A stretch of 46,680 bases of DNA. Origin: Asterionella formosa (lineage: Eukaryota). Within the stretch, counting starts at the first letter, position 1, and every line of letters begins with the position of its first letter. A program made the position numbers and the translations under genes. Where the stretch lies: NCBI GenBank assembly GCA_002256025.1, contig NKIB01014149.1, positions 1-46,680 of the forward strand. Reading direction: 5' to 3'. A model generated the notes under the pieces. That model had not been told where the DNA came from and ran no database searches. It saw only the letters and a program-made list of their open reading frames with translations. Positions 1-46,680 of this stretch are shown one piece after another.

Positions 1-354
1 TTTGATCAGGTCTATGATGGGTTGAGACCTTGTTGGGTTGCCAGAATTTGTCATGGGATTCCAGGAGGCAAGTCTGTAAGGAATGAAATATGACAAGGCC
101 TTCTTGTAATATTCCAGGGAACTCGAATGTCCAAGTGTTGGATTGTCATCATGTCCAGGGTCAGGACGGCCATACACCTTGTTTGCCATCCATTTGTATA
201 CATCCTCGGGCATAATCTCACCTAGCTGCTCATCACTAAACTCATAGCCATTTTCATATGTTGTGCCATCTTTCTAGGACATCATAGACACTAGGATACT
301 CCTGTAGGCACTAACTTGCTGTGGCTCATTGACTCTTTTCATTGTGGTGTTCAT
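1..354 (-). pseudogene. Degenerate 5' part of a Crypton(S)-like tyrosine-recombinase transposon ORF; runs off the window start
   Basis: Manual translation gives MNTTMKRV...FSDEQLGEIMPEDVYKWMANKVYGRPDPGHDDNPTLGHSSSLEYYKKALSYFIP...(frameshift)SGNPTRSQPIIDLIK. It has an in-frame TAG near 273. It resembles the 'SSL..KKA.SYF.P...GNPTRS' N-terminal region I recall from stramenopile Crypton-type proteins. Confidence 0.5.
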
Positions 355-807
355 CCTAATCTCGTTATTTTAGTATTCACTCCCACCATCAATCATCATG
401 GTGATGGGTTTAATTTTTAGCAGCGTAGAAGTACTGGAGTAGTATTAGCTAGTACTACATGTAGTACGGTACATTCCTACAAGGTTTAATTAAACCAAAT
501 TCCGGTAATTAAACCCCCAGTTAAACCGGGTTTAATTTTTCTACTGGCAAATACCGGTACTGTTGTAACACGGTTCTTCCACTAGTATTTTCAGATCAAT
601 ACCGTGACGGTATTAAAATGAATACAGGAAAATACAACTTGGGTTCAATTTTACCATTTACGGTACCGTTATACTTTGTGATTGTGTGACCGAAGAACGA
701 ACAAAAATCTACGGGTCGTCGACTCGATCCTTGTGGTGGCCTTTGAAAATAGCGGTGGACACAGTAAGGGTGTTCAGCAATCTTCCTACACCTAGTTAGA
801 CTTCTCT

Positions 808-1572
808 ATGTCGTTGAAGAGTGTAGAGTCAATTGCTTTGTTCGCTTGCGCCACATTGGTAGCGATCGCTGGTATCGTTCTTATGCAAAAGAAGAAATCG
901 GCCAGGGATTCAGAAAGGTGAGATTGAATTTCAATGTGGATGCCAGAACATGTAAATGTTGTGACTTCGGCGAGCACTCATACCGTCCGGTTCCATTTCA
1001 GCGTTACGATTACTCTTCCTGATTGGATCAATGATCCTATTTACTACTCCCGAGACTATGAAACTGACGAAGATAGAATGTCGCTGGCTATCGAGTTTTC
1101 TGCTCGGAACGTCGCCGAAGGAACAGGAGGCCCCTTTGGATGTGCCATTTTTGAATGCAACACCAAGACCGGTAAAACGAAGCTATTATCCGCTGGGGTC
1201 AACCAAGTTGTAACTCTCGGAAATTCAACGCTACACGGCGAAATGGTGGCGATTCAGTTTGCCCAGCAAAAATTGAATTGTTTTTCACTACAAAGGACGG
1301 GAAAAGTAGATACCGTGTACGAATTGTACACGTCTTGTGAACCATGTTGTATGTGTTTGGGAGGAACATTGTGGAGTGGAGTGTCGAGGCTTGTTTGTTC
1401 AGCAACCAAAGCGGATGCAGGAGCGATTGGGTTCGATGAGGGCCCTGTGTATGATCAATCATATGAACATTTGGAGACAGCTGGAATTAAAGTGGTTCGA
1501 GGAGTCCTTCAGAAAGAGGGAGCAGCAGTTTTGAAAAATTATGGGGAAACTGGAGTGATTTACAACCGTTAA
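808..1572 (+). CDS. Zn-dependent nucleoside/guanine deaminase (GuaD-like) with N-terminal hydrophobic segment; exons 808-917 and 1002-1572
   Basis: Motifs [19 protein letters not shown] and GFDEG. Intron 918-1001 (GTGAGA...CACTCAT...TTTCAG) joins [30 protein letters not shown] in frame to the 934..1572 ORF. Confidence 0.85.
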
Positions 1573-1846
1573 TAAGAACGCACATGTCTCTATGAACTTA
1601 GATAGTTGCAGTCCCCACTTGGACTATCTCGATATCGAAAACTTCAGAGCGCCACTTTGCCACCAATGGGCACGCAATTTCCTGGTTTCTCGTTCATGCC
1701 ACATTGTAATTGCGGAGAACGATGTTAGTTTCTCATAATATCCAACTATTTAGCATGGCGGATTCTTGATTAAGTATCTTGACACATGAAAACGAATCTC
1801 CCTAATTGATCTGCTACAACGACGTTGACAGCAAATTTATCGTCGC

Positions 1847-3553
1847 TTATGTCCCTGCGCTGGACATATGGTTGTCCTGCTCACTCTCAGTCGGCACATT
1901 TGAAGGAACCTCATCGTTTTCGTTGCATTTAACTCCGTTTACATGCCCATCCCCACTCCGTTGAAGTATTTCAGTTCCACTGCTGCTCCCTAGGTGGAAC
2001 TCTTTTTCCTCTGGCTCCACCATGACTGTACCTAACTTTTCTTTGTTTTGTTTCTCATGGTATCTTTCCATTGCTGCTTTATGCCGAAGTAAATCCTTAT
2101 CGGCAAGCTCTTGGTAGTATTTCCGATCGTCTGGAGGTAGGGCACGCCAACGTGCACCAACCTGGACGGCAAGTTCCCTAAAGCTGACTTTGCCGTGAGT
2201 CTTGCGATGAGGTCGACGCTTACCTTCAGTTTTTACAAGTGGTTTGAGTAAGGCAGCGCAAGGTGCATTGACATTCTCTTCATCTGTGGCAATTGAAAGA
2301 GAAGATGGTTTGTTGCCCTCCCTGTCCTCTCCGCCACCTAGCTCTTCGTCCTCTTCGTCTTCTTCTCTCCTTGGTGGTGTTTTGAGCTCCTCCAGGATGC
2401 GCACTCGTTCCTCAGAAAAGAAGAGATTGTATGCACTGAAAGGCCTCCTTGGCATATCCTTTGGTTTCCTTCGAGCCGGACGTTTCTTCTTTTTTATTGG
2501 GCCGATCTTCGTGAATTCATTCTTTGGATTGGGGCTTCCTCGCATTAATGGGTCCATCGCACTCTTCACACCTCCCAACATAGGTAGACTCTTCGGTCGT
2601 TTATTGAGCTCGCCTAGAAATTGCGACTCGCTCATGTGAAAGTCCATACGGTACGGTGGCGTGCGCTGTGTTTCTTGTGAGAAGCCTCCACCATCAAGGT
2701 GGTGCGCATAGGGAATACCGGTAGTTGTTGAATCCGGGTAGCGCATAGAATGCTGCGAAGGTAGAGATGCTGTGGAGTAATTGGAGGGGACCTTGTGCGA
2801 GTTTATCCCTCGATGTGTACTCGATCCAATCTGTTGGTTATGACTCATATAAGCGAGATTATTGTCGCGGTGATGTAGTTGCTGGTGTAAGTGCGCATAT
2901 GCAGCATGGCTATTGGGGTTATCCGACTGAAGATGCAAGTTATTCTGGAAACGGTGGGGATGGGATTGGAACGCACGGTGTAAATCACTGTATCCTTCAT
3001 TAGGGCCAGGCTGGTGGTGCATTGGCAGAGCTCGGAATATGTGCGAGTCCTCCCTTTCCCCTGTCCGTCTATGTTTCAGGAACGATTCGCCTTCAATACC
3101 ACCACGAGACGGAGCATATGATCCCTGGGCATCCATATACGTTTGATTGTCTGGGTATCCTTGGTACTGCTGATTAGTTAAACTTCCATATGGCGTACAA
3201 GCTTGGTATTGCTGAGCATGCAGTTGGAAATCTTGGTCTTGGTAATAGCGTTGGTTTTCTTCCTGTGAATATGAATACGCTATATCGCTGCCTCCGCCCA
3301 TACTTTGAGCGAGGTATTGCGTGTATGCATTCTGTTCAAAGCCATGCAACATAGCACCGCGATCACCAATTAGTGTCTCCTCCAATCTGATTGGATTTAG
3401 GTCAGCTGATAGATGCGTCTGATACACATCCTGAGCGTTCATCATCTGCGCAAGTAAGTTTTGAGGCAGAATAGGGCGATTAGCCGAATGCTGACCAAAT
3501 TCATCGTGACTACCACGAGAATCGTTGGGGGGCATGTTACCAGTGTTGGGCAT
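1847..3553 (-). CDS. HMG-box DNA-binding protein with long Q/H-rich low-complexity N-terminus
   Basis: KPKDMPRRPFSAYNLFFSEER...KVSFRELAVQVGARWRALPPDDRKYYQELADKDLLRH is an HMG box with an inserted loop; uninterrupted 568-aa ORF. Confidence 0.85.
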   Translation of the reverse strand: MPNTGNMPPNDSRGSHDEFGQHSANRPILPQNLLAQMMNAQDVYQTHLSADLNPIRLEETLIGDRGAMLHGFEQNAYTQYLAQSMGGGSDIAYSYSQEENQRYYQDQDFQLHAQQYQACTPYGSLTNQQYQGYPDNQTYMDAQGSYAPSRGGIEGESFLKHRRTGEREDSHIFRALPMHHQPGPNEGYSDLHRAFQSHPHRFQNNLHLQSDNPNSHAAYAHLHQQLHHRDNNLAYMSHNQQIGSSTHRGINSHKVPSNYSTASLPSQHSMRYPDSTTTGIPYAHHLDGGGFSQETQRTPPYRMDFHMSESQFLGELNKRPKSLPMLGGVKSAMDPLMRGSPNPKNEFTKIGPIKKKKRPARRKPKDMPRRPFSAYNLFFSEERVRILEELKTPPRREEDEEDEELGGGEDREGNKPSSLSIATDEENVNAPCAALLKPLVKTEGKRRPHRKTHGKVSFRELAVQVGARWRALPPDDRKYYQELADKDLLRHKAAMERYHEKQNKEKLGTVMVEPEEKEFHLGSSSGTEILQRSGDGHVNGVKCNENDEVPSNVPTESEQDNHMSSAGT

Positions 3554-4119
3554 CGCTTGGACGAACCAAGGGATTCGATAACAAATGACCTAGCTGTTCT
3601 TCAACGCTTATAAGGATGGATTGAGCGAATCCCCGCGCCTTCAGCTCTGCACAACTCCACCACAACGCGATGGACTTGTCAAAAATCGATTGACTCCTCC
3701 AGATACCGGTAGGCTGTAAAAATGCTCAATAGAAAAATTCTATTATCTGATGAGCGATGACATTTCGAACTGTGACTGATAATTTGCGGACTGGTACCTA
3801 CGAGGTACCAGAATGCACTTTCTTTATCATGATAGTACTCGATGCTTTCTGAGTTTAACAGATACTAACTAGACCGGTACTGTATTCACCTAGTACACAC
3901 ATAGTAAATTTTGTCGACGCCCAATCGAAAATGTCCTGAAATTTGCATAATATTTTTACGTACATGTTTTGAGGACCAGCTACAGCGCACTCCGCTAGTT
4001 TTTTCAAACACACGCCCGAAACTTTTCTATAACGGATCATCATGAACCACTCGGTGGAAATGAAATTTACTTATGGTCGTGTGCAACGCGCGACACTTGC
4101 TCCCTTGGTCAGTTAGAGA

Positions 4120-4198
4120 ACCAGGTACTGGTACCCTGGTACCAACTGGTACCAGTGCACCCTGGTGTGTCAGCTGTATACTGGTACCAGGTACCCTG
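4120..4198. repeat. GGTACC/CCAGGTA-rich palindromic low-complexity tract
   Basis: Repeated CCAGGTAC and CTGGTACC units. Confidence 0.8.
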
Positions 4199-4208
4199 AT
4201 GACCAGAA

Positions 4209-4297
4209 GCAAGTTGCGGTCATTTTGCTTAAATAAACAATTTGATAAGGGGTAACGAAAGCTGACTTTTAGTTTCAGCACAATTACCGCAACTCAC
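4209..4297 (+). mobile_element. ~90-bp TIR mini-element, copy 1 of 4
   Basis: GCAAGTTGCGGTCATTTTGCT...AGCACAATTACCGCAACT; homologous to the copies at 5194, 27031 and 35573. Confidence 0.7.
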
Positions 4298-5193
4298 AGG
4301 TAGCAGATACCATGAATTATGTATGTATTAGGAAAATCTACATCATTCGCGTTGATTGAAACCCTGGTTAGTCAACTGTGTACCAGGTACAATGAAGAAC
4401 CTATCACATGGAGCACTTGTTTGGGATAAGATTCGGATGCCAGGGCAATAGCATCGCAAACGTTGCCGTGAATAAAGAAATACGGCTAAATAAATAGTTT
4501 CTCTCCTCCTCCATCATCCTAATGGAAAACTACCCCTCAGTAGCCAACCGCACAATTTTGACTTCATGAAAAATGACATTAACTGATTGTAACCATTCCT
4601 AGAAGTTGGGATTCACGCACATTAGCCCTCATATCTAAAGTGGTTACCAGTTAAAGTCATTTATTATGAAAAGTTAGTTCATCCAGTGGATCCTTTTGAA
4701 AATGTCATCATCACATAAACAATATCTGTTTGGAGGATATCTTAGAGCATTGGTGGAGGCCTGCTTGACAGAAAAGCAAAGATTGTTGAGGAGAAAGTAA
4801 GCCCATTGTGGCTGGTGTCAGAGTTATCACAAACCTTGGTGCCTTCCTTGTTGATTGTCAAATGTCATTGTGGGAATGTCCTCTAATGATATACATGTCT
4901 TCTTTCATAAACTTCCTGAAGTAGGCACAGTTTGCGATTTAGTGCAACATAAAGACATACAGAAGGCACAAAGAGGAAATAATCTTGACAATGGAGTCTG
5001 TAAATTTATATTTATTAATTTAGATAAGTAATCTAAGATAATTCGAGTATCAGAGCACAATGATGATATTATATATTTTATCACCAACGAATATTTGTGA
5101 TGCAATCATTTTGGCACAAATTAATTTAGTATTTCGAAGCGCGCCCACTGTGTGTTTCTCTCAAATAAATGCATAAGGTTTCCCCTGGTACCA

Positions 5194-5284
5194 GCAAGTT
5201 GCGGTCATTTTGCTTCAATAATCAATTCAATATCGAATAAAGAAAGCTAAATTATGAATTTTTAGCAAAATTACAGCAACTTGC
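5194..5284 (+). mobile_element. ~90-bp TIR mini-element, copy 2 of 4
   Basis: GCAAGTTGCGGTCATTTTGCT...AGCAAAATTACAGCAACTTGC. Confidence 0.7.
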
Positions 5285-6926
5285 ACAGGTTGCATGTTGC
5301 CATCAATTTGCCAAACTGGAACGCAGCGCCGACAGGCACTCAAATTCGACTCCTCCGGTAAAATTACTTTGACATTTAATCAATTCTAACGGTTCACGTT
5401 TGCCAATTAATATCAATTTTATCAAAATCGAACTTTGAAGAATAATTTTCTGAAAAAACCAGTTTCTGAGCCTTGCTTTTCATTAAGAGTCATTGTAAAA
5501 TCTACTCCGTATCATACGCATACAGTAGCATGAATAGGTGTCTTCCGGTACTGTATTCCTTCAATTCTATCAATGTCGATTGGGCGTGTTTAGCATGCTC
5601 CTACATCTAAATGACATTGTTGGCTGTCCGTGCCGATGCTTACGTATCGACACTGTCCGAAGTTTGCCGGTCTGGAATCATCGTGTTCCGCTCGCGAAAA
5701 TCAAATCAAATCTTTCACACTAATGCCAAAATCAAATCTTCATACTTATGCCCATTATTCGGGTTGATGATTGGTCTTTTCTTTTTTCTCACCTTCTTTT
5801 AATTTTACCGTCGTCATTTGGGCACATGTAAAACAGAGGCGAGCACTTATGCCCACAAATCATTTATACTAAAACTGCCCAATCAAATGGTTTTCACTCT
5901 GTGCTGCTGAGAGCTGAAAGCCCTTTTAGTGTCTTGGAACAAATGGTCGTTCTTACTGTTGCCCCTTCGAGATCAATCAGTGAAACACACTCATGTACAT
6001 ATCTGTTTGTACATTCCTGCCGTTTTGTAGCAACGGCTCAACAAGGTGAACTGCCAGAAACATAGTGAACCTCGTGAGGTTTTTTGAATGAATGCTGGAA
6101 TGGATCATGCAGTAAATCACATCCTATACATCTCATCTAGGCAAGACCCCTAGACTACCAAATGAACAGGTACAAAGTGAATTAGTCAGCGAATTATTCA
6201 GCACATTTCGTTCATTAGAATTACTTTTTCAGGTGTAGCTCCGAACCAATCTAACGGTATTGGTAATAGCGAAAAAAGAACCGTTACAGGTTGTGAACAG
6301 CCCCATTTGTGGTCCGCCCAAAACCAGTAACGGTTTCTTTCATTCAGTTCGGTTGATTTCATCAGCCAATTGGCTCAAAATTATGTCAATTGGAGTTTCT
6401 GTCTCATGTCTTGACTAGCAGACTTTGAATGAACATGACCATCAATCTAGCATTTATTTCTGACTGAGGTGATATTCAACTGTCAGCCAAGATAAAGAAA
6501 TCACTGCAATATCCCATGCTTGCAAACCTAAAGGGGGCAAGAACAAAAACGAATTCTTTCCCAGAATTGTTCTCATGTTGACTGGTGAGAGCATTGCATC
6601 CAAAAAAAGTAAAATGCGCAGAACTTTGAAATCCCTCGCGATAGCTTTTAGTTTACATTGTATGCAATTACGTCATACTGAGTAATCCGTTTATATCGTC
6701 GTAACTTTATTTAAGATTTATTGAAACTTCACTACCTGGTATCCAAGGTGCCAGTATAACAAGGTGCTTGTATCAAGTACTCGTACTGTTACCGGTACCA
6801 AGTTGACTCCAATAGACTTCGCCGTAGTGCAGATGGCGTGTAGTGGGGGTCGAGAGTCAGAGTAATGATTTATAGTTACTGGGTTCGTATCAAAAAGCAA
6901 GTGCAGTAAACCCGATACCATTGCGG

Positions 6927-8402
6927 CTATAACTCTGGACCAAAGTTCAATGCACCCATGTCGCGTAGAAACCTGACTGCAGGATGGTTCTCACCAAACT
7001 CTTGCTGCGCCCACCATAAAGGCGTTCCACCCTTGCCTTTGTTGGTGCGTTCATTGACAGAACCACCGTTCTTGACTAGAAACTCTAGAACTTCTTTTTG
7101 ACCAGCGCGTGCCGCTTCGTGCATCGGTGTCCAATCATTACTATCTTTTTCATGCAGCAAATTGGGGTCGCGACCATGCATCTTCTTCAATATTTTCAAT
7201 TTACCCGTGGCCGCTGCAATATGAGGCGTCACTCCTTCTACTTCGTTGATGACCTTTGCTTTCTTCTCGATCTTTGGCTTCTTGACATCGGGTTTGTAAA
7301 CGTACGATTGACGCCACATGGTTTCTTCAATAGACCCTTTTGCGATGTAGGCCGGCAGGTCATCATTTCGTGTAGGTAGCGCCGCTCGTGGGCTTTTCTG
7401 ATTGTTGATCGCTTCTTCGTACATAATCTTTGCTGTTTCCGCGTCACTTTTTCGTGAGGCTGAATGTTCGTGTCTCTCCGTGTATCCAAGGGGTTCAAAG
7501 TGAATAAAGACGTTGGCAACAAAGCTATTTTCATTCCCTAGCAAAGGGAAAGGTCGTCCATGAACAATTGAGTGTGACTCATATAAAATCATCTCTCCCG
7601 GTTCTATCGTAATGTTTCGCGCAATTCCGTCATGTCCATAAACCTCGAGAGGCCAAGGTTCATTGACGTCTTGTGCAACATTTATAATGGCTGATGTGAC
7701 AAGTGGGAGTCGATCCACGTGAGGGGCTAACACGGCACCTGCCTTATAAACACGAATACCATACAAGGAAGTTTCAGTAAGTTCCAAACCTCCAACCCAG
7801 CTGGATAGAATAGGATAAACCAAGTCATATATCTTTTCCATCATCGAATACCCATCAGAATCTGAATCGTCAGGAATCGGAAGGAAGAACGAGCTATGTT
7901 CCCAATGATTGACATAAGTGTTGGGTGAATCCCAGTCTTCCGGTTGTTGCTCGTTCTTGTGCTCGTTCCAGAATTCTGTCAACAGCTTTACAGCTTCTTT
8001 GGGTGCCTTAATCTTGGCATATCCAGCGGAGGTAAAGTTCTGTCAGAACACGAGAAGGGGCGTATGGACAAAGGTTAACATTACATCCTTCATGTTCGGC
8101 AAGAAAGAAGCAACATATGAAACAAGACTCACCACCATAGACTTTGGCTGGTCTTTGTTCATCGCCAGGCGATCAAACTCGTAAACTGCGCAAAGGTCAC
8201 TAGCGTCTCCTTCGAATTTCGGTGGATTGTTTTCCCGGCATCCTAGCAGATATTTGTCATACATAGCTTGTTTTCCTACAAAAGGCCCGTCTTCTTTCAC
8301 TTTCCAATCTGTTATTGGGAACGAGTAGTCTAAACCATAATCAGCAGTGGTAGAAGCGAGACAAAGTAGGAAGAACAGGAGTGGTAGCGGTAGTGACACC
8401 AT
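6927..8402 (-). CDS. Signal-peptide 2OG-Fe(II) oxygenase-like plus ankyrin-repeat protein, paralog 1; exons 8402-8133 and 8039-6927
   Basis: Hydrophobic MVSLPLPLLFFLLCLASTTA; intron 8132-8040 (GTGAGT...ACAG); HVD and YESHSIVHGRP give the HxD...H triad; ankyrin motifs TPHIAAATG and WTPMHEAARAG; ends GPEL. Confidence 0.85.
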
Positions 8403-8479
8403 GGTATTAATGATGAATAGAAGTACCGGGTAATCATTCTTTATTTGAGTCAAGAAATAATACTTCTTCGTTGGGGCTG

Positions 8480-8665
8480 TGGTACCTGGTACATGGTGCT
8501 GGTACCAGTGTATCTTGGTACCAGGTACCAGTACTCTGGTAGTGTTCTGGGTACCTGGTACTGTGTACCAGGTACTAGGGTACCAGGTACTCTGGTACCT
8601 GGTAGTGTCCTGGGTACCTGGTACTGTGTTCCAGGTACCAGGTACCAGGTACCTGGTACCAGGCA
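8480..8665. repeat. Long GGTACC-rich palindromic tract in a divergent promoter region
   Basis: Dense CCAGGTACCAGGTACCTGGTACC repeats between the starts at 8402(-) and 8780(+). Confidence 0.85.
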
Positions 8666-8779
8666 CCACAGCAGAACACTGCTACAGCTGCGACTTTTAT
8701 GTACAACCGGCTACTAATATATGTTGATGTACAGTACTGCGTATGTAAATTATGTTATTTAAACTAAAATGTGAGGACA

Positions 8780-10423
8780 ATGAGCTCGGAAGCCAACATC
8801 GAAGCCCTGCAGCAACATGACAAGAACGACGACAGGCGATCCATTCACAACAAGCGCAAACGAGGGATGAAGCCGAGATCAGAGCGTGATCGAAAGAAAC
8901 CCAAGTCCAAGCACGACCAGCCGATACCTGTGTACGAATCAAATGTTTCGCAACTGCAGTTGGGAAATAAATTGTTTAATACTTGGGTCCGAACGATTGC
9001 GCCCTATCCGTTCACGTTCAAATCGCACGCCAAAAAACGGTGGATAGGGCGTACGGTGTTAGAGGTCTACCAAGATGAGTTTAGAGCCTATCCAAACTCA
9101 TATTACCTCACAGCAATTGAACAGGGACGAATATTAGTATCCGATGTGAAAGTGAATATAAACTATCAAGTAAAGGATGGAGATATTCTATCACACACTG
9201 TTCATCGACATGAGCCCGGAGTAGCTGTCAATTCTTCAGAGGGTATCGACGTCATCATGGAAACCGACGATCTTGTCGTGGTGAACAAGCCAGGAACAAT
9301 GCCAGTCCATCAATGTGGTGGTTACAATCAAAACTCGATGCTCTGTGTCCTCGAACCGAAATTTGGAAAACTATACAATATCAATCGATTAGACAGGTTG
9401 ACATCAGGGCTACTCATGTTGGCAAAATCATCTAAAGTTGCACAGCGACTTGGAAATATCATCCTTCATCGGGATTCTTGTGAAAAGATGTACCTGGCTA
9501 GAGTCAAAGGCAAGTTCCCAATGAATTGCAATATGGATATTGCCAAATTTACTGTGGAAGCAAAAATTCCACAAAATGGAGAGTGGATCACCCGCACAAC
9601 GGCCAAAATGAACAAAAAGACTGAGATCGTTTCTGCAGGAGAAAGGAAGGAACGGAATGCACTAGGCTTCTGGGTTACTGACATCAGTGGTGATGTTCTG
9701 CAAGAGTTTACGCTTGAACAAGTGTTCAAATCCAGTGGAAGTATTGAAGACTGGCTAGGCTCCTTGGACTCATTTCCTTGTACATCATCTGAGAAACTGC
9801 CGAATCTACTTTGGTTCAACTTGGCTTGCCCTGTTCGAATTGCGGAACACAAGGATGGTATTTGTGAGGGTGGGTCCTTTGCAGAGTTGGATGACGAGGT
9901 GTATCAACAGTCAGTCAAACCGGCTCAAACTGCCTTTGGTGTGGTGCGCTATGACGAAGCCACTGATTCCACTGTAGTTATATGTCGTCCAAGGACTGGG
10001 CGGACTCATCAGATTCGCCTGCACCTTCGCTACCTGGGACATAGTATCGCCAATGACCCAAACTACGGTGGAGATATATGGTATGGAAACAAGGACGGAG
10101 AAATAGCCTGCCAAGAAGCTCAAATGCTATTGAATGCATTAAACAACAATACTTCAGATACATCGATAACGGATGTGCCTGCGACTGAAGAGGAGATGGA
10201 GACCCTAGGAAGCCTCCATCAAGAAGAGGGAGAGTCCCTCGCTAATTTTGTCCAAAAAACTTGCGTTTGGTGTGCTCGAACTCGTGGCGGCGGCGTCGAC
10301 CGCGCAATGTTGGAATTCCTCGTACGCAGTCGAGGAATTTGGTTACATGCGATAAAGTACACCTTGATAGATGAACGCGGAATGAAGATCACTTATCGAA
10401 CGCCAGCTCCCGAATGGAGTTGA
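8780..10423 (+). CDS. RluA-family RNA pseudouridine synthase (RPUSD2/Pus9-like) with S4-like domain
   Basis: Motifs KRWIGRTVLEVYQDEF, VVVNKPG, catalytic NRLDRLTSG, GRTHQIRLHL and IANDPNYG; first ATG at 8780. Confidence 0.92.
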   Translation: MSSEANIEALQQHDKNDDRRSIHNKRKRGMKPRSERDRKKPKSKHDQPIPVYESNVSQLQLGNKLFNTWVRTIAPYPFTFKSHAKKRWIGRTVLEVYQDEFRAYPNSYYLTAIEQGRILVSDVKVNINYQVKDGDILSHTVHRHEPGVAVNSSEGIDVIMETDDLVVVNKPGTMPVHQCGGYNQNSMLCVLEPKFGKLYNINRLDRLTSGLLMLAKSSKVAQRLGNIILHRDSCEKMYLARVKGKFPMNCNMDIAKFTVEAKIPQNGEWITRTTAKMNKKTEIVSAGERKERNALGFWVTDISGDVLQEFTLEQVFKSSGSIEDWLGSLDSFPCTSSEKLPNLLWFNLACPVRIAEHKDGICEGGSFAELDDEVYQQSVKPAQTAFGVVRYDEATDSTVVICRPRTGRTHQIRLHLRYLGHSIANDPNYGGDIWYGNKDGEIACQEAQMLLNALNNNTSDTSITDVPATEEEMETLGSLHQEEGESLANFVQKTCVWCARTRGGGVDRAMLEFLVRSRGIWLHAIKYTLIDERGMKITYRTPAPEWS

Positions 10424-10555
10424 CTGTACGTACAAGCAAGCTCTAGGACTCCATTCTAAACTAGCAACGCGTTATAAACTAAAATCTTATTTATATCAAC
10501 GCAGATAAGTAATTCGTACTGCAACTACAAAGGGACCTAAGTAAGTGCCACCGAC

Positions 10556-12305
10556 TCAGAGTTCGGGACCAAGATCCTGGGCACCCAGTGACTCCAAAAA
10601 GCTCACAATTTCATGATCCTTTCCATACTGCTTCTTGGCCCACCACAGCGCGGTTCCGCCAACCCCTGAATCGGTACGCTCATTGACGTTGGCGCCCTTC
10701 TCAAACAAGAACTTCACTATCTCCTTATTGCCTGCACGGGCACCTTCATGTAGGGGCGTCCATCCGTTAGCATCCTTGCTATGTACAAGGGAACTGTCCT
10801 TCTCAATCAATTTCTGGAGACCTACTAAATCACCTGTCTGGGCCGCATAATGAGCATTGGTCGACCCAGTCGCAAAGGAACGTTGAACACTTCGTTTCTT
10901 GTTCGGATGCTTCAGTAACCAATTCGCCTCCTCTGCTGATCCAGGAATAATGTAGGAAGGGACTCCACTGACTTGGTCAATTTCATGACCACCGACACCA
11001 CGAGCAGTGGCTTCCTTATACTTTGTGTGTACATCAGTGGCTTCATTTTCCAAAGCCGCCATTTTGGCGTCATGGCGGAGCGAGTGGCCGGTGGCTACGA
11101 ACAAGTATACACTGGTGAGCTCAACACCAGAAGATGCATTTTTTATTCTTCAATCAATCGTGTATCGAAACTTACGTTCAAAATGAATAAAAATATTGGC
11201 CATGAAGCGCCCTTTCAAGGGGAAAGGTCGGCCATGGAGAACTGAGTGGCTTTCATACAAAACCATATCACCAGGCATCATGGTTACGTTGGTGGCTTTT
11301 CCGTCATGCCCGTAGACTTCCAATGGCCAAGGCTCATCCACGTCTTGATCTACATTAATGATGGCCGAGCTCACCAAAGGCAAGCGATCTACATGCGTAG
11401 CCAAGATAGATCCGCCCTTGTACACGCGGATTCCATACAAAGAGCATTGTGTCAATTCCTGGCCAGTCCACTCTTGAATTGTATCCCTCCCTGCATCCCA
11501 AATGCTCTGTTTCAAAGCTGCCCCGCCTCCTCTCAATTTAGTATCTTCTACAGACACCATAAGAGTCATAGATTGCCAATTGTTCGTGTAAGTATTGCCA
11601 GTACCCCAATTCTCGGGCTTTCCATTGTCTCTATTCTTGTCCCAAAATTCTTTGATCAGTTTGAACATTTTCTCGGGTGCTCTAATCTTCTTAAAGCCAA
11701 TATCAGTGTAGTTCTGATCAGATTTAAAGGGAAAATATGCAAAATTGATGGTGAGAAGTGCGTGCTGAACAGCATCACCGGTTCCTGGGGGCAGGAATCA
11801 ACATCAAAGCATCACCAAGCTCAACATCGAATCGTGGAAAGCGTGCTTCCCTACAGGGCACGCACTCTCGCCTCATTCATGTCGTTTCACTTACCGTCAT
11901 GCTCTGTGGCTGTCTGAGGCTCATGGCAATACGATCCCGTTCATTCATGAGGCATCGCTGAGCTCCCTTTGCTCCAAAATGGTCCTTACAACTTTGCAAA
12001 AAATCATCATAGAATTTCTGTCTGTCTCCCAGTGGTTGCACCACCATTCCTTCATACGGGCGAGGGGTTTGAATGCTCGTATCGATGTTATGAGGCAACC
12101 ACGCAAAGTTGGTACTAATACGCTCGTGATGAATGGGAAAGGAAACATCGACGCCGTAGGAAACGTCCGCTTGGCCGTCCCCACGTGTGTTTTCTAGATT
12201 CCCTTTTGCTTGCTCGTTCGTCTTACTTTCCGACAACCAAAAGGCTGTTGCAGGTGATACCACAACTGCCGACACAACGGCAAGGAGTGCTAGGGCGAAT
12301 CGCAT
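10556..12305 (-). CDS. Signal-peptide 2OG-Fe(II) oxygenase-like plus ankyrin-repeat protein, paralog 2; exons 12305-11895, 11713-11176 and 11094-10556
   Basis: Signal peptide MRFALALLAVVSAVVVSPATA; introns 11894-11714 and 11175-11095 (GTAAGT...AG) restore the frame; motifs HVDRLP, HGRPFPLKGRFMANIF and WTPLHEGARAG; ends GPEL. Confidence 0.88.
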
Positions 12306-12671
12306 CGTAGGCTGTTGCTTTCTTGGCAATGAATGTGAGGGACGAATGCAGTGTGGGATCGATTTTGACCTTCCTGTGATAGGGGAATTGCGCGCTGGGA
12401 TAATATTTGTATTCTACGTTCATTCCATTATTTTGCAATATAATATATATATTCGAACGTAGACAGCCACTGAGGATCAAGTATCGCCGGTAAAACTCGT
12501 AGCTTGGTAATTTTTTCCGGTCACGAAACTCCTCTTGTCTTGCTTGCGGCCTCCTTGTGCTTGTTTTCGTTTTACAACGGACGGCCAGGTGCAACAAGGA
12601 ACAAACCAAATTTTGGATTATTGCTTCACGGTGATTCGTGATTGTGATGATACTTGGCGGGCTGGGATTGG

Positions 12672-12728
12672 GCCTGGCTGGCTGACTGGCTGGCTGGCTG
12701 GCTGACTGGCTGACTGGCTGGCTGGCTG
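12672..12728. repeat. (GGCT/GACT)n tetranucleotide microsatellite
   Basis: ggctggctgactggctggctggctggctgactggctgactggctggctggctga. Confidence 0.9.
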
Positions 12729-13223
12729 ATCATGATTGTTAACAATTGGGTTGTTCGCAAATGATATATATCTACGTAGGCACATGTTTGTGCAGTAAGT
12801 ATGGACCATGACCCGAATTGCTACGAGTCTTCTCCGAGTAGTCTCGATAAAAGTATGATTGATATGCCGTGCCTAGGTACCAGGTACTTGTAGATAGAAT
12901 TTATGTTCCACTACGTACATACTGTATACAGTGCGTTAATACCGTAGTAGTAATATGCATTTCTAGTCTAGTAAAAATTTTTAATTGTTTGTAGTTCTGT
13001 AAAAATATCGAACAAATAAATTTATTAGAAATACATGATAGATGTCAGTATATAGCATGCACCCCTCTAAGCAAACTTCAAGTGTTAGCCCTGTTGAGAA
13101 GCAAAACTAGCTACAAGTCTAGTCAGTGATCCTGATGATTTGTGGAATAGCTATAGGTATGAAAAGTATGAACAACACAATTTTTTTCAGTAGGTTATTT
13201 ACCCCCACCAGGTCGTTTGGTGC

Positions 13224-13314
13224 TAGCTACAAGTAGCATCACAAGCATTTGACAAAATGAATGGTACTAGCTACAAGTAGTATCGCAAGCATTTGGCAAA
13301 ATGAATGGTACTAG
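13224..13314. repeat. Tandem duplication of a 44-bp unit
   Basis: TAGCTACAAGTAG(C/T)ATC(A/G)CAAGCATTTG(A/G)CAAAATGAATGGTAC at 13224 and 13268. Confidence 0.85.
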
Positions 13315-14839
13315 TAGGAGCTAGCTACTAGTACATCATCTAAGCCGCGTATTACTTGAAGTGACCATCACGTAAATAAGCCTAGTTGATTTTGAATGGA
13401 TCACATGAATTAATTGAATACATCAAAATGCTTTCTTGAATACATCTATATATTGTCTGAATACATCAAGTTAATTATTTGATCAGAGTATCATGCATGC
13501 ATTCCTGATCATCACTATATTACGTGATCACCTTCACATAATTATTTGAAATACTTCAATTAATTCTGTAATTTAGTTCACATTGCCTTATAATTTTGTT
13601 CATGTAATTCTATAATTTAGTTCATGAAATGTATTAAATTTGTTTATGTAATTTAAAAGTAATTTCAAATATGTTGATTACTAATTCAACTACCGGTATT
13701 TCACATTACATGGGAAACAAATCTCGATATGCAATCAAACAAAGCAGTTCTTTCAGAATGGCATCTTCAGTCTTGAGAAGGCAGGCATTATGAGACGTCT
13801 GTAAGGACAGTGCAAGATAAACAGAATCCATTCATTCGGAATGAAAAATTATTCATTAATTATTCATTCTTGAAGAGCAGGCATCACCACGGTGCGAAAT
13901 TGCAGCAGGAATGCATCACACTGGCTTCCTTCTTGTCCTTGAAATAACTTCTTCATTGACCTGCAAAGATTTAAATAACAACAGTGTGTCACGTATTTCA
14001 TTTAGTAGAACTAGCAACAGCAGAAAGCAACACACACATGTGCAATTCAACTTTTTCACAGAGCAGTCAAATTGACAGCAAGACACCGGCATTATCCACC
14101 AGACAGCACCGCAACTCGCTGATGCATTCAAAAGAATGCTCCTGTTGTGAAATGGACGGCTAAAATGTAAAATAAATGTAGAGAACAATAACAAAAGCGT
14201 GTGATTTATCGCTCGCTTTGCTGATGTGATGACAAAAACTGAGGATTAAGCTTACCTAAAATCATGTGATTGCAGGTAGGCACGATTACATGCTGGTTAA
14301 ACACCATATGAACAAAAAAGAGTAGCCCCTTTTAGTCCATATACCAGTAGACTAAAATGAAAATCTGTTCATACTTGCCTATTATGGGCAAGGGTTCATT
14401 TGTGCTAGTAAATACCAACACAACTTGTGCTTCCCTGTTGCTGGTACAGATCGGTCCCCAACTACCTTTTGCAAAAACGTCGATGTTGCAGCCACAGCAG
14501 TAGGGGAAACGGTGACTGCTTAGGAAGCCAGTATATGCTACTAGCACACTGGGCAAGATGTGGCAGGTGACAAGCAGTCTACTGGGAATTGAGCCCAGCA
14601 ATTGTTTCTCAAAGACAATGAACCTCTGATCAAAGAAGATGTGCTTAACCATAAAGCCATCTTTCTTGTTGGACACCAGAAGGCAATTCACAAAAAGTAT
14701 TTTATATAAATAAATAACAACTTGAACCAAGCTACACGATTTACAGTACAAATAATTTGTATACTATCTCAACATAGTATGAATACCAATGCCCTGATGA
14801 GTTATCGAATAGGTAAATAAAGCTATTAGTTTGATGGAT

Positions 14840-15400
14840 TACCTTTATCTAGAACATCAATTGTGTCTCCAAATTAGCATGACACCATGGCCATTTGATT
14901 GCAGTTCCATTATATCCATTGTGATTTTATTGATAATCAAAATAGACTAAGAAGGGAGAAAAATTCTTTTGGAAAAGGCGTTCTCTTTTTCAGTTCCATG
15001 TACATCAATTGCGGCTTCCTTGTTAGAATAAATTGAGCCTAGCCTGTTGCTGTTGACTGTCTAAAGAATATTATCATCAGGGTGTCGGAGCAAATTGTGT
15101 TCTCTTGCAAAGAATTAAATACTGATCATTACAGCAGCACCCTCATCCTTTGGTAGTAGTAGGGTTCTCTCTTGCCATTCTTGGTACCTGTCCAAATCTT
15201 GGTATTCAACATAAACTGTTTGATGTTTGATTCTTGCTATCCAGCAATCATAACAGCATCTTGCGCTTCATTATTCTTTTGCACAATACAATTATCTTCC
15301 ATTGGATGATATGGTGAGGTCTTCAAGTTTTTTAGCATGAAATTCGACAATAAGGATTCCATTATCACCAGTGTGTTTTCTAAGACCTAGTAGTTACATC
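14840..15400 (-). pseudogene. Highly degenerate IS630/Tc1-like DDE transposase fragment (central part)
   Basis: Frameshifted translation fragments: KIWTG, LLPKDEGAAVMIS, AREH, NKEAAIDVHG, SPFLVYFDY, NHNGY, DTIDVL. These resemble a transposase family I recall from diatom genomes; many stops; boundaries approximate. Confidence 0.45.
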
Positions 15401-16545
15401 TGGCTTTTCATAGTATGGTCTGCTGATACAAGCAACCTGGTGTGCTTTCCTAGTTTTGTTAACATAGGTGAGTCCCCAATCACCTTTTGCAAAAGATTTC
15501 TGTCTTAGCTGCAGCATTACGGCGCACTAAGTTGATCTTATGATGGTCAGGGATTTTGGGCCTAAAAAAGCATGTGTGCATGCAGTGATGTTAATATGCC
15601 ATCAAAATTTAAAAAATATCATACAAATGTACCAGGTAATAGTATGCACATAAGCACTGTACAAAATTTTAAATATGTTCCATACAAAGTGTAACATGTA
15701 CCAAAGGTGGTGTACAGCAGTCCTGTTGTTTATTGTATTTATGCACATTCTACTGAACATCATCCATTCATTTGGGACAATTTACACTTCTTGCATTGTA
15801 AAAATCCCAAAGCAATGCATTGCGGGCCATTGCACTGATGCATTATCTGATGCCCTGGCATGTTTTGACATTTCTCTAGAAACCCAGAGCCATGCCCTGA
15901 AGATACTGAATCTCAGCCACTATGCAGGTTATCATGAATAAATTGGACACTTTTGCAAACCAATTCCCACCAATGTCGTAGGAACCATGGTGCCTCTAGA
16001 AAGGATAATAGTGAATAAGCATGCTTGCCGAGAATTGACTGTGTCTTCAGCTGCAGCATGACCATGCTGAGATGGGTCATTATGAATGGCATCAACTCCA
16101 AGTATATGCTGCAAAGGACATCCACTGACTATGAAATGGGCCAATGTGGATCTAGATAGAATAAGGCAGTAGCAATTTTATCAAGGAATCATTTGCCAGT
16201 TTTCAAGGGCAAAGAAGGCAGCCACCCAAGGTTTATTCTTTAGCTCATAAGATGAACCTTTGTACTGGTGTTAGTCAACTTTCTCCCTCCTGGCATGAAT
16301 GGAAGCAATTGAAGTCAAATCAATTAAAGTCAATTACTACAAACCTGTAGTCCTTAGTTACATTACATGCTTATGACTTTTTTCAAAAAATACATATGAT
16401 TGCATGACCATCTGAAATGATGCGATGGGCAGAAGGGCAAATGTGACTTCAACTATTGTCTTGCTTAGCTACCACAAACTCAATTACATGAAAGGCATGC
16501 TTCTACAAGTGTAGCAGGATATTGCGATGAATCAAAAGTAAAGTT

Positions 16546-18169
16546 CTAAAGCTCCTTTTCCTCTCGTTCTGGTGGAATATTTTTGGCACCCAGGGACTCC
16601 AGAAATTTGACAACTTCATTTTCCTTGCCATGTCTATTTATTCCCCACCACAAAGCACTTCCACCAACACCACCTTGAGTTCTTGCATTCACATCACTTC
16701 CCTTTTCGACCAAAAATTTAACAATGTCAATATTGCCTGAACGGACCCCTTCATGCAGTGGCGTCCATCCGTTGGCATCCATGGCATTAACAACCTCTTC
16801 ATGTGCACCAACAACTAGTTGGAGTGTGTCCAAATTCTGCTCTGAAGCAGCTCGGTGTGCTTCAGTGGCGCCAGGAGATACTCTTTCGCTCTGCATAATG
16901 GTATAACCATCCGGATTGCGAGCTCTCCAGTTGCTTTCTTCCAGGGAGCCAGGAATTACGTAGGGTGGGAGCTCACTGGTGCCATCTATGATATCACAGC
17001 CAGTGCATCCAATGGGTTCGAAATGGATAAAAACATTTGCCATGAAGCGACCTTTGAGAGGGAATGGGCGGCCTGCGATGCGTTTCGAATGGAATCATGT
17101 CCATTAAATCGAATGTCTATTTCACACGAACGCAATACACAAAGAATTTGACACACAGTACGCACCATGAAGAATTGAATGACTTTCGTACAAAACTAAA
17201 TCTCCAGGCAACATGGTCACATTGTGAGCTTTACCATCGTGCCCAATGACTTCAAGAGGCCATGGCTCATCAAGATCTTGATCGACATTGATAATGGCGG
17301 AACTAACCAAAGGCAAACGGTCGACGTGGGTTGCCAAAACTGCTCCTTCCTTGTAAATTCGAATTCCTGTGCAATAATCATGTCAGTGAATATATTTGAG
17401 CCTCACCGTTTCAGTTCCCGCACCACTCTTACCGTACAAACTACATTCTGCTAACTGCTGACCAGTCCACTCTTGAATTGTATCCCTCGCTGCATTCCAA
17501 ATGTGCTGCTTCAATACAAATCCTCCGTGTTTCAACGACTTGTCTTCCACCCCAATCATTTCCGAGGGAGATTCCCAGTGATTGACATATGTATTTCCAG
17601 CCGGCCAATTTTCTCGCTTAGCCTTGTCCTTGTTGGCCTCCCAAAACTCCAAAAGCAATTTCATTACACTGTCCGGGGCTCTGATTTTGGTAAACCCTAA
17701 TTCGGTGTAATTCTACGGTGTTTGGAGTTTTGGTGAGTGCGTCATTCACATTATCTCTTAATACAAAAACATACATCCAATATACTTCCGTGACCGTGAG
17801 TTCACCGCACAATTACCGATCCGATTTCATCACTGAACTCACCACCATACCTTGAGGCTGACGAAGGCTCATCTGAACACGATCGGCCTCGCTATCATCA
17901 CAGCGTTCTGCCTTGCCCGAGGCTTCATAAAATTGACGGCATCCATCAATAATATTGTTATACATGGTTTGTTTGTCTCCTAATGGCTGAACCACCATGC
18001 CTTCATACTCTGGTGGGGTCGGGAGACTGGGATCGAGATTGTGAGGCAGCCACGCATAGTTTGTCGACACATTTACGTGATGAATAGGATACGAAACGTC
18101 GACACCGTAGTCAATGGCAAAGGCCGATTGACTAAAAAACAACGTGAGAGCGGCAGCAAAGCGCATCAT
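16546..18169 (-). CDS. Signal-peptide 2OG-Fe(II) oxygenase-like plus ankyrin-repeat protein, paralog 3; exons 18169-17843, 17712-17433, 17366-17166 and 17072-16546
   Basis: Signal peptide MMRFAAALTLFFSQSAFA; three GT-AG introns (17842-17713, 17432-17367, 17165-17073) give a continuous ORF collinear with paralog 2; ends EKEL. Confidence 0.88.
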
Positions 18170-18671
18170 GGAGTTGAGATGGAACAGCTCTCAAGGCAGA
18201 TGAGCGATGGCAGAATGACAAGTCGTTGATTTTGCCTTCAGCTATTGTATTTATATCTGGCATGTACTCCAGGAAGGTACCTGGTAGCAGGAACCTGGTA
18301 CTGGTACGAAGTACCAGTATCAGTGATTGTTGTTACTGTTGGGCTAGGGCTAGGGTTAGTGAGGGATCGAATTTGATTGGCATGTGGTACGGAGTACCAT
18401 GTGAATGGGTACAGAACCATACCGGTATGTAGCGTATTATTTAGCTTAAGTGTTATTAAGGTTCCTGCATTTGAACCCCTGGCTCGAGGTAGGGTTAAAA
18501 ACATAATATTGAGTCCGAGTAGTCAAACCAACACTTCTTACGAGAAAAACGTAAATGTATATCGCTAAACGGAGCTTTCACCAATTAACACCCTTTCCAT
18601 ATGCTTAGATACAGTCTTCTGACAAATTGGGGGTATAGGTCAACGCTGTATATCGTCAGGACATAGGATCT

Positions 18672-18794
18672 GGCGAGAAACTGCAGAAAGGAACTTAGGT
18701 TTTTAAACTATGCTGAAAATAGTGGATTTTACCAGGCCAACTCGTCTATTTGGCCTAGTAAAAAAAACGAAGTTCCTTTCGGCAGTTTCTCGCC
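18672..18794. repeat. Subterminal 25-bp inverted repeat with an inner hairpin
   Basis: GGCGAGAAACTGCAGAAAGGAACTT pairs with AAGTTCCTTTCGGCAGTTTCTCGCC (1 mismatch); inner TTTTACCAGGCCAA / TTGGCCTAGTAAAA. Confidence 0.85.
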
Positions 18795-19028
18795 GAAAGT
18801 TAACTTCTGGGGCAATATGAAGATTACCTATGTACTTAACTCTTCTTCAAACCCTGCCAAGGTTGAGCTATTGTTGTTCAAAAATTCGACAATATCAGCC
18901 TTTTCAACAGTCACCAAAATGTCGGAATCTAATCACCAAAATATCATCATCGGAATAGCAGTCTTGTGATTCGATTTTTCGTCCTACAATCGCCTGTACA
19001 AAAAATTCCATTGTAAGTGCACGCTTCA

Positions 19029-19973
19029 CTATAAATATTTTGATTGGGTTTTTTGTACACCGTTAAGCCCTGTCACTCTGTAGTCTAGTATCTTTTTCGT
19101 GTAGCCGCCAATACAAAAATCATGTCCACTTACAGAGCTGTACTTATTCCCGCTGGACCGCTGCTGCCAGCCCATATCGTAACTAACAGTGAGTTGAGGC
19201 ATATTCAGTACAGACAAGCGATCCGTACCAGTCAGACACTTCCACCACTGAAAATCACGTCCTATGTCAGCCCAGTCTCCTTGTTCATGCACAATGAGTG
19301 TCAGATATATTTCCTCCTGACAAGCCTCTTTCATTGCAAGAGCGGTTGCAGTAGCTTCAGCGTTTCCTACCAGTTCCTCTACTGCACCAAAGTTACCTTG
19401 CGTAGACCAAAATCCAAAGGTAAGTGGAAGATTCATTGCGGAGCAGATGATATCTGCATCTGCTGGTCCCATTCCGGCTTCGTGACAACCCAAAATAAAC
19501 TGTTTGTTGATAGAAAAGTGTTTTGCTTCTATTGCGTTATTTCTTATCTCATCATTTCTGTCTCCATTGCTGTTGCTTCTTGCAGGTTCGAGTTTAGAAA
19601 TCATTTTCTGACAGGTCAAACAAGAGACTTTGAGTTCGCTTGCAAAGCCGTAAATTTTGGTAGAGACAAGAACAATCAACGATTGTATCATTGTTAAAAT
19701 CGGAACAAAGTCAAACACATCCTGTTCCAGAAATGCTTCACATCGCTGTTCAATGGACAGCTTTTGTTGTCTATTTGATGTAAAGTAAGTTACAAAGTCA
19801 CGAAGTGATTGTTTGCAATATTCTTTTACAAATTTATTAACACAACTTTTGCAATACATATCTTCCTGCAGAAATTTTGACAATGTATGATAGTCGATTA
19901 TATGATTCATGTTCAGTTGAGAGCAGTCTGTTTTAATTGGTGACAATGTGATGATTGCTAGTTCTTGAAACAT
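19029..19973 (-). pseudogene. Truncated DDE transposase (Mutator-like/Kolobok type)
   Basis: CKSC...GFASELKVSCLTC zinc motifs, INKQFILG and VSYDMGWQQRSSGNKYSSVSGH..CIGGYTKKILDY (first catalytic Asp region); similarity stops right after, so the rest of the DDE domain is missing. Confidence 0.75.
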
Positions 19974-20034
19974 CGTACGTCGGTGGATTGAAGTTCTTGA
20001 TTTACTAATGAAATAAATGAAAATCGTAAAAACA

Positions 20035-20536
20035 CTAATCACTAACAGATTTAGAACATTTAGAACGTTTGGAAGTTGGTTTGAAACCAGTGTACACTTC
20101 GTTTGGGTCCTTGTTCTTCGCTCAAAAGAGATCGAACCCCCTTCAAACAACAGTCAAGAAGTTGCATCCGAACACCTTTTCCCAATGGACCACTGAAAAC
20201 TCTGATTAGAAACTTGTACAGAAGGTTGCGGGCTCTTGATGCTGTAATGTCTTCATCCTTCAACCTGGTAAGAATGGATTCACCTTCCAGAAACTTCTCC
20301 ACCAACTCTTCGACTTCATCCCATCGGCACTGATATTTAGGGCAGCAAAAATCGCAGCATTCGCAGAAGATGCGATCCTCACATCCCTCCACATAAAACT
20401 CTACAATCAACCGGTCTTGCCAGGTAGGACAACTATCATGACTGTAGTTAAATTCGTCATTGCCGTTGTCATCATTTTGATGTGTAATTTCGCTCATGGT
20501 TGATTGTTGCTTTTTTTGTTTCTTACCGGTAGTCAT
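20035..20536 (-). pseudogene. KolX-like / P2X7 C-terminal-domain-like Cys-rich protein, frameshifted near its C-terminus
   Basis: CECCDFCC...RARNLLYKFLIRVFSGPLGKGVRMQLLDCCLKGVR; the expected terminal 'YTGFK' is in another frame (KDPNEVYTGFKP...TAG at 20035). Confidence 0.6.
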
Positions 20537-20859
20537 CAACAATATTTGCCATGCTGCCAGCTCGTCTGACACATACATGTTGATTGTATGATAGGGTATA
20601 TAAACATTGAGCAATGGAGAATGTTTATGTATATATTTATTGAATTCAAAAAGGAATCTATGTATGTATGCGCAAATTTCCAGTGATTTAAATATTTCAA
20701 ATGGAATCACATCTTTCAAAATTAACTCATAAAAATTCTTAGTTTCAGGGAATTTCGGCAACCCTAAGCAATATTTTAATTTTTGCCTAGGGGTTCAAAT
20801 ACAGGACCTTCCATTTAAAGTCTAAGTACTGGTAGTCCACATGTGGACTAGCGGTATAG

Positions 20860-21045
20860 CAGGTACGGAGTACCCTGGTACTCGTACCTGGTAAACAAGA
20901 AGTTCCCATAAAACACGTTTTGTACTTAAAAAAAACCGGTCGCTATATATCTCGATTGCCTGGGGGACCGGGTGCCTGGTACCTGGAGCCCTGTACCCGT
21001 ACTCCAAACTGATGGTACCTGGTACCTGGTACCCTGGTACCGTTA
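20860..21045. repeat. GGTACC-rich tract upstream of the CAP-D3 gene
   Basis: Multiple GGTACC and CCTGGTAC units, e.g. ggtacctggtacctggtaccctggtacc. Confidence 0.75.
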
Positions 21046-21274
21046 TAAGTTATACGTAGTACATATGTATTGTTTGGTGGTGATGCAACAAAAGGCAGAG
21101 CTATAAAATTCAAACTGTATGCCACTCCTGGTTTGAATTGAAGGTGGCGGTTCATTAAAAATCACTTCCTTCACATGGTGCTTTGTCCCTTACTTACTTC
21201 TTGTGATTGCTGCTGACACTTCCCTCTTTGCTTCTAGTCATATTACTGGTACTTCCAAGTAGATTCCAAGTATA

Positions 21275-24200
21275 ATGGAAGAATCGGAGCCCAATAGCGC
21301 GATGAAGGACATAGTTATATCAATTCTGAAATGTGCCGACAGTCCTGAAAATGATGAGACGATGTGCCATATCGAATCTCTTTGTTCTTCGTTGCTTTCG
21401 AAGCTTCCTGATCGAAAATTTTATCCAGAAAAATCATCCCTCAAGAGTAGGTCTGTCCGTGACGTTTTGGGAAATCTTCCATCAACTATGATCGCGAAAT
21501 TCACAACTGTAATAGCAAATCTCATCGCGTATCGAGTCGATCCTCTTGCTTTCCTCCCAGCGACACAAGATACAGTTGCCAACGAAGACGCTATGACGAA
21601 TACGGCCATTACTCTTACATCTCAGAGCTTTCTTGCAGCTAAACTATATGCAGAACTAGTTGCTATGCCTGGTAGCTGTGGGGCAGGCATCATCCAAGTA
21701 GGAGCCTTGAGCAGCCTGGCAGCTTTCATGAAGCGATGGAATGTCGAATGTTGCGGGAATATGAATGTAAATTGCGACGATGAAATTCATGGATACTCCA
21801 ATAAGCGCAAAACTGATACACGCACAGCAACGTATACGAAAAGATCAAGGACCGTTGATGTAGACACTGACGATTCGGATACCGAGGATTTTGGTGGCGC
21901 TCTGGATGGAGCATCCACGAACGTCATTTTAACTCCTTATGAGCTGAAATTCAAAGGGCTTGATTTGTCTTCCTCTGTAGCTGCCATTCTATTTCTCAAG
22001 GAGCTTCAAAGCTGGTCTGACGAAGCCAGGGAGGTAGTTATTGAATGTACTGTTAATGCCTTGATGACAGCATCTGCTATCGCTTCTGCGGGCCTTACTG
22101 CAAGTAAGTCTGGCAAGCGTTATATACATGGCAATGACGTCGTTCTGTTGCTTTCAAGCAGCTTGCAAACATGTGCAATCAACGCGTCCCTATTTGAAGC
22201 AAGCGTCGATGATGATGACGAAACTGTGTCAACCAACAAGGGGGGACAAACAAACGTGTTTATTCTCCGTGGCCTCTTACCTGTTATTGCCATGCAGACC
22301 GAAGTTCCATACGGTCAAAATGGAAAACAAGCTGCTCGGGATATCTCTGTCTCTACCCTGGAAGAAATTATTAAGCAAGTTTCCAAGGAATGTGAACTTC
22401 AAGTTAAGAATATGTTAAACAGTTCTGGAGCATTGAGTGTCATGAAGACTCCGATGAGCTTTAAACATCGTTCACATACAGATGGAATTGACGTTTCAGA
22501 ACACGGTGAAAAAGGACGCGAATTATTCGATTGTCAACCTTCCACTCCGAAGACTTCTCGGAAGAAGAAGCGAGTATCTTTTGGAATAATAAACGGAAAG
22601 AGAGTTACCAAACTCAACACTCCAATTCTCAAAGTGACCAATACTCCAACCAGGATTCACTCCTGTCAGTCGAAAAGTGAAGAGATACCTAATCAATCCA
22701 AAGAGATACCTCGTCTCATGTTGACTGCAGTAGTCGGTCTTCTTCAGCGACTCGCTGCTTTCAAGGGTCTCGACAGGGCGGCAGTCCGTGCTCAGACCAT
22801 TGACGCGATTATGAGATGCCTTAGTCATTTGCCCAGGCACGAACGTGCTTGCTTTCTACGTTTCTTGATCCAGATTTGTCTCTCAAAGGTTTCGATTCAT
22901 AGGCTGGTCGGCGTTGAATTGGTTGGGTCTTGTCTCTCAAAGGTATGGTTTTGGAATGACCACAGCGAAGCGAATGCCTCGTTGAATGTGAGAACTCCTG
23001 TATCTTCGGCAGCAAGGAAAACCCTCAGTCAAGATTCATCTTTACCTCGTGGTGAAGCTCTTGAAAAAAGCATGCCGATTGCATTATTGGGATGTTTGAA
23101 TGGTCGCTTGGGCGACAAAGCACCTGCAGTTCGTGCTCGAGCTGCCTACGCAGTCACTGAGATGATTCGATCATTCGAAGCAATACCTGTGAAAGAGAAC
23201 GACGAAGAAATGTGCATCATGCCTAAGTTTGCTTTTGCAATGCGAATGATTGGAGGCGATATCTTGGAGAGCTTGCGCAAGCGATCCGCACTAGATTCGA
23301 GAGCAACTGTGCGAAGGGGAGCTATAAATGCTTTGTCAGCACTACTTATGTTTGGATCACAACACGAACCTTCTTTGATGGTCTCAGACATTGAGATTCA
23401 AATGTTGTCCCATTTGTGTATCGATGAATCTGTAGCCACTCGAAAGGCTGCAGCCGAGGCCTTGACGAGCCTTTTGGAAATGGAAGAGCATTGCCAAAGT
23501 CCATGTTCTACAGTTCTTGAAAACGCTTGGACATCGTCTGTTCTTCCCCTTATTCTCGATGTCGAACCTGCATGTGTCAGTACGGCTCTCGATTGTTTCT
23601 ATCGCATAGTTATCGAGCCTGTCATAAATATGAAAGGAAAGACGGATGACCCGCCGAAGTTTCATATCATTTACGAGACCGCGTGGAGAATACTGGCTCG
23701 CATTAACGTCAATAGTTTCAATGAAGGAGCCACAAAGGGTGAATATGAATCGCTTCGCGAAGTTTTCCGGAAGGCCACGGAACATTATGGGGATGCTGCA
23801 ATGATCAATTTTTTCAATGAGTTGCGAGACGTTGCGCGTCGTTCACTGGATGGCGATGCAACTTCCGAGCACCTCAATAGGCTTCGAAGTGGTTGCTGGT
23901 GTATTTTCGGTGCGCTCACTGATCAGGCGAAGGATATTCCAATATTCACAAACTGGATCAAAAGAAAATCGGTCGGGTTTGACTTTCTGACAAGTTCTTG
24001 GCAATCAATGATTGAATTGTATGAGTCCGACATGCCCGAAGAATTTGTTTCTTCGCTTCACTCTAGTATGCGCTTCTGCCTTCGTTTTATCGCCAAGATT
24101 GCTTCTCACCTCCATATTCATCAATTCCAAGACTTTTCCAATAGCTTGATTGCATTGGTGGGGTCATTTTCCATTGGTCCTGAGCTGCTTGGAGCTGCCA

Positions 24201-25792
24201 TGTCGGCGTTGGTTGAAATTGCGCGACGATGCAACGATTCAAACGATATTCTCATTGTATGTTCCCGTTTGATCAAGGACCTCTACCAAAGGTGCGAAGA
24301 AGAAATGTCTTTGTTTGTAACCAATGGCAAGGGTGACGAGAAGAGGCTTGTCCGATCCATCTTTCTAACCGGTGAACTAGCCATGATTGGGTTTAAGTCC
24401 GACGAAGATTCCATATCAAAGGAGTCCAGGGGCACTGCTTCTGATCGTCTGGCAGGATTCTATGAAAAGCCCTCGCAGCAGTTGCTCAGCCTAGGACAGA
24501 TGATGCTTGCGAGTAATCTTCCCCAGTCTGACGTTGAGACCCCGGAAGCGGCAAGAGCTCACGCATTCGTTACTCTTGGAAAGCTTTGCTTACGGGACGA
24601 GGCACTTGCCAAGAAGTGTCTGAATCTCTTCGCCCGCGAGCTTCACCAGAGCATCACCGAAACGTCTGCGTCAGTAAAAAGCAACGCTTTACTTGTGATG
24701 GGTGATCTTTATGTGAGATACACCAACCTCGTGGATAGATATCTTCCTGTGATGGCCGCATGTCTGCAGGCTGGAATTCGCATCAACTCCGACATCAGCT
24801 TCCTAGGCGTCAATGAAAGAAATGGTGCATCCCTAGTTAGAAAACACGCCGTTCTCATGCTTACAAGTTTGTTGCTCCAAGACTATATCAAATGGCGTGG
24901 ACTGATGTTTCACAGATTCCTTGTTGCTTCTGCCGATGACGACGAAGGCGTTGCAAAACTTGCTGAAATGACGTTGTGCGGCCCTCTCATTAGGAAGTTT
25001 CCCAAACTCTTTTTGAACAACTTTGTTGAGTCTTTGTTCGTGCTTAATCGATGCACAGCTCATCCCATTTACATGTCAGCTGCTTTATCAGGCGACAGTG
25101 GATCAGGAATCGCTGTTGGATTTGATGGTATTAATTTGAGTGGTGCTATAGGACGTGTTAGACGAATGCAAATGTATAAATTAATGCTGTCAAGGATGAG
25201 TGACGAGGATAAGCTTGGTGTCATTGCTCGCTTGGCGAAAGATGTGTTGGGAGCTGCGCTTGACAGCAATGGTGATATGGGTCGTGTTTGCCTAAATCCC
25301 TCTCTTTCATGTACACCTGCAAAGGGGTGTCAGACGCTCCAACGAGATGAAAGTGCTGCGAACGTATTGAGTGATGCTTTTTCTGTATTGACCTCTCCGT
25401 TTATGAAGGTGGGGAGAGCGCTCGCAAATTCAGATGAAGACGAAAGCGTTGAAGAAAGCAACAAGGCAAGGCAAATCACAACAGCCAAGGGGAACCTAAT
25501 GGTGAAAATTAGCCGCAAACAAATGATTGAGATTGTTCTTCCAATCGTTTCTCGACTGAAGGCGATCCTACAGAGCAGTTGCTCTCCTCTCTTGAAGGAG
25601 CTAATGCAATTCATGACTTTGACTTTCAACATGTACAAGAATGAAGTCAGAGAATTCTTAGCCAACGACCCCACTCTCCTTCAAGAAGTCGAGTACGACG
25701 CCAAACAGTTCAAGAAAAGCGTACAAAACAGGTCATCTGGCGGGCAAGATGCATCAATATTAGCCAGCCCTCACTGGGTAACTGGAGATTAA
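21275..25792 (+). CDS. NCAPD3: Condensin II complex subunit CAP-D3 (HEAT repeats, Cnd1 domain)
   Basis: RLGDKAPAVRARA, RAHAFVTLGKLCLRDEALAKK, KSNALLVMGDLYVRYTNLVDRY and LLLQDYIKWRG; single 1505-aa ORF. Confidence 0.88.
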   Translation: MEESEPNSAMKDIVISILKCADSPENDETMCHIESLCSSLLSKLPDRKFYPEKSSLKSRSVRDVLGNLPSTMIAKFTTVIANLIAYRVDPLAFLPATQDTVANEDAMTNTAITLTSQSFLAAKLYAELVAMPGSCGAGIIQVGALSSLAAFMKRWNVECCGNMNVNCDDEIHGYSNKRKTDTRTATYTKRSRTVDVDTDDSDTEDFGGALDGASTNVILTPYELKFKGLDLSSSVAAILFLKELQSWSDEAREVVIECTVNALMTASAIASAGLTASKSGKRYIHGNDVVLLLSSSLQTCAINASLFEASVDDDDETVSTNKGGQTNVFILRGLLPVIAMQTEVPYGQNGKQAARDISVSTLEEIIKQVSKECELQVKNMLNSSGALSVMKTPMSFKHRSHTDGIDVSEHGEKGRELFDCQPSTPKTSRKKKRVSFGIINGKRVTKLNTPILKVTNTPTRIHSCQSKSEEIPNQSKEIPRLMLTAVVGLLQRLAAFKGLDRAAVRAQTIDAIMRCLSHLPRHERACFLRFLIQICLSKVSIHRLVGVELVGSCLSKVWFWNDHSEANASLNVRTPVSSAARKTLSQDSSLPRGEALEKSMPIALLGCLNGRLGDKAPAVRARAAYAVTEMIRSFEAIPVKENDEEMCIMPKFAFAMRMIGGDILESLRKRSALDSRATVRRGAINALSALLMFGSQHEPSLMVSDIEIQMLSHLCIDESVATRKAAAEALTSLLEMEEHCQSPCSTVLENAWTSSVLPLILDVEPACVSTALDCFYRIVIEPVINMKGKTDDPPKFHIIYETAWRILARINVNSFNEGATKGEYESLREVFRKATEHYGDAAMINFFNELRDVARRSLDGDATSEHLNRLRSGCWCIFGALTDQAKDIPIFTNWIKRKSVGFDFLTSSWQSMIELYESDMPEEFVSSLHSSMRFCLRFIAKIASHLHIHQFQDFSNSLIALVGSFSIGPELLGAAMSALVEIARRCNDSNDILIVCSRLIKDLYQRCEEEMSLFVTNGKGDEKRLVRSIFLTGELAMIGFKSDEDSISKESRGTASDRLAGFYEKPSQQLLSLGQMMLASNLPQSDVETPEAARAHAFVTLGKLCLRDEALAKKCLNLFARELHQSITETSASVKSNALLVMGDLYVRYTNLVDRYLPVMAACLQAGIRINSDISFLGVNERNGASLVRKHAVLMLTSLLLQDYIKWRGLMFHRFLVASADDDEGVAKLAEMTLCGPLIRKFPKLFLNNFVESLFVLNRCTAHPIYMSAALSGDSGSGIAVGFDGINLSGAIGRVRRMQMYKLMLSRMSDEDKLGVIARLAKDVLGAALDSNGDMGRVCLNPSLSCTPAKGCQTLQRDESAANVLSDAFSVLTSPFMKVGRALANSDEDESVEESNKARQITTAKGNLMVKISRKQMIEIVLPIVSRLKAILQSSCSPLLKELMQFMTLTFNMYKNEVREFLANDPTLLQEVEYDAKQFKKSVQNRSSGGQDASILASPHWVTGD

Positions 25793-25846
25793 AATTATAA
25801 AGGGGTATTTTTGATACATATGTATGTACCTGACTTTTGCTGACAA

Positions 25847-26842
25847 CTATTCCTGTTTAAGTATTGATGAATGCTGCCAAACCATGTTCTGAATAGCACC
25901 GATCATAATATCAGTCTGAGATCCGACGGGCTCGGTGGTGACGACTGGAATTTGAATATTCATTGAGTTGATGGCACCATTGATTATCTCTGGAATGTCT
26001 TCCGATACATGTCGTCCATTCGCAGACAAGAAATAAGGGTGACAAACAATCTCATGAACACCCTCCTTGAGCAACGCCTCTATTCCCTCCGGAATGCTCG
26101 GAGATGCCAATTCCATGTGTGCTCCCTTAACGATGATGTGACTCGCAACAGTCTCCTGATAAATCTTTGCTAGCTCATGGAGTCTATCGTTGGACGCTTG
26201 ATTGCGAGACCCATGGTCCATGAGGAGAATTCCTACCTTGCGTTGGTCCATCACGAGCTTGTTAGGTGTTCCATTCGGGTAGGAATGGGGCGAGAGCAAG
26301 GGGTCAAAGACATGAGGAACTATCGTAGGAGTCGATGCCGATGAAGCAGACCTTTCATTCTTGATTTGAATTTTGGGCAACTTAAAGGGACTATAGTCTG
26401 TCATTTCAATGGCTTGTTGCATTTCGGCTTCTACAGCTCGTTTGTCACCACCCAGAGTGTTCGGAGTCCCGTTGCGATAGGCGTGCGGAGAGATGGTAGG
26501 ATCAAAGAAATCAGGATTGTCAGGAGCTCCTTTTTGGCGAAGTGGATTAGTATGGTCGCGCGGAATTAGCTTCAAACGGAGGGGGTCCCGGAATTCAGAA
26601 TCCACAACAGGTGGGACCTGAGCTGCTCCGGGTTGGATTCCATTTGGATACGCATGGGGGCTCAGCAATGGATCAAAGAAATCAAACAGATCGCCTTCGT
26701 TCTCTCCTTGCGACTGGTAAATGATTGGCACATTGGTTGCAGCCGCTTGTTTCACCAAAAATCCATCAACATTAACTGTGATGATGTCAAGGGTGCACGA
26801 GAGCACAAGGAAAGCGGATAGCGACGGGTTTTTCCAGGCCAT
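25847..26842 (-). CDS. sirB: Sirohydrochlorin chelatase (SirB/CbiX family), probably plastid-targeted, with N-terminal repeats
   Basis: Motifs LLMDHGSR, AHMELASPSI and HPYFLSANGRHVSEDIP; N-terminal signal peptide ending VDG-F; ATG at 26842. Confidence 0.8.
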   Translation of the reverse strand: MAWKNPSLSAFLVLSCTLDIITVNVDGFLVKQAAATNVPIIYQSQGENEGDLFDFFDPLLSPHAYPNGIQPGAAQVPPVVDSEFRDPLRLKLIPRDHTNPLRQKGAPDNPDFFDPTISPHAYRNGTPNTLGGDKRAVEAEMQQAIEMTDYSPFKLPKIQIKNERSASSASTPTIVPHVFDPLLSPHSYPNGTPNKLVMDQRKVGILLMDHGSRNQASNDRLHELAKIYQETVASHIIVKGAHMELASPSIPEGIEALLKEGVHEIVCHPYFLSANGRHVSEDIPEIINGAINSMNIQIPVVTTEPVGSQTDIMIGAIQNMVWQHSSILKQE

Positions 26843-27030
26843 CGTGGTCAACGAAAGGAAACTATTGCTGTGTGGGCAGAAAGTCGAATACGAGAGTGAC
26901 GCTCTGGAAATGGGAGTTACAGTCTTGATACAATCGTAGATGCTTCGTGATTTAAAAAAGGATCAGGGAGTTGCCACCCGAGGAGGAACAAAAAAAAAGC
27001 AGTCGATTTCTGGGGGAACAAGCAAACCTT

Positions 27031-27121
27031 GCAAGTTGTGGTTATTTAGCCTAAATAAACAATTTAATACAGGATAAAGATAGCTAAACGTTTTAGTTTC
27101 AGCACAATTACCGCAACTTGC
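27031..27121 (+). mobile_element. ~90-bp TIR mini-element, copy 3 of 4
   Basis: GCAAGTTGTGGTTATTTAGCC...AGCACAATTACCGCAACTTGC. Confidence 0.7.
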
Positions 27122-29626
27122 TCTGATGGCCCCATTCATGGTCCAAGGCTACGTGTATTAGGTACTATAGGAGTCCTTATCTTGTCAACATATAAACCGT
27201 ACATCAATAACCTTATTTGTATACCCTGGTACCAGGTACCAAGAAATGTGCCGGTAGGATTCGCCCATCAAACCGGTATGTATGTGTGAAATTGAGCAAA
27301 TTTGAAGCTCGTGCGACAAAGGGGGGAAGGGGGGATGGCTCTCAGATAGCTTTAAACGTACACTTTAAGGTTGGACTGACATTTTTTGGTACTGTATTCA
27401 GTTGAAACACATAGAGATTCCTGATTCCTGATCAGGTTATGAGTGTCAATATATTTTCGCCTCTAGTGACCTGATTAGGAACATGTACCACAATCCACTA
27501 GATGATTGATTCAAGATCAAATGGTTAAATATCGCGTGTAAAATGCCACAGTCGAGAGAGGAACTTTCAGGAGAAGTTCTCTCTAACCTGTTAATTGGAC
27601 TCTAGAAGACGATCAGACCTAGAAGCCAAATCAATAAATGATTGACTAGACAATTACAGATATGTCCGCAACATCAAGGAACATTAAAGAAGCAAACTAG
27701 ATATGATCTAGTTATGATTAACAGGATCATTCTGTAAGCAGTCTTCGATCAAACAGCATCTGGCCTAAGTTGAGACAGGCCAAGATTAAGACAAATGTGT
27801 ATTTAGGAAGAGGATGTAGTTTATTCTCAGTTCAAGTTGGGAACACAAATGAACCTCGCCTCCGAAGATCACCTCTATTTTGAAACATGCATGAGCTTGG
27901 AAGTTTCAAAATCATACATTCAAATTTACATTTACATTAAGCTCACTCTTTTATAAAAACAATTATTAGCAAACAAAGTAAAACAAACAAATTGTGTAGA
28001 AACATTTTTCTAGCAATTTTTACTGCGTGAGAGCTACAGATACGTAGCATCATCCAACTTATTCATGAAGATAAATAGCAAACTACTAAATACATACATA
28101 GAGTATGTAGCATAGTAGGAGTACCTTTAAATATTGCCGGCAGCTATATATGTACAACCAACACATGCATGAAATTTCTTGATGAATGCCCTTCAGGTCC
28201 TTGACAGTTGACCAGCTTTTGACAAAAACGAGCACTAGATGGCCCCTGTTTGGCTTACAAGTTGTCCAAGGATTGCGATTATTTAAATATCATGGTACTA
28301 TCCTACCTAACTTTTGCCAGGTGATAGTAGGTATATACCTAGGAAACCTCACTAATGTTTGACATTTTGCATTCTTTTTACCCCACCACCTCCTTCTGTA
28401 CTGAAATACTTGCAGCAAGAAAAGTTATGCCCTTTCCATAAGCTAAAGCTCTGATTATTATCCAGATAGCTGCCCCTCCTCTTGATAATTTTCCGAATTG
28501 AATTGTGTATTATAATGAGTTCTAAAGTTGCATTGTCTAATAGCTCCAATTTCACACCACGACAAAGATATTTCTTTTCAGAAGAAGTTCATATAAAACA
28601 AGAACATTCCTGGAATATGCGAGAAATAGCGTGAAGATGGAAAAATTGAATCTTGAACCTTTTTTCTACATCATTGTCACAATCCTAAAAACACATTTGG
28701 GCATGGATCTTCAACCTAACCTATTTGGCTTATTTTATAAGAGTAATAAATATCCTGCTCTTCTCTTACTCAATTTTTTCACAATAAAGTTTCCCAATGT
28801 AAACAAAAGAAACTTAGTTAGAACTATCATAGCAAGAATCCTATTACTAGCACTAGTAAGTAAGAACCTCTGTCACCATGATGGATATGGATAAATTTGC
28901 AGCCACACAATCAAAGCAGACTGTTTTCGGACCATGATACCTACACAGTTTGCATACTATTCACTGAAAACAGATGAAGGAAGGACAAGAAAAGACAACA
29001 AGAGTTTTAGTCATGTTCATGCTCCCTCACCATTTTCGTCCAACAGCATCCCAGTTGCCTCACTCTGTCAAGTAATCGAGAATGATAACACCTCAAATCC
29101 AATGATGCTGCCAGAAACAACATTTTGTGGCCACATATGCTGAGGTTGCAGCAGCAAGTGCATCAATAATGGGTTCTAAATAATATTTTATACTAATAAA
29201 AGACTATGAATTGCACTTGCACTGTGAGAGATGGGGAGAAAGAAGAGAGAGAGGTTCTGAATCCCAATACCTTGCTTATATCCTATGTTACTTGGGGATC
29301 AAGTCCAAATGTGTTCAGGGAATATAAAAAGAGTGAGGTAATTGTTTTTAAACTATATTTGCTCACTGGGTAGATCTACCTTAATCTTGGAAAGAGAGCA
29401 TTTGAGAACCCTTGAGATCGGGTATTCAGTGGTGAAAGCGCTCAGTGTAGCGATAAACATCTATTTTTATGTGTAAAAAGTTTTTTGATTAATCGTAGCA
29501 GGTACTACCAGGTAGTCTGAATCAATATTATCTTTACCATTTAGCTCGAGCTGGGGGTTCAAATGCACCAATCAACCTTAAAGCTGCCACCATCAACCTC
29601 TGTCGAAAAGTATCAATTATTCCATT

Positions 29627-31083
29627 ATGTTCTGCTTACCGGTAGCATCTGTTGGAAGCAAGAGAGTTGTAAAAGTAGCTCTTGCACGGCCGCTTTCTGC
29701 ATCATGGTGCCAAATGAGGCACCAGAACGGCAAGGACTTTTCAAGTGCACCGAATAGACAAAGCAAGGTCCAGTTGAGAACAAGTACCATTCAATCACTC
29801 CCTCGGCACTTTCTTCGCGATTCTGATCCGGAAAACTTTGATTCGTCAACGCAGCAACGCAAGGACGCGTTGTTCGACATCAATGAGGGGAAGCCAATTC
29901 TTGATACTCGCATGTCGAAGGATAAATATTTGGCGCGGAACTACCGCATAGATGGGACCGACTACCTCGTCGAATGGGGCGACGGGGTCACTTCCCGTTA
30001 TTCCAGCTCCTGGATCGAACGGACCATAGCAAATTGGAAGAGCACGGCGATAGTCCACGAGGCCAAGACATTATGGACTCACCTATCAGAGGACGATGTG
30101 CGGAACTCCAATTCAATGTCGATGTCGTTCGATGTCATCTTGTCGGAGGAAGGAATGTCTGCTGGGCTCAACGCGATCTACGAATTCGGCATTCTCCTGG
30201 TGACTGGTACTCCGATTGGATACGGTGGGGTTGGTGTTGCCGCTCTCGCGTCTGCTCTCTCCGGGGGATCCAAAAAGAGTCTACCTTCAACGTCGTTGCT
30301 GGCACAGTACAAGGCTGGGGGGAACGAGATTGTGTTACCTCACGGGACAGAGGGGCCGTTACGAACTCTCTATGGAAGCGTCTGGTTCACGTCATCTTCC
30401 TCTCAAGTTAAGGGAACGTCGATAGCGGACTCTGCCTATGGGAAAGAAGCCCTGCCTTTGCACACAGACATGACGTATCACCGAGACCCTCCTGGCCTAC
30501 AAATCTTCACGATGGTCCAACCAGCACTAAAGGGAGGTGAAAGTGTATACGGCGATGGTTTCGCTGCAGCAAAACAGTTATTCGAACAGGATCCAGAGGC
30601 ATTTGAGACTCTAACAAATGTCATTCGCACCTATCATTGTGGCGACAGAGAGATGGGCTGGGAACTACAAGGTCAAGGTCCGGTGATTCAGATGAAAAAC
30701 GGTGTAATTTCTTCGATTCGGCACAATGATATGGACCGCTTGCCTGATCTGGCACCCCCTTCAGCCTCCGAGGAATTTTATGAAAAACTTTCGCTTGCTC
30801 ATCAAAAGTGGGACCAAATTCTTTCGCAGAATGAGATTAGGTTGGTAATGAAGCTGCAACCAGGAGACACTATAGTGGTTGCGAATCAAGTAAGTTGCCA
30901 TATGACTTCTTGCTTACATTTTTTATGATCTAGCCTTGCTCATCAATTCGCGTGAAGCGATGCTTGCATGGGAGACATAGCTTTCAAACAGACGAGAATA
31001 CGCATCGCTCCGTCATGGGGTGTTATGTCAGTCAAGATGAACTCAATTCAAGATTCCGGATGGAAGGTTTAGAATGTAACTAA
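29627..31083 (+). CDS. TauD-family 2OG-Fe(II) dioxygenase (trimethyllysine/gamma-butyrobetaine hydroxylase-like), probably mitochondrial; exons 29627-30889 and 30958-31083
   Basis: Motifs VEWGDGVTSRY, AYGKEALPLHTDMTY, PGLQIF and GGESVYGDGF; intron 30890-30957 restores VANQ|RCLHGR; Arg/Ser-rich N-terminus. Confidence 0.85.
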
Positions 31084-31288
31084 CGTTATATGACATCAGT
31101 CGTCTAAGTTATCTTCGAGGGTTTCCAATGGGCAGATGTCAATCACAGGCAGCTCCTAACTTCCGCTAAATCTGCTACTATTGCAGCGCATTCAGCACAT
31201 GTGTGGTGCAAAATAGCAGCCTACCATCAGTTATAAAATCATAACGTACAGACCCCTGACTTGAAAACAACCCTTCACACTTAGTCAT

Positions 31289-34200
31289 CTATTTTTCCTT
31301 ATCGTTGCATGTTGGGCTCCCCACTGGACTGCGACTTCTCGTCGTGCGCTTTCGTCCCTCCTTTTTACTCCTCTTTCGGCGACTACTCCGGACTCTGTCC
31401 CGCTCTCTACTGCGGCTTCGTTTTCTCTCTATACCTGCTCCGATTCTTACTCGATTGGCCGGAGAGGCACTATGGCTTGGGCTCCGAACGCGAACCCTGT
31501 CAGCCCCATTCGTCTCAGTACCTCGTCGCTCTCGCCGAGAGGGTCGTGAGCCAGAGTAGCTCCTACTTCCATCGCTGCTAACACTCCTGCTTCGACTGTA
31601 CCGAGATCCTCTCCTTTCCCGGTCGCTTCGGCTGCGACGGTCACGGTCCCACGATCTGTCTCGGGAGTGTTCACGGGATCGTCCTCGGTCGCGGCGGTCT
31701 CGATCACGTCGCCTTTCCCGACTTCGACTGTAGCTTCTAGAGCGACGATGCCGATGATCTGAGTCGTATCGACCATAATCTCGTTCACGTCCACGATGAG
31801 AAGGACTAATGCTGCGCGAATTCTTTCCCCGTTCTCGCCTGTGGCTCGCACCGTAGTAATCGAAGTCGGGGTTTCGAATAAGTGGTTCCCCAAAATGAGG
31901 AGGCCTCATCTCGTCAGCATATGGTCGGCCTCCTCCGTTGTAATCTGGAAGGTCGGGAACAGGACAAACACAGTATTTTGGTCTATACCCACAACGGGCA
32001 CATCTATCGTTCGGCAGTGCGTTGTTGCTTGATGCGTTGGATGCCCCGCCACCTCCGCTATTGCCTTTTCGACTGACTGTTCCAGCGGAGTTGCTTTCCG
32101 CGATTTTTAAGAGACGTCCATTGAGGTCATGCTTGCGTCCCGATTGAACTATCTCAATAGCGATATTTTCTGGCAATGTCACAAATCCAAAGCCCCTGGA
32201 GCGCTCGCTGCCGCGTTCCGTTGGAATGTGACATTCCAAAATATTTTGTCTGCCATATGCATTGGCGAAATAATCGAAAAGATCTGCTGTGACAGTTGTG
32301 TACGCCAAATTCCCAATATGAAGCTTCAATGCGGGAGGTCGGTCACCGCCACCGCCACTTTTTTTCTTTCGCTTTTTGGAGCTCTTCGATTTTTCCTTCG
32401 GGTCCTTTTTGTCGGCCGACTCGTGTCCTTGTTCCTTTAACTTCTCGATTCCATTTGTTGTTCCGTTGTCGGCTTCGTTCACATTGATTTCATCTTCATC
32501 TGGAAAATATTCTTCATCGTCATCAGTTCTAACGACAAAGTCTAGTTCTCGAAGTTGCCGCAGAAGTCCATTTTCAAACTTTTCCCGCGTGGAAAGCCCG
32601 TCAATAGCAGTCTGAAGCGCGCGTAATTGACCGTCATAAAAAGTTAGAACACAGCTGTCGGTACCCATCGAATAATACCTCTTTTCCAATTCCATAGACA
32701 TGCTGTAGGCATGTGAGTCAAAAAACGTTTGCCAGCCCATGAATGTGACACTATCTGATTGCTCGTCTGGGCTAGGTACGTATGAAAGTCCGCCTTTCGT
32801 TACTTTTGTCCACAAGTTAATATTTGGGTAATGCGCCTTGAGACCATTATTAAGATTTTCCAACAGCTTTTCCATCTTTCTGGAAAAAAAGTAAACCATG
32901 TACCTGCGAATTACCTCTTGGTGCCTCCTGGTTATTGATAACCCTGGTGTGTCTACTTCTTTGTTCCTCTGATAAATGCGATTGCTCACGTTAGGCATGG
33001 TAGCCACAACTATAGAAGAAAGAAGAAGTGGATCGTAGGTTCCATCACCAAATGCAGCTGTGACCATTTTCTTTCCGCATTTTAAACTTTCAAAAACCGG
33101 AGCTGGTAACATCGCTTCTTGACCAAGAATTGTTAGGCGGTTTTGAGTCCACCAAGAGTTTAATTTATCAGTGTCAGTGGATTCAAATATTAGATCACTT
33201 TCGGTGAATAAAGTTATTTGTGACGAATTTGGCTCAACACCTTCCTCGTTCGTCTCTATTGAAAAGTTCTTGTCCTCCGTAAGTGGATCAACATAGTCGA
33301 TGGGAGCGCTAAGGTTTCCGATACCATCAGCCAAACACCAACCCAGTTTCACGTTATCAGATTCGTTGTTCATTTGTCCAAATCCATACGAACAAATAAG
33401 ATCTTGATTGCTTTTGAGACCATAGTTGGTATAAATTTGTGCTCCTTTTTTGATTTTCTTGTGAGCTATGGCTCTAGGCGGATGAGGTTCATTTATATTG
33501 TCTTCAGTGTCGACAGTGACGCATGGTTCCCAAGTCACTTGCGCCGCTTCGATTTCGTGGTTACACATATCCATTAAAGGAACCATAACTCCAAGCTCTT
33601 CCCAAATGTGACCTACTGATTGAAAAAGAGTGGGATCTGACGGTACATGCTCATCGACACTTGACTCGCCCTTGTTCAAATAGAGAGAAACTGGCAAGAT
33701 TCTAGACGCAAATACGGACGCAGCCCATACCCAGCGTTCCCAAGTAATCAAGCCGTAATGGAAAATACTAGGGAAACGGTGCATGATCCCAGCCTCAACC
33801 AAGGCGGAAAATTCTGATGCCAGTTGAAGAGTCGTTGCCGCAACTTCTTGCAAGGGAGCAAGCCCCGGAATACACCCTGCAAGCAAAGCAAGCTCGTTTC
33901 TCTTCCAGCAAATTGGTACAGAAACTGCGGACGGTAGCGTGCGAGCGTACGGTCCAAACGACGATGGCCAATCAGGCACCTTTCTGATATGTATAGATTG
34001 AGACAATGCATTTCTCGTATCATTATCTTCAAATTCATCCGCAATATCAAATACATCTCCGACCACCGCCGGGCTTACATCGTTCGCAAAGCGTTGGTGG
34101 ATCAAAAAGGCCAAAACTGGCGCTCTCGTTGAAATCAGTTTTCGAGATGCCAGCTTGTATGGTATTGTAATTTTTCTTCTCCCTCGCGCTTGATGACCTC

Positions 34201-34960
34201 CAGCCTGAAAGATCTTCTCGTTCAACTGCTCCAAGGACTTGGTCGCAGTCGTTTCTGCCTTCTTCCTCTCCTGCAAGACCTTAACTAATAGATTCGTTCC
34301 ATTGGTCATGCCCACTCGATCGGCGTGACGCTTCTCCGAAACCCCAGTGTTTTCAAAGGCGTCCCAGTAATCTGTTGTGACACGCTCTAATGAAGGTTCG
34401 ACACACGCGAGGATAGCTCGACCCGCATCGCTGCAAGCCACTAAATCAGGAGTCACCATAGCTGATTTCGGAACAGATAGCAATACTTCATCTTTTCGGA
34501 TCTCTCGAGAAGCTCTCAATTGGCAACCCATTGTTCGATCGTAGAGTGCTCGATCCAAATCACCGTCAACCACTCCACATCGCCCCGATGCTTGCGTAGC
34601 GCTACCCTTCAAACTATTATTTGCATCTGAGCTAATTGTCGGTGACGCTGCCGTCATGAGAACGGGTGCATTCTTTGTTCCGTCTGTCGCTAGCCCATTG
34701 ACAATACACACGTATGGATGCACGATAACTTTAGCATCATTCGATAGCCATTCTCGAAAGGCAACTAACCGATCCCCCAAAGCATTGGGTCCGCCGCCTC
34801 TGACGGCATCAACGTCGATACCCATGATTTCTTCATATGATGTTTCCCTTCTGTTCTCATCTGGAGCGGGCTCATTATGGTCAAGTCCAATATCGAATGG
34901 ATCCGTATCCATTAATTCAGATGCGAGATCCGCTGGTAGCGCAGCATGACCGTTCGCCAT
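31289..34960 (-). CDS. SET-domain (LSMT/SETD3-like) methyltransferase fused to an RRM, a Cys knuckle and an RS domain
   Basis: Motifs LLSVPKSAMVT, WAASVFASR, MVPLMDMCNHE and NYGLKSNQDL..YGF; RNP2 LHIGNL and RNP1 RGFGFVTL; CARCGYRPKYCVC; Arg-Ser/Arg-Asp tail. Confidence 0.85.
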   Translation of the reverse strand: MANGHAALPADLASELMDTDPFDIGLDHNEPAPDENRRETSYEEIMGIDVDAVRGGGPNALGDRLVAFREWLSNDAKVIVHPYVCIVNGLATDGTKNAPVLMTAASPTISSDANNSLKGSATQASGRCGVVDGDLDRALYDRTMGCQLRASREIRKDEVLLSVPKSAMVTPDLVACSDAGRAILACVEPSLERVTTDYWDAFENTGVSEKRHADRVGMTNGTNLLVKVLQERKKAETTATKSLEQLNEKIFQAGGHQARGRRKITIPYKLASRKLISTRAPVLAFLIHQRFANDVSPAVVGDVFDIADEFEDNDTRNALSQSIHIRKVPDWPSSFGPYARTLPSAVSVPICWKRNELALLAGCIPGLAPLQEVAATTLQLASEFSALVEAGIMHRFPSIFHYGLITWERWVWAASVFASRILPVSLYLNKGESSVDEHVPSDPTLFQSVGHIWEELGVMVPLMDMCNHEIEAAQVTWEPCVTVDTEDNINEPHPPRAIAHKKIKKGAQIYTNYGLKSNQDLICSYGFGQMNNESDNVKLGWCLADGIGNLSAPIDYVDPLTEDKNFSIETNEEGVEPNSSQITLFTESDLIFESTDTDKLNSWWTQNRLTILGQEAMLPAPVFESLKCGKKMVTAAFGDGTYDPLLLSSIVVATMPNVSNRIYQRNKEVDTPGLSITRRHQEVIRRYMVYFFSRKMEKLLENLNNGLKAHYPNINLWTKVTKGGLSYVPSPDEQSDSVTFMGWQTFFDSHAYSMSMELEKRYYSMGTDSCVLTFYDGQLRALQTAIDGLSTREKFENGLLRQLRELDFVVRTDDDEEYFPDEDEINVNEADNGTTNGIEKLKEQGHESADKKDPKEKSKSSKKRKKKSGGGGDRPPALKLHIGNLAYTTVTADLFDYFANAYGRQNILECHIPTERGSERSRGFGFVTLPENIAIEIVQSGRKHDLNGRLLKIAESNSAGTVSRKGNSGGGGASNASSNNALPNDRCARCGYRPKYCVCPVPDLPDYNGGGRPYADEMRPPHFGEPLIRNPDFDYYGASHRRERGKNSRSISPSHRGRERDYGRYDSDHRHRRSRSYSRSRERRRDRDRRDRGRSREHSRDRSWDRDRRSRSDRERRGSRYSRSRSVSSDGSRSYSGSRPSRRERRGTETNGADRVRVRSPSHSASPANRVRIGAGIERKRSRSRERDRVRSSRRKRSKKEGRKRTTRSRSPVGSPTCNDKEK

Positions 34961-35439
34961 GCTGATGGAATTTTGAATCTTGATGAAAGGACTTTAGTAC
35001 TGAACAGACGTAGAAAAGTACACACGATGTCGTTTTTTCTAACTCCGTCAATGCTCCTTGCCCTCAGAGCTGTTCTTATGCCTTGCTCTGTATTTCCAAA
35101 AGCTAGTGCTTATATACTCCACTTTGCTGCCTTTGACACAAGTTTTCAAACTCAAAACCTATAGAATGAAGAGGCTCCGATGATATCGATCCTGAAGGAT
35201 ACAGTCAACATTCACGAAGTTTAAGCAAGCAAATGAGGGCAAAATTACCGCTATGATCATGTACCCCAGTGCTTATTGCCAAACACTCTTTGGTTTTGAT
35301 TGTAAGTACCGGTAGGGGCATCGGTGTATGTAATTGCTGGCTGCCTCTGCATTACATACGCACTGTGGTCTGCCCTTGATTGTGGAGGCCGCCGGATGCA
35401 TCAACTGTATTTATATTGTATGCTTATGCGTGTCATATA

Positions 35440-35570
35440 CCGGTACATTCAGTACGTACACAGTACCAGGTACCGTGTATAGGTATCTCATCTACCAGGT
35501 ACTGGTACTGATGCGTACTGGTACTTGTACATACACCCGGTAATACCTCGAGTGCCAGGTACGTACTACA
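35440..35570. repeat. GTAC-rich tract upstream of the SET-RRM gene
   Basis: Repeated CCAGGTAC and CTGGTACT units. Confidence 0.65.
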
Positions 35571-35572
35571 TA

Positions 35573-35655
35573 GCAAGCAGGTAATTGTGCTAAAACTAAA
35601 ACTTTAGCTATCTTTATCCGATATTGTTTACTTAAGCAAAATGACCGCAACTTGC
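35573..35655 (-). mobile_element. ~90-bp TIR mini-element, copy 4 of 4, reverse orientation
   Basis: GCAAGCAGGTAATTGTGCT...AGCAAAATGACCGCAACTTGC. Confidence 0.7.
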
Positions 35656-36439
35656 AGGGAAGTACACATCTGGACTTGGGTGAGCTCTATTCATTCTATT
35701 CGTTAAAAGAAAAATAGTCATGGGCACACATGCATGAACCCTAAAAACGCTACACCAAGGACAGCATTAGAATAATCATAATATTGTAGTTCAACTTTGT
35801 TAACGACTTGGTTCTTGTCAAGAAAAGTACAATATCTGCTCTTCCTCCACCTCTTCATCTCCCTCGACGTTGCAGCCTTCCTCATTGCTTTCCCTGTCAA
35901 TGCCACTCCAGCGCACCCGAGCATCGCCCCTGTGCAACCATTCAATGATCACCCCTGCTGTTGTGGCTCTGTATTAAGAAAGATCTTTGTGCAGTGGCAA
36001 CCGCTGGTGGCAAACCCCTGTCTGATAGCACTGTTATGCTCTTGACATTGTCCGCCCTTGAGCTTACCAGTGTTTACACCCATAGCATCCATACTTGGTG
36101 TGATCAGGCTGATGCAGACTGCCTGTACCTGGGAAAATTTGTGTCCCCATTTTTTGCATGGTGACAATGAACACCTCCGTCCCTTAATAGTTACTGTGGC
36201 TGGCTATCACAGCGGCCACGCTGCTGTTCAACCCACTGTCTGCAAATAGAAAACATCTTATTTGTTTGATGCATCTTATAATGACAATCATGTGATCATA
36301 TAATTTCAATATATCATTTAATATGTATCATAATTATCATCATGGAGAATATTGTAAGTATAAATATATAGATAGGTCTGTTTATGTAATGTTTACCATC
36401 ACACTATGACTATCAGCAATTGCTCAATCAATTGACATG

Positions 36440-36930
36440 CATTACAAGCCTGTAATCAAAGTCCAAGGCAAATACGCATATGCGTCTTCATCTTCTTTAC
36501 AAGTTCTTCGATTGCCTCTGGAACATGTTGATAACACTGCTGCTGTAGTGCTTGATTGAATTGGCCAGAGTCAATGGCATGACATGGTAAGCCAACATGT
36601 ACTGATGAGCTTGTCTAGAAAAAATTTGTTCCTCTGATAGACATGATCTAATGCTTCCCCTTGAAAGCTTCATTTCTCCTTTAGTGACAGGTTTTGCTCA
36701 CTCAGTCTGCCCCTTTGGCAAAGGCAGCACACACATATGCAACTCCCTGCCTCTCTGCAAGCAATTACGCTCTGCATGAGGACACTTCGGTGTAACATGA
36801 TGACCTCAAGGCAACTAAGCAACTCCAAGCTTGGTTCCAGCCAATGTGCTCATCATTCCTTTGTTCTCTTTCAAAATCATGTAAGAACACATTGACAAGA
36901 TGTGTCTCAAACTTGAATACAAGGCTGACG
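36440..36930 (-). pseudogene. Degenerate IS630/Tc1-like transposase C-terminal fragment
   Basis: Frameshifted fragments SLRHILSMCS, PKCPHAE, SRQAHQYMLAYH, IEELVKKMKTH and LDFD resemble the 'PK.H.EL...RQYMLAY...KTHR' tail of such transposases; boundaries approximate. Confidence 0.45.
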
Positions 36931-39269
36931 ATTTCATGTGCATCTTGCCGTCAAGTTAAAGTGATATCAAAGTAAGGTAAGGTCTGCAAATTAAAAACTT
37001 CATATTTGTAAGATCATGGGCATCATACGATGATATGTGGCACAGAATTTTTTGCCATATGATACTTATTTCGTTATATGTATGACAAATGTAAATTATA
37101 AGTATATGATCATGTCAAGTATACTTATAATAAAGAACACGCCAAATAATTATCAAAACATAATCCTATGTTTTACATTCTTTCATCAAATATCTATATT
37201 TACATGATCATAATTCTAATCAAAGTGAAGTTCAAATATGGTGAAATAGATAGTAAATTTACTATAACTAGAAATTATTGCTATTTTTTAACCTGCTAAC
37301 CGCCATTTCGGCCACCATCCTTACACCATGACAACACCATTGCTTGTTATTTGATTCCTGAAGAATGATGGCGACTCCTCTAGTTGACTGCGCCTTTCCC
37401 TTGCTTCCCAAACTTCTCATGTCGACTGCAGACAAGAGAACTTACTGTTCTCACTGTCAAGCAGCCAACTTCAAACAGAATTGTTCGTTCGCCAATCACT
37501 CATCTACCTTGTTCTGCTTTCCCACCGAAATGAGATGCTGATCCATTTACAATTCATTTTGATATCCTAATCATAGTGACATGAGAAGCAGCAAGATGTT
37601 AGTTATGTATTGCTTGTTTACACCACAACAAACGCTTCTAATTATTGAATTATCTTATGATCACATTGATGTTTCTCAACAAGCGAAATGAGCGATTGAG
37701 TCATTGCCTTGAGGAGAAAGCAATCATTTAGGCTTTGTCATCCCAACAATTGGTATCCTCACATTTTCCATCGACATACCATTGATAGATTCTGTTCACT
37801 TTTCCATATTCAATTCTTCGAAACCGCAATGTGTATGATTGTTGCGTCATCATTGTTTTACTTGTTCATGTGTTTTGATTTTACTTTTCATGGAAAGGTG
37901 TCATGTAAGGAATGATTTCAAATATATCGGTCATTAAAATATTTATAACAATTTGTAAGTTTATATATATATCAAATGTTGGTCATTTGCAATATTCAAA
38001 GGTATCCTCAATATGGCACACCCTCTATTAACTACCATTTATTTAACTTAAACATTATTTCAAATATATACATTGCATTTTATGTTCATTCCTTTCCATG
38101 ACTTCATGTAATATTTTTGAAAAATTTCGTATCAATATTTATACATCACTTTCAAAAGATTATTTAAGCCTCTCAATTGGCAGGCAGGAGTTGTAACGCA
38201 TTTGGTCATATCGTATAAATTATATAGTAATTGACCATATGAAGAATGAGTGAAAAAGAAACCACTGGGGGTGTTAAAGTATACTTAGTATTTAATCACA
38301 TCATGGAAGTGCAATGATAACATAGATGGACACTGAACGTTATACTATGCTTACCGGTAGGACAATTGATGCTACAGCGGGACACTCAACATCATGTGTT
38401 CAGGATCATTTGGTCGTATTTTTTATATCAAGGTATGCTACTCCTGAAATCTTCTACTTTTTTGCCAAGTATATAGGCGCGTTTACGAAAGACTAACACA
38501 GTAACACAGCGCTGATCACAGAATTTATTGATATTCAAGCTAGAGGGACCTCCGGGTTCAAACAGTCAATAATTCCTAAAAGCGACCAATTCACCATGAC
38601 GAACTGCACTATCCAAGCGGACAGTCAAGCAAAGAAAGAATAAATCATTCATGTGGGATGACAGAACCATAAAATAGTAATGAAAACCAATAGAAAAAGA
38701 ATGCAGAAAGAGGAGGAGATGGAAAAGCAGACAACGCTTAATGCAGTAGCAGTGAAAAATGGCAATTGTATAGTTGTCAATTTGTTGTTTGACACAAACA
38801 CTTTAATTGAGGATTTCATGGCAATGGTATCAACGCAATGCAAATGGAAGAAGAAACAAGCAAAGAAAAGAAAAATCTTTGCCCATTTTTCGTGATAGTG
38901 AGTGCTATTACAGTGCATGAAGAATAATACAAGAATGGCGATGTACTAAACATTGACAAGAACAAAGAAGTAGATTGGGAAATATAGAAGTCAATGATGA
39001 AGAAAGTGCGCCAGACCTGGATGCCTGCTCAAAGCAATAATCTTATTGTGACAAAGACCCAAAAACAATGAGTTGGAGCCCTGGAATCACCAATTGTTAA
39101 GGATACTTCAAATAGAACCACCAGAAGAGTGGGGCCAAAATGGAAATCTTAACCCAATCCTGGTCAAGATGCCCGAACTGACCACGCAATTTAGCAGCTA
39201 TGAAATTGCAGTGCTGTACCGTAGCACTCCGTTGTGTAAACCGGTTTATTACTTAGGTTCATGCCGTGC

Positions 39270-39348
39270 TACCTGGTACTCCGCGGAACCACACGTACCG
39301 AAACCTGGAACCAGGTACCAGGTACCTACAGGTAGTACCTGGTACTGT
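39270..39348. repeat. GGTACC-rich tract upstream of Nup93
   Basis: acctggaaccaggtaccaggtacctacaggtagtacctggtact. Confidence 0.75.
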
Positions 39349-39499
39349 GATAACAAATTGTTTTTATTATTTAAAATTGTAACCTTGAGAGTAATCGGGT
39401 ATTCATCTACCATTGCCTTGCTTAGCACTCATGGCGATTGACGACGTTTATTGATTCAAAACCTCCGATCACATTCAACGACGACTCCGTTACGTAATC

Positions 39500-41869
39500 A
39501 TGGCGCCAATGAAGGCTCACACGGAATTTTCGTCAATGGCAAAGTATTCATTTCCCACATTGGAAGGAGCGTGGAGTTCCCAATCTCTCAGCAACAACGA
39601 TGCCAATCCGCTCGGTTCTATTCATAGGGTTAACATGTCGCGCATTAACCAACTCTCGCATTCTCTTGAATGCCCGCCAAAAAAAGAAAAGAAGAAATTG
39701 GAGAGTCTCGCAGATTTGCTGGAACGTCGACAGAGTGAAATTCTGGAGCAAGTAGTCCAGAATGAACGTAGCGCGACAAGGCAAAGAATTGAACAACTGG
39801 AAGAAGAGCGACTGGCTCAAGATTGGGAGGTAGAGAAAGAAAGGTTCCTTAAAGAGCTTGCCGGCGATCGTGTCTTGGGTGGATCCTCCAAACATCCGGC
39901 ACCTGCATCCCTGTCTCTCGTTCACACCTTGGCTGTTTCAACGGTTCAAACCTCTGACCTCCATGCCATTGCTCAATCTCATTTACAGATAGTTGCTCGA
40001 TGGAACCGTGATCCAGGAATGAATGCAGTCGAAGAATTTTCGCGCATTGCAACTCCGAGCATGTCACCTGCTTATTCGATGGCTTGGAGGCTGCTCGCCG
40101 CGACGGATGGGAAATCGAGTCCCCCTTCCGTCGCTACCGGAGCACTGGCACACCTCTCGCGTCAGTTTCAAAATTACATCATAAACCGAGTGCAAAGCGC
40201 GAGTCTAGCAGGTCAAGATGTGTCTCTTCCCATTACACTTCTGAATGGAATGGCGAACACAGTGGCAACTTTCGTCAAGCTGGAGCACGGCTCGACTGCG
40301 AGTGTGTGGCCCATCATTTACTATTGTAAGTTCCAATCCGATCTTTTTGTTACACATCGACCTAGTTTTTAATATTGATGTTATTTCAACTTACCTTGCC
40401 GAAATCTATGGTTTTTGGCAGGTCTTCGTTGCGGCGATGCAGTTGCTGCTATGAATGTACTCGATTTTGCTGGTACAGAGGTTGATGGCCCCATCTGTCA
40501 AGTTGTCGCCAGCATGGCACAGCTCCAAGGAGCGTCGCTGTGCTTGTGGGATAGATCAATGGATCGCATTGATCGAAAGGCCATTCGGGAAAATAAGCCC
40601 CGGTCGAATGACTTGTATGTAGAGGCATGCTGGACTTTGCTGAGTGCGTCCGAATCGCTTCAAGGTAGGGCAGTGAGGACCATTGAAGATTATCTCTTTG
40701 GAAATCTGTGGTATGCAGTCCAACAATCTAACGCGACAGAGCTACTTGAGGGACTTGGAAAATCTATAATAGATTTTGGACCCAAGTATTTTGACGAAAA
40801 CGAAGAATCAAGCGGCTGGTCGTATGCCCTGCCGCTTCTCCTTACACAGCAATATCAAACCGCTTTGACCCATTTGGCCAACGTTGGTAATTCACTTGGC
40901 CTTTTGCAAGCAACTCACTTGGCAATGGCAATGAGAGAAATTCAAGACTTGGGTAATGTCGCCTTTGGCGAGCAACCTATGTTGACTACTTTGCTTGTTG
41001 AATTCAGCCGTCAGATGCAAATTGCGGATGCCCCTGCTGCTTTGGAATACCTTGTTCGTATTCCAAATCCAGACCGTCGGCGTAGCGAGACTGCCCGTCT
41101 TCTTGTGGAAACTCGCCAATTTGAGGCGCTGGCTGGTCAGCTTTCTCGTGACGGTATGCGGCAGGGAATGGATTCCGCGCTGGATCAGCACTTCAGCTCC
41201 TCTGAGATCACTGATATTCTTGAAGAAGCGGCGGATTTAGCCATTAGCAAAAATAATCCACGTGATGCAATGGAATTGTTGAACCTGGCAGAGCGATACG
41301 ATTTGCTACTCCAGCTCCTCAATCAAAAGCTTGCTACTCATGTCAACCAATCCGCGACATCCGAAATGCGTCAATCCTGGAAGGTTACAGCTCAACAATT
41401 CCACTCGTGGCACTTGGAAGGGCCGAGAACTCACGTCATGGATATCTTAATGAAGCAAAAGCAGACTTCTTTAGTTCAGACCTCTCGGATCATCCTGAAA
41501 CTCTTTGATTTTTTCGATGCCCTAGCAATGCGTGACTTTCAGCAAGCATGCAACATTGTCGACTCCATTGGTGTTCTGCCTTCTAGTAAATCTGACTTGC
41601 AAGTCAAGGAGCGCGAATACCATTCCTTGGACCCGCTTGTAAGGGAAATCTTCCCCGCGGTTCTCTTGGGCGCAATGAGCGCACTTTACCAACAGCATGA
41701 GAGTCTCAAACACAATTGTTTCACGGTCAATAAGGGAACGGCAATGCAACGATTGGCGGAGTTGCGAGATCGATCGTGCGCATTGATGTCATTTAGCGGC
41801 AGCCTGAACATGATCAATTCTAGTGAACAGTTGGCTATGATGGCCAGAATGGAAGCCTCCATGGTGTAG
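39500..41869 (+). CDS. NUP93: Nucleoporin Nup93/Nic96; exons 39500-40325 and 40422-41869
   Basis: Intron 40326-40421 (GTAAGT...GCAG) restores WPIIYYCLRCG; also DWEVEKERFL, TIEDYLF and LLLTQQY, typical of the Nic96 family. Confidence 0.8.
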
Positions 41870-42056
41870 ACCAAGAGATTCAATGTTTTTAGGGCAAGAG
41901 AAAGGGAACCAAAGTAGCACCAGTCAATACTGATAGTCTGATTCCCATCCAATTTTTTCTGAATACTATGGTCTATTACAGCTGCATTTCGTATATGTTT
42001 CTCAAGAACCCATCATCAGTACATCATTGGAATATATAAATGAATATTATGTTTAT

Positions 42057-42217
42057 GGGGAATAGCTTAGTTGGTAAGCTCACCTTCTGAGGTGGCAAGT
42101 TCGATTCCCGCATTCTCCACCTGCTTTGTTTATGTAGTCTCTAGGTTCTGGGGAGCAGACAACAAGCAGGTCTAAAGCCCTCAGGGGGGGGGCAAGTGCG
42201 ACTTCACAACCTCCACA
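42057..42217 (+). mobile_element. tRNA-Ala-derived structured SINE-like element, copy 1
   Basis: GGGGAAT/ATTCTCC-A acceptor-like stem with G3:U wobble; A box TAGCTTAGTTGG and B box GTTCGATTCC; no 7-nt anticodon loop; ~100-nt tail shared with copy 2. Confidence 0.7.
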
Positions 42218-42594
42218 ATTGTCAAGTTCTTTACAAATAGCATGATGCTTGAGAATTTCCGCTTTGTCTGGACCGAAGTTGCCCATATCCACATTCTCCA
42301 GTTTGTTTCCTTCCACACAAGCCACATTTTTATTCATCCTGATACAAAAAGTAGAAGTGGTGTGAGCTCCACTGCCCAGTTGTTACTGCTAAGACTCCCA
42401 TAGATGACGATGCATACCACCCAGAGCTCTATGACTCCCCATTATTAGACTAGAGAGAATCATCCAAATATTGAGGGATGGTTGGAAGTTGCAATTGGTC
42501 AATTACCTCAGGAAGATTCGAGATTAACTAGGTTACACAACTCAAGTATTGTCCAGATATGCAATGGCACATACCCAAAGAAGGACATTTTCTA

Positions 42595-43446
42595 GCAATT
42601 CCCGCTCCAGCTATTGTCTTGTCATTCGGGTACTTCTAAGTAATTTTTAGGCTCTAAGTAATTTCTTAAGTAATTATTATTTAAGGGCAATATGGGGCAC
42701 ATCGAATTTTTCGGCAATAAAATTGCCGATTTTAGCATGACAACCAGAATAACGGTAATATGCATAGAGATGGTACAACAAGCGTAAAACACACAAGAAT
42801 GATTGTAACATGCAACATCAATGAAAATTGAACATGATGTTTGGAGCAACCAAAGTATGAAATGCGGTGTAATAAGTAGCATCAAATGAGAAATAGAAAG
42901 AAATTTGGGTTAGAAATGAAATAAAAAATAAGAGTTCCAATGGAGACACATGCATTAGAAGACAAGCAATCCAACAATCAACCGCATCCGTTAGGCAAAG
43001 AATCGCTACTGGCATCATCGCGGAACTGATTTCGCTTCAAACCGGTCATGATGGACGACGATTGGCATGGTGAAAGGTGAATTGCCGGAGTCCACTTTTC
43101 AGGAGACGAACAAAAACGAGGTGAATTCTAGATATAAATTAGAATCTGAATAGTATATAAAATGGTTTCCTTAAGTAGACCCCTTGCCGATTTCGGCAAT
43201 CCCAGGGCTGGAAAACCGAGGGGCAATTGGTGTCTGTTGTCTTGCCAAAATGCGAACATGTGAGATAAACAAAATATATTTTAATGATGGGCAATATCTG
43301 ACCTTTGGCAATTTTCGAGGTGAAGATAGGAAATATACAAAATATATTTTACATGATGAGCAATAGTAGGCTAAAATTGACATTTATGCTAAATTTTTGG
43401 GCAGTAGGTAAGCGAATGACGCGACAATAGCTAGAGCGGGAATTGC
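42595..43446. mobile_element. ~850-bp non-autonomous TIR element (MITE-like)
   Basis: Left GCAATTCCCGCTCCAGCTATTGTCTTGTCATTCG and right CGAATGACGCGACAATAGCTAGAGCGGGAATTGC form a 34-bp TIR with 3 mismatches; non-coding interior. Confidence 0.75.
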
Positions 43447-43451
43447 CTCAA

Positions 43452-43631
43452 CAATACCCTTCTTGGCGGCTGCTTGCCTTCTTGTATACATGTGTACTCG
43501 ACTGGGATGGCACTCGTAGGGTGACCTTCTTGCAGCGCCGGGGGCACCACTTGTATGGTCAACCTACTTGCGCCACCCAGCCTCGAACACATGTATACTC
43601 GCAGGCAAGAGACCACCTTGGGCGTGTATTG
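43452..43631. mobile_element. ~180-bp foldback/hairpin MITE-like element
   Basis: The left arm CAATACCC...CTTGCC...GTATACATGTGT...GTAGGGTGACC is imperfectly complementary to the right arm GGTCAACCTAC...ACACATGTATAC...GGCAAG...GTATTG. Confidence 0.6.
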
Positions 43632-43922
43632 CCTTCAGCAATACAGAGGGTTATTGAATATTTGAAGGAATTCTCAAAAGGTCATATTACCATCAATCCT
43701 GGATACCAAGACTGGACTACAGTAGGAGATATCGGCGCTGCAAGAAGGTCACCCTACTTGCGCCACCCAGCCTCGAACACATGTATACTCGCAGGCAAGA
43801 GACCACCTCGGGCGTGTATTGCCTTCAGCAATACAGAGGGTTATTGAATATTTGAAGAAATTCTCAAAAGGTCATATTACCATCGATCCTGGATACCAAG
43901 ACTGGACTACAGTAGAAGATAT
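43563..43922 (+). repeat. Near-identical ~170-bp direct duplication (period 190 bp)
   Basis: 43563-43732 and 43753-43922 differ at only about 4 positions. Confidence 0.9.
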
Positions 43923-44759
43923 ACCTTTGATAGACCGGAGCGAACTTTACCCAGATGCACATGAGGAATTACCATAAAACATGCATACACCAAAAGGTAG
44001 ATCTGTACAATTCAGGTGTTGTATGGATGCAGATGATGCCAAGCAAAAACAAGATTGTCAGTAACAGGAGTTATATTGTTCCTGAATAAAACTCCTATAA
44101 AATGGATATAGAAATGACAAAGATGCCAAATCTTCAACTCATGGATTGGAGGTGGTGGCAGCACAACTCTTGTTGGAGAAATTCTTTTAGGAGAAATCCT
44201 GGTATTCAAATTACCTACAATATTATGAATATTGTCTGCGTACAAACAAGGTGACATTTGTATGTTCCAGGGATTAACAATATATATATATATATAGAAT
44301 CAAATGAATCAAAAAGAATATCAAGATCAGAATTCGAAAACAATCTGCACCAGAAGTAAAACACATAACACTATGAATTTTTTAGGAATGATCACAATCA
44401 ATCTCTGTGACACTGATGTTCGTATCTACAGCCTATTTGGTCCCTGACACATCCTTGCACGATACAAAAAAGCAATAGAAGGCTTCAGGACGCAATTTTA
44501 ACAGTTTTCATAGAATTATCCGGCCAGGAACCGCCCCAACACTAGAAACAACTTCAGGCGGACTGTGGAGAGTCCGAAGTCAAGAATTGAGAGTCCCAGA
44601 ACATACAGAGTCTGAAGAAGTCGCAAAAGGCACAAAATGTGTGGCAAAGGAAGGTTTACTAAGAAGGCTCAAGTCAAGGGCAAGTTCTAAGCCAAGGGAG
44701 AGAGCAATAAGCTTCTCATACCAGGAACAAGAAGTCTATCAATGACTACAACTACTTTC

Positions 44760-46010
44760 TCTGATCGGCGAAGCGGACATCTGATTATGAAACTACCACA
44801 GAGTACCTGATCAACTAAATCCTAAAGTATTCGACTATGGCAAAAACATAGGAACTGCGCTCAAGTATTTGAACCAATGATCACATCGGCATGGAAGCCA
44901 AGCAAGAATGCAGGTCAGTCTTGCAACTACAGATGAAGATTGTGCTGCAGAGAATCGGCAATATGAGATTGAATCAAAGGCCAACTATGAAACCTATAGC
45001 AAAATGGTACAGACCTACGAAAACAATAATACCAAGCCATATGTGTTGCTCTGAGAGAGACACAACAAGGCCATAAAAGTAAGATCAAAGCAAGATTGGA
45101 TTACATTAAAATCAAGGATAACCCAATAACATTGCTTATTGCAATTAAAGAACATGCACTAAATTATCAGGAGAATTGATATTCAACGTCAATCAATTTA
45201 GATACAATGAGAATGCTTCTTACTACAAAGCAGAGGGAAGGAGAATGTCTACAAGATTACACAAAGAGGTTTTGTGTGGCACAAGATGTGCTCAAGTCAC
45301 ACATTGGAGGACCTATAATCCTAAAAAAGTTTGTCAATGCCATAGATGGATACAATTAGATGGATACCAAACTGCAAGATAGATTTTGAGAACAGGCTTT
45401 CAGTCAATTCCTTGCCTACTTATAACTTGACAACACAGATAAGGCAAAATACAAATCAATTCTGACCGCGCTTAGCACACAACAATCGCTCAGAAGTATC
45501 AATACCCGAAGAGTATCACCAAGTCAAACAATGTTCTCAGTAATCCTAGGTTTGATGTAGCAACTAAGCCCAGCGGTCTTAAGAATCCAGGGGATCATAA
45601 TAAAGATAGGGATCAAAAGAAAATTCGGAAGGATGTTTATTCAAGCAATTGGATTAAAATGATCCATGCGTTGCAAATCGCACTGTTAATGGAAAACAGA
45701 CACAGTTACTTTGCTCATTGACGATTTAAAATCAATTCACAAGGATAGCAAAGTGAAAAATCAATTTTTGGAATGGCTCAAAAAGAAATACACTTCTGAC
45801 GAAATTTGTGAGTCAAGGTCATGTGTGGAAATAAGCATGATTACTTGGCGACAAAACTAGATTACCCTATTCCAGGAGTGTTGAGAGTGGACTTGACAAA
45901 ATATGTGAAATCAATGATTGACAATAGCCCAGATATATTTGAAGGTGTCAAAAAATTTCCATGGAGAGACAAACTGTTCACAGTTGATACAAAATCGAAG
46001 AATTATGAGT
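44760..46010 (+). pseudogene. Second decayed Copia-type element: gag-like remnant joined to an RT fragment
   Basis: Gag-like DYETTTEYLIN, NPITLLIAIKEHALNYQE and DKAKYKSILTALSTQQSL; then RT-like DPCVANRTVNGK, IDDLKS and GNKHDYLATKLDYPIPGVLRVDLTKYVKSM; multiple stops. Confidence 0.6.
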
Positions 46011-46499
46011 ATAAGAACAAAGCCTTCATCAATTTGGACTTCTTATATCATTTTGAATGTAAAAGCCGAAGCTGACAGTTTCCTTTCAATCACCCAGCAA
46101 TTCGCTGATCCTTCACTTGCATCGAAAGGAGCATTGAGACAGAGATGGTGCTTCTGAAGCACTCCTGAAATGAACAGAATCACGATGAAAGTTGAGAAAT
46201 AACTCACAGGAAATTTTTTGTTACGTCCAAGAAAGAGGCAGGACCTACATGCTATGGCGTGAAACAATTTCTTTTCCTTAAACATAGCTCCTTATTTATG
46301 ATTGTGACCATTCACTGTTCGGCTGGAGATTAGCGAAATATTGAGAAAATAGTTTCTGCACATCATTGTAAAGTATAAGAAATAACTTGGAGGTATTATT
46401 ATTGTGGATGTCAATAAAAAGCGTCAAATCAGTGATGATTTCCCGGTATAAAAATATACAGTATATTTATAATATGCTGTTGTTAAAGGACTCGGTATT

Positions 46500-46664
46500 T
46501 GTGGAGGTTGTGAAGTCGCACGGGGCCCCCCAGAGGGCCTTAGACCTGCTTGTTGTCTGCCTCACCACCCGGAATCCAAGGGACTACATAAACAAAGCAG
46601 GTGGAGAATGCGGGAATCGAGCCCGCCACCTCGGAAGGTGAGCCAACCAACTAAGCTATTCCCC
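46500..46664 (-). mobile_element. tRNA-Ala-derived structured SINE-like element, copy 2 (inverted relative to copy 1)
   Basis: Reverse complement reads GGGGAATAGCTTAGTTGGTTGGCTCACCTTCCGAGGTGGCGGGCTCGATTCCCGCATTCTCCACCTGC...GTGCGACTTCACAACCTCCACA. Confidence 0.7.
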
Positions 46665-46680
46665 TAGATGCGCCAGTAGA

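Follow-up and report, generated by a model that had tools for sequence, protein, structure and literature searches.

Evidence for a dispersed, decaying SINE-like family with a tRNA-Ala-related head in a freshwater alga, probably a diatom

The window analysed here, a continuous stretch of 46,680 nucleotides, carries two inverted copies of a short repeat that begins with a tRNA-Ala-like head. Our best reading is that they belong to a dispersed, decaying, tRNA-Ala-related SINE-like family of a freshwater alga, probably a diatom, and on balance we favour the view that the two are independent, old insertions of a short repeat, most likely a tRNA-derived SINE. The element is present in many copies at different places, has a sharp 5' end at tRNA position +1, decays, and is found in RNA contigs. 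The attribution to a diatom, made in the initial annotation, is consistent with the data but is based on just one neighbouring gene, whose closest named relative is a diatom protein at only 36% identity; small word shares of the runs were not read as habitat.

The two window copies and the extent of the unit

The two copies form a homologous pair in inverted orientation with 86% identity, at the places originally noted (Table 1). Specifically, 159 of 185 aligned positions are identical, with 8 gap columns, and the 14% divergence is made up of 15 transitions and 11 transversions; blastn gives 84.5% over 193 columns and finds no third copy of the element in the 46.7-kb window. A repeat search of the window returns two pairs of inverted arms, 42057-42145 / 46576-46664 (89 nt, 91%) and 42186-42243 / 46474-46531 (58 nt, 81%). 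The first 19 nt of the unit are the same in both copies, as is a 23-nt stretch that lies at 46521-46499 in copy 2. At 16 of the 26 substituted positions a G or C in copy 2 stands against an A or T in copy 1, and the CpG counts of the two copies are 3 vs 8; judged by its sequence, copy 1 is the more decayed.

The length of about 160 nt first assigned to the unit proved too short. Homology between the window copies continues for approximately 26 nt beyond the CCACA end that had been noted, up to ...AGCAT at 42243 / 46474, which gives 187-191 nt, and other, translated copies share a further 27-30 nt or so after AGCAT, so that the unit extends to about 215-220 nt. Its 3' end is known from the translated copies only, and these suggest that it would be A/T-rich. 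In copy 2 a decayed form of this tail is probably represented by the segment directly beyond the core, which has five consecutive T on the element strand (46454-46450) and matches the region where the shared sequence of other copies ends. The corresponding segment of copy 1 is tentatively taken as its probable tail, from the antisense residues ...RKFSSIM, which compare with KLLSKFYST in the family. As initially described, both window copies lack poly-A, and there is no simple-repeat tail. Neither copy shows a target-site duplication, the upstream flank of copy 2 within the window being just 16 nt; 165 of 300 shuffles do as well as the best candidate, 8 nt with one mismatch, and the 3' end is placed only approximately.

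Table 1. Coordinates of the two copies, their parts and the neighbouring gene in the window.
Feature	Position	Strand	Details and basis
Copy 1	42057..42243	+	187 nt, core common to copy 2
Copy 2	46474..46664	-	191 nt, core common to copy 1
Copy 1 head, tRNA-related	42057..42119	+	63 nt; Rfam tRNA alignment and sequence
Copy 2 head, tRNA-related	46602..46664	-	63 nt; sequence, fold, Rfam clan match
Copy 1 acceptor 5' strand	42057-42063	+	
Copy 1 D arm	42065-42079	+	
Copy 1 hairpin in place of anticodon arm	42081-42094	+	5 bp and TCTG
Copy 1 T arm	42095-42111	+	two A.C mismatches
Copy 1 acceptor 3' strand	42112-42118	+	G3:U70
Copy 1 A73	42119	+	
Copy 1 A-box-like motif	42063-42074	+	read from sequence
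Copy 1 B-box-like motif	42098-42108	+	read from sequence
Copy 1 long hairpin (ACCTGCTT...AAGCAGGT)	42119..42171	+	minimum-energy folds and antisense-column conservation
Copy 1 G+C hairpin	42177-42193	+	fold
Stretch identical in both copies	42196-42218	+	23 nt; alignment
Copy 1 probable 3' tail, decayed	42244..42270	+	antisense residues compared with family
Copy 2 probable 3' tail, decayed	46447..46473	-	T run and place where other copies stop
Nup93/Nic96 gene, last long open frame	40379..41869	+	end 188 nt upstream of copy 1

The tRNA-like head and the body

In both window copies the unit starts at exactly position 1 of the tRNA-related head. The tRNA-like features are real in both heads, comprising a 7-bp acceptor stem with G3:U70, A73, A and B boxes and a T arm, and the anticodon arm is, as reported, shortened in both to a 5-bp stem with a 4-nt loop; copy 2 has the perfect T arm GCGGG-CTCGATT-CCCGC and the hairpin CACCT-TCCG-AGGTG. 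The box-like motifs were recognised in the sequence by the A- and B-box consensus, and the spacing from A to B box is about 10 nt less than in a tRNA. Positions 1-71 of the Rfam tRNA model align to the copy 1 head (42057-42119) at 20.3 bits, the gathering score being 29, with 5 positions standing for the 13 of the anticodon arm. Relative to a tRNA, the head is without three anticodon-loop bases and without the single-stranded linkers. ARAGORN calls no tRNA gene anywhere in the window, and a tRNA gene is ruled out by this result, by the Rfam score below the gathering score and by the 4-nt loop. The best Rfam clan match of copy 2 is tmRNA, at 10.9 bits and through the acceptor stem and T arm only, because a G3:U70 acceptor stem and a T arm are common to both; tmRNA itself was rejected, as the gathering score is 47 and 16 nt replace 314 model positions.

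Among the translated copies described below, two (P0017 and P0019) have antisense Arg/Cys residue pairs that could be A-U replacements in the T stem. Both of these changes are CpG transitions and other copies have the mismatch alone, so we draw no conclusion on compensation in the T stem.

The initial description of the element as highly structured holds, when compared with shuffled sequences, for the 63-nt heads, with z-scores of -2.3 and -2.8 (3/200 and 4/200 shuffles as good), but not for the bodies (-0.9 and +0.5) or the whole units (-1.4 and -0.6). At minimum energy the head folds into a rod and not into a cloverleaf. Across copies, the stem of the long hairpin is the best conserved part, as seen in the antisense DLLVV and NKAGGE columns.

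Copy number, dispersal and RNA

That more than two copies exist is borne out both by the pile-up of contigs in the runs with this locus and by 29 translated copies elsewhere. In public contigs of runs containing the locus, the depth of the element is about 50-400x that of single-copy sequence: contigs of unique window parts in run X1 have depths of 779-1164, and the bins with the two heads have summed depths of 54,130 and 388,497. Distinct contigs number 75 at 46522 and 33 at 42192 in X1, and 34 and 13, respectively, in X2. One element contig linking 42202 to 46539 has a depth of 994 in X1, equal to single-copy depth.

The antisense frame of the element is open and, used as a query, matched 13 proteins with E <1e-6 and one with E 0.89 (14 of 14 candidates scored), while a profile, with 8000 candidates scored, matched 29 predicted proteins at E values of 0.1 or less. 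Metagenome assemblies from jgi or ena are the source of all 29, whose identity to copy 2 is 56-91%; these 'proteins' are antisense translations of further copies of the element. Every one of the nine that read past the AGCAT end has the KLLSKFYST-like residues in common with the others and then passes into unrelated sequence. At the other end, the flank diverges directly at GGGG in the two window copies, in one RNA contig (loose end at 46662) and in four translated copies with their own 5' flank (P0026, P0027/P0014, P0035 and P0040), making immediate divergence evident in nine copies at the 3' side and at least seven at the 5' side. In another assembly the copy 2 locus occurs alone with its own flank (P0025). 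Decay is also seen in other copies (P0018, P0020, P0021, P0022 and P0024), which have frameshifts or internal deletions or are rearranged or truncated at the 5' end, and further truncated or rearranged forms show at contig loose ends (46541 and 46579). When DNA copies were sought by exact pattern, genome contigs and viral contigs returned nothing, and the one match in metagenome contigs (L001) is due to chance and lies in a bacterial coding region. We are highly confident that the element is a dispersed repeat.

Copy 1 lies in sense orientation within the 3' region of the Nup93 transcript, and an RNA contig of this gene, 41500-42128, extends into its head. Poly-A and cDNA metatranscriptome contigs cover the element, with a depth of about 1700 at 46517-46680. 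The single-copy stretch 43922-44094 has an RNA depth of 0 in both runs and therefore gross DNA carry-over is unlikely; outside this control bin, missing RNA cover was not read as silence. The RNA contigs that cover the element, one of which is the transcript of Nup93, continue into unrelated sequence on both sides, where they leave loose ends of 255 nt (at 46662) and 70 nt (at 46498), and thus show RNA in which the element is embedded or read through, as opposed to a discrete Pol III product. Between the copies lie other repeats of very high copy number, in bins whose depth differs from that of the element by as much as 1000-fold. None of nine open frames, eight between the copies and one overlapping the 3' flank of copy 1, has a Pfam match above cut-off, and a copia-like fragment at 45812-46075 was set aside as a guess that Pfam does not support above cut-off.

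Origin of the family and comparison with known systems

The element is short (187-220 nt), non-coding and dispersed (50-400x depth, 29 translated copies, nine differing 3' flanks), its 5' head is tRNA-related with internal A and B boxes (Rfam positions 1-71), and it starts at tRNA +1 in two window copies, one RNA contig and four translated copies, all of which is characteristic of SINEs. The non-decoding, tRNA-derived mobile RNA of the initial annotation accordingly stands in that the element is repeated, tRNA-Ala-like, non-decoding and of SINE type, but its LTR or TRIM reading and its 4.6-kb unit do not. The degenerate tRNA-Ala-like head keeps A- and B-box-like motifs of a putative internal Pol III promoter and is followed by a conserved body (long hairpin, G+C hairpin and invariant 23-mer) and a short end that is probably A/T-rich. 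We propose that a few source copies would be transcribed by Pol III from the internal promoter, and the RNA would be reverse-transcribed and inserted by the enzyme of an autonomous partner retroelement. Because there is no poly-A, this enzyme may recognise the conserved 3' body of the RNA. Once inserted, copies would decay neutrally.

A different possibility, which we consider unlikely, is that the family consists of tRNA mimics that would serve, like mascRNA, as modules for RNA processing or as small RNAs, and that dispersal is secondary. RNase P and RNase Z would excise the 63-nt head from Pol II or Pol III transcripts, CCA would then be added, and G3:U70 with A73 might permit charging by AlaRS. 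This synthetase reads G3:U70 and A73, not the anticodon, and an excised head could therefore be alanylated; that the head is indeed a working tRNA-Ala mimic, excised by RNase P/Z as a 63-nt RNA wherever, as in the 3' region of Nup93, it is transcribed, CCA-tailed and possibly alanylated, seems to us distinctly improbable. Processing would fit the sense orientation of copy 1 in the Nup93 3' region, where RNA contig 41500-42128 lies, and the better-than-shuffled folding of the heads. It would also fit the features of the head, which match those given for the mascRNA mimic in the available part of one report: acceptor stem, T stem-loop, a D arm of reduced size, no linkers, and a compact loop where the anticodon loop would be (PMC11693755). 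However, the head decays freely, with the two A.C mismatches in the T stem of copy 1 and acceptor and D-arm changes in other copies, some of which have no head, and it is the body that is best conserved. Moreover, the poly-A RNA contig passes through the copy 1 head uncut, the minimum-energy fold is a rod and not a cloverleaf, and mascRNA itself is, in the part of the report available, described as not aminoacylated (PMC11693755).

It is also rather improbable that the unit is the end part of a larger mobile element, such as a solo LTR, a TRIM or Cassandra-like LTR with a Pol III cassette, or another transposon. A TG...CA reading is possible for copy 1, poly-A tail and SINE-type target-site duplication are both missing, and very high-copy repeats fill the interval between the copies, but the flanks of nine copies at the 3' side and at least seven at the 5' side diverge at once, and an LTR has no reason to begin at tRNA +1. 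The LTR reading further fails in that the copies are inverted with no direct partner in the window, the base before copy 2 is A and not T, so that TG...CA occurs in copy 1 only, and there is no 5-bp duplication. The inverted arrangement, with heads outward and 4.4 kb apart, would suit a local inverted duplication, the ends of one 4.6-kb composite unit, or duplicated tRNA pseudogenes, yet we regard this as very improbable: the shared sequence stops at the family boundaries with unrelated flanks, the copies differ by 14%, the outer flanks have no common duplication, and many other copies stand alone, among them the copy 2 locus with its own flank in P0025. The supposed interior consists of other repeats, with the depth differences of up to 1000-fold given above. 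A MITE was likewise rejected, the unit ends not being complementary, the inverted repeats occurring only as internal hairpins and a target-site duplication being absent.

The tRNA-derived SINE that we prefer is most likely a further case of an already known kind of mobile element, not an RNA of a new kind. SINEs were for a long time regarded as absent from most unicellular eukaryotes. Our search of the literature on tRNA-derived SINEs in diatoms found no report of such a family, and it is plausible that it is undescribed. Diatom SINEs are, in the parts of two reports available, so far only 'putative' pipeline calls (PMC5859163, PMC7466962), and a family in which the tRNA-Ala-like head is clear, the 5' end is defined and the copies number around a hundred or more would give a characterised example to work with. 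The annotation of repeats in algal genomes would benefit, the family could be used as a system of markers, and databases could be cleaned, since public metagenomes already list its open antisense frame as a 'hypothetical protein'. The mimic architecture leaves a small chance of something more interesting than a SINE; if the head were a working tRNA-Ala mimic, the family would amount to dispersed alanine acceptors that do not decode, or to a mobile signal for the 3'-end processing of host mRNAs.

Rodent ID elements and BC1 RNA are tRNA-derived SINEs of tRNA-Ala origin, and the BC1 head reportedly folds as an extended stem-loop and not a cloverleaf, a result attributed to Rozhdestvensky et al. 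from 2001. The element here is similar in being a short, dispersed, non-coding repeat that runs from +1 of a tRNA-Ala-related head with A and B boxes and in the extended stem-loop favoured for its head. It differs in having no A-rich tail, in its conserved body of about 150 nt with hairpins, in the deletion of three anticodon-loop bases and linker residues, and in its algal host. Cassandra, a TRIM whose LTRs carry a 5S Pol III cassette, likewise has a Pol III-type promoter inside a mobile repeat, but the element here lacks a direct LTR pair, a PBS/PPT, consistent TG...CA ends and a 5-bp target-site duplication. With the tRNA-like domain of tmRNA it has in common the G3:U70 acceptor stem and T arm, and it differs in lacking an mRNA-like part and pseudoknots and in its eukaryotic nuclear setting. 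In diatoms, the available part of the Phaeodactylum tricornutum Phatr3 report gives 13 'putative SINE' copies of 1,454 bp (PMC5859163), and that for Cyclotella cryptica v2 reports SINEs and describes what they do in diatoms as poorly understood (PMC7466962); these have the host group and class label in common with our family, a comparison made by description and not by sequence. As far as the available descriptions go, mascRNA and menRNA also pair an acceptor stem and T arm with a compact loop where a tRNA has its anticodon loop, and they too have no linkers (PMC11693755); the tRNA-like RNA GUT15 of Arabidopsis is again a tRNA mimic. Each of the three is a single, conserved locus with a fixed place in a Pol II transcript, whereas the element reported here is a decaying multi-copy family with a conserved 3' body.

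Two diverged copies and their tRNA-like heads

The two stretches singled out in the initial annotation are present and homologous to each other, and they form an inverted pair of one short repeat element, recovered as two sets of inverted arms in a repeat search of the window (see table). When each copy with its flanks was compared with the window by blastn, it matched its partner alone (84.5% identity over 193 columns); the 46.7 kb contain no third copy. Aligning copy 1 with copy 2 gives 159 identities in 185 positions; the 26 substitutions comprise 15 transitions and 11 transversions, and 8 columns are gapped. At 16 of the substituted positions copy 1 carries A or T against G or C in copy 2, and CpG counts are 3 in copy 1 versus 8 in copy 2. 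The level of identity, the A/T bias and the CpG difference argue that both copies are old and diverged, with copy 1 the more decayed. The element had been taken to end at CCACA, after about 160 nt; the homology carries on beyond this, to AGCAT (42243 in copy 1, 46474 in copy 2). Where contigs are aligned on the window, the majority letters of other copies match copy 1 at 46496 and 46498.

The copy 1 head, the first 63 nt of the element, can be aligned end to end with the Rfam tRNA model (1-71), 5 nt standing for 13 anticodon-arm positions; the score of 20.3 bits (E 0.052, search of 221 nt) falls short of the gathering score, 29. For copy 2 the top match in the clan, tmRNA, scores 10.9 bits (gathering score 47) and is confined to the acceptor stem and the T arm. 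ARAGORN finds no tRNA genes in the window. The head also has A-box-like and B-box-like motifs, spaced some 10 nt closer than in tRNA. It is related to tRNA, with an Ala-like acceptor stem, but is not a tRNA gene. The earlier description of the element as highly structured holds for the 63-nt heads (z -2.28 and -2.77; 3/200 and 4/200 shuffles as good), although their favoured fold is the acceptor stem prolonged into a rod and not a cloverleaf; it does not extend to the bodies (z -0.91 and +0.47) or the whole units (z -1.40 and -0.60), which are unremarkable against shuffles.

Features of the element and other features of the window
Feature	Location	Description
Copy 1	42057-42243 (+)	head 42057-42119
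Copy 2	46664-46474 (-)	head 46602-46664
Inverted arms, set 1	42057-42145 / 46576-46664	89 nt, 91%
Inverted arms, set 2	42186-42243 / 46474-46531	58 nt, 81%
Acceptor stem	both heads	7 bp with G3:U70; second strand closes the head's 3' end, then A73
D arm	after acceptor 5' strand	perfect in copy 1
Anticodon-arm replacement	both heads	5-bp stem, 4-nt loop
Variable loop		absent from both heads
T arm	both heads	perfect in copy 2; two A.C mismatches in copy 1
Antisense open frame	46474-46638 (+); 42083-42243 (-)	about 55 codons, ATG start
High-copy repeats	42538-43921	extremely high copy; summed X1 depth 0.28-3.7 million versus ~1000 for single copy
Tandem duplication	43557-43732 / 43747-43922	190-nt, 97%, within the high-copy stretch
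Direct repeat family	4208-4268, 5193-5253, 27030-27090	61 nt, three copies, 75-82% alike
Direct repeat	11433-11515, 17432-17514	83 nt, 82% alike, 6 kb apart
Palindromic units, GGTACC/CCAGGTAC-like	8536-8663, 18261-18308, 39294-39341	make up these three places
Mutator-like transposase domain	open frame 19029-20153 (-)	PF20700, E 2.3e-18

Further copies and the limits of the unit

Logan contigs of two DNA runs holding the locus (X1, X2) and of two RNA runs (X15, X16) were aligned to 41500-46680 at 80% likeness. Contigs of unique parts have depths of 779-1164 in X1 and about 150 in X2; the summed depths of the two head bins, which are not equal to copy number, are 54,130 and 388,497 in X1 and 5,742 and 37,129 in X2. 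At 46522, 75 (X1) and 34 (X2) contigs align, and at 42192, 33 and 13; one contig aligning in part to each copy has a depth of 994 in X1, the single-copy depth of that sample. We read the summed depths only as tens to hundreds of copies. The bin 42192-42364 contains only about 50-80 nt of element and has a summed X1 depth of 95,231, more than the 54,130 of the bin with most of copy 1; this excess may reflect either a 3' part commoner than copy 1's decayed head or another repeat adjoining it.

Further copies came from protein searches. Searching with the antisense frame yielded 13 predicted proteins with E values under 1e-6 and a fourteenth with E 0.89 (all 14 candidates scored); a profile search then returned 29 (E up to 0.1, 8000 candidates scored). 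Every one of the 29 comes from a jgi or ena metagenome assembly, with 56-91% identity to copy 2 and no name beyond 'hypothetical protein'; these entries are a spurious gene-call family produced by the repeat. One of them, P0025 (ena), matches 46435-46628 with frameshifts, taking in copy 2's private flank as well as the element, and is the copy 2 locus in another assembly. The copy 2 insertion is therefore common to a related strain or species.

The 3' boundary was examined by aligning 24 of the predicted proteins with the two window copies. Fifteen start at or within the element and are uninformative; the other 9 continue past the AGCAT end, and all 9 share KLLSKFYST-like residues before becoming mutually unrelated, which indicates that the family is ~27-30 nt longer and that these copies lie at different places. 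Added to the homology up to AGCAT, this extension gives a full unit of about 215-220 nt. Just past the shared part, Asn, Lys and Ile abound, which corresponds to T/A-rich sequence on the element strand; at this 3' limit copy 2 has a run of five T (46454-46450). We infer that a Pol III-type T-run may mark the end of the unit or lie close to it. At the 5' end, the sequence upstream of GGGG diverges immediately between copies 1 and 2, in one RNA contig (loose end at 46662) and in P0026, P0027/P0014, P0035 and P0040. The 5' end of the element coincides with tRNA +1, as is seen in retroposed Pol III transcripts. No target-site duplications were found at the two window copies.

Among the variants, P0021, P0023, P0024 and P0039 are frameshifted, P0018 has an internal deletion and P0020 and P0022 have lost the head, while loose ends at 46541 and 46579 mark contigs with the 3' part alone or a shortened hairpin. 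The best conserved columns are in the long-hairpin stem and the head-body junction, rather than in the head, a pattern consistent with a CpG-rich head decaying neutrally, or with a body constrained during propagation.

RNA and genomic setting

Contigs lie over the element in both the poly-A (X15) and the cDNA (X16) metatranscriptome, reaching a depth of about 1700 between 46517 and 46680. Neither run shows RNA over the single-copy stretch 43922-44094 (depth 0), and the very high-copy interior repeats give proportionally far less RNA. The element contigs extend into unrelated sequence past both ends, thus copies are present inside longer transcripts. RNA contigs identical to the window cover 41500-42128, from the Nup93 gene through the copy 1 head, and 42216-42411, after copy 1; running from Nup93 into copy 1 and resuming after it, they probably place copy 1 in the Nup93 3' UTR or in read-through. 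The contig end at 42128, which is also that of an X2 DNA contig, is a repeat break. These contigs speak neither for nor against a discrete Pol III RNA from the element.

Throughout, the window has the character of eukaryotic nuclear DNA dense in genes, among them those for Nup93/Nic96, HMG-box, ankyrin, pseudouridine synthase, condensin Cnd1, CbiX, TauD, deaminase and Mutator-like transposase proteins. Nup93 lies upstream of copy 1 on the same strand, its frame stopping at 41869, 188 nt short of the element; its closest named relative is a protein from the diatom Grammatophora oceanica (36% identity). The stretch occurs in runs labelled 'algae metagenome' and in metagenome runs from freshwater or lakes, and a freshwater diatom is a plausible, though not proven, host. 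No Pfam domains were found in the open frames of 42538-43921. The 61-nt direct repeats are possibly another small dispersed element.

Classification and comparison with known elements

The element is a real feature, correctly seen by the initial annotation. It represents a family of short non-coding repeats that is dispersed, is in decay and has a promoter head resembling tRNA-Ala; the family is best read as a putative tRNA-derived SINE. Two other readings had been offered. An LTR or TRIM is contradicted by the inverted orientation, the ends and the absence of a direct partner, and a single 4.6-kb unit bounded by the two copies does not survive the observation that copies stand alone elsewhere and that the interior consists of quite different repeats.

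The putative SINE family is likely undescribed. In the excerpts of PMC5859163 and PMC7466962, diatom SINEs are reported only as putative pipeline classes, and the excerpt of PMC12803021 gives only their GC content. The element is a further example of an already known type, nearest in kind to the rodent ID/BC1 elements, which are tRNA-Ala-derived SINEs. Rozhdestvensky et al., in 2001, are said to have described the tRNA-Ala domain of BC1 as turned into an extended stem-loop. The head is also like mascRNA/menRNA in its compact loop and lack of linkers, RNAs for which the excerpted text of PMC11693755 describes recognition by RNase P/Z and no aminoacylation.
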